From positions 1-43,203 of the forward strand of contig JAMCRT010000001.1 of the NCBI GenBank assembly GCA_023380695.1: a DNA stretch of 43,203 bases, in the 5' to 3' direction. Source of the DNA: Patescibacteria group bacterium (lineage in GTDB: Bacteria > Patescibacteriota > Dojkabacteria > JAKAPS01 > JAJZLI01). Made by a program: the position numbers and the translations under genes. A model generated the notes under the pieces. It had not been told where the DNA came from. It worked only from the letters and a program-made list of their open reading frames with translations, and made no database searches. Of this stretch, positions 1-43,203 are shown piece after piece. Within the stretch, counting starts at the first letter, position 1. Every line of letters starts with the position of its first letter.

Positions 1-96
1 AGAATATTTCAGAGATGTATATTGTTTTTTATTATTTTAATAGTGGATAAAATGAATAATATATTTTTGTTTAGAAGTCAAAAAATTCATATATAT

Positions 97-1118
97 TTAA
101 TTCTTGTATGTTGAGTTATAACCTTCTTCTTCAAATAACGGTTCAAACCATTCGACTAACTCAGTAATGGTTTTAAATGTAGTAGGAATAGGATTATTAG
201 TTATAAATTTGCCGCCAAGGTTTTGGTTATTGTGAGCTTCTCCAGTTCTTCTTGGATGATTGTATATAAATGAATCATAGAAATCTTTTGGAACTCTAGA
301 ATGATGTGAGAATATAAAGTCTTTCCATCTTTCCCTTAATTTATTTTCTGATATACCAGGTTTATCTATTATTTCTACAAATTCTAATTTTCTTGTGTTA
401 TTCCCCCCCCCAACTTTTAATAGGTTAATTGCATCTTTGTCAGTTTTAGGGATACTATATCCAAATATTGTAAGAGCAAAACATCTTTTTAGATAAAATG
501 TTAGTTTATTCCATTCATCCTTTATGAATGGGTCTTTACTATAATTTTTTTTGTTCTATTGGATAGATAAGTTTTGTTGGTGTAAGATTTTTCCACATTT
601 GGGACATTTATTTTTATGAGAGACTTTAATATTATGTTTAAGACATACTCCCATTGAAACATTCCCATGTAGGAATGCACATTCTGGAAGATTACAAACA
701 CCTTCGCTATGTAGTCGAGAATAAGATTGCGTCAAAAATGGATCCCAATTAAATGTTGCTATCAAATCCTTTTTTCTTAAAGATAAAATCAGATAGTCAT
801 ATAGATTTGGAGAATCTGGGATCTTTAGTGAATTGAAATAGGTATATACTTTATCCTCTATTGTTTTTAGATGGATATCATTCTTATCAGATAATTGAGA
901 ATATGCTTTCTCAAAATCATTTCTCGCCATATCTTTTAGATTAGTAGGGAACATATCTATAAGATCTAATGTTTTCGCCATATCTTTTAATAAAGGTATT
1001 TGTTTTCCGTTTTTATCACCATTGGGGAGTGTAGCTCTACTGGCCCCTGCTCTCAGTAGTACAATAGAGGCCTATTCATAGATGTATCATCAATTTCTTG
1101 CTCAATATTTACTTTCAT
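97..1118 (-). pseudogene. SIR2-like (SIR2_2-type) domain protein, disrupted by one frameshift and one in-frame TAG
   Basis: From the ATG at 1118 the minus strand reads MKVNIEQEIDDTSMNRP and stops at 1053-1055. Shifted one frame it reads ASIVLLRAGASRATLPNG (GAGxS-type NAD-binding motif), then IATFNWDPFL and LHGNV inside listed ORF 556..981. An in-frame TAG sits at 556-558. About 150 further stop-free codons in the same frame run to TAA at 97-99. Confidence 0.55.
403..411 (-). repeat. C9 homopolymer (G9 on the coding strand), read as three GGG codons
   Basis: Nine consecutive C are conspicuous in very AT-rich DNA. They lie in frame (V-G-G-G-N) inside the 3' part of the SIR2-like reading frame. 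Confidence 0.9.
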
Positions 1119-1213
1119 CACTATTTTTCCTTGTTTCTTTTTGTATTATATGGAATTGAATTGTTTATTAATAGCATATAGAGCAAATTAAGCTTGTTAT
1201 AGGTTGTATTAAC

Positions 1214-1822
1214 TTATATTTTTGAAGGAAATAATTCAGAAAATTTTTCTTGCATAAAAATACTCTTTATATCTGGTTCAATTCCCAGATAACCTTTTAT
1301 TGTAGTAGTATTATCTTTATCCTTTATCATTCTTCTTAAAAAACATATTGATTTACCACTTCCATCTTCAATATAATATAGAGCCCCCTGATCTTCTTCA
1401 CTTTGAACTGCAGGTCTTAGTATAATAGTAAATTTATCTTTCCATTCACTTTTATTATTAACAGGAAATTCTAAATCTTTATACCATAATGTTTCTCTAT
1501 TTGGTTTCCAATTGTTGAAACAATCTTTTGTCTTTAATACTTTTAAAGATTGATTTTCATTTTCAAATATATTATTTGATATTGCACAATCATTTAAGAA
1601 AGATTGATTTATAGATATTTCTTCCCAAGTTTCATATCCTGGGATAATACCTACTTTTAATTCATGTGTATAAAATAACATATCAATATTGTTAGGGTTG
1701 TCTTTATTGTTGGGATTTTGAATTTTTTCTAAAATAGATTCTAGTTCATTTTTTTTAAATTCGTTTTTCTTAATCTCATTTTGTATATAGATTTTTACTA
1801 ATTCTATTCTATCTATTGTCAT
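1214..1822 (-). CDS. hypothetical protein (202 aa), middle gene of the left-edge three-gene block
   Basis: Long ORF in AT-rich DNA. It is co-directional with the flanking genes, with gaps of about 52 and 95 nt. I recognise no motif. Confidence 0.6.
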   Translation of the reverse strand: MTIDRIELVKIYIQNEIKKNEFKKNELESILEKIQNPNNKDNPNNIDMLFYTHELKVGIIPGYETWEEISINQSFLNDCAISNNIFENENQSLKVLKTKDCFNNWKPNRETLWYKDLEFPVNNKSEWKDKFTIILRPAVQSEEDQGALYYIEDGSGKSICFLRRMIKDKDNTTTIKGYLGIEPDIKSIFMQEKFSELFPSKI

Positions 1823-1874
1823 TATTTATAATTAAAATGAATATAATAAATATTATTCAGTGTTTTTTTAATAT

Positions 1875-2771
1875 TCATATTTTATCTAGTGCGTCCATCT
1901 GTTTTATAGCATTATAAAGCTGCCTATAACAATTTGCCATTTTTGGATTATCTGGATCTAGTTTACCAACATCTTTTGCTGCTTTTGCAAGTTTTATTAA
2001 AACTCCAGGTATATACTTTTCTGGAATATCTTTTACTTGTCCTCCTCTGAAATTTGTAACAATACTTTGTATTGCACTTTGAAGTCTTTTGATCCGGATA
2101 GTTCCGTTGTTTTCAAGGTATGGTAATTTCCATGTATAAGGATTATTAGGATCACCAATATATGCAAAGCAACGTGCTGGCAGTTTATATTGTTTGTTTA
2201 AAAGTTCATCATTAGTTTCTGAGTTTTGGTTATGTACAGTTTTTTCTTCTTTATCTTTATTGAAATTTACGGATATTGTTTTTTTCTTGTCAATTCCATT
2301 CTTGCTTATATAATATAAGTCTTCATGTGGTTCTTCAGCATCTAGAGGTATAAAAATTCTTGGGGTTGTTGATCCTCCTTCTACATTTAGAATATATAGT
2401 TTATTGCCATCACAGACTCCTATGGTTGATATTTTCTGTTTGTATGCATATCTTAAAGCTTGATTTATATGTTTTTCAAGTTGAAGTATATTCCATGTTA
2501 TTCCTCCAGGTCTTTTTGCTTCAATTACAATTCTTTTGATACCTAATTTTGTAATTTCTATATCTGCATAATCTACCTGATAGTTAATATCTCTCAAATC
2601 CCAATCAAGTACTTCCGTAAACAGATAAGATAATATATTTTCTGTAACTTTTTCTGGGGTTTTACCAAATCTTTCATTTTGTACAAGAAAATCTTTTCTT
2701 TTGATTTTAAAATCCTTCCAATTTGTGTTGAGTCTTTCAAGAAATTTTATATATTTTGCTTGATTTTCCAT
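1875..2771 (-). CDS. PD-(D/E)xK nuclease-like protein with an HsdR_N-type N-terminal domain
   Basis: The N-terminal 100 aa read ...VDYADIEITKLGIKRIVIEAKRPGG. This is a D...E-x-K arrangement typical of the type I restriction R-subunit N-terminal domain family. The C-terminal 150 aa are unrecognised. Confidence 0.6.
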   Translation of the reverse strand: MENQAKYIKFLERLNTNWKDFKIKRKDFLVQNERFGKTPEKVTENILSYLFTEVLDWDLRDINYQVDYADIEITKLGIKRIVIEAKRPGGITWNILQLEKHINQALRYAYKQKISTIGVCDGNKLYILNVEGGSTTPRIFIPLDAEEPHEDLYYISKNGIDKKKTISVNFNKDKEEKTVHNQNSETNDELLNKQYKLPARCFAYIGDPNNPYTWKLPYLENNGTIRIKRLQSAIQSIVTNFRGGQVKDIPEKYIPGVLIKLAKAAKDVGKLDPDNPKMANCYRQLYNAIKQMDALDKI

Positions 2772-2886
2772 TTTCCTTATTATAGATCATACATTGTTTT
2801 TTATAAATAGGATTAATGGTAACCGTTCAGGATTTGCCAAGAAATTTTTCTATCTATATTATCGTATTATAATTTTAAATTCCTCA

Positions 2887-2897
2887 AAGGAGGTGAT
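2887..2897 (+). promoter_or_regulatory. strong Shine-Dalgarno AAGGAGGTGAT
   Basis: This 11-nt anti-SD complement lies 4 nt upstream of the ATG at 2902. The same 11-mer occurs at 41149-41159. Confidence 0.75.
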
Positions 2898-2901
2898 TTT
2901 T

Positions 2902-3219
2902 ATGTACAAAAGAATGACAACAATGACTCCAGCTGGGGTAGATATAACTTTAGATGATTTCATTAAAGAATTAGAAGTAGAAAGAACAAAAAAGAATAAT
3001 CTCACTATTAATAGTATCGCCAGTATTAACGGTATCAATATTGATACTAGTATGATAGAGACTCTAAGGAATGAAAATGGTCAATTAGTACTAAGTATTA
3101 ATGGTAAAATTTTGAGAGATATAGTTGATGTTTATATAGAATATGGAAATAATGAAGGAAATATTGATAGCCATGGACAATCATACTATATTCAGTATAT
3201 TCAAATTATAGATTCCTAA
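2902..3219 (+). CDS. hypothetical small protein (105 aa); listed ORF 2794..3219 trimmed to the SD-preceded ATG
   Basis: The in-frame ATG at 2902 (MYKRMTTMTPAGVD...) directly follows AAGGAGGTGAT. The upstream 36 codons are low-complexity and overlap the divergent promoter region. Confidence 0.6.
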   Translation: MYKRMTTMTPAGVDITLDDFIKELEVERTKKNNLTINSIASINGINIDTSMIETLRNENGQLVLSINGKILRDIVDVYIEYGNNEGNIDSHGQSYYIQYIQIIDS

Positions 3220-3244
3220 AATAAGAGATATACACATTATATTT

Positions 3245-3505
3245 TTATCTATAAAGTTGACTATGGCTACCTACTGCCACAAATAACACTTTATTTTGAT
3301 TAATGACTTTTAAATGTAATCTCAAATCTCCACCTGCACTAATTGAGTAATAACCTAACCATTTATCCTTTAATACATGGTTTCTTAGTGAAGGGCTATA
3401 AATATCTTCTAAAAATAATTTTATAGTATTCCTTACTTTCTTTTGTTTTTGTACAGGTAATTTTTTAAATTGTTTTTCAAATGTCTTTGTAAAATCTGCA
3501 TCCAT
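3245..3505 (-). CDS. RelE/YafQ-family type II toxin
   Basis: 86 aa. The C-terminal part reads LRNHVLKDKWLGYYSISAGGDLRLHLKV...VAVGSHSQLYR, which is typical of RelE/YafQ mRNA interferases. An antitoxin gene lies 5 nt upstream. Confidence 0.85.
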   Translation of the reverse strand: MDADFTKTFEKQFKKLPVQKQKKVRNTIKLFLEDIYSPSLRNHVLKDKWLGYYSISAGGDLRLHLKVINQNKVLFVAVGSHSQLYR

Positions 3506-3510
3506 TCTTT

Positions 3511-3795
3511 TTATTTTTTCATCAATTCATCGAGATAAACTAACGCTTCTGCAGGACTATTAGTGTGAATTATATTATGATCATTCTTGTAGTCAAAATT
3601 TGCTTTATGCATAATCTCTTCAAGATAAGGAGTTGGTTCTAAGCTAGTACTAAGTACTACACGTCTATCTCTTAACACTTGTTTAACAATCATATTTATA
3701 AATGCAGTAGTAGATACCCCAAGTTCTTTTGCAAAAGCTTTAACCTCTTCTTTTGTTTCAGAATCTGTTTTTATATTTAATAATACGCTACTTAT
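3511..3795 (-). CDS. RelB/DinJ-like ribbon-helix-helix antitoxin; no canonical start codon for the RHH part
   Basis: The listed ORF starts at ATG 3693. The same frame is open upstream and reads SSVLLNIKTDSETKEEVKAFAKELGVSTTAFINM. This parallels MDTVISVRVNKGVKEYAKEVATSCGLTLSAVINS of the paralogue at 7808..8077. Only ATA (3793-3795) or ATT (3796-3798) are available as starts. Confidence 0.55.
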   Translation of the reverse strand: MSSVLLNIKTDSETKEEVKAFAKELGVSTTAFINMIVKQVLRDRRVVLSTSLEPTPYLEEIMHKANFDYKNDHNIIHTNSPAEALVYLDELMKK

Positions 3796-3909
3796 AATAT
3801 ATACATTGTATACCTATTGTATATATATGCCAAATTTTTGTATAGGTCACATATATTCTGGATCTTGGGTGTAGACTGAAAATAAAATTTATGGATGATA
3901 TAATTGTAA

Positions 3910-4524
3910 TTAATATATTAGGCTATACTCAATCAACTTATTTTTTATTATATTCTTATCTATTTTAAATCCTTTCATAAATATTAATTCTTCAGAATAA
4001 TCTATATCTTTAAAATATGCTAATTGTGAACGGAAAATTTTTTCATTGAATTCATTTTTAAATATTAATTTAGCATTATCAATGATTGGTTTTATAGATC
4101 CATATTTTTCTGCTATAAAATATAAATCTACATAATCTTTCCATTTATTACGTCTCCCTATTGCATAAGCTTTCATTGCTGCAAGTGAAAGTAAGTCTGG
4201 CATAGATATTGGAATCTCTATATTTTTATAAGTTTTTATGTGAAATGGGTAATAGAAAAATGTAATTCTTATACCAGAGTATACTATTGAATATTCCTCT
4301 TTATTATCAACCATTACATTCTCAATTTTACTAGTTTTAGGGAGTTTATTTCTTATGGTGTTAGCATTTATATATGTAGAAGATGCTAAGTCAAAATCAA
4401 TAGATCTGCGATGGCCTAGATATAAAGCTATAGCAGTACCTCCCACCAGATAGAAATTGTTAGAATAATTTTCTAGAACAGGGAGTAATTGAAATTCTTC
4501 ATCTGATAATATAGTTTTATGCAT
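3910..4524 (-). CDS. AbiEii/AbiGii-family nucleotidyltransferase toxin
   Basis: The motif FYLVGGTAIALYLGHRRSIDFDLAS matches the GGTAL...hR.S.DiDf signature of AbiEii-type nucleotidyltransferases. The gene overlaps the upstream gene by 8 nt. Confidence 0.75.
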   Translation of the reverse strand: MHKTILSDEEFQLLPVLENYSNNFYLVGGTAIALYLGHRRSIDFDLASSTYINANTIRNKLPKTSKIENVMVDNKEEYSIVYSGIRITFFYYPFHIKTYKNIEIPISMPDLLSLAAMKAYAIGRRNKWKDYVDLYFIAEKYGSIKPIIDNAKLIFKNEFNEKIFRSQLAYFKDIDYSEELIFMKGFKIDKNIIKNKLIEYSLIY

Positions 4525-4771
4525 AGCGGTTAAAATATAGAGTAAAATAATTTTTTACTTCAGGGCGATAATTACATCTTTCCAAACTAATACTTTGTCT
4601 AAAGATAAGTGCTATTTTTTTAATGCCTAATATTTTTACTAGTTCTTGAAAATCTTCCCAGCTTCCATAGTTTAACACGGATTCTATAATAACACCTTCT
4701 GACATAGTATGATAAGATTTAGAATACCATACAAGATAGGGTCTTGTCTTTATAAAATCAATTATCTCCAT
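4517..4771 (-). CDS. small partner protein of the AbiEii-like toxin (putative antitoxin)
   Basis: 84 aa, translationally overlapped with the toxin gene. TATAAT lies 6 nt upstream of its ATG. It is not a canonical long AbiEi. Confidence 0.5.
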   Translation of the reverse strand: MEIIDFIKTRPYLVWYSKSYHTMSEGVIIESVLNYGSWEDFQELVKILGIKKIALIFRQSISLERCNYRPEVKNYFTLYFNRYA

Positions 4772-4864
4772 GTAATAATTATATTATATGCTTGTATATA
4801 TAGCAAAATAATTAAGAGAAAAGATATAAAATTGAGTTGTATCAGACTATGACCTGAATATAGA

Positions 4865-4890
4865 TATTTTCAGATTATAATCTGAAAATA
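4865..4890. repeat. perfect 26-bp palindrome TATTTTCAGATTA|TAATCTGAAAATA
   Basis: Read directly. It lies in a divergent intergenic region about 95 nt upstream of the AbiE-like operon start. Confidence 0.9.
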
Positions 4891-5069
4891 AATTTTTGAG
4901 CTTTAGAAAGTTGGGCGTTATAATAAGACTTGATATTGACTATATTTATATTGTTGATAGAAAGTGTACTATAATGTACACCTTCTGTATGTATTCAAGT
5001 ATTGTTAAATAGATTACGAAACATATAAGACTCTTAAATGAGTAAAAAGAGGAATGAAATAATCAATAA

Positions 5070-5321
5070 CCAATACAATATAAATATTTAGAAAAAGCTG
5101 TATCTACTATTCTTGCTCTAATTAGAAAAATCTTAAATGTTAACAAAATCGTATTTGTTGTTAACAAAAAAGATATAAAAATTAAGCCTGTTACAATCAG
5201 TATTGATTCTTTGGCCTCAAAATATTCACCATTGTATAGTGGAAAAGATATCAATGATGTTGTGAAAGATGCAAGAAGGGAACATGCAAATAGACAAAAT
5301 AATTATATAAAGGTAAAATAA
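5070..5321 (+). other. stop-free 83-codon frame without ATG/GTG/TTG start (gene relic or non-canonically initiated small gene)
   Basis: The frame reads PIQYKYLEKAVSTILALIRKILNVNKIVFVVNKKDIKIKPVTISIDSLASKYSPLYSGKDINDVVKDARREHANRQNNYIKVK*. A frame this long without a stop is unlikely by chance in such AT-rich DNA. Listed ORF 5063..5254 is its antisense shadow. Confidence 0.3.
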
Positions 5322-5354
5322 ATTTTTAAAATATTAATCTATATATTTTAAATT

Positions 5355-5912
5355 ATGACTAACATACATAATAAAAATATAATAAACATTATAGATATAG
5401 AAGCCACATGTTGGGAGAATAAAGTTGCACCCAAGGATCAATTTAGTGAGATTATAGAGATAGGTATTTGTGAAGTTAATTTATCTGATTTTTCTCAAAT
5501 TTCAAAAGAATCTATATTAATCAAACCTATTCACTCAGAAATAAGTGAATTTTGTACTAATTTGACTACTATAACTTCAGATATGATAGAAAAGGATGGA
5601 ATTACATTTTCTGATGCATGTTTAATACTTTATAAAAAGTATGATAGTCATAATAGAATATGGGCAAGTTGGGGAGATTACGATAGAAAAATATTTGAAG
5701 AAGAATGTAAATATTATAATATAAAGTATCCATTTAGATCTCATATAAATCTAAAACCAGTTTTTTCTATTTTCTTCAATATAAAAGAGATGGGAATGCA
5801 AAAAGCTTTAGATTATCTAAAATTACCACTTGTTGGTACACATCACAGAGGTGTAGATGATGCTTTTAATATTGCATCTATATTAGAGGTAATGATGAAA
5901 TCACGCATTTAA
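5355..5912 (+). CDS. DEDDh 3'-5' exonuclease (KapD/ERI-1-like)
   Basis: Exo I motif IIDIEATCWE and Exo III motif HHRGVDDAFNIA; 185 aa. Confidence 0.85.
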   Translation: MTNIHNKNIINIIDIEATCWENKVAPKDQFSEIIEIGICEVNLSDFSQISKESILIKPIHSEISEFCTNLTTITSDMIEKDGITFSDACLILYKKYDSHNRIWASWGDYDRKIFEEECKYYNIKYPFRSHINLKPVFSIFFNIKEMGMQKALDYLKLPLVGTHHRGVDDAFNIASILEVMMKSRI

Positions 5913-6047
5913 AACTGACCTAGATCAAAAATAGAAAATTTACAGTAAAATCTGATTATGAAAATATTGATCTTTGGTATATTATCTTTTATACAATATT
6001 ATTATCAATACATTTTCAAGTTGTTATACTTACTGTAATATAATGAT

Positions 6048-6323
6048 ATGGACGTTCAAACTATTGGTACAAGAGAAATTATTAACAATTATCCTAAGAT
6101 TTTTGAGAGGATCAAGAAAACTAAAGAACCCATTGTAATATATAAACAAAAGACTCCTCAGGTAGCAGTTATTAGCTTAGACGATTTAGAAAAATTAATG
6201 AACATTAAAAGTAGTAACAGCGTAGTTAATGCAATAAGATTTGCTAAAGAAGCCAGAGAAATCCTTAATGATGAAGATCTTCCGTCTGATTTATCTTTAA
6301 AATATGATGATAGAATAACCTAA
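6048..6323 (+). CDS. Phd/YefM-family antitoxin-like protein, no adjacent toxin
   Basis: The N-terminus TREIINNYPKIFERIKKTKEPIVIYKQKTPQVAVISLDDLEKL is typical of Phd/YefM. The next gene is a transporter. Confidence 0.5.
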   Translation: MDVQTIGTREIINNYPKIFERIKKTKEPIVIYKQKTPQVAVISLDDLEKLMNIKSSNSVVNAIRFAKEAREILNDEDLPSDLSLKYDDRIT

Positions 6324-6325
6324 TT

Positions 6326-7483
6326 ATGAGGGATAGGTGGTTAAATAAAAATATCTTGTTATTATCTTTATCTGCCTTTTTTGCAGATTTTGGATATCAA
6401 GCAGTTCTCATTTTATTTCCAATCTATTTAGTTTTCATACTACATTTACCTGTATATATTTATGGTATTATAACGGCTTTAAGTTTTGGAATAGGATCTT
6501 TATTCTCATATTTAGGAGGATTACTGGGTGATAAATTTAACAAAAAATATATTGTAATACTTGGAAATTCTCTTATTCCCCTGATGTCTTTGAGTGTTAT
6601 TTTTCATAGTATATGGATAATATCAATACTATATATTATTGCTTGGTGGGCAAGGTATTTTAGAACTCCTGCAAGAAGAACATTAGTATCAGAGTCAAGT
6701 AAAAGCAAATATAGATCAAAGGTGTTTGGATTTTTACATGCCCTAGATATATTAGGAGGAGTTTTTGCAATATCATTTTCTGTACTTTTTATTTTTCTTG
6801 GAATAGGTATAAAGGATATTATTATAATAAGTATAATTCCAATTTTGATATCTACAATACTTCTATTCTTTATAGATAATAAGAACAAAGTAGAGGAAGT
6901 TATAGAGAAAAAAGAAAATATCAATGTAAATATAGATAAGATAATCCTTATATCTTTATTTATAGCAACACTATTTTATGGATTTAGCTCTTTTAATTTA
7001 GGGTTTCCTATACTTACAATAGTGTCTGTTGGTAATACATATATACTTGCAATACTAGCTTATGGAATCTATCTTTTGGTTTCAGCATTTTCAGGATATA
7101 TATTAGGGAGTCTTAAAATTTCTCCTATGAAAGCTATATGGAGTCTAGGATATTTAACATCTGCTATTGGTGCATTGTTTATAGGATGTATATATTTATT
7201 AGATTTGAATTTTATATTTTACTATATTGCAATAATAATACTTGGCATAGGTATGGGTGCTATTGAAACATATGAACCTACATTAGTATCTTTGATCCCC
7301 TCAGATAAAAAATCTACGAATATGGGATATCTTAGTATGTTTAGAAGTATTGGTCTTTTTATATCAAATCTTGTTATTGGGTTTTTATTTGTTATAAATC
7401 AATCGGATGCATATTTTTATGCATTTTTATCTGCTTTAATTGCAAGTCTAATTATTTTTAGGGTTTCAAGAAAATATCAATGA
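6326..7483 (+). CDS. MFS-type transporter
   Basis: 385 aa, about 10-12 hydrophobic helices, with a central hydrophilic loop. Confidence 0.7.
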   Translation: MRDRWLNKNILLLSLSAFFADFGYQAVLILFPIYLVFILHLPVYIYGIITALSFGIGSLFSYLGGLLGDKFNKKYIVILGNSLIPLMSLSVIFHSIWIISILYIIAWWARYFRTPARRTLVSESSKSKYRSKVFGFLHALDILGGVFAISFSVLFIFLGIGIKDIIIISIIPILISTILLFFIDNKNKVEEVIEKKENINVNIDKIILISLFIATLFYGFSSFNLGFPILTIVSVGNTYILAILAYGIYLLVSAFSGYILGSLKISPMKAIWSLGYLTSAIGALFIGCIYLLDLNFIFYYIAIIILGIGMGAIETYEPTLVSLIPSDKKSTNMGYLSMFRSIGLFISNLVIGFLFVINQSDAYFYAFLSALIASLIIFRVSRKYQ

Positions 7484-7540
7484 ATTTCTTTATTTTATCT
7501 ATAATAATAAGTTTTAGAAAAGATAGATAATATATTTTGA

Positions 7541-7801
7541 TTACCCATAGAGTTGGCTATGAGAACCAATAAGTGCAAAAATTATTAATGTTTCACCTTG
7601 TAGTATATATAGAGCCCTGATATCCCCGTTAATATTCATACTCCAGTACCCTTTATAATTACCTTTCAGTGGATGAACTCTCAGTCTAGCATCTGTGGGA
7701 TCTACAAGTAAAAGTTTTAACCTATCCCTGAATTGATTCTGAATTTTCAAAGGTAATTTCTGAAACTGTTTTTTGAACTTAGGAAGGTATTGGATTTGCA
7801 T
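7541..7801 (-). CDS. RelE/YafQ-family type II toxin (paralogue of 3245..3505)
   Basis: 86 aa, reading LRVHPLKGNYKGYWSMNINGDIRALYIL...ALIGSHSQLYG. Confidence 0.85.
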   Translation of the reverse strand: MQIQYLPKFKKQFQKLPLKIQNQFRDRLKLLLVDPTDARLRVHPLKGNYKGYWSMNINGDIRALYILQGETLIIFALIGSHSQLYG

Positions 7802-7807
7802 AAATAA

Positions 7808-8077
7808 TTATTTTTTTAAGTCATCAATAAAATCATCAACATTGTCAAATTTCTTACTAACCTTATTTTCTTTTAATTCTTTTTCTACCTCCCCTATAAG
7901 TTTTGAAAGTTTTGTACTCATAGGTTCTGGAGAGTAAATTTCAATACGCCTAGTTGTCGCAATTTGTATTAAATAAGAGTTTATAACAGCACTAAGAGTA
8001 AGACCACAAGATGTAGCAACTTCCTTTGCATATTCTTTAACTCCTTTATTTACTCTAACACTTATAACTGTATCCAT
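7808..8077 (-). CDS. RelB/DinJ-like RHH antitoxin (start moved to the third in-frame ATG)
   Basis: MDTVISVRVNKGVKEYAKEVATSCGLTLSAVINSYL is RHH-like. A start at 8113 would overlap the ilvN stop. TATAAT lies 7 nt upstream of the ATG at 8077. Confidence 0.7.
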   Translation of the reverse strand: MDTVISVRVNKGVKEYAKEVATSCGLTLSAVINSYLIQIATTRRIEIYSPEPMSTKLSKLIGEVEKELKENKVSKKFDNVDDFIDDLKK

Positions 8078-8109
8078 ACTACGTATTATATACATTGTAG
8101 TTATAAATA

Positions 8110-8349
8110 TCAACCTACTGATATTTTTATTTCTAAATTTATAACTCCAACTATATTTGTTATTGATTTTTGAAAAAGATTTGTGTTTTGAGACTTATTT
8201 AAAGTAAGTGTAATTGTGGATATATATTGATCTTGTTTTTTTATTTCCATATATTCTATTTTAAAACCCAGCCGTTTTATGATGGACACTATTTTCATTA
8301 ATGTATTTCCCTGATCTATAATTGTAATTGTGTATTTATTTTTAATCAT
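8110..8349 (-). CDS. ilvN: acetolactate synthase small (ACT-domain regulatory) subunit
   Basis: 79 aa with an ACT-like pattern (TITIIDQGNTLMKIVSIIKRLGFKIEYMEI). It overlaps the stop of the large subunit gene by 4 nt. Confidence 0.6.
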   Translation of the reverse strand: MIKNKYTITIIDQGNTLMKIVSIIKRLGFKIEYMEIKKQDQYISTITLTLNKSQNTNLFQKSITNIVGVINLEIKISVG

Positions 8350-10007
8350 TCTAGTCTAATTTCTTCAGTTGATGCTCCAGGTTCAATCATAGGAAAGATG
8401 ACTTCCTCTTTTTGGGTTTTAAATTCTATGATATATGCACCTTTATATTTACGTGCTTTTTTGATTGCATTATCTACATTATCTTTTGAATTTACAGTTT
8501 CACCTTTTATTCCAAACCCTTTGGCCAATGTTATAAAATCAGGATTTTTGAGTGATACATGTGATAATTGCCCATCAAAAAACATATCTTGCCATTGTCT
8601 TACCATTCCTAGAAAGCTATTATTTATTATAGCTATTTTAATATTGAGATTTTCTTGTTTTATTACTGCGAGTTCTTGTAATGTCATTTGTATACCTCCA
8701 TCGCCAACGACTATCCATACTTCTTCTTGAGGTTTTGCAATTTTTACACCTATACCTGCAGGTAATGCAAATCCCATTGTTCCCGCACCCCCTGATGTAA
8801 AAAAGGAATTTGGAATTTTAGATTTATAGTATCTTGCTGTAATCATCTGATTTTGTCCTACATCAGATATAACATATGCCCTTCCATCTGTTATATCTGA
8901 TAATCTTTTTATGATGTATGCACATGTAAGATTATTATTTTTCTCTTCTCTATCCAAGACCTTTATTTTCTCTTGTGTGCTCCATTTATCTAAATCTTTA
9001 AACCAATTAGATCTTTTTTGATATTTTAATTTATTATTTGCAAGTTTAAAAAAATCTTTAAGATCAGTGTGTATACTGATATGAGTTTTTACATTTTTAT
9101 CAAATTCGTTTTTATTAATATCTACATGGATAATTTTTGCAGATTTAGCATAATCATCTAATCTTCCGGTTACTCTATCATCAAATCTCATTCCTAAAGC
9201 TATGATACAGTCTGATTTTGCTGTTGCCATATTGGGAGCATAATTGCCATGCATTCCAAGCATTCCTATATATCTAGGACTGCCTTCATTAATCACTGAT
9301 AAACCGTGTAGTGTACAAGCCACAGGTATATTTCCATTATCTGAGAATTTATGTAGTTCACTATATGAACTGGCAATTCTAATTCCATGCCCTGCAAGTA
9401 TTAATGGTCTTTTGGAGTTATTTATTATTTCACATGCATCTCTAACAAGTTTCTCATTTATTTTTTTCATATCAATTGGTATGTGATAGATATTTTTTCT
9501 TGATGTAACTTCATTAGTTTGTGCATCTTTTGAGATATCTATAAGGACAGGGCCAGGTCTTTGTGATTTTGCAATTTTTATTGCCTCATACATTGTATCC
9601 TCTATCATGCAGGGATCTGTTATAAGGAAGTTATATTTTGTTATAACAGAGGTGATACCTACAACATCTGTTTCTTGAAACGCTTCTTTTCCTATTAGAT
9701 CTGATTGTACTTGTCCTGTTATTGCAAGTATGGGAACAGAATCCATTAGTGCATCTACAAGTCCAGTTACTAGATTTGTTGCACCAGGCCCAGATGTTGC
9801 AAAACATACACCGATTTTATTTGTTGCTCTTGCATATCCTTCTGCTGCATGTATAGCTCCTTGTTCATGTCTAACTAAAATATGCCTTAGTTGTTGATTT
9901 TTTGATAGTGCATCATATATTGGCATTATAGCTCCACCTGGATATCCAAAAATTGTAGTTATGTTATTAGAAGTTAAACTTTTAAGTAATATTTCTGATC
10001 CTGTCAT
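8346..10007 (-). CDS. ilvB: acetolactate synthase large subunit (ThDP-dependent)
   Basis: 553 aa. The N-terminus reads GSEILLKSLTSNNITTIFGYPGGAIMPIYDAL. The ThDP motif region reads GDGGIQMTLQELA...NN. Confidence 0.9.
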   Translation of the reverse strand: MTGSEILLKSLTSNNITTIFGYPGGAIMPIYDALSKNQQLRHILVRHEQGAIHAAEGYARATNKIGVCFATSGPGATNLVTGLVDALMDSVPILAITGQVQSDLIGKEAFQETDVVGITSVITKYNFLITDPCMIEDTMYEAIKIAKSQRPGPVLIDISKDAQTNEVTSRKNIYHIPIDMKKINEKLVRDACEIINNSKRPLILAGHGIRIASSYSELHKFSDNGNIPVACTLHGLSVINEGSPRYIGMLGMHGNYAPNMATAKSDCIIALGMRFDDRVTGRLDDYAKSAKIIHVDINKNEFDKNVKTHISIHTDLKDFFKLANNKLKYQKRSNWFKDLDKWSTQEKIKVLDREEKNNNLTCAYIIKRLSDITDGRAYVISDVGQNQMITARYYKSKIPNSFFTSGGAGTMGFALPAGIGVKIAKPQEEVWIVVGDGGIQMTLQELAVIKQENLNIKIAIINNSFLGMVRQWQDMFFDGQLSHVSLKNPDFITLAKGFGIKGETVNSKDNVDNAIKKARKYKGAYIIEFKTQKEEVIFPMIEPGASTEEIRLE

Positions 10008-10082
10008 ATCTTTTAAATTGAAATAATTATAACACTAATTATAAAATTATATATACAATGTATGTAACACATGTTGTCAAAC

Positions 10083-10268
10083 CATTAAGATTGAGAATGG
10101 AAATTGACGAAAACAGTATTCTCTATTTTTTTCAATACAAAAGAGATGGGAATGCAGAAGGCTTTAGATTATTTGAAATTACCACTTATTGGTACACATC
10201 ACAGAGGTGTAGATGATGCATCTAATATTGCATCTATATTAGAGGTAATGATGAAATCACAACATTGA
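10083..10268 (+). pseudogene. relic copy of the 3' end of the exonuclease gene (diverged duplicate of about 5728-5912)
   Basis: 10121-10260 aligns base for base with 5765-5904, with roughly 10 substitutions. It encodes ...KEMGMQKALDYLKLPLIGTHHRGVDDASNIASILEVMMKS with its own stop. Similarity decays upstream of 10120. Confidence 0.85.
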
Positions 10269-10326
10269 TATTTTTATTAATGTATTTCCTCCTGACTTCC
10301 CCAATGTTTAGGAAGGGACATTATTT

Positions 10327-10749
10327 CTAGAAATTTTCCAGTGGTATAGAGTATTTTTTAAATTTAGAAAAATGTCCTTTAATATCATGTGAGATGAGTT
10401 TGATATCTTTTTCTATTGCAATGGTTATATACACTGCATCATATATTGTAAGGCTATATTCGGTACTTATTTTAATAGTTTCCTGCATTAATGAATAAGA
10501 TAGAGGTTCTATCGTCCATGGATATGAGAATAGCTCTGCAGATATCTTCTCAGATTCTTTTACTTTTATCTTTTTTCTACGAATCAATGCATTTAAAACT
10601 TCAAGTATTAAAAGTTCAGGTATGATAATATTTATTTTCCCAGTTAAAAGATTTATAAAAATATTTTTGGCATTCTCTACCAGATTCTCGTCTTTCTGAT
10701 TAAACCATTTCACTGCAACTGAGGCATCTAATACAAAAGTGTTATCCAT
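10327..10749 (-). CDS. vapC: PIN-domain VapC-type toxin
   Basis: 140 aa. FVLDASVAVKW at the N-terminus and later conserved acidic residues (YDAVYITIA) fit a PIN domain. An AbrB-type antitoxin gene lies 5 nt upstream. Confidence 0.8.
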   Translation of the reverse strand: MDNTFVLDASVAVKWFNQKDENLVENAKNIFINLLTGKINIIIPELLILEVLNALIRRKKIKVKESEKISAELFSYPWTIEPLSYSLMQETIKISTEYSLTIYDAVYITIAIEKDIKLISHDIKGHFSKFKKYSIPLENF

Positions 10750-10754
10750 GGTGG

Positions 10755-11051
10755 TTAGTGTTTTTTCCTGTCATCTGATATAAATTTTGTCAGATTGATA
10801 TTGGGTTTTTTAGCAGTTTCTGATAATTGTTGCCATTTTTCTTCTGCAATATCCTTTGTTACATATTTTTTCATAACCTGAGGAGATGCATTAGGAAGTT
10901 TTTCAAGTTTCAATCCTGATTTAGTAGTTTCTATCTTTACAAGGACATTTCCTTCAATAGGAATTTTTAAGGCCTCTCTAATCCTTTGAGGTATAGTCAT
11001 CTGGCCTCTCTCCCTAATAGTTGTAATTTCTTGTAAGTAAACTGTATTCAT
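10755..11051 (-). CDS. vapB: AbrB/SpoVT-family antitoxin (VapB-type); probable start at the second ATG
   Basis: ERGQMTIPQRIREALKI is a SpoVT/AbrB looped-hinge-helix motif. The first ATG (11060) overlaps the predicted -10 box. Confidence 0.75.
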   Translation of the reverse strand: MNTVYLQEITTIRERGQMTIPQRIREALKIPIEGNVLVKIETTKSGLKLEKLPNASPQVMKKYVTKDIAEEKWQQLSETAKKPNINLTKFISDDRKKH

Positions 11052-11058
11052 ATTAATC

Positions 11059-11087
11059 ATATTATGCGATTAGTATGAATTTGTCAA
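11059..11087 (-). promoter_or_regulatory. near-consensus sigma70-type promoter TTGACA-17-TAATAT, 7 nt upstream of the vapB ATG
   Basis: The minus strand reads cTTGACAaattcatactaatcgcaTAATATgattaatATG. The spacing implies a leaderless or near-leaderless transcript. Confidence 0.6.
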
Positions 11088-11102
11088 GAGTATGTATATG
11101 AC

Positions 11103-11158
11103 CCATTTATTTAAATCTCTAAACCAATTAGATCTTTTTTGATATTTTAATTTATTAT
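11103..11158. repeat. 56-nt diverged copy of an internal ilvB segment (8982-9037)
   Basis: CCATTTATtTAAATCTcTAAACCAATTAGATCTTTTTTGATATTTTAATTTATTAT matches 8982-9037 with 2 mismatches, in the same orientation. Confidence 0.9.
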
Positions 11159-11168
11159 ATATAATAGT

Positions 11169-11618
11169 ATGATAATATTACTAATTATTATGGATATTTA
11201 TAAAAATCTTTCACTGACAGATATAAATAATTTAGCAATAGATACTGCAAGGTCATTATCTGGTAGTGAAGTAATTTGCCTATATGGTGATTTAGGGGCA
11301 GGGAAGACTACCTTTACTAAAGCACTTGGTAGAGCATTGGGAATAAATAAAGATATATTGTCTCCCACATTTGTTATTCGATCTGATTATAGAGGAAAAG
11401 AATTTGATATATATCATTTTGATTGGTACAGGATAGATGATAGTAAAGAGCTTTTTGATATAGGTTTTTTTGATGTATTGTATAATGGAGTAGTTATAAT
11501 AGAGTGGGCAGATAAGTGTAGTGATGTAATAGAGCATTTAAAAAGAGTTGATATATATATTGAAACTATATCTAAGAATAGAAGATTAGTAAAAATTAAT
11601 AATGGTTATATTAATTGA
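11169..11618 (+). CDS. tsaE: tRNA t6A37 biosynthesis ATPase TsaE
   Basis: Walker A motif GDLGAGKTTFTKALGRALG, small size, and position upstream of tsaB/tsaD. The true start may be the ATG at 11190. Confidence 0.85.
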   Translation: MIILLIIMDIYKNLSLTDINNLAIDTARSLSGSEVICLYGDLGAGKTTFTKALGRALGINKDILSPTFVIRSDYRGKEFDIYHFDWYRIDDSKELFDIGFFDVLYNGVVIIEWADKCSDVIEHLKRVDIYIETISKNRRLVKINNGYIN

Positions 11619-12081
11619 TGGAACAAATTCAAAAAGTATAAAAATTAATGTATACAAAGATAATAAGTTGTTTTTAAAAAAGATAAAAACCAATATCAAT
11701 ATATATGAATATTTGGATAAATTTTTTAGGAAAGCAGATTTTTCTAAAATAATGTGTATTGGTATAAATATTGGACCTGGATCATTTAGTTCTACGAGAG
11801 CATCTGTTGCATATATTGTTGGTCTGTCTTTTGGTTCAAAGATTCCCGTTATTGGAGTATCTGGATTTGATATTCTATCAAGGGATAAAAAACCTTTAAT
11901 ATTGAATGCAGGAAGGGGGAGAGTATATATAAAATCAGAAGATAAATTTTTAATAAAGGAATCTAGTGTTTATGAAGAGATTGATGATAATGTATTCTTC
12001 AGTATTATAAAAGAGAGACTACAAAAAAAACAATTTGACAGTCCTTTAACTTTACTTCCTTTATATATGGACGATTTATGA
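11602..12081 (+). CDS. tsaB: tRNA t6A37 biosynthesis protein TsaB (short form)
   Basis: 159 aa with GINIGPGSFSSTRASVAYIVGLS (the GPGSFTGxR-type motif). It overlaps both tsaE and tsaD. Confidence 0.75.
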   Translation: MVILIDGTNSKSIKINVYKDNKLFLKKIKTNINIYEYLDKFFRKADFSKIMCIGINIGPGSFSSTRASVAYIVGLSFGSKIPVIGVSGFDILSRDKKPLILNAGRGRVYIKSEDKFLIKESSVYEEIDDNVFFSIIKERLQKKQFDSPLTLLPLYMDDL

Positions 12082-12995
12082 ATATTTTAGGAATTGAAAC
12101 ATCTTGTGATGATACAGGGGTTGCCATTGTAAAAGATGGTTTTCACATAGTAGATTCTTTATTATCTTCTCAAGACCACAGTATTACTGGTGGTGTAGTA
12201 CCAGATATTGCATCAAGAAAACATATGGAAGTTCTTCCTTTATTTACTTGCGAGATTATAAGGAGGAATAAAGATATAAAAATAGATAAGGTTGCTGTTG
12301 TGGTAAATCCCGGACTTATTCCATCTCTGTTAGTGGGAGCATCTTTTAGTTATGGATTTGCTACAGGAATAAAGGTACCAATAATTAATATGAATCATCT
12401 TTTGTCTCATATATATGCTCCTCAAATGCAAAATCCTTCAATAAAATATCCTCATATATCGCTGTTAGTATCTGGTGGACATACTCAAATTGTTAAAGTA
12501 TTATCACCAATTAAAACCGAGATTATAGGAACTACACTTGATGATGCTGCAGGGGAAGCTTTTGATAAGGTTGCACGTATGTTTAATTTAGGATATCCAG
12601 GAGGTCCTGTTGTATCTAGGATTGCAGAAAATGGAGATGAAAATAGAATAAATTTCCCAAGAGCAATGGATAAAAAGAATAACTATAATTTCTCATTTTC
12701 TGGTCTTAAAACATCTGTTCTATATTTTATAAAGGAAAACAAAGACAATGTATCAAAAGAAGATATTCTAGCTTCTTTTCAATATGCTGTAGTGGATATT
12801 TTAGTTAGAAAAACAATAATGGTAGCAAGAGATTTGCATTGCAATACAATTACTATCTCAGGTGGTGTTGCTGCAAATAAAAGATTAAGGGAGGAATTTC
12901 TTAAATACAATGATTTTGAATATTATTTTCCAACAATTGATCTATGCTCAGATAATGCTATAACAGTTGCAGGTTTAGCCTATCATTATGAGTAA
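12078..12995 (+). CDS. tsaD: tRNA N6-adenosine threonylcarbamoyltransferase TsaD
   Basis: Motifs MNILGIETSCDDTGVAIV, LLVSGGHTQ and DDAAGEAFDKVARMFNLGYPGGP. Confidence 0.95.
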   Translation: MNILGIETSCDDTGVAIVKDGFHIVDSLLSSQDHSITGGVVPDIASRKHMEVLPLFTCEIIRRNKDIKIDKVAVVVNPGLIPSLLVGASFSYGFATGIKVPIINMNHLLSHIYAPQMQNPSIKYPHISLLVSGGHTQIVKVLSPIKTEIIGTTLDDAAGEAFDKVARMFNLGYPGGPVVSRIAENGDENRINFPRAMDKKNNYNFSFSGLKTSVLYFIKENKDNVSKEDILASFQYAVVDILVRKTIMVARDLHCNTITISGGVAANKRLREEFLKYNDFEYYFPTIDLCSDNAITVAGLAYHYE

Positions 12996-13035
12996 TTCAA
13001 ATTTTTTGATAACTTTTCTTTGAAGGTATATAATA

Positions 13036-13239
13036 TTGGTAGTGTTGGAAGGAGAAAGAATACAATATTGGCAGGATGCTTTAGAGGTGGCAAATAAGGC
13101 TTTAGAGGTAGCCACTAAAGAATTTAATAACACGGGTTCAGATTATTGGAAAGATCATGTTGGATATTCTGAAAAAGCAGTGTCTGTTGCAGAAAATGCT
13201 TTATCTGGTATACGGCTACAAGATAGTGATTTAATTTAA
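13036..13239 (+). CDS. hypothetical small protein (TTG start), uncertain
   Basis: 67-aa ORF with an internal ALEVA(N/T)K duplication. I recognise no motif. Confidence 0.3.
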   Translation: MVVLEGERIQYWQDALEVANKALEVATKEFNNTGSDYWKDHVGYSEKAVSVAENALSGIRLQDSDLI

Positions 13240-13317
13240 TGATTAAATATGATAAAATATTTATGTCAGTTTAGAAGTGTAATTTCCTAATAATTTTTAA
13301 TTTATATTAATAAATAT

Positions 13318-13806
13318 ATGCAAAATAAAGGAAAAAATGTTCCTCAAAAGATTCTTCTTACTAAAAAAGGATTAGATGATCTTAAAAAGGAATATGAAGA
13401 TAAAAAAGAAAAAATAATAAAGCTCAATGATGATATAAATAGAGCAAGAAATGAGGGTGATTTATCTGAAAATGGTGCTTACTCTGCTGCCATATTAGAA
13501 AAACAAGTTAATGAATCACGTATTGCTGAGCTTATGTATATATTAGATAATTATGAAATTGTAGAACATGCAAATCTAAAATCTAATATTGTGCAAATTG
13601 GATCTTTTGTCTCATATATATGCTCCTCAAATACAGAAAAATCATTTACTATTGTTGGGTCAAATGAAGCAGATCCTCTAGAAGGTAAAATATCTATAGA
13701 CTCTCCTATTGGTAAGGCATTAATTGGTAAAAAGAAAGGAGAAAAGGTTGTTGCTACAACTGAGCAAAGTTCTATCACTTATGATATTATAGAAGTAAAG
13801 AATTAA
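13318..13806 (+). CDS. greA: transcription elongation factor GreA
   Basis: An N-terminal coiled coil carries GDLSENGAYSAA. The C-terminal domain carries ISIDSPIGKALIGKKKGEKV. Confidence 0.9.
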   Translation: MQNKGKNVPQKILLTKKGLDDLKKEYEDKKEKIIKLNDDINRARNEGDLSENGAYSAAILEKQVNESRIAELMYILDNYEIVEHANLKSNIVQIGSFVSYICSSNTEKSFTIVGSNEADPLEGKISIDSPIGKALIGKKKGEKVVATTEQSSITYDIIEVKN

Positions 13807-13817
13807 TATATGTTGTT

Positions 13818-16487
13818 ATGTCAATATTAGGAAGTGTTTTTGATAGTAATCAAAGGCAATTAAAAAAATTATATCCCTATCTTGAAAGGATAAATAAGTT
13901 AGAAAGTTCCATATCTAAACTTGATGATTCTAAATTAAAAAAAAGATTTAGTGAGATAAAAGAAAAAGCAAGAAATACTAAAGATGATGAGATAGATTCA
14001 TTTATAGAGAATAATCTTTCTGAAGTATTTGCAATTGTAAGAGAAGCTGCTAAAAGAACTTTGAATCATAGACATTTTGATGTACAGATTCTTGCAGGGA
14101 TTGCACAAACTCAAGGTAAGTTAATAGAACTTAGTACAGGTGAGGGAAAAACGTTAGTTGCTACTCTGTCTTTGATTTTATATTCATTATTTGGAAAGGG
14201 TTCTCATTCAGTTACAGTAAATGATTATCTTGCAAAAAGAGATGCACAATGGTGTGGATATATATATACATTTTTAGGTTTAAGTGTAGGAGTTATTACA
14301 TCAGAGAGTTCATTTAAATTTGCATCTTTTGATGATTTGAAAAATAAAGGATGGAAAGATAGTGATATAGAGAAACTATTTAAATCAAATGAACATAAAT
14401 TAAATGATACACACGGAGATCTTCTAGTAGAGTGTTCTAAAAAAGATGCATATAATGCAGATATTACTTATGGTACCAATAATGAATTTGGATTTGATTA
14501 TTTGAGAGACAACCTTGTTTTTTCAGCTGATGATTTTGTTCAAGGGGATTTGTTTTTCTGTATAGTTGACGAGGCAGATTCCGTATTAATTGATGAGGCT
14601 AGAACTCCTCTTATCATATCTGATCCAGTTGAAAGTGAGACTTCCAAATATATTCAGTTTGCAAATATGGTAAAGAATTTAGAAAAAGAAAAGGATTATG
14701 TAACGGATGAAAAAACACAATCAGTAACATTTACTGAAGAGGGAATAGATAAGATAGAGGGATTATTAAATGTAGATGATATATGGAGTGATTATTCTAC
14801 AACTTATCATTTAGAAAATGCTATAAAGGCAAAAGAATTTTTCATAAAAGATGATGAATATATAGTAAAAGATAACAAGGTTGTTATAGTAGATGAATTC
14901 ACTGGAAGATTAATGCCGGATAGGCGTTTCTCAGAAGGGTTACATCAAGCAATTGAGGCTAAAGAAAATGTTGAGATTTTACAAGAGAGTAGAAATCTTG
15001 CAACAATAACATTCCAAAATTATTTTAGGCTTTATAAGTATCTATCGGGAATGACAGGTACTGCACTTACAGAAGCTGAAGAGTTTTTCAAAATTTATAA
15101 ACTTGAGGTTATTGTAATACCTACGAATAAACCTAATATTAGACAAGATTTTCCAGATAGAGTATATAGAAACAGAGATGCAAAATTTAGAGCTGTTATA
15201 AATGAGATTGTAGAAGTTCATAAATCAGGAAGACCAATGCTTGTTGGGACTACATCTGTTGAGACATCAGAATATTTGTCTAGGATGTTATCAAGTAATG
15301 GAGTGAAGCATACAGTATTAAATGCAAAATATCATGAAATGGAGGCTGAGATTATTTCTCATGCAGGTGAAATGGGACAAGTTACAATTGCAACAAATAT
15401 GGCAGGTCGTGGTACAGATATTGTATTGGGAGATAAAGTTCAAGAGCTTGGAGGATTGCATATTATTGGTACTCAAAGACATGAATCCAGAAGAATTGAT
15501 AATCAGTTACGTGGAAGAGCTGCAAGGCAAGGGGATCCAGGATCTACAAGATTTTATGTATCTATGGATGATGATTTAATGAGAATTTTTGGTGGAGATA
15601 GTGTAGCAAAAATTCTTGGTGGAGTAGGTATTAGCGAAGATTTACCAATTGAATCTAAAATTATTACGAGACAAATTGAGAGTGCTCAAAAAAAAGTTGA
15701 GTCATATAATTTTGATATTAGAAAATCCTTAGTAGAATATGATGATGTTTTATCTAAGCACAGAGAAATAGTTTTTATGAAGAGAAGGAAATTTTTAGAA
15801 TCACTAACAGATACTAAATTTGATTATATACAGTTAGTTATGGATAAGATGAATACTCAAATATCTATGATTGTTGACTCTCATTCTAGTGGACATGACG
15901 TTTCTTTGAATGATTTTGGAGATATTCTAACTGATTTTTATGCAATAGTACCGAAAGAATTCTTAGAAGAGTTGTTATCTCACTCATCAGTCAATACAGA
16001 TGAATGGATATCCCTTATTTTTGAAAACAAAAAAGTTGTGATAAAGGAAAAAGTGATAGATCAGTTATTATTAGTTGTAAAAGAGGCTTTAGAAGAACAA
16101 AAAAATATATTTACTGATGAGATATTTAGACAAATTATAAAAGATTTATATCTACAAATATTATCATATCTTTGGACTGATCATATTGATGCAATGAATT
16201 ATCTAGAAAGAAGTATTAGACTTCAAGGATATGCACAAGTAGATCCACTTGTTGCTTACAAAAGAGAATCATTTGTTATGTTTGATAAATTTATTAACAC
16301 GGTAGATTATGATTTTGTAAGAAGGGTTTTATATGTACAAAAAGTGGAAGTAGAAAATACTGTGATGGCTCAAAATTTAAATAATGATACATCGTTAAAT
16401 TCAGGTAATGTTAAGGTGAGTAGAAACGCTCCCTGTTTCTGTGGCTCAGGGAAAAAATATAAAAACTGTCATGGTAAAAATCAATAA
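13818..16487 (+). CDS. secA: preprotein translocase ATPase SecA
   Basis: 889 aa with MxTGEGKTLVAT, DEADSVLIDEARTPLIIS and TNMAGRGTDI. The C-terminal zinc motif is CFCGSGKKYKNCHG. Confidence 0.97.
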   Translation: MSILGSVFDSNQRQLKKLYPYLERINKLESSISKLDDSKLKKRFSEIKEKARNTKDDEIDSFIENNLSEVFAIVREAAKRTLNHRHFDVQILAGIAQTQGKLIELSTGEGKTLVATLSLILYSLFGKGSHSVTVNDYLAKRDAQWCGYIYTFLGLSVGVITSESSFKFASFDDLKNKGWKDSDIEKLFKSNEHKLNDTHGDLLVECSKKDAYNADITYGTNNEFGFDYLRDNLVFSADDFVQGDLFFCIVDEADSVLIDEARTPLIISDPVESETSKYIQFANMVKNLEKEKDYVTDEKTQSVTFTEEGIDKIEGLLNVDDIWSDYSTTYHLENAIKAKEFFIKDDEYIVKDNKVVIVDEFTGRLMPDRRFSEGLHQAIEAKENVEILQESRNLATITFQNYFRLYKYLSGMTGTALTEAEEFFKIYKLEVIVIPTNKPNIRQDFPDRVYRNRDAKFRAVINEIVEVHKSGRPMLVGTTSVETSEYLSRMLSSNGVKHTVLNAKYHEMEAEIISHAGEMGQVTIATNMAGRGTDIVLGDKVQELGGLHIIGTQRHESRRIDNQLRGRAARQGDPGSTRFYVSMDDDLMRIFGGDSVAKILGGVGISEDLPIESKIITRQIESAQKKVESYNFDIRKSLVEYDDVLSKHREIVFMKRRKFLESLTDTKFDYIQLVMDKMNTQISMIVDSHSSGHDVSLNDFGDILTDFYAIVPKEFLEELLSHSSVNTDEWISLIFENKKVVIKEKVIDQLLLVVKEALEEQKNIFTDEIFRQIIKDLYLQILSYLWTDHIDAMNYLERSIRLQGYAQVDPLVAYKRESFVMFDKFINTVDYDFVRRVLYVQKVEVENTVMAQNLNNDTSLNSGNVKVSRNAPCFCGSGKKYKNCHGKNQ

Positions 16488-17036
16488 TCACTCTAGATTT
16501 TTATAATACAATTTTTTTTCTGTATACATATTTTCATCTGCTTTTTTTAATGTTAATTCAAAATTATGTGCATTTTCATTTGATATTGCAAATCCAGATG
16601 AAAACGGAATATTTTCTATTTTGGATTGCTCTTTTAAACGATTAATAATGTCAGTAGAGATTTTTGATATATCATTCGTTTCAGTAATTAAAATAATAAA
16701 TTCATCTCCTCCCATTCTTACTATAATATCATTTGGTCTCGTGTGATATTTTAACATATGTGAAAAATTCAAAATGTATTGATCTCCTTTATGGTGTCCA
16801 TATGTATCATTTATTTTTTTTAGATTATTTAAATCTAGTGCAATTATTGTAAAAGGAAAGTTATATTTGGATAAAGTTTCTAATTTCAATATTAATCTAT
16901 TATCTAAATATTTCCTATTATACAAACCCGTAAGATGATCTATCTTATTTTCTCTTTCAAGCCTATTTACAAGTCTTTTAAGCTCCATATTTTCAGATTG
17001 GAGTTTTTCTATTAATTTATCTTTGTTAGTAATCAT
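16488..17036 (-). CDS. GGDEF-domain diguanylate cyclase with N-terminal coiled coil
   Basis: HLTGLYNRKYL, an intact RMGGDEF active site, and an RPND (RxxD I-site) 5 residues upstream of it. Confidence 0.85.
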   Translation of the reverse strand: MITNKDKLIEKLQSENMELKRLVNRLERENKIDHLTGLYNRKYLDNRLILKLETLSKYNFPFTIIALDLNNLKKINDTYGHHKGDQYILNFSHMLKYHTRPNDIIVRMGGDEFIILITETNDISKISTDIINRLKEQSKIENIPFSSGFAISNENAHNFELTLKKADENMYTEKKLYYKNLE

Positions 17037-17331
17037 TTGAAGAATTGTAACATATTACATTTTAAAATTTTACTATATATGTAAATCTATAATTATATAT
17101 TTTGATTTGAAAGAGCACATTAATTTTTCTGTTTTTTTTATAGCATAATTTATACTACCCTACTCCCAGATTAAAGATAATAATTATACTCAGTTTTGAT
17201 TTGTAATTTTTAAATTTTGTAGAAATATAAATAATATAAATTACTAACATCAATGTTTTAAGATACTCTTCCCCATTATACCCATTATTCTATAGGGTAT
17301 TTTTTATTTCTGATATAATGTAGTCAGTGTT

Positions 17332-17784
17332 ATGGAGTTGTATATATTGTTAAATAATGTAAGAAGTGCTTTTAATGTTGGTTCTATCTTTAGAACTTCA
17401 GATGCTGTTGGTGTAAAAAAAATATATTTATCTGGATATTCTCCTTATCCACCTAATTTTAGATTAGAAAAAACAGCATTAGGTGCTACTAATTTTGTAA
17501 ATTGGGAATATGAAAAAGATATATTCTCAGTATTGAAATATTTGCGTGAGCAAGAGATTCCTATTATATCTGCTGAGCAGACAGAAAAAAGTGTAGACTA
17601 TAGGGATATTAAATATCCAAAAAGACTTTGTCTTGCAATGGGGAATGAAGTATCAGGAATAGAGGATGAAATATTGAAAGATTCAATGTCAGTAGTAGAA
17701 ATTCCAATGTATGGTAAAAAAAATTCATTAAATGTTTCTGTTGCTTTTGGAATACTTGTATATCATATAAAAAATAATATGTAG
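17332..17784 (+). CDS. SpoU/TrmH-family RNA 2'-O-methyltransferase
   Basis: Motifs NVGSIFRTSDAVGV, GNEVSGI and IPMYGKKNSLNVSVAFGILVY. Confidence 0.8.
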   Translation: MELYILLNNVRSAFNVGSIFRTSDAVGVKKIYLSGYSPYPPNFRLEKTALGATNFVNWEYEKDIFSVLKYLREQEIPIISAEQTEKSVDYRDIKYPKRLCLAMGNEVSGIEDEILKDSMSVVEIPMYGKKNSLNVSVAFGILVYHIKNNM

Positions 17785-18386
17785 TGTGTTTTTATTTTTG
17801 GCAGATAAATGATAATATAAATACTGTGTCATTTAATATTACAACATATACTGGGCTTAAGATTGATCTCCTAAATATCAAAGAAAAGGATATTAATATA
17901 GAAGATATTGCTCATTCAATTAGTATGATTGTGAGATTTAATGGGCATATAAAATTCTTTTATAGTGTTGGACAACATTGTATATTTGTATCAGAAGCTT
18001 TAAAAGATAATGGTATGGATATAAAAATGCAGTTATGTGGTCTTTTGCATGATGCATCTGAAGCATATTTCCAGGATATAATTACACCATTAAAGCATTC
18101 TGGATTAGTTGATGTTTATAGACAAAAAGAAGAAGAAGTATTTAATACAATATTACAAAGATTTGGTATAGATATCCCTACAGAAAATGAAAAGAAAAAT
18201 ATTAAGAGTGCAGATAAATGGATGTTTTTAAATGAAAATAGGGTTCTTAGAAATATCATTAGTGATGATCCTGGATATGGATTTATATTTAAACCTGATA
18301 TTAAAGAAGAATCATATTTTAGTGTAGAAGAAAAATATGTATCTTTCTTTAATAAATTATTGAGATTATATGAGCAAAATAGATAA
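17784..18386 (+). CDS. HD-domain phosphohydrolase
   Basis: H...GLLHDASEAY (HD motif). The listed start is a non-ATG codon, so the exact start is uncertain. Confidence 0.6.
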   Translation: MCFYFWQINDNINTVSFNITTYTGLKIDLLNIKEKDINIEDIAHSISMIVRFNGHIKFFYSVGQHCIFVSEALKDNGMDIKMQLCGLLHDASEAYFQDIITPLKHSGLVDVYRQKEEEVFNTILQRFGIDIPTENEKKNIKSADKWMFLNENRVLRNIISDDPGYGFIFKPDIKEESYFSVEEKYVSFFNKLLRLYEQNR

Positions 18387-19146
18387 AGCAATTATTAGAG
18401 TTATAGATTTATATAAATCATATGATAAAAATACTGTAAAGGCAGTTGATGGCGTTTCATTTGAGGTACTGGAAGGTGAGATCTTTGCGCTTCTTGGTCC
18501 TAATGGAGCAGGGAAAACAACTACTGTAGAGATAATTGAAGGAATTCATAAAAAAGATAAAGGTGAAGTTTTTATAGGTGATTTTAATATAGATAATAAT
18601 ATGCAAGATATAAAACATATAATAGGTGTTACTCTGCAGAGTAATAATTTTTTCCCATATCTTACTTTAATAGAATTACTAAATTTGTTTGGTCATTTTT
18701 ATGATCTTAATATTAATGCAGTAGAGTATCTAGAGAAAGTTGAATTAATGGATAAGAAAGATACATATTTTACTGAATTATCTGGAGGACAAAAACAAAG
18801 ATTTGCTGTTGCTCTAGCATTGATTAATGATCCTAAAATTTTATTTTTAGATGAGCCTACAACAGGACTGGATCCCCAATCTAGAAGACATTTGTGGAGT
18901 ATTATAGAAAATTTAAAGAAAGAAGGAAAAACTATTTTTCTTACAACACATTTTATGGATGAGGCAGAAACCTTAGCGGACAGAGTTGCAATAATGGATT
19001 CGGGGCATATTCTTGTTATCAATACACCAAGAGTATTAATTGATAATTTAATAAAGACTGGATTTAGTAAGAAGATAGTATCTGATAATAGAGCTAATCT
19101 AGAAGATGTATTTATTAATATGACTGGCAAACACCTAAGAGAATAA
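18370..19146 (+). CDS. ABC transporter ATP-binding protein (ABC-2 exporter type)
   Basis: Walker A GPNGAGKTT, signature LSGGQKQR and Walker B ILFLDEPTTGLD. Confidence 0.92.
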   Translation: MSKIDKAIIRVIDLYKSYDKNTVKAVDGVSFEVLEGEIFALLGPNGAGKTTTVEIIEGIHKKDKGEVFIGDFNIDNNMQDIKHIIGVTLQSNNFFPYLTLIELLNLFGHFYDLNINAVEYLEKVELMDKKDTYFTELSGGQKQRFAVALALINDPKILFLDEPTTGLDPQSRRHLWSIIENLKKEGKTIFLTTHFMDEAETLADRVAIMDSGHILVINTPRVLIDNLIKTGFSKKIVSDNRANLEDVFINMTGKHLRE

Positions 19147-19151
19147 AATAT

Positions 19152-20312
19152 ATGAAAAGGATTTATTACTTTACAATTGCAAGTTTAAAGATGACTATGA
19201 GAAACAAGTCTAATATTTTTTGGTCTTTGTTTTTTCCATTAGTTATCATGTTGATATTTGGACTGTTTAATACAAATGTAGGTAAAACCAATATAAATGT
19301 TGATATTTTATCTAATAAAAGTACTTCCCCTATAGCTAGTGAATATAAAAATATTTTTACAAAAATAAAGGGAGTATCTCTTATAAATGATAATAATGTC
19401 TCCAGTGCTAGAAATAAAGTAAAAAATGGAAAGATTGATCTTTTAATAATGTTTACTAGTAAAAATGTTAAACCTGTATGCACTGGAAAGGAAATGTGTC
19501 CACTTGTTGGGAGTACAAATAGATCTATGATAGCATTACCTATACCTCATTATTTTATTCATTCTGTAAATGTGACCTTTTATTCAAATAAAAATGATCA
19601 AACATATCCATATATTCGTTTGCTAATAGCTAATATTAAAAATCAAGTTTTATCAAAAGAATTAGGTAGTCATTCACCTATAACATTTTCTGAGAAAAAT
19701 ATTTCAGGACAAGGACTTAGTTATATAATATTCCTTACTCCTGGTATTGTAGCTCTGGCAATCATGCAAGGAGTACTTTTTGCAGTAGTAACAATCCTAA
19801 TAAGTTATAGAGATTTAGAAATTCTAAGGAGGATTTCTGTGACGCCATTTAAAAAATCAGATTTTATTGTTTCTTTATCTATTACTAGATTAGCATTTGC
19901 AATTATTCAGGCTGCAATACTTATAGCTGTAGCAAAACTTGTTTACAATATCTCTCCTATTGGAAGTTTTGTAGACCTTGCATTGGTAATAATTGTAGGT
20001 GCTCTAATGTTTATAATGCTTGCATTAATTATATCTTCAGTTGCAAATAAAGTAGAAACTGCTATGCCTATTACTAATGTAATAACACTGCCTATGATGT
20101 TTCTATCAGGTTTATTCTTCCCTATATCTACTCTTCCTTCATGGCTTTCAGATATTAGTAAATATTTCCCTCTAACATATCTTATTAATGCAATAAGAGG
20201 TATCTATGTTAATGGATATAATTTGCCTCATCTAGGTGGAGATTTTTTAGGAATGGGAATATGGATAGTTATATTCTTTATTGTTAATATATTTGTTTTC
20301 AAGTGGGAATAG
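19152..20312 (+). CDS. ABC-2 family transporter permease
   Basis: 386 aa with an N-terminal TM helix, a large loop and then 5-6 TM helices. It lies directly downstream of the ATPase gene. Confidence 0.8.
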   Translation: MKRIYYFTIASLKMTMRNKSNIFWSLFFPLVIMLIFGLFNTNVGKTNINVDILSNKSTSPIASEYKNIFTKIKGVSLINDNNVSSARNKVKNGKIDLLIMFTSKNVKPVCTGKEMCPLVGSTNRSMIALPIPHYFIHSVNVTFYSNKNDQTYPYIRLLIANIKNQVLSKELGSHSPITFSEKNISGQGLSYIIFLTPGIVALAIMQGVLFAVVTILISYRDLEILRRISVTPFKKSDFIVSLSITRLAFAIIQAAILIAVAKLVYNISPIGSFVDLALVIIVGALMFIMLALIISSVANKVETAMPITNVITLPMMFLSGLFFPISTLPSWLSDISKYFPLTYLINAIRGIYVNGYNLPHLGGDFLGMGIWIVIFFIVNIFVFKWE

Positions 20313-20313
20313 A

Positions 20314-20718
20314 TTAAACTTTATCAATTACTTCCTTTACAGTATTATTTATCTGGTCTATAATTTTTCCTATTTTATCATGTTCAAGGTTATGAATATC
20401 AATAACAGAGATATATTTTTTATTTTGTATCTCATAAATCACTATATTAGTTATTGCAGCAGATCCAGCTATTGGATTTTCATCAATTACATTTAAAGCA
20501 TATGAAAGATTATAAAAGCCCAATATATAGTATTCATTAAAATGTTGTTGTAACTTAGTATTTGCTAGATCCTTCATGTTCATATCAAATATTGGGGTAA
20601 ATCCCATTTTTTGAAATTCAGTTTGTAATCTACGTTTTAATTCATCTGTAGGTAAATTTGTTTCTTTTGTAAATCCTATTTTCTTGTGCATATATATAAT
20701 ATACGTTATTGTTTTCAT
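20314..20718 (-). CDS. DUF302-like protein
   Basis: The 134-aa pattern YYILGFYNLSYALNVIDENPIAGSAAITNIVIYE resembles the DUF302 core. This is recognised from memory only. Confidence 0.45.
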   Translation of the reverse strand: MKTITYIIYMHKKIGFTKETNLPTDELKRRLQTEFQKMGFTPIFDMNMKDLANTKLQQHFNEYYILGFYNLSYALNVIDENPIAGSAAITNIVIYEIQNKKYISVIDIHNLEHDKIGKIIDQINNTVKEVIDKV

Positions 20719-20732
20719 TTTGTAAATACTAC

Positions 20733-20746
20733 GTATTGATCAATAC
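20733..20746. promoter_or_regulatory. perfect 14-bp palindrome GTATTGATCAATAC, candidate operator
   Basis: It lies in the 69-nt divergent intergenic region upstream of the HTH-PIN pair. Confidence 0.45.
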
Positions 20747-20787
20747 ACACTATTGTAATGTTTAGATATATATAGTACCATATAGTC

Positions 20788-21054
20788 ATGAATAGTCCAA
20801 TAAAAGACAATATAATGTATACGCCAGATCAAGTGTCTCAAATGTTACAGGTTAGTACTAATACTGTATATTCTCTAATAAACAAAGGAGATATTATTGC
20901 AAAAAAATTAGGAAGAGTATATCGTATTCCTAGAAGTTCCATATTCTTTGTTTTTAGTGGAATGGATTATGATATCTACCAAAAAGAGAAAGAGGATAAA
21001 AAGAATATAGATAAGATACAAAGTGAATTATCTCTAGTTAGAAAATCTCTATAA
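20788..21054 (+). CDS. excisionase/MerR-type helix-turn-helix protein, putative antitoxin
   Basis: YTPDQVSQMLQVSTNTVYSLINKGDIIAKKLGRVYRIP is a typical excisionase-family HTH. The PIN gene follows 4 nt downstream. Confidence 0.7.
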   Translation: MNSPIKDNIMYTPDQVSQMLQVSTNTVYSLINKGDIIAKKLGRVYRIPRSSIFFVFSGMDYDIYQKEKEDKKNIDKIQSELSLVRKSL

Positions 21055-21058
21055 TTTT

Positions 21059-21481
21059 ATGAAAGTTTTTTTAGACACTGATGTTATCATTTCATCTTTC
21101 CTGTCATCTTCTGGAGCATCATATTATTTAATAAATGAAAGTTTAAATATTACGGAATTTTATATATCCAACTTTTCAGTTAAAGAAATAGAAATAGTTA
21201 CTAAAAGACTGAAAATTCAAAATAAACTTAAAGATTTAAAGTCTAAATTAAATGTTACTGATTTAGACTATAAAAGTAGTGATATAAAAAAACTTTTTGG
21301 AAAATATGTTTATGATATTAATGATGCACATATAGTAATAGCAGCAAAACAATCTCATTCCAGATTTTTATTAACATATAATATCAAAGATTATGATCTG
21401 AATTTAATAAAAAAAGATTTAGATATTACTATCTTAGAACCTGGTGTATTTATACAATATTTAAGAAGTATTGAAAATTGA
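21059..21481 (+). CDS. PIN-domain toxin
   Basis: MKVFLDTDVIISS..., DINDAHIVIAAKQS and LLTYNIKDY. Confidence 0.75.
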   Translation: MKVFLDTDVIISSFLSSSGASYYLINESLNITEFYISNFSVKEIEIVTKRLKIQNKLKDLKSKLNVTDLDYKSSDIKKLFGKYVYDINDAHIVIAAKQSHSRFLLTYNIKDYDLNLIKKDLDITILEPGVFIQYLRSIEN

Positions 21482-21656
21482 AAAACCATTATTATCCCAA
21501 CAGAAATATTTAAATATAAGTAAACTATCAATTACAGACTAATGAAATTTATGCATTGCTATCTCTTTAAGATTTATTATGTTTTATGAATTTGTTAAAT
21601 ATATATAACCAATACATGTACTAGTAAGGAAACTTTAAAATTGATACAATGCTTGT

Positions 21657-22943
21657 ATGTTTAATATAGAATATATAAGGAATCACAAAGATGAATACCT
21701 TATCAATATAAAAAAAAGAAGTCTTAATATCAATTTAGATTCAATTTTAAAATTACATGATGAAAAATTAGAAATACAGAAAAATTTTGATGATATTCAA
21801 AAAAGAAGAAATGATATTGCAGACAAGATTAAAACAGATTTATCATCAAAAGATAAATTATCTAGGCAAGGAAAAGACTTAAAAATTAAATCTTTAAAAA
21901 TACAGGAAGAATTGCAAATAAAATCAGATCTACTTTATAGAAAATTACTAGAGCTTCCCAATTTAATTTCAGATGATATGCCTGAAGGTATAGATGAGAG
22001 TGGTAATATAGAAGTCAAAAAGGTAGGTAGAATGCCTAAATTTGATTTTAAAATATTAGACCACATAGATCTAGGTATAAGGAATGATTTAATAGATATT
22101 GATAAATCAGCGAAAGTATCAGGTTCAAGATTTTATTACTTAAAAAATGATTTAGTTTTATTACAATTTGCCCTATTTAATTTTGTTTTATCTAAACTGA
22201 TATCTAAAGGATTTACTCCTATAATACCCCCTGAATTAGTAAAAGAGAGAGCTCTTTTTGGAACTGGATATTTTCCATTGGAAGAAGACCAAATATATAA
22301 ATTGGAGAGTAAGAATATTGAAGATAAAAATAACCTTTATCTGATAGGTACATCAGAGGTTCCTCTTATCTCTTATCATCAAGATGAAATTTTAGATGAA
22401 AAAGATTTACCAATTAAATATATTGGTATATCTCATTGTTTTAGATCTGAGGTTGGTTCGTGGGGAAAAGATGTAAAAGGAATAAAAAGAGTACATCAAT
22501 TTGAAAAGATTGAAATGGTTGTTTTCTCTAATGAAGATGATTCATATAGTATACAAGAAGAATTGTTATCTATAGAAGAAGAAATCCTAAATGATCTAAA
22601 TCTTCCATATCATGTTTTGAATATGTGTACTGGAGATGTAAGTATGCAGACTTATAAAAAATATGATGTAGAAGTATATGTCCCATCAGTAAATGAATAT
22701 GTGGAAGTAATGTCTAATACTAATACTATTGATTATCAATCACGAAGGCTTAATATTAGATATAAAGATAAAGAAAATGGTAAAATAAAATTTGTACATA
22801 CGCTAAATGCCACCGGTATAACTAATACTAGACCATTGATTGCTATAATGGAGAATTTTCAAACGAAAGATGGTAGAATTAAAGTACCTGATGTATTAGT
22901 ATCTTTTATGGGAAATAAAGAATTTATTGGAGAAAACATATAA
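21657..22943 (+). CDS. serS: seryl-tRNA synthetase
   Basis: The N-terminal coiled-coil arm begins MFNIEYIRNHKDEY. Class II motifs include FRSEVGSWGKDVKGIKRVHQFEKIE and GITNTRPLIAIMEN. Confidence 0.95.
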   Translation: MFNIEYIRNHKDEYLINIKKRSLNINLDSILKLHDEKLEIQKNFDDIQKRRNDIADKIKTDLSSKDKLSRQGKDLKIKSLKIQEELQIKSDLLYRKLLELPNLISDDMPEGIDESGNIEVKKVGRMPKFDFKILDHIDLGIRNDLIDIDKSAKVSGSRFYYLKNDLVLLQFALFNFVLSKLISKGFTPIIPPELVKERALFGTGYFPLEEDQIYKLESKNIEDKNNLYLIGTSEVPLISYHQDEILDEKDLPIKYIGISHCFRSEVGSWGKDVKGIKRVHQFEKIEMVVFSNEDDSYSIQEELLSIEEEILNDLNLPYHVLNMCTGDVSMQTYKKYDVEVYVPSVNEYVEVMSNTNTIDYQSRRLNIRYKDKENGKIKFVHTLNATGITNTRPLIAIMENFQTKDGRIKVPDVLVSFMGNKEFIGENI

Positions 22944-23488
22944 TGGAAATAAAATATGAGACTCAAAATTATATACTAACTGATGCAGAAAAATCATTTA
23001 TTAATGATAAACTGCAATCTTTAAGACATTTTTTAGATAAAGATACTGTGGTTTATGTAAAAATCATTGAAGAAAAAACGAAACTTTACAAAATTGAAAT
23101 TTCCTTAACATATAATAATATACATATTAGAGCATTAAAGAGTGGGTCTAAATTTTATGACTTAGTTGAACTTACTATACATACATTAAAATCTAATATA
23201 GAAAGAGTACATGATAAGAGTCATGATTATTTTGAAGGGAAAAAATCTTGGACTGATTTTGAAAATGAAAATATTGATGATAAATCATTTGAAGATTATA
23301 GACCTATTATAAAGGTAAAAGAATATTCAGATAATACTCCTATGCATCCTCAAGAAGCCATTGAAAGAATGACACTGCTGGGTCATAAATCATTTTTATT
23401 TAAAAATATTGAGACTGGGAAATATGCAATGGTTTATATAAGGGATGATGGAATAAGTTTTGGTCTTATTACTCCTAAAGATCTATGA
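22943..23488 (+). CDS. hpf: ribosome hibernation promoting factor, long form
   Basis: An N-terminal S30AE-like domain plus a C-terminal dimerisation domain (HPQEAIERMTLLGHKSFLFKNIETGKYAMVYIRDDGISFGLI). Confidence 0.85.
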   Translation: MEIKYETQNYILTDAEKSFINDKLQSLRHFLDKDTVVYVKIIEEKTKLYKIEISLTYNNIHIRALKSGSKFYDLVELTIHTLKSNIERVHDKSHDYFEGKKSWTDFENENIDDKSFEDYRPIIKVKEYSDNTPMHPQEAIERMTLLGHKSFLFKNIETGKYAMVYIRDDGISFGLITPKDL

Positions 23489-23767
23489 TTTATGAAGTAG
23501 TAGAATACTAATAAATGTATCAATTGAGTGAGTAATCCCAGAATTTATAAAAGATATACCATGTATATAGAGTGGCATGTATAAAAGTAAAGGATAAATA
23601 AATATCAGTATAAAAATAAATACCAGAAAGGATGAAAGGAAATTGATTAATGCATTTTTTATTAGAAATTTCCTTACCAATATAAAGGTAAATATTCCAA
23701 GTATTAAAGCAATAGGATAATCAGTATATACTCGTTGTATAAGATTAAAAAATATTTCTATGTTCAT
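23483..23767 (-). CDS. small membrane protein
   Basis: 94 aa with three hydrophobic helices. It is in an operon with the PspC-domain gene. Confidence 0.5.
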   Translation of the reverse strand: MNIEIFFNLIQRVYTDYPIALILGIFTFILVRKFLIKNALINFLSSFLVFIFILIFIYPLLLYMPLYIHGISFINSGITHSIDTFISILLLHKS

Positions 23768-23768
23768 A

Positions 23769-24254
23769 TTAAAAATATGTATTTGCAGGGTAAGGAAGTC
23801 TAACAGAAAGATATGATAATAGATCTTTTGTAAGAGTTGCTAGTATTAGTAAAATAATAAATGTTACTATTATATCAATAAACTTGACATTTTTTCCTTT
23901 TATAATAATTAATATACCATATAGTAAAAATGCTATACCCCAAAATATCTTAGTTTCTATTATGGCAAAAAAATTAAATGAAGATAAAATAATAAGTATA
24001 CCAATGGTAATTAATAGATAAGCTCCATTCTTTAGTTTTTTATCATTATTTTCAATAATTGGTTCTTGTTTCACTTTGCTGATATCTGATGGCATAATTA
24101 ATGCAAGAATAATATAAATTAATATTGAAAGTCCTCCAGCTAATATTCCTAATACAAAAATCACTCTGATTACAGTAACATCAATTGTAAAATAATCTGA
24201 TAATCCTGCACATACTCCAAATATTAATTTGTTATTTAAATTTCTTTGAGGCAT
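23769..24254 (-). CDS. PspC-domain membrane protein
   Basis: KLIFGVCAGLSDYFTIDVTVIRVIFVLGIL is the PspC domain signature. Confidence 0.75.
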   Translation of the reverse strand: MPQRNLNNKLIFGVCAGLSDYFTIDVTVIRVIFVLGILAGGLSILIYIILALIMPSDISKVKQEPIIENNDKKLKNGAYLLITIGILIILSSFNFFAIIETKIFWGIAFLLYGILIIIKGKNVKFIDIIVTFIILLILATLTKDLLSYLSVRLPYPANTYF

Positions 24255-24256
24255 AT

Positions 24257-24478
24257 TTAATGATGATATTTCTTAGATACTATTATAAAACCAAGTACAA
24301 TTAATAGAATTCCCCAAAATATGCGAGAATCTATAAGCATATGAAAAACACTAAACTGAGATAGAATAATCAGAAGACCTGCAATCATTACTATGTAACC
24401 TAGCTCTCCGTGTCTATGATCTAAATTAAATTCATCAGTTTTCTTTTTATCATTTTTCATATTTAAATTATATCTCAA
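24257..24478 (-). CDS. small membrane protein (LiaI/LiaF-like two-helix)
   Basis: 73 aa with two TM helices. It is adjacent to the PspC-domain gene. Confidence 0.45.
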   Translation of the reverse strand: MRYNLNMKNDKKKTDEFNLDHRHGELGYIVMIAGLLIILSQFSVFHMLIDSRIFWGILLIVLGFIIVSKKYHH

Positions 24479-24529
24479 TATTTTTATTTATTCAACAAAA
24501 TTTATTTATTTATCTTAACTTCAGACTTT

Positions 24530-26212
24530 CTATTTATTCAGTATCATATTGATTTCTCTCCTACTTTTTCCTATGTGTTGAAGTAGTAGTTCTGTAATTG
24601 TTAATGCAGTTTCTTTTTCTGCTTCAATTATATATTCTACTCCTGATTCTTTTAATATATCTTTATGTTTTTCTAAATGAGATCTTGCTATAATTTTAAC
24701 CTTAGAATTAAGTTGTTTTGCTATTTGAGTAATTTTATAATTGACTTCAATGCTTGGAGTTGTAATAATAAGTATCTTCGCATTTTCTATATTAGCAAGT
24801 TTTAATATATCCATAGAATCTGCATCTCCATAAATAAAATTTACTATTTTATCATTCTTATTTGATTCCAAAATGTTTTTATTGAAATCAATAACATAAC
24901 ATTTTATTTTATTTTGTTTTAATATATCAACAATAGTTTTTCCAACTCTTCCATATCCTGCAATTATTATATCTGCTTTTTTATCTTCTGTAATATTTGG
25001 AAGAGGTGTACTGCTAAATATATGATCTGGTATATATGGTAGTTTTTTTAGAAAGTTTTTAGATTTATGATAAAGTTCAATGTTATTTTTTATTATATAA
25101 GGAGTTGTTATCATAGTTAGAATTGTTATAGAGAGAAGAATGTGATATCCATAAAGGGATAGTAGCCCTGAAGAATATGCGATAGTTCCTATGACAAAAG
25201 AAAATTCTCCAGCACCATATAGATTTGATGATATTATAGATGAGACTAATGAATGGTATTTTTCTGTTCTAAGAATTGTAAATGTTACTATATATTTTAT
25301 AAAGGATATAATTACTGCAAGTATAACAATATATATAATATTTTCTATAAGAAATATTATTGGAATAAGAGATCCGATCAATACAAAGAAAAACACTGAA
25401 AATATATCCTTTAAAGGTTTTATTTCATAAGTTACTTGGTGTTTTAAAATACCTTTAGATATAATAAGCCCTGCTATAAATGCAGCTATAATTGATGATA
25501 TTCCTACAAAGTGTGATATGAGTATGATAATAAATAATATAGACACACTTGCAAGTAGCATTAATTCTCTTATTTCTGTTTTTGCTATTTTATCAAGTAT
25601 GTATGGAATAAAAATTAATCCTAAATAATATATTACTATTAATACGATTATACTTTTGAGTATTGCTATAATAATTGGAATTGCTATACTTCCTCCACCG
25701 TGTATAGTTAGATTTGTTATAAAAATTATTACTGGTATTGCAAGTATATCTTGTAACATTAACCATGCAGTAGTAATTTCTCCCTCCATTGAGTAATTCC
25801 TTTCTAGGTCTTTTAATACCTTTGTAACAATAATTGTTGAACTCATTGATAGAGCAATTGCTATAATAATTGCATCTTCTAGTGCTATATGAAATATTGA
25901 TATTATAAGAATAGATAGTATGCTTCCTATAAAAACTTGAATTATGGATCCTTTAATAATGTCATTTTTATAAGATCTTATTTTGTCTATTGAAAAATCT
26001 GCCCCTGATGAGAAAACAAGAAGAGCTACTCCAATATATGCAAGTGATTGTATCTCATTTTGTGAATGTGTTATTGATGTAATAATGGACCCTATTGTAA
26101 GTCCAATCAATATATATCCTACAGTTATATATTGATTGAATTTACTTGCTATAAAACCACCAATAACAGCTAGAGATAAAATGATTGTAATATATAAAAT
26201 TGCAGGATTCAT
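24530..26212 (-). CDS. CPA2 (Kef-type) cation:proton antiporter with C-terminal RCK/TrkA-N domain
   Basis: About 12 TM helices followed by IIIAGYGRVGKTIVDIL, a Rossmann GxGxxG motif. Confidence 0.85.
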   Translation of the reverse strand: MNPAILYITIILSLAVIGGFIASKFNQYITVGYILIGLTIGSIITSITHSQNEIQSLAYIGVALLVFSSGADFSIDKIRSYKNDIIKGSIIQVFIGSILSILIISIFHIALEDAIIIAIALSMSSTIIVTKVLKDLERNYSMEGEITTAWLMLQDILAIPVIIFITNLTIHGGGSIAIPIIIAILKSIIVLIVIYYLGLIFIPYILDKIAKTEIRELMLLASVSILFIIILISHFVGISSIIAAFIAGLIISKGILKHQVTYEIKPLKDIFSVFFFVLIGSLIPIIFLIENIIYIVILAVIISFIKYIVTFTILRTEKYHSLVSSIISSNLYGAGEFSFVIGTIAYSSGLLSLYGYHILLSITILTMITTPYIIKNNIELYHKSKNFLKKLPYIPDHIFSSTPLPNITEDKKADIIIAGYGRVGKTIVDILKQNKIKCYVIDFNKNILESNKNDKIVNFIYGDADSMDILKLANIENAKILIITTPSIEVNYKITQIAKQLNSKVKIIARSHLEKHKDILKESGVEYIIEAEKETALTITELLLQHIGKSRREINMILNK

Positions 26213-26553
26213 TACAAGAGATTTTATATTAAAGTATACCCTTTATCAAGAAAATGTATTGGCTAATACAAGATTGTTGCTCAAATAAATATTCAGACCA
26301 ATGGTAATTGCACTGAATGTGATAAAGATGGTATAAGTCAAATAGAATTGGATAGAATGAAGGTAGAATTCACAGATTCTGTCAGGGTAATAATATTACA
26401 ATTACTACACTATTTGAAGCAAGGTATACTCAAATATCTTTTTATATCATGATGAGTTTCTTTTGCTATTGATGAATATTTTTTAGACATATATCTGCTT
26501 TGTTAAGTTATGCAGTCATCACAGTGTTTTTCTAATTAGTTAGTTGAGCATAC

Positions 26554-27108
26554 TCATATAAGTTTAAAAATAAGTGCAAACGCTACGCTGATTAAAATTA
26601 AACCACTTAGAGCCTCACTTAATTTGCCTATCTTTTTCCCTAACTGGTGTCCAAGTTCAAGACCAATTAATGCTAGCACAACACTTGTACAGCCAATAAC
26701 GGCTGCTGACAATAATAGAGGTTCTTTATGAGTCCCTAAACTAAACCCAATAACAAGATTATCTATGCTAAGAGCTAACCCAGCCATAATTAACTTAAAA
26801 TTATTTTTAACTACTACTTTTACTTCTTTAGTATCATCATCTTTAAAAGATCCCACTAACTCGTAAACTCCAGCCAACAATAAAAGACCGCCACCAATAT
26901 AATTGGCATATGATCCAAATAAATTTGAAATTTGTTTTCCTATAATTAAGCCAATTATTGGCATGCCTGTTTCAAATAATCCAAATACAATTGCAATCTT
27001 GGTTCTAACTGACCGACTCACACCGCTCATTCCAATAGCAATAGATGCTGCAAAGTTTCCCAAGCCAACAGAGATGCCTAATAGTAGAAGTGTTAAAAGG
27101 TTATTCAT
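26554..27108 (-). CDS. mntP: MntP-family manganese efflux pump (DUF204 repeats)
   Basis: 184 aa. GISVGLGNFAASIAIG and LALSIDNLVIGFSLG form the duplicated DUF204 motifs. The gene is visibly GC-richer than its surroundings. Confidence 0.75.
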   Translation of the reverse strand: MNNLLTLLLLGISVGLGNFAASIAIGMSGVSRSVRTKIAIVFGLFETGMPIIGLIIGKQISNLFGSYANYIGGGLLLLAGVYELVGSFKDDDTKEVKVVVKNNFKLIMAGLALSIDNLVIGFSLGTHKEPLLLSAAVIGCTSVVLALIGLELGHQLGKKIGKLSEALSGLILISVAFALIFKLI

Positions 27109-27138
27109 ATTTTCTTCCTATGATCTATTTTTTTTGTT

Positions 27139-27378
27139 TTATCCATTCTTTAGGGCTATTAAAGATTGAAGTGATTCATTTTCTGTAAGTTTGTCGCTCC
27201 CAAGTACTCTGTTAACATCTTCTACTATTTGCTGGTCCTGGAAATAATGATGACGATCAGCCCAAATATGACCTGCTTGCTCTAGGTCAACAGCCCGATC
27301 TGTTTGCCAGTAGAATACATTGACCCTATCTGTAATCGTTTTATTTATCTTTCCTAAGTCTATGTTTTGCTCTGGCAT
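27139..27378 (-). CDS. hypothetical protein (79 aa), start overlaps the response regulator stop (TAATG)
   Basis: ORF with non-AT-biased composition. I recognise no motif. Confidence 0.45.
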   Translation of the reverse strand: MPEQNIDLGKINKTITDRVNVFYWQTDRAVDLEQAGHIWADRHHYFQDQQIVEDVNRVLGSDKLTENESLQSLIALKNG

Positions 27379-27737
27379 TATTGAGTATATCTTTTAACTT
27401 CATCAACTAATTGTGAAAGAGAAGTCTCCATTTTTATTATATATCCATCAGCCCCATTATCATATGCTTCATTAATAACTACGGGTGTATCTAGGTTTGT
27501 TATCATTACAATTTTTTTTGTACTGTCCTTTTCTTTCATTTTTTTTAATATATCAATTCCAGATGAATCTTGTAGTGTTATATCTAGCAAAGTAAGATCT
27601 GGATTTTCTTTTGAAAATAAATCTAGCCCCATCTCACCTGTAGGAGCTTCAATAACTTCAAATCCTGAATATTGAAGTTCTTTTTTATATATATCTCTTA
27701 TATCTTTTTCATCCTCAACTATTAAAATTTTGCTCAT
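27378..27737 (-). CDS. stand-alone response regulator receiver domain (CheY-like)
   Basis: KILIVEDE, the phospho-acceptor context LTLLDITL, and KIVMITN; there is no output domain. Confidence 0.9.
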   Translation of the reverse strand: MSKILIVEDEKDIRDIYKKELQYSGFEVIEAPTGEMGLDLFSKENPDLTLLDITLQDSSGIDILKKMKEKDSTKKIVMITNLDTPVVINEAYDNGADGYIIKMETSLSQLVDEVKRYTQ

Positions 27738-28981
27738 AATGGAATCTGTATTTTAAATGTTGTACCCACACCTTCAATTGATATTATTTTTATATTACCC
27801 TTATGTGCCTTAATAATAATATTAGATATATAAACACTTAATTTTTTTGATTGTAATGTTTGTATAGATTTAAATATATCATCTTCTTCATCAAATATAT
27901 TTTTTATATCTTCTTTGGTCATTCCTACTCCATTATTCTTAACTTCAATTGTTAAAGTTTTCTTTAATATAAAGGAATGTACACTAACATTGGATTTTGC
28001 ATTATAAATTGCACTTTGTATTATATTTGCTATAGCAATTTTAATTTTATCAGAATCAAATATTCCCGTTTTATTTTTTTCTATGTCATTTTGATTATTG
28101 ACAGAAATTCCTCTAACCCTTCCTGTACCTTTCATTTCCATTACTATGGCATCTATAAAATCAAATATATTATTTTGTGATGGATCTATGCTAATTGAGT
28201 GATTTTGTAGTAGTACTATATTGAGCAAATCTTCAATTAAAAGTCTGAGTTTTTCTATATTCTCAGTAATAGTTTCTAAATATTCTTTTTGATCCTTGTT
28301 AATTTTTCCTGGTCTTTCATTCGTTAAAAGTTCTAAATATCCATTTATAATACTAATAGGTGTTCTGAGATTATGTGATGCTATATTTACAAATTCATTT
28401 TTAACATCATTTAATTTCTCTTCCTCTTTTGTTTTAATAATAGTGTTATATAAAACATTTTGTGTATTTTTCAGTGTTTCAGAGAGCCATCCGGTGATTA
28501 TTGCAAGTGCTAGTATTAAAAATATCTTTACTAGAAGAAAAAGAGGGTTTATGTTTGTATATATCATAAATGCAGCATATGTAAATGATGCTGTTACTCC
28601 TTCTGCGAAAGATGCATTAATTCCATATTCTATAGTATCAAATGCTATTGATAGGAATATAAAGAGATATAAATCTGTATTTAAAAGTCCAGTGAATGCA
28701 AGCAGTATAATAATCAAAGCACCATCTATTGCAGATACAATTGCTCCAACAGTATCTGCTGGGAGTTTTCCTGTTACTGAAAGTATTGTCCCTATATTTC
28801 TATAAATTTCAGATATTAAAAATATAAGGATAATAATAAATAAATCTTGATAACTTACATGAAAATATATTGCAGATAAGAATAATAAAATTTTGATTAT
28901 AATTCTTGTGAAAATTACTGATGCAACAGGTGTAGATATTGCATAATCTGCTTTAGTTATATTAAAGAATTTTTTTAACAT
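27734..28981 (-). CDS. membrane sensor histidine kinase paralogue with degenerate ATP-binding boxes
   Basis: The H-box ASHNLRTPISIINGY is intact. G1 reads NNGVGM instead of DxGxG, and the G2 position reads KKLSVY instead of GxGLGL. Confidence 0.8.
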   Translation of the reverse strand: MLKKFFNITKADYAISTPVASVIFTRIIIKILLFLSAIYFHVSYQDLFIIILIFLISEIYRNIGTILSVTGKLPADTVGAIVSAIDGALIIILLAFTGLLNTDLYLFIFLSIAFDTIEYGINASFAEGVTASFTYAAFMIYTNINPLFLLVKIFLILALAIITGWLSETLKNTQNVLYNTIIKTKEEEKLNDVKNEFVNIASHNLRTPISIINGYLELLTNERPGKINKDQKEYLETITENIEKLRLLIEDLLNIVLLQNHSISIDPSQNNIFDFIDAIVMEMKGTGRVRGISVNNQNDIEKNKTGIFDSDKIKIAIANIIQSAIYNAKSNVSVHSFILKKTLTIEVKNNGVGMTKEDIKNIFDEEDDIFKSIQTLQSKKLSVYISNIIIKAHKGNIKIISIEGVGTTFKIQIPL

Positions 28982-29025
28982 GATCTTTATTTATAAGAGT
29001 ATCTCAATTTTAAATCGAAGTAAAG

Positions 29026-30273
29026 TTAAAGACTTTCAAGTGATGATATTACATTTTGTATAGGGAATTTAATGATGACCTCTGTTCCTTTATTTTCCTC
29101 AGATTTTATATCTATTGATCCTGTTTCTAGATTAATAATTGTTTTTACCATATACAATCCTAATCCTATTCCCTCAAAATTGGACACTAAAGGATCTCCT
29201 GCCTTAATATATTGATCAAAGATATTTTTTAATTTATCTTTTGCTATTCCTATACCATAATCTTTTATTCTTATTTCTAGATTATTGATGTCAGATGATA
29301 AATGTATTTCTATTGATGAATTATTCTTAGAGTATTTAATTGCATTATCTACAATATTTTCAATGATCAGTCTAAATCGATATTGATTAGCTTCAATATC
29401 TGGAATTTGACTATGTTCTATTATTTGAATATCAATTTTTTTTGCTGTTGTCTTTTCTTTAAATGAATCTATTATATCTTTAATGATTTGTTTTGGATGA
29501 ATAGTTGTTTTCTCTTTTTCTTCTCCTATTGTAAGTATACCCAATATTTCTTCTGTTATATTTGATAATATATCAATATTTGTTTTTATTAAATCAAGAT
29601 ATTTATGCTGTACTCCTATATCAGATTCTGTTTCCATTAATTGGAAGTATCCTCTAATAGTTGCAAGTGGTGTTCTAAGATTATGTGATGCTATTGCAGT
29701 GAATGCATTTTTCAGATCTTCTACATCTTTTGATTGCATTACATCAATTTGTGAAGTTACTGTATCTTGTATTTTAAATATTTTTTTTGTAATTAAATAG
29801 TTTAAAATTCCCACAAATATTATAATGACAGATCTTATTGCATAATAATTAAAATTGCTTACAAAATAGACTGAAAGATTCAGGAAAAAATATGATATAC
29901 CTATAACAATACCTTCAATTAGTACAGATTCATAATCATACATCAATGAATTGAAGAAAAGAGATAACAGTATTAATATATATCCTCCATTTAATAACAT
30001 TTGGGAGTTATATATTATAAAAAGTATAATAAATCCTTCTATAATTGAGAGTATAGATCCTATTATGATTTTATCTTTATTATATTTATATATCAGTATT
30101 GTTCCACTGATTTTTATGAGTTCATTGAATATAATAGAGAGTATTATTAGATTTATGATGCTACCAATTATAATATTGTGTGTATAACTGAGAAATATGG
30201 GTATAAATATTAGTAGCAGAGCTATTCGTACTATATGAATAATTAATATATCTTTGGGCAATTTTAATTTCAT
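29026..30273 (-). CDS. membrane sensor histidine kinase (canonical boxes)
   Basis: H-box ASHNLRTPLATIRGY, N-box DNAIKYS, G1 DYGIGI and G2 GIGLGL. It has the same 415-aa length as its neighbour. Confidence 0.9.
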   Translation of the reverse strand: MKLKLPKDILIIHIVRIALLLIFIPIFLSYTHNIIIGSIINLIILSIIFNELIKISGTILIYKYNKDKIIIGSILSIIEGFIILFIIYNSQMLLNGGYILILLSLFFNSLMYDYESVLIEGIVIGISYFFLNLSVYFVSNFNYYAIRSVIIIFVGILNYLITKKIFKIQDTVTSQIDVMQSKDVEDLKNAFTAIASHNLRTPLATIRGYFQLMETESDIGVQHKYLDLIKTNIDILSNITEEILGILTIGEEKEKTTIHPKQIIKDIIDSFKEKTTAKKIDIQIIEHSQIPDIEANQYRFRLIIENIVDNAIKYSKNNSSIEIHLSSDINNLEIRIKDYGIGIAKDKLKNIFDQYIKAGDPLVSNFEGIGLGLYMVKTIINLETGSIDIKSEENKGTEVIIKFPIQNVISSLESL

Positions 30274-30277
30274 ATAT

Positions 30278-31378
30278 TTATTTTATCTCTTTTATAATTT
30301 TTTTTGCAGTTTTTGTCCAGCTATATTTTTCTATCAGATTCCTATTGTTTTTTATGAGTTCATCTCTTTTATCATTATTAGTATATAATAGATTTAATGC
30401 TTTTACTACTGGCATAATGCTTTTTGGATTCACAAAAATTGTCTGTGTGTCATCTAATATTTCTCTAAATACATCAATATTACTACATATTATAGGAACT
30501 CCAACATAACATGCCTCAAGTATTGGTAGACCAAATCCCTCATCAAAACTAAGAGTAACTAGAGCTATTGAATTTTTTAAAAGATATAATTTCTCCTGTT
30601 CTTTTACAATACCCAGAGGTTTAATATATTTCTTTTTTCTTTTTATAAGTGCGCTACTATTTTCTGGTACTCCTATTAGTACCAGTTCTGAGCTATTCTT
30701 AAATCTCTTTTTATATTTTATAAAGGCATTTACCAATCCTCTAATATTTTTATGTGGTTTATCATTTCCTATATATACGAAATAATCACTTTGTATATTA
30801 TAATTCTTTCTAATATCTAAGCTTTCCATATTTGATATCTTAGGCATTGTAATTCCAGCTCCTATAACTTTTATTTTTTTACTCTTGATATTTATATAAG
30901 ATAAAATATCATTCTTTGTTGCATTTGTAAGAGTAAAGATTTTTTTTGCGTGATTTATGCTCCATTTTAAATGTATTGCGTTATATAATCTGTATTTGAA
31001 GCTCACAAATTTTGGATTTTTTACTCCAATAATATCGTTAACTATTAATATATATGGCACTCCAATAAAATATACACTTCCAAATATATCTGTTATAAAC
31101 AGGTTTAATTTAAATCTCTTAAGTTCCTTTTGTAGAGTAAATTGAGATAATGGACTTTGTGTTTTTGATTTTATTGTAACTACTTTTACGTTTGTTAACT
31201 TGGAATATTTATCTTTGTATTTTCTATATACATTATTATTGTTAAATATTAAATAGTATATATTACTTTTATCTCTTTTAATTATTTCGGGGATAACAGA
31301 TTTAATATAGTTTCCTATACCGGTAGGTTTCTCTTCTATTGCTCTACAATCAATTCCTATGTATTTCATATCTTTCAA
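30278..31378 (-). CDS. GT4-family glycosyltransferase
   Basis: 366 aa with a C-terminal EGFGLPILEA motif (E-x7-E type). Confidence 0.85.
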   Translation of the reverse strand: MKDMKYIGIDCRAIEEKPTGIGNYIKSVIPEIIKRDKSNIYYLIFNNNNVYRKYKDKYSKLTNVKVVTIKSKTQSPLSQFTLQKELKRFKLNLFITDIFGSVYFIGVPYILIVNDIIGVKNPKFVSFKYRLYNAIHLKWSINHAKKIFTLTNATKNDILSYINIKSKKIKVIGAGITMPKISNMESLDIRKNYNIQSDYFVYIGNDKPHKNIRGLVNAFIKYKKRFKNSSELVLIGVPENSSALIKRKKKYIKPLGIVKEQEKLYLLKNSIALVTLSFDEGFGLPILEACYVGVPIICSNIDVFREILDDTQTIFVNPKSIMPVVKALNLLYTNNDKRDELIKNNRNLIEKYSWTKTAKKIIKEIK

Positions 31379-31415
31379 TATAATCTATAAAACATGTAAG
31401 TATATCATAAATTTG

Positions 31416-32387
31416 CTAGTTTTCGTAGTTTTTATGATAGCTATAAGCACTTGATATTATATCTGTAATACTGTATTTTGGCTCCCAGAGTAATGTATTT
31501 TTAGCTTTACTAAAATCTGCAATTAGTATACTAGGGTCTCCTTCTCTTTTATCTCCAATACTAAAATTTACTTTTTCCCCTGTTACTTTTTCAACCTCTC
31601 TGATAATTTCAAATATAGAATATCCCTTGTTTGCTCCAAGATTAAATATATTACTTTTTTTGTTGCTTATTAGATATTCAAGTGCTAATACATGAGCATT
31701 TGCAAGATCATTAACATGTATATAATCTCTTATACAAGATCCATCTTTAGTATCATATGTATTTCCATAAACTGTGAATTCATTATTGTTTAGTATACTC
31801 TTAATTATTAAAGGAATGAGATGTGTTTCTTTTTTATGTGTTTCTCCTATTTTATATTTATCTGATGCTCCTGCAGCATTAAAATATCTCAAAGATACAG
31901 ATTTAATTCTAAATATTTGATCATAAAATTTTAATATTTTCTCATATGAATATTTAGTAAATCCATATACATTTATTGGTTTTTTTATATCTCCTTCTTT
32001 TATTGGTACTCTTCTAGGATTTCCATATACCCCAGCAGATGATGAAAATACTATATTCTTTATATTATTTTCTTTCATAAAATCCAGTATATCTACTCCT
32101 GTACATATATTTGACCTTATATATAAAGAAGGATCTTTCATACTTTCTCCTACCTGTATCAATCCTGCAAAATGAATAATCCCATCAATTGATCCCTCTT
32201 TGTCAAATACATACTGAAGATTTTCTTTATTAATATCTAATCTATATAGTTTTACATCCTTGACAATATTTTTACTTCCTTGAGATAAATTGTCTACAAC
32301 TATAGGTATATATCCTCTATCTTTGAACTGTGCTGAAGTAACAGATCCTATATATCCTGCACCACCTAAAATTAAAACTTTTCTCAT
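31416..32387 (-). CDS. galE: UDP-glucose 4-epimerase / NAD-dependent sugar epimerase
   Basis: GGAGYIGS Rossmann motif, a YGFTK (YxxxK) catalytic motif, and RYFNAAG. Confidence 0.85.
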   Translation of the reverse strand: MRKVLILGGAGYIGSVTSAQFKDRGYIPIVVDNLSQGSKNIVKDVKLYRLDINKENLQYVFDKEGSIDGIIHFAGLIQVGESMKDPSLYIRSNICTGVDILDFMKENNIKNIVFSSSAGVYGNPRRVPIKEGDIKKPINVYGFTKYSYEKILKFYDQIFRIKSVSLRYFNAAGASDKYKIGETHKKETHLIPLIIKSILNNNEFTVYGNTYDTKDGSCIRDYIHVNDLANAHVLALEYLISNKKSNIFNLGANKGYSIFEIIREVEKVTGEKVNFSIGDKREGDPSILIADFSKAKNTLLWEPKYSITDIISSAYSYHKNYEN

Positions 32388-32462
32388 ATCTTTCTAATTC
32401 AACTAATTTTATTACTTTATTATGTAGGATTTATATTTTTTGTCAATCAAATTGTATGGGGC

Positions 32463-32513
32463 ACATATATCAACATCTTATATGGATATAATGCATAAGA
32501 TGTTGACATATGT
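32463..32513. promoter_or_regulatory. 19-bp-arm inverted repeat (18/19 match, 13-nt spacer), candidate operator
   Basis: ACATATATCAACATCTTAT ... ATAAGATGTTGACATATGT. The right arm overlaps the -35 box of the downstream TA promoter. Confidence 0.6.
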
Positions 32514-32531
32514 CACCAATTTTGATACAAT
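32503..32531 (+). promoter_or_regulatory. sigma70-type promoter TTGACA-17-TACAAT
   Basis: TTGACA at 32503-32508, a 17-nt spacer, and TACAAT at 32526-32531. It lies 25 nt upstream of the ATG at 32557. Confidence 0.65.
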
Positions 32532-32556
32532 TTTAGTGCTTATTTAATATGAAAGT

Positions 32557-32835
32557 ATGGATACAGATTCTAGTCAAATAAAAGTAACAATACCTAAGGT
32601 TACAAAAGGTTTATTAACTGAGAAAGCTCAGTCAATGGGTCTTAGTTTAACTAATTATGTTAAAAACCTTCTATATACAGATATAAAAGAAAGTACATAT
32701 CCTGAATATGTTGCATCTAAAATGGTTGATAAATCAGTGAAAGAGGCTATATTTCTTAGTGAAAATGGAGAATTGAAATCTTTTAGCACTATTGATGAAT
32801 TAGATAAATTGGTAGACTCAGTAGATGCAAATTAA
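32557..32835 (+). CDS. RHH-type antitoxin
   Basis: IKVTIPKVTKGLLTEKAQSMGLSLTNYVKNLL is ribbon-helix-helix-like. The gene overlaps the toxin gene by 11 nt. Confidence 0.65.
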   Translation: MDTDSSQIKVTIPKVTKGLLTEKAQSMGLSLTNYVKNLLYTDIKESTYPEYVASKMVDKSVKEAIFLSENGELKSFSTIDELDKLVDSVDAN

Positions 32836-33088
32836 AATTCAAAAATCTTGTCTTAGAAAACTGAATAAATATAAGAAGAAAGATATACATAGATATAGAA
32901 GGATATTATTAAAGATTGAATTATTTAAAACTGATATCAATAATTCATCATTAAGAGTTCATAAATTAACAGGTAAGTATGGTAATTATTGGAGTTTTTC
33001 AGTAGAAGAAGATTTAAGAATAATTTATATTTATAAAGATGAAATTACTTTTGTTGATATAGGAACTCATAATGAGGTGTATAGATGA
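32825..33088 (+). CDS. RelE/ParE-superfamily toxin (third RelE/YafQ-like copy)
   Basis: LRVHKLTGKYGNYWSFSVEEDLRIIYIYKDEITFVDIGTHNEVYR. Confidence 0.85.
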   Translation: MQIKIQKSCLRKLNKYKKKDIHRYRRILLKIELFKTDINNSSLRVHKLTGKYGNYWSFSVEEDLRIIYIYKDEITFVDIGTHNEVYR

Positions 33089-33242
33089 ATATAAAATTCT
33101 CTCAATTAAAGAATTTAAAGGAAATATTACTAATAAAACAGGTGGCGATTTGAACCCAACTGCAAATTAGTGCAAGTTCACGTATTTCCACCTTTATGAT
33201 TATATCATATGTTTTGTAACCTTTTCATCTGGATGTGGTTTT

Positions 33243-33264
33243 AGTCGGATTTCGGAACTTTAAG
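33243..33264. repeat. 22-nt repeat AGTYGGATTTCKGAACTTTAAG, copy 1
   Basis: It matches 33874-33895 at 20/22 positions and lies about 50 nt 3' of the C39-like gene. Confidence 0.8.
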
Positions 33265-33312
33265 TCTTACGATTGACCTCTTGTCGATGATGAGAATGAA
33301 GGTTATGTTAGC

Positions 33313-33717
33313 TTAAGTTGGTATTAAAGCATACATGGCTTTGCCTGGGAGTTCGGATCTGAAACCAGATTTGGCATTTTTCAATATTTTATCCTCTGGT
33401 AGATTGATCCACGGATCCATCCATTGATTATCATGGAAGACTAAGTAGTGTCCAACTGGATATGAAGAGGATCTTTCTATAAGTACTATTGAGCCATTCG
33501 AATAAATAGTCTTTCGCTTTTTGGGAACATAGTAATTTTTATAACTAAGACCGTAGCGATTCAACGCAGCTACCAGATCACTTGGACACCAACCATGTTT
33601 GACGCTATATTCTTTACCTAGAAAGATTACAGCTTGCTGGAAAGTCATATTGCAAATAAAGGCAAAGCAGGCGACGCCACAACCATAATCTAGTTCTTGG
33701 GTAATACTTTGTTTCAT
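33313..33717 (-). CDS. stand-alone peptidase C39-like (papain-fold cysteine peptidase) protein
   Basis: QELDYGCGVACFAFI gives the Q...CGxAC catalytic Cys context. The later VGHYLVF supplies a candidate His. The gene is visibly GC-richer than the flanks. Confidence 0.6.
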   Translation of the reverse strand: MKQSITQELDYGCGVACFAFICNMTFQQAVIFLGKEYSVKHGWCPSDLVAALNRYGLSYKNYYVPKKRKTIYSNGSIVLIERSSSYPVGHYLVFHDNQWMDPWINLPEDKILKNAKSGFRSELPGKAMYALIPT

Positions 33718-33765
33718 ATCGCCATTATAGATTTTATAAATATATAAACAAGCGCAAATTAATAA

Positions 33766-33779
33766 ACTTCCGAAGAAGT
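33766..33779 (-). terminator. short hairpin ACTTC-UUCG-GAAGU followed by a U-rich tract
   Basis: The minus strand reads ggACTTCttcgGAAGTttattaattt. It is a UUCG tetraloop between the hydrolase and C39-like genes. Confidence 0.35.
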
Positions 33780-33873
33780 CCTGAGTTCAAATTTTTGGTT
33801 TGGTAATGAGCATAGCCCTATTTTAGAAACTAATGAGTTACTGTGGTTGTATATTACAAATTGGCTAGTACTT

Positions 33874-33895
33874 CAGTTGGATTTCTGAACTTTAA
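33874..33895. repeat. 22-nt repeat AGTYGGATTTCKGAACTTTAAG, copy 2
   Basis: It overlaps the stop codon and the first base of the last sense codon of the hydrolase gene. Confidence 0.8.
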
Positions 33896-34557
33896 GCGAT
33901 ACCTAATTCTTTTTTAATCATGTCAAGGAGTTGATTTCTTGACTTACCTGTAAAGTTATGATCCGCTTTTAAATGATCAAATTTTATTCTGTCATCTAAC
34001 TTTGTAAAATTTGTCATCTCGACAATCTCATCATCATCAGCTTTTATAACCACTAATTCTGTATTTTGGCTAAATAAATCAAAAGCTTTTATTAGATTTA
34101 AAGAACGTATACTACTCCAGTAATCACTTGGGATTAGTGTTGTGCTACTGTCCTTACGGGGTATTCTCGATACCCCATTGAAATCAAGCTTGGCGTCTGG
34201 CCTGTCAAAAACCTTAATCATTCTTTCTGCGTTTAAACTATCAGGAGGAGCTAAGAAAATAGATTTTCGAAATTTTAAGAGGGATAAAGCTGCTACAACA
34301 CAACCCTGAGAATGAGCGATGAGATCAACTGTAGCTTTAGGGTTATTCTTTCTAACAGATCTGTAGACTTCAATTAATTTTTTAGTTTGAGTTCTTAGTG
34401 AACTAACTAACAGGGTATTATTTTTTGTGTCGATAGTGTTGTAGTCAAACATAAAGTGTTCTTCATTAGGTAGTACTTTTGCGATATCTGAAAATAAACC
34501 CCTATCATCTTTACCAACTCCAAAACCGTGAGAATAAATAATTATTTTGTTTGACAT
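33892..34557 (-). CDS. alpha/beta-fold hydrolase (esterase/lipase-like)
   Basis: IIIYSHGFGVGKDD is oxyanion-region-like, and the nucleophile elbow is AHSQG (GxSxG). Confidence 0.7.
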   Translation of the reverse strand: MSNKIIIYSHGFGVGKDDRGLFSDIAKVLPNEEHFMFDYNTIDTKNNTLLVSSLRTQTKKLIEVYRSVRKNNPKATVDLIAHSQGCVVAALSLLKFRKSIFLAPPDSLNAERMIKVFDRPDAKLDFNGVSRIPRKDSSTTLIPSDYWSSIRSLNLIKAFDLFSQNTELVVIKADDDEIVEMTNFTKLDDRIKFDHLKADHNFTGKSRNQLLDMIKKELGIA

Positions 34558-34813
34558 GCTTGTAATATATTATAAAAGATGGAAAAACTCAACTTAGTGT
34601 TTAGGTTATATACATAAATTTTACAAAAGTATAGTTTTTTCGTATAATTAAAATAGAATCAATATGAAGAGGAGCTTTTTAAGTTTATTCATAAATTTTA
34701 ATTTTTCACTACCGATTTTCTTTAGTAATGAGCTATAAACTTTTTCATTTAGTATAATGGGCCTATTCAAGTAAGTGTTTTAATTCAAACGTTAAACATA
34801 TATAATAATTACT

Positions 34814-35920
34814 ATGAAATATGCTTTAGTACATGATGATTTATTTCAAAGGGGAGGTGCTGAAAATGTAGTATTTTCCTTTATTGATATATTAAAAAAT
34901 CCATCTTTATTTACATCAATTGTAGATAAAAAGAAGTTTGCAGATATAGATAATCTATATACCTCTTTTATGCAAAAAATACCTTTTAAAAATGAATTGT
35001 ATAAAAAAATGTTTTTTTTGTATCCCCTTGCTTTTGAATCATTTAATTTTGACAATTTTGATATTGTAGTATCTTCATCCACAAGATTTGCACATGGTAT
35101 TATTACTCCACCCTCTACAATGCATATATGTTACATGCATTCTCCTTCTAGGTATATATGGGATATGGACTATATAAAGATGCAAAAATTATCTAAAGTA
35201 CAAAAATTAGTAATTCCATTTATAGTATCATATCTAAGATTGTGGGATAGTGTAGCATCCAGTAGGGTAGATTTCTTTATAGCAAATTCCAGTTATACTA
35301 AAGATAGAATACAGAAGTTTTACAAAAGAGATAGCACTGTAATTCATCCTCCCGTTAACACTGCACATTTTGAAAAGGTAAAAAGTATAGGAAATGACAA
35401 TTTTTTATATGTAGGAAGACTTGCAGAATGGAAAAGATTAGATATTGTTATTAAAGCTTTTAATCAGTTAAAAAAGCCTTTACATATTGTAGGGACTGGT
35501 GATAAAAAATATGTGAAAAAACTCAGAAGTATTGCAAATAAAAATATAGAATTTCTATCATTTCTAACAGATGATAAATTACTCGGAGAGTATGCAGGGT
35601 GCAGAGCATTAATATTTCCATCAAAAGAAGATTTTGGAATTGCTCCTATTGAAGCTTTAGCTTGTGGAAAACCAGTGGTAGCATTTGGAGTAGGAGGGGT
35701 ACTAGATTATATGGTAGATGGCAGTACTGGGATACTATTTAAAAAACAAACTGTATCTTCACTGAAAGAGTCCATTGAAAGATTTGATGCAATGAGATTT
35801 GACGGCGATAAATTAAGAAGTATAGCATCCAAGTTTTCTGCCGATAAATTCAGAGAAAACATTGAGAATTTTATAGAAATATCATATGAAAAATACAAAA
35901 AAAATAGCTATAGTCACTGA
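34814..35920 (+). CDS. GT4-family glycosyltransferase
   Basis: N-terminal GGAENV and C-terminal EDFGIAPIEALACGKPVVA. Confidence 0.85.
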   Translation: MKYALVHDDLFQRGGAENVVFSFIDILKNPSLFTSIVDKKKFADIDNLYTSFMQKIPFKNELYKKMFFLYPLAFESFNFDNFDIVVSSSTRFAHGIITPPSTMHICYMHSPSRYIWDMDYIKMQKLSKVQKLVIPFIVSYLRLWDSVASSRVDFFIANSSYTKDRIQKFYKRDSTVIHPPVNTAHFEKVKSIGNDNFLYVGRLAEWKRLDIVIKAFNQLKKPLHIVGTGDKKYVKKLRSIANKNIEFLSFLTDDKLLGEYAGCRALIFPSKEDFGIAPIEALACGKPVVAFGVGGVLDYMVDGSTGILFKKQTVSSLKESIERFDAMRFDGDKLRSIASKFSADKFRENIENFIEISYEKYKKNSYSH

Positions 35921-36986
35921 TTATCTAAATGTTTTTGGAGGTGCTGAACGTATGCTTTTAGGTATTATGGAAGCATTCCCTGATGCTACTATTTTTACTT
36001 CATTCTACAGAGAAGAGACTATGCTAAAATATTTTTCCCAATTTAGAGTAGTAGAGAGTAAATATTCTTATTTTTTTAAAAGATTTGGTAAATTTAGTAC
36101 AATACTTTATCCCATAGCTTTTGAATCATTTAACTTTGAAGATTTTGATATTGTAATATCTTTGAGTTCTGCTTTTGCAAAATGCATTATAGTTCCAGAA
36201 AATGTAGTTCATATAGCATATATACTTACTCCTCCAAGATTTCTATATAATATGAATACTGCAACACAAGATAAATTTAAAAAATTAAAAATTCCCTTTT
36301 TAGTATTGAATAATTTTTTGAGATTGAAGGATTTTGAGGGAATAAACAGAGCTGATTTTGTGTTATCAATATCATTGGAAGTTCAAAAAAGAGTAAAGAA
36401 ATTTTATAGAAGAGAATCTGTTGTAATATATCCTTTTGTAGATACGAATTTATTCAATGCAGACAAGACTTTTAAAGAGGAAGATTATTTTCTTGTAGTA
36501 TCAAGACTTGAAAAATATAAGAATATAGAAATGGCAATAAGAGCATGTATTAGAGCAAATGTAAAACTCAAGATTATAGGAGATGGGTCTTTTAAAAAAG
36601 AGTTATTAAAAATATCTGATTCAGGGTATATTGATTTTGTAGGAAATGTAGATGATTTATCACTTATAAAATATATAAAACAATCTATAGCATTAATATT
36701 TCCTACAAATGAAGATTTTGGGCTTACTCCTATAGAAGCTCTAGCGTGCGGGAAGAGTGTTATAGCATTAAATAAAGGTGGAGTGAAAGAGACAGTAATA
36801 AATAAAAAAACAGGCTTATTTTTTAATGGTGAGAGAGAATTAATAGATATTTTGAGAAATTTTAATAGTAAGGATTTTGATGCTATTAATTGTAGAGAAA
36901 ATGCATTACAATTCTCTAAAGATAAATTTCTTGAAAATTTAAGAGAATATGTGTTAGATAAAACTTATAAAGATCATGTTGTATAA
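35886..36986 (+). CDS. GT4-family glycosyltransferase (paralogue of the preceding gene)
   Basis: GGAERM and EDFGLTPIEALACGKSVIA. It shares the FESFNFxxFDIV block with the upstream paralogue and overlaps it by 35 nt. Confidence 0.85.
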   Translation: MKNTKKIAIVTDYLNVFGGAERMLLGIMEAFPDATIFTSFYREETMLKYFSQFRVVESKYSYFFKRFGKFSTILYPIAFESFNFEDFDIVISLSSAFAKCIIVPENVVHIAYILTPPRFLYNMNTATQDKFKKLKIPFLVLNNFLRLKDFEGINRADFVLSISLEVQKRVKKFYRRESVVIYPFVDTNLFNADKTFKEEDYFLVVSRLEKYKNIEMAIRACIRANVKLKIIGDGSFKKELLKISDSGYIDFVGNVDDLSLIKYIKQSIALIFPTNEDFGLTPIEALACGKSVIALNKGGVKETVINKKTGLFFNGERELIDILRNFNSKDFDAINCRENALQFSKDKFLENLREYVLDKTYKDHVV

Positions 36987-37614
36987 AGTATTTACAAGAA
37001 TATTAGATATTATAATTTCAATAATTGCAATTATTGTTTTTTCTCCTCTTATGATTGTCATAGCTATATTAATAAAGATTGAATCTAGCGGTCCTGTTTT
37101 TGCAGATGTACCAGAAAGAGTAGGCCTGCACTATAAACCATTTAAATTCTATAAATTTAGATCAATGATTGTTAATGCACACAGTCTATTAAGGGAAGAT
37201 CCTAAATATAAAAAATTGTATCATGAATATAAAAATAATAATTATAAATTAAAAGATGATCCCAGAGTAACAAAAATAGGAAAATTCATCCGAAGATATA
37301 GCATAGATGAGTTACCACAATTTTTCAATGTATTTTTAGGAGATATGTCTATTGTGGGCCCTAGAGCTTATTATTTTGATGAACTTGAATTTTATATGAA
37401 ATCCAATCCTGATTTTAAGAATCATATTCAAGAAATTACTAGTATAAAGCCTGGTATTACTGGTGTTTGGCAAATATCTGGGAGATCTGAGATACCTTTT
37501 GACAAAAGGATAGAGATTGATTTAGAATATTCTAGGAACAAGTCCATCAGAAAAAATTTAGTAATAATATTTAAAACTCCATTCGCAGTTTTATTAAAAA
37601 AGGGTGCATATTAG
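36976..37614 (+). CDS. polyprenyl-phosphate sugar-phosphate transferase (bacterial sugar transferase family, small type)
   Basis: One N-terminal TM helix, then DELPQFFNVFLGDMSIVGPRA and PGITGVWQISGRS. Confidence 0.88.
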   Translation: MLYKVFTRILDIIISIIAIIVFSPLMIVIAILIKIESSGPVFADVPERVGLHYKPFKFYKFRSMIVNAHSLLREDPKYKKLYHEYKNNNYKLKDDPRVTKIGKFIRRYSIDELPQFFNVFLGDMSIVGPRAYYFDELEFYMKSNPDFKNHIQEITSIKPGITGVWQISGRSEIPFDKRIEIDLEYSRNKSIRKNLVIIFKTPFAVLLKKGAY

Positions 37615-39487
37615 AATTATGGCTGTTATAAGTTTAGAAAAATATAGCAAAGCATCTCTTCCAATTTATAAAAAGAGTTGGTTTATTATGCTCATATCAT
37701 CTATTATTTTGATAGTAGAATTTTTATATTTTTATCTTGTATCTCCTGTTTTTGCACTAAAGGGAAATTATGATTCCCTGAAAGGTGAAATTCATCAAAT
37801 AGAATTATATAAATCGCATAAGGATCTTTCTGGAATAGAAAGTGTATTACCATCAGTTGTTACCACTATAGGAAAGATGAAAACTAATCTATTGCAATTA
37901 TCATATGCAGGATATATCCCGTATCTTGATAATTATTATAACAATGGAATGTATATAGCCAATGGATCATATGATGTTATAAAAGCACTAAACCATATTA
38001 CCCCATCACTTAATAAAATAGCTCCCTTACTTGGTTATAGTACGAAAACTACAGATAATGCACATCCACTTACTGGAAAACAAAAAATCTATGCAGTAAT
38101 TCATGCTCTTCCGTCTCTTGCACCAGCTCTTCAGTCTGTATATCCAGATTTTGTTAATGCAAATGATAATATTCAAAAGATTAATCCTGAATATATTCCA
38201 TCATCCATTACAAAAGGAAAAGGAATAAATATAGGATCTCTAAAGACATTTTTTGGTGGATTTGTAAATAATATACCAACATTTGATAAATCTATTACTG
38301 TTATAGAAAATGCATTGGGTGTTCCAACACCTACAAGATATCTTTTAATGTTCCAAAACTCTGGTGAAATAAGACCAACGGGAGGATTTATGACAGCATA
38401 TGGTTTTGTGACATTTAACAATGGTGAACTTGGTACTATTACTGCACATAACATATATAACTTATCTAATGTTGTAAGATATAAACCTTTAGCACCTAAG
38501 CCTTTGTATGTATATAATGCTACATATCATTGGCATTTGCGTGATGCAAATACCTCTCCTAATGTACCAACTACAGTCCAAAATATTTATTCATTTTATA
38601 ACTCAATTCCAAATGCTCCTCATATTGATGGAGTAATTTTCGTCAATACTTGGTTTGTAGATTCTTTAATTAAAATTGTAGGTGGAATCAGGATGCCTTC
38701 AGTTTATAACAATGTCTTAATTACAAATAAAAATGCTAACTATTATATGGAATATATGGCAGAGAAATCTGGATTACCTCAATCAGAGCGTAAAGCGTTT
38801 ATTTCTATTATGATGCATATACTAATACAAAAAGTATTCTCCTCTCATGGTAGTACAGTCACAAATGTTTTAAATGATGTCCTGCAAAATCTAAATCAGA
38901 AACAAATACTTATATATTTCAATAATCCTAGTGCTGAAAGCCTTATAGCTAAATACAACTGGGGAGGGATTATTCCTAAAAAGATAAATAGTAACTATTT
39001 ACAGATTGTAGAAGCAAATCTTGCAGGTGCAAAGGATAATTATTTTATGGGTGAGACTATAAATATAAATATTTCTAAATTATCTAATGGTAGGTATGTA
39101 CAAACTTCATCAATTACTTGGGTAAATCCTGCAATTTATGATGATTGGTTAGTTGGTCCATACTTATCTTGGGTCAGATTCTATACACCAATTGGATCAA
39201 AGCTTATGACAATGAAAGGAACAGACGGATTTTTACAAAATTATAATAACTATATAGTAGATAAATCTGTATTTGGTAACCATATAAGAATTCATTCAAG
39301 ATTGTCTAAATCTGTGCCTCCAACTACAGGTACAATGTCTGCTACTTATGAGCTACCTTCAGGTATCAATATTCATAAATTATTGATACAAAAACAACCT
39401 GGAGAAAAAGGTCAATGGGTACATGTAAATTATGGAAATATCCATAAATCATTTTTCATGACTACTGATACAGTGGTAAATTTATAA
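37604..39487 (+). CDS. DUF4012-domain membrane-anchored protein
   Basis: RYLLMFQNSGEIRPTGGFMTAYG matches the remembered DUF4012 core (YLLLFQNNAExRxTGG). The gene has an N-terminal TM helix and sits in a glycosyltransferase locus. Confidence 0.7.
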   Translation: MHIRIMAVISLEKYSKASLPIYKKSWFIMLISSIILIVEFLYFYLVSPVFALKGNYDSLKGEIHQIELYKSHKDLSGIESVLPSVVTTIGKMKTNLLQLSYAGYIPYLDNYYNNGMYIANGSYDVIKALNHITPSLNKIAPLLGYSTKTTDNAHPLTGKQKIYAVIHALPSLAPALQSVYPDFVNANDNIQKINPEYIPSSITKGKGINIGSLKTFFGGFVNNIPTFDKSITVIENALGVPTPTRYLLMFQNSGEIRPTGGFMTAYGFVTFNNGELGTITAHNIYNLSNVVRYKPLAPKPLYVYNATYHWHLRDANTSPNVPTTVQNIYSFYNSIPNAPHIDGVIFVNTWFVDSLIKIVGGIRMPSVYNNVLITNKNANYYMEYMAEKSGLPQSERKAFISIMMHILIQKVFSSHGSTVTNVLNDVLQNLNQKQILIYFNNPSAESLIAKYNWGGIIPKKINSNYLQIVEANLAGAKDNYFMGETININISKLSNGRYVQTSSITWVNPAIYDDWLVGPYLSWVRFYTPIGSKLMTMKGTDGFLQNYNNYIVDKSVFGNHIRIHSRLSKSVPPTTGTMSATYELPSGINIHKLLIQKQPGEKGQWVHVNYGNIHKSFFMTTDTVVNL

Positions 39488-39488
39488 G

Positions 39489-40184
39489 ATGAGTATATTC
39501 TATGAAGGTATTATCTTAAAAGTTCTTTATTATAGAGAAGATGATAGGATTATCAAGATATTTACTAGAAATGGAATTATAAGTGTTGTAGGAAGATCTA
39601 TTAAAAAAGGGAAAAGAGCTAATCTTATTGATATTGGCAATTATATAAGATTTAATATTATTAAAGGGAAGAAACTTAATATATTAACTAGTGTAACTTT
39701 AATAGATTCCTTTTATATTATTAAAGAAAAAAATCCTTTCTATATATTCTATATTTGTGAGGTTTTATCAAAAATACAAAGAGAAGGCCAAGACGAGAGT
39801 AATATTTTTGAAATGGTACTTTTTGTTTTTTCTACAATTAAAGATAATCCAAAACTAGCTCTTATATTTTTCAATATACATCTACTAAATTTGGAAGGAT
39901 CTTTGATTAATCTAGAGGATTGTTTTGTATGTAAGAGAAAACTTGAAAAGGATTTCTCATTTTCAACAAATGGTATATCACATATTAAATGTTTCAGAGG
40001 AGATTTTATTACTGGTAGTACTTTGCATATATTGAGGGAAATCTATAGCTCTGATAATTTAAATATGCATATAATAGAGGATGATGGCAGTCTTAATAAA
40101 GCATTACTTATAAGTATGCTATTTATAGAAAATTTTTTAGAACACAGAATTAATAGTAAAGAATATATATTGAAAGGAATTTAA
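39489..40184 (+). CDS. recO: DNA repair protein RecO
   Basis: N-terminal OB-fold pattern EGIILKVLYYREDDRIIKIFTRNG, and a central CxxC (CFVCKRKL). Confidence 0.8.
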   Translation: MSIFYEGIILKVLYYREDDRIIKIFTRNGIISVVGRSIKKGKRANLIDIGNYIRFNIIKGKKLNILTSVTLIDSFYIIKEKNPFYIFYICEVLSKIQREGQDESNIFEMVLFVFSTIKDNPKLALIFFNIHLLNLEGSLINLEDCFVCKRKLEKDFSFSTNGISHIKCFRGDFITGSTLHILREIYSSDNLNMHIIEDDGSLNKALLISMLFIENFLEHRINSKEYILKGI

Positions 40185-40618
40185 TCTCCAGTTATATTTA
40201 CCATATTTCTTCTTTGGAATTCTACTACTTCTGTGAAGAAATCTTTTATTATTTTTGCATTTGATTTGTTTATTCTATCAAGAATTATCACACTTTTATC
40301 TTCATGCACAATTGTGACTTTTCCAAATATTATACCTTCATTTATATCTACAGAATCAATGGGTTTTATTCCTATAACCTCAGATGATGTTGTAATACCA
40401 TGTAAATGTTTTGTGACTTTTTCGATAGATCTTGCTTGTATATTATACATTACAGGGGATACAGGTGTTCGTATTACCATCGTAGGAATATTCAATGTTT
40501 TTGTAAGAATTTCATCAGTTAAATTTGCACTACTATTATTTTGTGTATATGGATTTTGAGGTTGATTCTGGGTATATGTACTCTGCCCTTGTGTTTGTGT
40601 TATTGTTTCATTTTCCAT
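40181..40618 (-). CDS. hypothetical protein with Q/T/N-rich N-terminus
   Basis: 145-aa ORF. Its low-complexity N-terminus (TQTQGQSTYTQNQPQNPYTQNN) is followed by a globular C-terminal half. Confidence 0.55.
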   Translation of the reverse strand: MENETITQTQGQSTYTQNQPQNPYTQNNSSANLTDEILTKTLNIPTMVIRTPVSPVMYNIQARSIEKVTKHLHGITTSSEVIGIKPIDSVDINEGIIFGKVTIVHEDKSVIILDRINKSNAKIIKDFFTEVVEFQRRNMVNITGD

Positions 40619-40645
40619 TGTAGTAATTATAACATTTATATAATA

Positions 40646-41053
40646 TTAAATCTCTCTATAAATTCTATATTGTTTATATAGATCTTCTGAGTTTGTATTT
40701 ATGAAATCTGCACTACTTATCTCATTTGCTGATATTGAAAAAGCAATTTCTCCATTTGGAAAAAATCCTATGGTTTCCCTGTTTGTTATTTTATCTCCAG
40801 CTTTTGTAATTTTTTGAACACATTCCAAAATTCCATTTGCATTATATATTATTTCTAATGTTTCTGCTGGATTATCATTACTGTGAGATTTAAATGTTAT
40901 TTTATCTTCTGTATCTTCCTGAGATGAAATATATGTTTCTCCTGCTATATAATGAGGGACTCTGAATTCTGCTCCTTCAAATGGTATTTTAATATATTGA
41001 GAATCAAAAGAATTCTCAATATTTGTACTAGGTTTATCTTGTAATGTTTCCAT
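40646..41053 (-). CDS. hypothetical protein (135 aa)
   Basis: Long ORF, divergent from the small-peptide gene. I recognise no motif. Confidence 0.55.
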   Translation of the reverse strand: METLQDKPSTNIENSFDSQYIKIPFEGAEFRVPHYIAGETYISSQEDTEDKITFKSHSNDNPAETLEIIYNANGILECVQKITKAGDKITNRETIGFFPNGEIAFSISANEISSADFINTNSEDLYKQYRIYREI

Positions 41054-41106
41054 ATATAAAAGTATATACTATATAATATTTATTACAATAGAATGTATAC
41101 ATATAC

Positions 41107-41128
41107 TTGATATATATATATATATCAA
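41107..41128. repeat. (AT)8 dinucleotide repeat embedded in the perfect 22-bp palindrome TTGATATATATATATATATCAA
   Basis: Read directly. TTGATA (-35-like) forms its left edge, and TATAAG (-10-like) sits at 41135-41140. Confidence 0.9.
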
Positions 41129-41148
41129 AATTAGTATAAGAAAGTAAT

Positions 41149-41159
41149 AAGGAGGTGAT
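41149..41159 (+). promoter_or_regulatory. strong Shine-Dalgarno AAGGAGGTGAT
   Basis: It lies 6 nt upstream of the ATG at 41166 and is identical to the 11-mer at 2887-2897. Confidence 0.75.
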
Positions 41160-41165
41160 ATTATT

Positions 41166-41294
41166 ATGGAAACATTAGAAAATATTAATCCTTTAGAATG
41201 GTTGAAGGACACAGATAAACAAGATACAGAAATTTTATTAGGATCAGCAACTTATACAGGAGCAGGAACTAACAATTGTGATGATCAAGATTGA
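41166..41294 (+). CDS. 42-aa candidate RiPP (graspetide-type) precursor peptide; not in the supplied ORF track
   Basis: It encodes METLENINPLEWLKDTDKQDTEILLGSATYTGAGTNNCDDQD. It has a strong SD, a C-terminal tail rich in Thr/Ser and Asp, and an ATP-grasp gene 105 nt downstream. Confidence 0.55.
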   Translation: METLENINPLEWLKDTDKQDTEILLGSATYTGAGTNNCDDQD

Positions 41295-41314
41295 TTAATC
41301 TAAAATCTATTTTA

Positions 41315-41345
41315 AATAACTGCTTATTTAAAATAGGCAGTTATT
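41315..41345 (+). terminator. 13-bp stem hairpin between the peptide gene and the ATP-grasp gene (attenuator or partial terminator candidate)
   Basis: AATAACTGCTTAT-ttaaa-ATAGGCAGTTATT with one G-U pair. No clean U-tract follows, so terminator function is uncertain. Confidence 0.35.
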
Positions 41346-41399
41346 ACTACTATAGTATTTCTTTTAGAATATTAATATTATCGAGATAAAAAAATAGGT

Positions 41400-42340
41400 A
41401 TGAAAAAAATTCTTATAGTATCAGAGGAATATGATTTACATGTCAAAAAGGTTATCAGTTTTATTGATAAATATAGTTGGTCTATTGATGTTATTGGTAT
41501 AGAGAAACTTGAAAAAGAAGGATATATTGAAATATTCAATAATACAGAAAATAGTTTTTATATAAATAAAAGAAAAATAAAAAATTATGATATATGTTGG
41601 TGGAGAAAACCTCAATATTTAGATAGATCAGAAAAATATTTAAAAAATGTAAATCTATCTAATATTGCGGAAGTAGAAAAAAAGAATTTTTTATTAGGTA
41701 GCATATTAAATATTTCGATAAAAAAATGGGTTAACAATATATTAGATATACAAAATGCAAGTTATAAAATTAATCAACTAAAAGTGCTAAATAGTATTCA
41801 GAATAATTCTTTGTCAATACCAAAAACTATAATAACAAATAGAAATGAAATTATTTCTCAATATTTCAAAAATAAATTTATAATGAAAAGTATTAGATCT
41901 CAAAATTTTGGATTAGAAGAAGGATTAATAAAATCTACTCTTACACATGTAGAAGATATTTCAAAAATAAACTTGAATTTTTCACCAGTTATTTGTCAAG
42001 AATTTATAGATAAAGTTTCTGATATTAGAGTTACTATTGTAGGAAAAAAATATTTAGTGCAAAGATATATCCTTTATCTGAAAAAGCAAAAATAGATTTT
42101 AGAACTGATTATAAAAATCTTTCCTATGAAAAATATATATTGCCAAAAGATATAGAAACTACACTGTTAAGATTGAATAAATGCTATAATCTTAATTATT
42201 CTGCAATTGATCTTATGGAAGATAAAAATGGTAAAATATATTTTTTAGAATTGAATCCAAATGGCCAATATCTTTGGGTAGAAAATAAATTAGATTTGCC
42301 TATATCAAAAGCAATGGCAGACTTCATAGTAAATAAATGA
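41400..42340 (+). CDS. microviridin-type (MdnB/MdnC-like) ATP-grasp ligase, split by a -1 frameshift at an A7 run
   Basis: Listed ORFs 41400..42095 and 42140..42340 are two halves of one gene. The first ends ...DIRVTIVGKK. The -1 frame continues IFSAKIYPLSEKAKIDFRTDYKNLSYEKYILPKDIE...YSAIDLMEDKNGKIYFLELNPNGQYLW. The joined product would be about 313 aa. Confidence 0.65.
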
Positions 42341-43057
42341 ATGTTTAATTTATCTAAAACTTTACAAATAAATAGTAGAGAAGCTTTAAATCTTCTAATT
42401 AAAGATTTCGAAAAAACTAATATTATAATTTGTGGAGAAGTTCATGGAATAAAAGAAAATTATTTGATTTATGAATATTTAATAAATATGTTGAATGTTT
42501 CACAAGTAGGTATAGAGTTGAATAAAAAACTGTTTGACTTCATAAAAAAGAAAGATGTTGTTGAGTGTGAATTTGATTTCAAAAATGATAAAAGGTTATA
42601 TAAATATTTGATTGATGGAAGAATAAATAAATCTTTTTTAAATTTAGTATATAAACTAAAAAAGAAAAACATTAAAATATTTTTATATGATAATGCTTCA
42701 TATAAAGATATTATAAAATCAAATGATCCAAGAAATGATATAAGAGATAAAATCATGGCAAAAGATATTTTAAGAAATAATATAAATAATGAAAAAACTT
42801 TTATATGGGCAGGAAATAATCATACCAGTTGGAAAAGAATCTCACAAGGAAGAACTAGTATGTATAATTATTTAAAACAGCAAGGTGTAAAAGCTACTTT
42901 AGTGAAAATAGAATATGGAAGAGGTTATTTCTATAATTTAAAAATTAAAAAAATAAAAGGAGATAAAAACATAACAGAGTACCGATTATTAAAATATAAA
43001 TATGGTTATAAATTTCAAATACCAAATCCTAAGGCCATAATTCCTTATTATAAATAG
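42341..43057 (+). CDS. erythromycin-esterase/ChaN/Tiki-superfamily-like protein
   Basis: IIICGEVHG near the N-terminus and FIWAGNNH later resemble the GE.HG and WAHN.H motifs of EreA-like enzymes. Its start abuts the ATP-grasp stop. Confidence 0.45.
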   Translation: MFNLSKTLQINSREALNLLIKDFEKTNIIICGEVHGIKENYLIYEYLINMLNVSQVGIELNKKLFDFIKKKDVVECEFDFKNDKRLYKYLIDGRINKSFLNLVYKLKKKNIKIFLYDNASYKDIIKSNDPRNDIRDKIMAKDILRNNINNEKTFIWAGNNHTSWKRISQGRTSMYNYLKQQGVKATLVKIEYGRGYFYNLKIKKIKGDKNITEYRLLKYKYGYKFQIPNPKAIIPYYK

Positions 43058-43069
43058 AAAGAATGAATT

Positions 43070-43203
43070 CTAATCGTCCAAGCAGATCCGCGTGAGTAAT
43101 CACGGGGGTGTATCGGGTTCCTAAGTCAGGTGGTACAATAGAAGAAATGGAAACGAGACGTCAAGCCAATGTGGTGTATAGAGTGGAATACCATATAGTG
43201 TTG
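43070..43203 (+). mobile_element. tnpA: left end of an IS200/IS605-family element (hairpin plus start of a Y1 transposase TnpA), truncated by the window edge
   Basis: GC rises abruptly here. A hairpin CCGCGTGA-gtaa-TCACGGGG lies at 43088-43107. The ATG at 43147 opens METRRQANVVYRVEYHIVL, matching the vvY..eYHiV N-terminal signature of IS200 TnpA. Confidence 0.55.

Follow-up and report, generated by a model that had tools for sequence, protein, structure and literature searches.

Organization of the locus

We analyzed a 43,203-nucleotide stretch of DNA (the window) from an uncultured low-GC bacterium, close to the end of which lies what appears to be a graspetide gene cluster. The segment consists, in this order, of a precursor gene, a hairpin, a frameshifted ATP-grasp gene and a gene encoding a 238-residue protein. 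All features named in the initial annotation of this DNA were found where it had placed them. The individual features are as follows:

41093–41128, + strand: upstream control region with a 10-nt palindrome ATGTATACAT (41093–41102) and a palindrome TTG(AT)8CAA (41107–41128)
41149–41159, + strand: Shine-Dalgarno (SD) sequence AAGGAGGTGAT, a perfect 11 nt, six bases upstream of the precursor ATG
41166–41294, + strand: precursor open reading frame of 42 residues, METLENINPLEWLKDTDKQDTEILLGSATYTGAGTNNCDDQD, with putative leader METLENINPLEWLKDT... and putative core ...SATYTGAGTNNCDDQD
41315–41345, + strand: hairpin downstream of the precursor stop codon, AAUAACUGCUUAUU-UAA-AAUAGGCAGUUAUU, whose 14-bp stem includes one G-U pair
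41400–42050, + strand: N-terminal part of the ATP-grasp ligase, 217 codons read in frame 1 and ending at the frameshift site, with NCBIfam and PDB matches
42044–42050, + strand: A7 homopolymer, the site of a one-base deletion; the frame 0 reading frame ends at TAG 42093–42095
42050–42340, + strand: C-terminal part of the ATP-grasp ligase, IFSAKIYPLSEKAKIDFRTDY...FLELNPNGQYLW..., with 96 codons of the -1 frame followed by the stop codon TGA
42341–43057, + strand: third gene, 238 residues, putative hydrolase of the Tiki/ChaN/erythromycin-esterase superfamily, beginning one base past the ligase stop codon
43070–43203, + strand: GC-rich end of an IS200/IS605 element together with the beginning of the element's Y1 transposase gene, whose ATG is at 43147; outside the system and marking the boundary of the locus

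The translation of the IS200/IS605 gene, METRRQANVVYRVEYHIVLVTRYRYK..., matches PF01797 with 24.5 bits (cut-off 23), and three identical contigs all stop at position 43097. The locus comprises three genes only, with no transporter or exporter gene among them. An Rfam search gave no match in the window, including its GC-rich end, and no tRNAs were detected in the window. An alternative genetic code was ruled out, as TGA is the stop codon of 12 of 44 genes and long open reading frames are intact under table 11.

Precursor gene and surrounding signals

Gene calls in four other assemblies include the 42-residue precursor, which carries, as claimed initially, three Thr, one Ser and three Asp within its last 16 residues. 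A word-indexed homologue search with the peptide returned only the peptide itself, which reflects a limit of the word index. Homologues were instead located by inspecting open reading frames adjoining the ligase homologues, which yielded six further precursors from other metagenome-assembled genomes (MAGs). Alignment of all seven peptides defined a family leader, M-E-T-L-E…P-[LIF]-[ED]-W-[LI], and an acidic core containing T-[YW]-[TS], with M1, E2, W12, T29 and D39 common to all sequences. Homologous precursors with the same SD sequence and leader are found upstream of ligases of 54–63% identity (loci L006–L009 and L010–L015); in L006 and L015 the leader reads NPLEWIQDT, almost the same as NPLEWLKDT in the window. 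The L010 leader lacks the Pro, and the L014 precursor is interrupted by an in-frame TAA. The small open reading frame is thus conserved beside related ligases, and peptide and ligase co-vary over seven loci.

The exact SD 11-mer occurs twice in the 43-kb window, at positions 2887 and 41149, and each of the remaining 42 genes (44 examined) matches the anti-SD complement over at most 5 nt. The statement that the precursor possesses one of only two strong SD sequences is therefore correct, and the pattern is well beyond chance. An identical 11-mer precedes every precursor gene at 10 related loci. A scan of viral contigs for the SD-METLE cassette gave 0 matches. At the position of the upstream control region, an alignment of related loci revealed a 16-nt palindrome, TTGCYATGYATRGCAA, that is conserved and has a -10 box behind it; of this palindrome, the window keeps only the central ATGTATA. 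Strain L002 has two more repeats in the (AT) tract than the window. As judged from sequence, a regulatory role for the upstream palindromes seems plausible.

The region between precursor and ligase folds with -23.8 kcal/mol (z = -3.5), in agreement with the stable hairpin reported initially. Hairpins of different sequence recur at the same place in the closest relatives, L006 (z -4.4) and L015 (z -4.1). The window hairpin is not a canonical terminator, and a terminator scan found none; it may act as an attenuator or stabiliser.

Identity of the ATP-grasp ligase

As encoded, the ligase gene is split into a 231-residue (41400–42095) and a 66-residue (42140–42340) open reading frame. Joining the two frames at the A7 run results in a 313-residue protein that contains all ligase motifs quoted initially and whose repaired junction aligns gap-free to MdnC and CdnC. 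Among NCBIfam models, the frame-corrected ligase is best matched by TIGR04187 (7e-48), followed by MvdC (2e-37), MvdD (4e-37), grasp-with-spasm (4e-26) and RimK (4e-10). In terms of bit scores, the graspetide maturase models reach 128–163 bits (TIGR04187: 163 vs. a cut-off of 350; MvdC and MvdD: 128–129 vs. 425–475), compared with 39.6 bits for RimK_fam (cut-off 143.4) and 26.9 bits for LysX (cut-off 275.6). Because none of the scores reaches its equivalog cut-off, the ligase falls into the graspetide clade but into no curated subfamily. Searching the PDB gave graspetide macrocyclases only, namely MdnC (5e-24), CdnC (1e-21), MdnB, AMdnB, 9BOU and PsnB, with no RimK, GshB or Ddl chain among the matches at E ≤ 1. 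Profile and structure-database searches thus support membership in the MvdC/MvdD-type graspetide synthetase clade rather than in the RimK, GshB or Ddl families and bear out the initial proposal of an MdnB/MdnC-like enzyme. The C-terminal segment contains the ATP-grasp motif E-x-N, which is involved in Mg binding in this family. The ligases of relatives are intact, with 320 residues in L005 and L006.

Identity and context of the third gene

The third protein of the window matches PF05139 and PF04187 only weakly (16 bits vs. a cut-off of 26.4), and a word-indexed search retrieved just the protein itself and a fragment from L011. We therefore gathered its family by an exhaustive HMMER search. In a 34-member alignment of the family, G32, H35, E59, G158 and H161 are invariant and E33, G36, N40 and R135 nearly so; PF04187 is matched by 20 and PF05139 by 7 of the 34 members. 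PDB profile matches of the family are 2QGM and EreC, aligned over the GExHG, RDxxMA and (H/G)NxH motifs. An AlphaFold model based on a 2-sequence alignment was unusable (pLDDT 38.9). With the window protein itself below threshold, assignment as a hydrolase is based on these motifs and on the matches of other family members, which place the gene tentatively, at the level of sequence, in the Tiki/ChaN/erythromycin-esterase superfamily. Inspection by eye showed no signal peptide or membrane segment.

Homologues of the third gene adjoin graspetide ligases in four other contexts. The ligase and third-gene pair is also present in L011 at 77% identity, a distant homologue is the last gene of another graspetide operon (L007), and further homologues neighbor ligases in L018 and L019. 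In more distant ligase relatives (L023–L025), the precursors are unrelated and a Tiki-like gene is missing. The dN/dS values of ligase and third gene are 0.16–0.25 (0.17 for the ligase C-terminal segment compared with the L011 copy), indicating past purifying selection on both.

Frameshift in the ligase gene

The window reads GGA AAA AAA TAT at the frameshift site, whereas in-frame relatives read GGT AAA AAA ATA or GGA AAT AAA ATA. Because one A has been lost from an A8 run, the encoded ligase stops after 231 residues and lacks its C-terminal catalytic segment. The A7 run was found in all five assemblies (the window and L001–L004), originating from at least four samples and from both Logan and ENA megahit assemblies; one of them, L002, represents a distinct strain with 99.6% identity. 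The frameshift is real. It had initially been regarded simply as something to repair but is a genuine lesion. No intact, translatable ligase gene exists in any of the five available assemblies, and no intact allele was found among 5.8 billion protein clusters. Being broken in every assembly and showing no sign of recoding, the window copy of the ligase may be dead. If so, inactivation would be very recent, because the precursor, its SD sequence and the third gene are intact and the ligase carries a single lesion.

Judging from the sequence comparison, ordinary decay rather than recoding probably explains the frameshift. We consider it rather unlikely that the locus works in its present form, be it by -1 ribosomal frameshifting, transcriptional slippage or reversible A7/A8 phase variation, a role as switch that the upstream (AT)n tract might play likewise. 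The site GGA AAA AAA T contains A AAA AAA, a slippery heptamer of the classical -1 kind, and a -1 shift would give exactly the protein of the relatives. Further points in favor of function are the lack of a second ligase lesion, the intact peptide and third gene, the presence of the same frameshift in two strains and the different length of their (AT) tracts. However, no stimulatory structure was found downstream of A7 (z +0.43), and relatives are in frame at nine of nine homologous positions, so that conservation does not mark the shift as a recoding signal. Programmed -1 frameshifting was thus rejected as the main reading. Seven A's are also short for efficient transcriptional slippage, and neither the five assemblies nor the protein database yielded an A8 allele. 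Tracts of the A7 type are ordinary here, since the window contains 54 A/T runs of at least 7 bases; other 8-base A/T runs number 20. Sister copies of the locus are clearly decaying. L010 is another copy frameshifted at a poly-A run, adjoining an IS200 transposase, and the L011 pair is more decayed than that of the window, with a truncated and frameshifted ligase, W164 of the third gene changed to TAG and the precursor missing.

A different fate of the peptide, even less probable in our view, is that the ligase encoded in cis is dead while the precursor is matured in trans by a paralogous ligase recognizing the P-h-[ED]-W-L leader. In related MAGs, paralogous loci do occur two or three to a genome (one MAG holds L011 and L013, another L014 and L015, separated by about 13 kb), the window leader closely matches that of L006 and L015 as described above, and both precursor and SD sequence are undamaged. 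Against this, no second graspetide ligase or precursor is present in the 43-kb window, and cross-processing is speculative because the window core differs from the cores of the paralogues. A sequencing or assembly artefact masking a gene that is intact in vivo is very improbable: single-base lesions in A runs are the commonest type of error, but an identical A7 was obtained from five assemblies of at least four samples made with different assemblers, including a distinct strain. Finally, a RimK-like enzyme adding amino acids or making a small metabolite next to an incidental small open reading frame would account for the Pfam RimK domain match (3.8e-9) and for an acidic C-terminal tail like that of the RimK substrate S6, yet can practically be dismissed given the RimK score far below its cut-off, the much higher maturase scores, PDB matches consisting entirely of macrocyclases and the co-variation of peptide and ligase.

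Proposed maturation pathway and implications

With moderate confidence, we interpret the locus as a small graspetide (omega-ester RiPP) operon that has probably just been inactivated in this genome and whose precursor family was not found catalogued in the accessible parts of the literature. Starting from the observed sequence features, family assignments, conservation and frameshift, we infer the chemistry, ring pattern, third-gene role and loss of function outlined in the following. In the ancestral system, the 42-residue precursor would be translated at a high level from its perfect SD sequence in an otherwise SD-poor genome, with the hairpin behind it probably setting a high precursor-to-enzyme ratio. 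The leader NPLEWLKDT (consensus P-[LIF]-[ED]-W-[LI]) would dock on the ATP-grasp ligase, which would then phosphorylate the Asp side chains D39, D40 and D42 of the acidic C-terminus. Hydroxyls of Thr or Ser in the T-Y-T region (T29, T31, T35 and S27) could attack the resulting acyl phosphates and yield up to about three macrolactone rings, a number that, like the topology, is a guess. The cytoplasmic, co-transcribed Tiki/ChaN/EreA-like hydrolase would most likely remove the leader; opening of ester rings, for immunity or editing, is a less likely role. In relatives, the next component is a plain ABC exporter. As this exporter does not contain a C39 peptidase domain, leader removal would call for a separate peptidase. 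In the present genome, the A8 run of the ligase has lost one A, an IS200/IS605 element abuts the third gene and there is no exporter.

A wider reading, which we regard as unlikely when all of its parts are taken jointly, would combine an undescribed graspetide group, made up of the window peptide and its six homologues, with an SD-METLE regulon, a dedicated hydrolase and contingency switches. The regulon would include the precursor genes and at least two other RiPP-type precursor genes of the lineage, all preceded by a cassette of palindromic operator, -10 box and perfect SD sequence leading into a METLE N-terminus, in a background of otherwise SD-less initiation. The hydrolase would be the first assigned stand-alone graspetide leader peptidase, or a macrolactone esterase for immunity or proofreading, and the A7/A8 and (AT)n tracts could represent contingency switches instead of decay.

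Under the simpler interpretation as a recently inactivated operon, the locus probably represents a new precursor family within the known graspetide class, as far as the accessible literature allows comparison. One more family is a modest addition to the more than 20,000 graspetides in 43 groups predicted to date (PMC13097080). The family nevertheless offers a compact core, T-Y-T...D-D-x-D, and a short, well-defined leader for studies of ring topology. The product of its third gene is a candidate leader-removing enzyme of graspetide maturation or a candidate macrolactone-opening esterase, and the relatives show an SD-poor lineage picking out precursor genes for strong translation. Since the window ligase is frameshifted, heterologous work will need a repaired gene or an intact relative (L005 or L006).

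Comparison with known graspetide systems

The best solved-structure relatives of the window ligase are the microviridin and chryseoviridin macrocyclases MdnC, MdnB and CdnC (PDB 5IG9, 5IG8 and 7MGV), which show about 30% identity over an alignment that is nearly full length and spans the repaired junction and the ELNPxG(E/Q) motif. Microviridins, i.e. graspetide group 1, combine a PFFARFL leader and a TxKxPSDx(E/D)(D/E) core with two ligases and a GNAT acetyltransferase. In contrast, the window encodes the leader NPLEWLKD, the core SATYTGAGTNNCDDQD and a single ligase without an acetyltransferase, so that the difference from microviridin-type motifs asserted initially is also seen here, based on comparing the motifs by eye. 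TIGR04187, describing SAV_5884-type enzymes of graspimiditide systems, is the best-scoring curated model, yet its score is less than half the cut-off, and the PIMT-type O-methyltransferase of such systems is absent from the window locus. In the third-gene family, the GExHG, E, RDxxMA and GNxH motifs are retained and align to EreC and the EreA-like 2QGM. Compared with EreA/B/C, ChaN and Tiki/TraB/PrgY, the window protein is short (238 vs. about 400–445 residues), and all matches are below curated thresholds.

Graspetides are multicyclic protease inhibitors whose loci combine an ATP-grasp ligase with a small precursor, consisting of a leader and a core with Ser/Thr/Lys donors and Asp/Glu acceptors, as set out in PMC13097080. 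The window locus fits this definition with its clade ligase and an adjacent precursor whose leader and core are conserved across seven sequences. Microviridin-type macrocyclases employ a leader-guided acyl-phosphate mechanism (PMC13097080), which, by family knowledge, the window ligase would share. The precursor family was not found in the searchable parts of two graspetide surveys; specifically, METLE/PLEW/DWLKD precursors and CWWRKP/PVICQEF ligases were not found in the searchable supplement text of Makarova 2022 (PMC8939145). Comparison with the numbered groups 1–24 was made via the searchable portions of Carter 2026 and Makarova 2022. Because both surveys are searchable in part only, the term uncatalogued is provisional.

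Graspetide loci of CPR bacteria have already been described in ATP-grasp branches 1 and 2 (Makarova 2022, PMC8939145). Hints that the window organism might itself belong to the CPR come from how the L007 operon is organized and from distant matches. Of the initially proposed undescribed graspetide group, the absence of the precursor family from the searchable survey text stands, but since the class and its loci in candidate phyla are known, at most a new family in a known class is left. The idea that the third gene is unprecedented in graspetide loci has to be given up, as Tiki/TraB and erythromycin-esterase-like genes have been reported in such loci, including those of CPR bacteria (PMC8939145). 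Branch 2 loci contain Tiki/TraB-family hydrolases and UbiE-like methyltransferases, as does the L007 operon, and a "cluster 23" accessory protein is described for all branch 1 and 2 loci (PMC8939145). Differences are seen at the motif level (PMC8939145). The window family has a P-h-[ED]-W-h leader where CPR precursors, in their first 30 residues, show the literal Phhx(1,2)h; P-L-E-W-L retains the Pro and the hydrophobics and places an acidic residue at the second h. Further, the window core T31-x3-T35-x3-D39-D40-x-D42, with a Thr-to-Asp spacer of 3, departs from the CPR signature TxxxTx(6-10)Dx(1-4)D. As in the window, however, the branch 1 and 2 loci come from uncultured bacteria and place a small precursor upstream of an MvdC/D-like ligase, with a leader in which Pro is followed by hydrophobics and a core in which Thr donors precede an Asp-rich tail (PMC8939145). 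The published core of cluster 3058 from Gottesmanbacteria, ...HTYTAQRLDDSYSDD, resembles the TYT...DD of the window family (PMC8939145).

Precursor peptide and its family

The elements noted in the initial annotation (small ORF, Shine-Dalgarno (SD) sequence, hairpin, ATP-grasp gene and third gene) were confirmed as described. The following features were mapped at the 3' end of the window:

41149-41159, +: SD sequence AAGGAGGTGAT, 6 bases upstream of the precursor ORF
41166-41294, +: precursor ORF, 42 codons, METLENINPLEWLKDTDKQDTEILLGSATYTGAGTNNCDDQD
41315-41345, +: 14-bp hairpin after the precursor stop codon (intergenic fold -23.8 kcal/mol, z -3.5)
41400 to TAG at 42093, +: ATP-grasp ligase, first frame, 231 codons
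42044-42050, +: A7 run, point of frame switch
to 42340, +: remainder of the ligase in the -1 frame
43070-43203, continuing in strain contig L002 8782-8895: IS200/IS605-type element (GC-rich end and Y1 transposase)

Ligases 54-63% identical to the window ligase were found in four metagenome-assembled genomes and several metagenome contigs (G+C 23-26% where measured). Just upstream of every one lies a small ORF preceded by AAGGAGGTGAT, so that the peptide-ligase pair sought in related genomes is present there with the same SD sequence.

Precursors at related loci
L013: METLEKDIITPLEWLTDDNVQKITMWQTYSTHKDDADDTNDD
L012: METLERDTITPIDWLKDD...MWQTYSTWKSDADDTNDG
L015 and L006-L009: MET/ELNEVNPLEWIQDTEIQEITNGEETYTAYDDRDNI
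L011: METDTITPFDWLKDE...TTYTSSQPNDNDD
L010: METLEKKELISTFEWLKTD...TTWTSFDSNDNDD

The leader follows the pattern M-E-T-L-E-x-[IV]-[TN]-P-[LIF]-[ED]-W-[LI]-x-D and the core the pattern T-[YW]-[TS]-x(2-7) ahead of an Asp-rich C-terminus, with M1, E2, W12, T29 and D39 invariant across the family. Judged by these comparisons, the 42-residue peptide is a real precursor. Precursors of three more distant loci (L023-L025), where ligases are only 29-33% identical, are unrelated.

Translation starts, hairpin and upstream cassette

The emphasis initially placed on the strong SD sequence was correct and proved meaningful. The exact 11-mer occurs twice in the whole window, giving a perfect SD in 2 of 44 genes, and the match to the anti-SD complement is at most 5 nt in each of the other 42 genes examined; the genome is thus almost SD-free. 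A TAnAAT (-10-like) box lies 3-12 nt before the start codon of 14 of the 44 genes (32%, compared with 5.8% of random positions), which suggests that initiation is mostly leaderless or SD-independent and that leaderless mRNAs are widespread in this genome. By gene content (SecA, SerRS, TsaD, RecO, glycosyltransferases and two histidine kinases; G+C 27%) the window reads as an ordinary bacterial chromosome, and the genetic code is the standard one, TGA being the stop codon of 12 of 44 genes. The second perfect SD (2887) precedes a 105-residue ORF (2902-3219, MYKRMTTMTPAGVDITLDDF...) without significant match in Pfam. Small gene pairs, some close to RiPP loci and others at different places in the window, resemble toxin-antitoxin modules when judged by eye (window 3245-3693, minus strand; L011 11547-12079), one example being an 86-residue ORF with the C-terminus ...GGDLRLHLKVINQNKVLFVAVGSHSQLYR.

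The hairpin dominates the intergenic fold and is not of the canonical terminator type. In the closest relatives with unfused ligases, L006 and L015, hairpins of unrelated sequence likewise come after the precursor (z -4.4 and -4.1, respectively); loci with fused ligases lack them. All precursor-like genes of the relatives have in common, at their upstream end, a cassette of roughly 90 nt. It combines a palindrome of 16 nt (TTGCYATGYATRGCAA) with the promoter-like pair AAGACA/TATAAT, with AAGGAGGTGAT and with ATGGAAACATTAGAA (METLE), and is located at L006 2458-2582 and 8081-8205, L007 189-313, L010 2252-2376, L011 4852-4976, L012 1218-1342, L013 4805-4929, L014 4842-4966 and L015 4907-5031. 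In the corresponding window region (41076-41200), the palindrome is present only in degenerate form, and its place is taken by an (AT)8 tract, (AT)10 in strain L002. The presence of the cassette on precursor-like genes of three different RiPP types suggests that these genes belong to one regulon or that the cassette is a mobile module for expression. At L006 8154-10320, one such gene, for a 60-residue METL... peptide with a Pro-rich C-terminus (...KPDRPDPLPPIPDSNCVSKP) and with the same SD cassette, is directly followed by a prolyl oligopeptidase (Peptidase_S9) gene; it may represent a different RiPP type.

Ligase class and frameshift

The ligase is interrupted by a frameshift at the A7 run. 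Reading GGA AAA AAA/ATA TTT yields a corrected protein of 313 residues (...DIRVTIVGKKIFSAKIYPLSEKAKIDFRTDY...FLELNPNGQYLW...PISKAMADFIVNK) whose repaired junction aligns without gaps to intact relatives and to MdnC and CdnC. Profile scores were 7e-48 for TIGR04187 (ATP-grasp ribosomal peptide maturase), 2e-37 for MvdC, 4e-37 for MvdD, 4e-26 for the grasp-with-spasm maturase and 4e-10 for RimK, every one below the curated cut-off. When all PDB sequences were searched, matches at E <= 1 were graspetide macrocyclases only (MdnC 5e-24, CdnC 1e-21, MdnB 1.5e-18, AMdnB, 9BOU and PsnB); the clustering with RimK, GshB or Ddl that would speak against a graspetide ligase was not seen. These profiles place the enzyme in the graspetide maturase clade, outside every curated subfamily, and support the graspetide interpretation of the initial annotation. 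In this clade the majority of ligases are fusion proteins 603-631 residues long (L010 2548-4443, L011 5119-6936, L012 1530-3341, L013 5101-6927, L014 5107-6927). Their N-terminal domain of about 300 residues has no Pfam match and may serve as an integral partner or bind the leader. At loci with NPLEWIQDT precursors, a 232-235-residue protein (...ILFIDDWIVSGSTL...) weakly matching the phosphoribosyltransferase signature PF00156 (E 0.017) is encoded between precursor and ligase (L006 2730-3428, L015 5163-5870); it is absent from the window.

The lesion is genuine, because A7 is found in all four other contigs of the locus: three, from three further read sets, match the window exactly, and L002 (99.6% identical) differs inside the locus only in a single SNP and in an upstream AT tract longer by two repeats. 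No intact allele was found in the protein database. In relatives, each of the nine corresponding sites keeps the reading frame (GGT AAA AAA ATA, GGA AAT AAA ATA or GGA GAT AAA ATA), and the 80 nt downstream of A7 contain no stimulatory fold better than shuffled sequence (z +0.43). Both observations argue for an ordinary one-base deletion in a homopolymer and against programmed recoding. Some low-level rescue of the frame by slippage is conceivable, A AAA AAA being a slippery heptamer.

State of the locus

A working locus, as initially implied, is not supported: the ligase is frameshifted and no exporter gene is present at the window locus. At 90 bases past the third gene, a GC-rich IS200/IS605 end gives way to a Y1 transposase gene (PF01797, 24.5 bits), which explains why three independent assemblies end inside the element at 43097. 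Family members elsewhere show visible, independent decay. L011 9937-11403 has a truncated and frameshifted ligase, a hydrolase with W164 changed to TAG and no precursor; at L010 579-1503, adjoining an IS200-type transposase, the ligase is truncated and one of its poly-A runs holds an additional A; the L014 precursor (4932-5075) carries an in-frame CAA to TAA change. The simplest reading is that the window locus is a recently inactivated member of a fast-turnover family. Maturation of the precursor in trans is a live alternative, as relatives carry several paralogous loci per genome.

Third gene

The third gene begins at the very next base past the ligase stop codon, and an exhaustive HMMER search yielded 65 representative homologues of its product. 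In a 34-sequence alignment, G32, H35, E59, G158 and H161 are invariant and E33, G36, N40, G93 (DGR motif), D117 and R135 nearly so; 20 of the 34 match PF04187 (ChaN, Tiki superfamily) and seven PF05139 (erythromycin esterase). GExHG, RDxxMA and GNxH motifs of the family profile align to EreA-like 2QGM and EreC, again as weak matches, and the AlphaFold model (pLDDT 39) was unusable. All matches being weak, we would assign the protein to the Tiki/ChaN/erythromycin-esterase superfamily and to no single family.

Association of such hydrolases with graspetide loci recurs. The ligase-hydrolase pair is also found in L011 (77% identity), where dN/dS relative to the window (0.16-0.25 for the hydrolase, 0.17 for the C-terminal part of the ligase) indicates that the pair has been under selection for most of its history. 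In L006-L009, a homologue lies two genes upstream of the precursor. Of the seven loci recovered with more distant homologues, two (L018, L019) have it next to, and convergent with, a graspetide-type ligase that is accompanied by an ABC exporter, and L018 also holds a candidate precursor. A second graspetide operon, L007 279-2916, encodes a 57-residue peptide (METLERKPFMANFIEIEE...) whose PFxxxF leader resembles that of microviridins, an MvdD-type ligase of 342 residues, a UbiE-like methyltransferase and, last, a Tiki-like hydrolase. The relatives' exporter (about 600 residues) has no C39 peptidase domain and no signal peptide was seen by eye on the hydrolase, which favours a role as leader peptidase in precursor maturation; alternatively, it might act as a macrolactone esterase. 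Together with the promoter-SD-METLE cassette, this recurrent Tiki/EreA-like hydrolase is the most interesting by-product of the analysis.

Comparison with known graspetide systems

Graspetides carry ester or amide links from Ser/Thr/Lys to Asp/Glu side chains, made by ATP-grasp enzymes via an acyl phosphate; predictions number 21,584, spread over 43 groups (PMC13097080). For bacteria of the candidate phyla (CPR), two ATP-grasp branches have been described, with the leader Phhx(1,2)h and the core TxxxTx(6-10)Dx(1-4)D; in CPR branch 2, Tiki/TraB-family hydrolases occur as well as UbiE-like methyltransferases, the architecture of the L007 operon, and another ATP-grasp branch has an erythromycin-esterase-like gene (PMC8939145). 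Loci of this kind are thus already on record, third genes of this type included, and the initial view of such a gene as unprecedented is not borne out. The searchable supplement text of that survey contains none of the METLE, PLEW, EWLK, DWLKD or EWIQD precursors and none of the CWWRKP, VICQEF or NPNGQYLW ligases; that of PMC13097080 contains neither PLEW nor DWLKD. In the searchable text, the nearest published core is that of a Gottesmanbacteria precursor with the C-terminus HTYTAQRLDDSYSDDTQADS (PMC8939145). Candidate-phyla groups 27 and 42 (PMC13097080) seemed unlike the window family: representative precursors of group 27 are unrelated, and the DUF6624 protein characteristic of group 42 was not seen at the window locus. 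Of the proposed undescribed graspetide group, what stands is thus the specific precursor family, which, compared with these searchable texts, appears new at family level within a known kind of locus.
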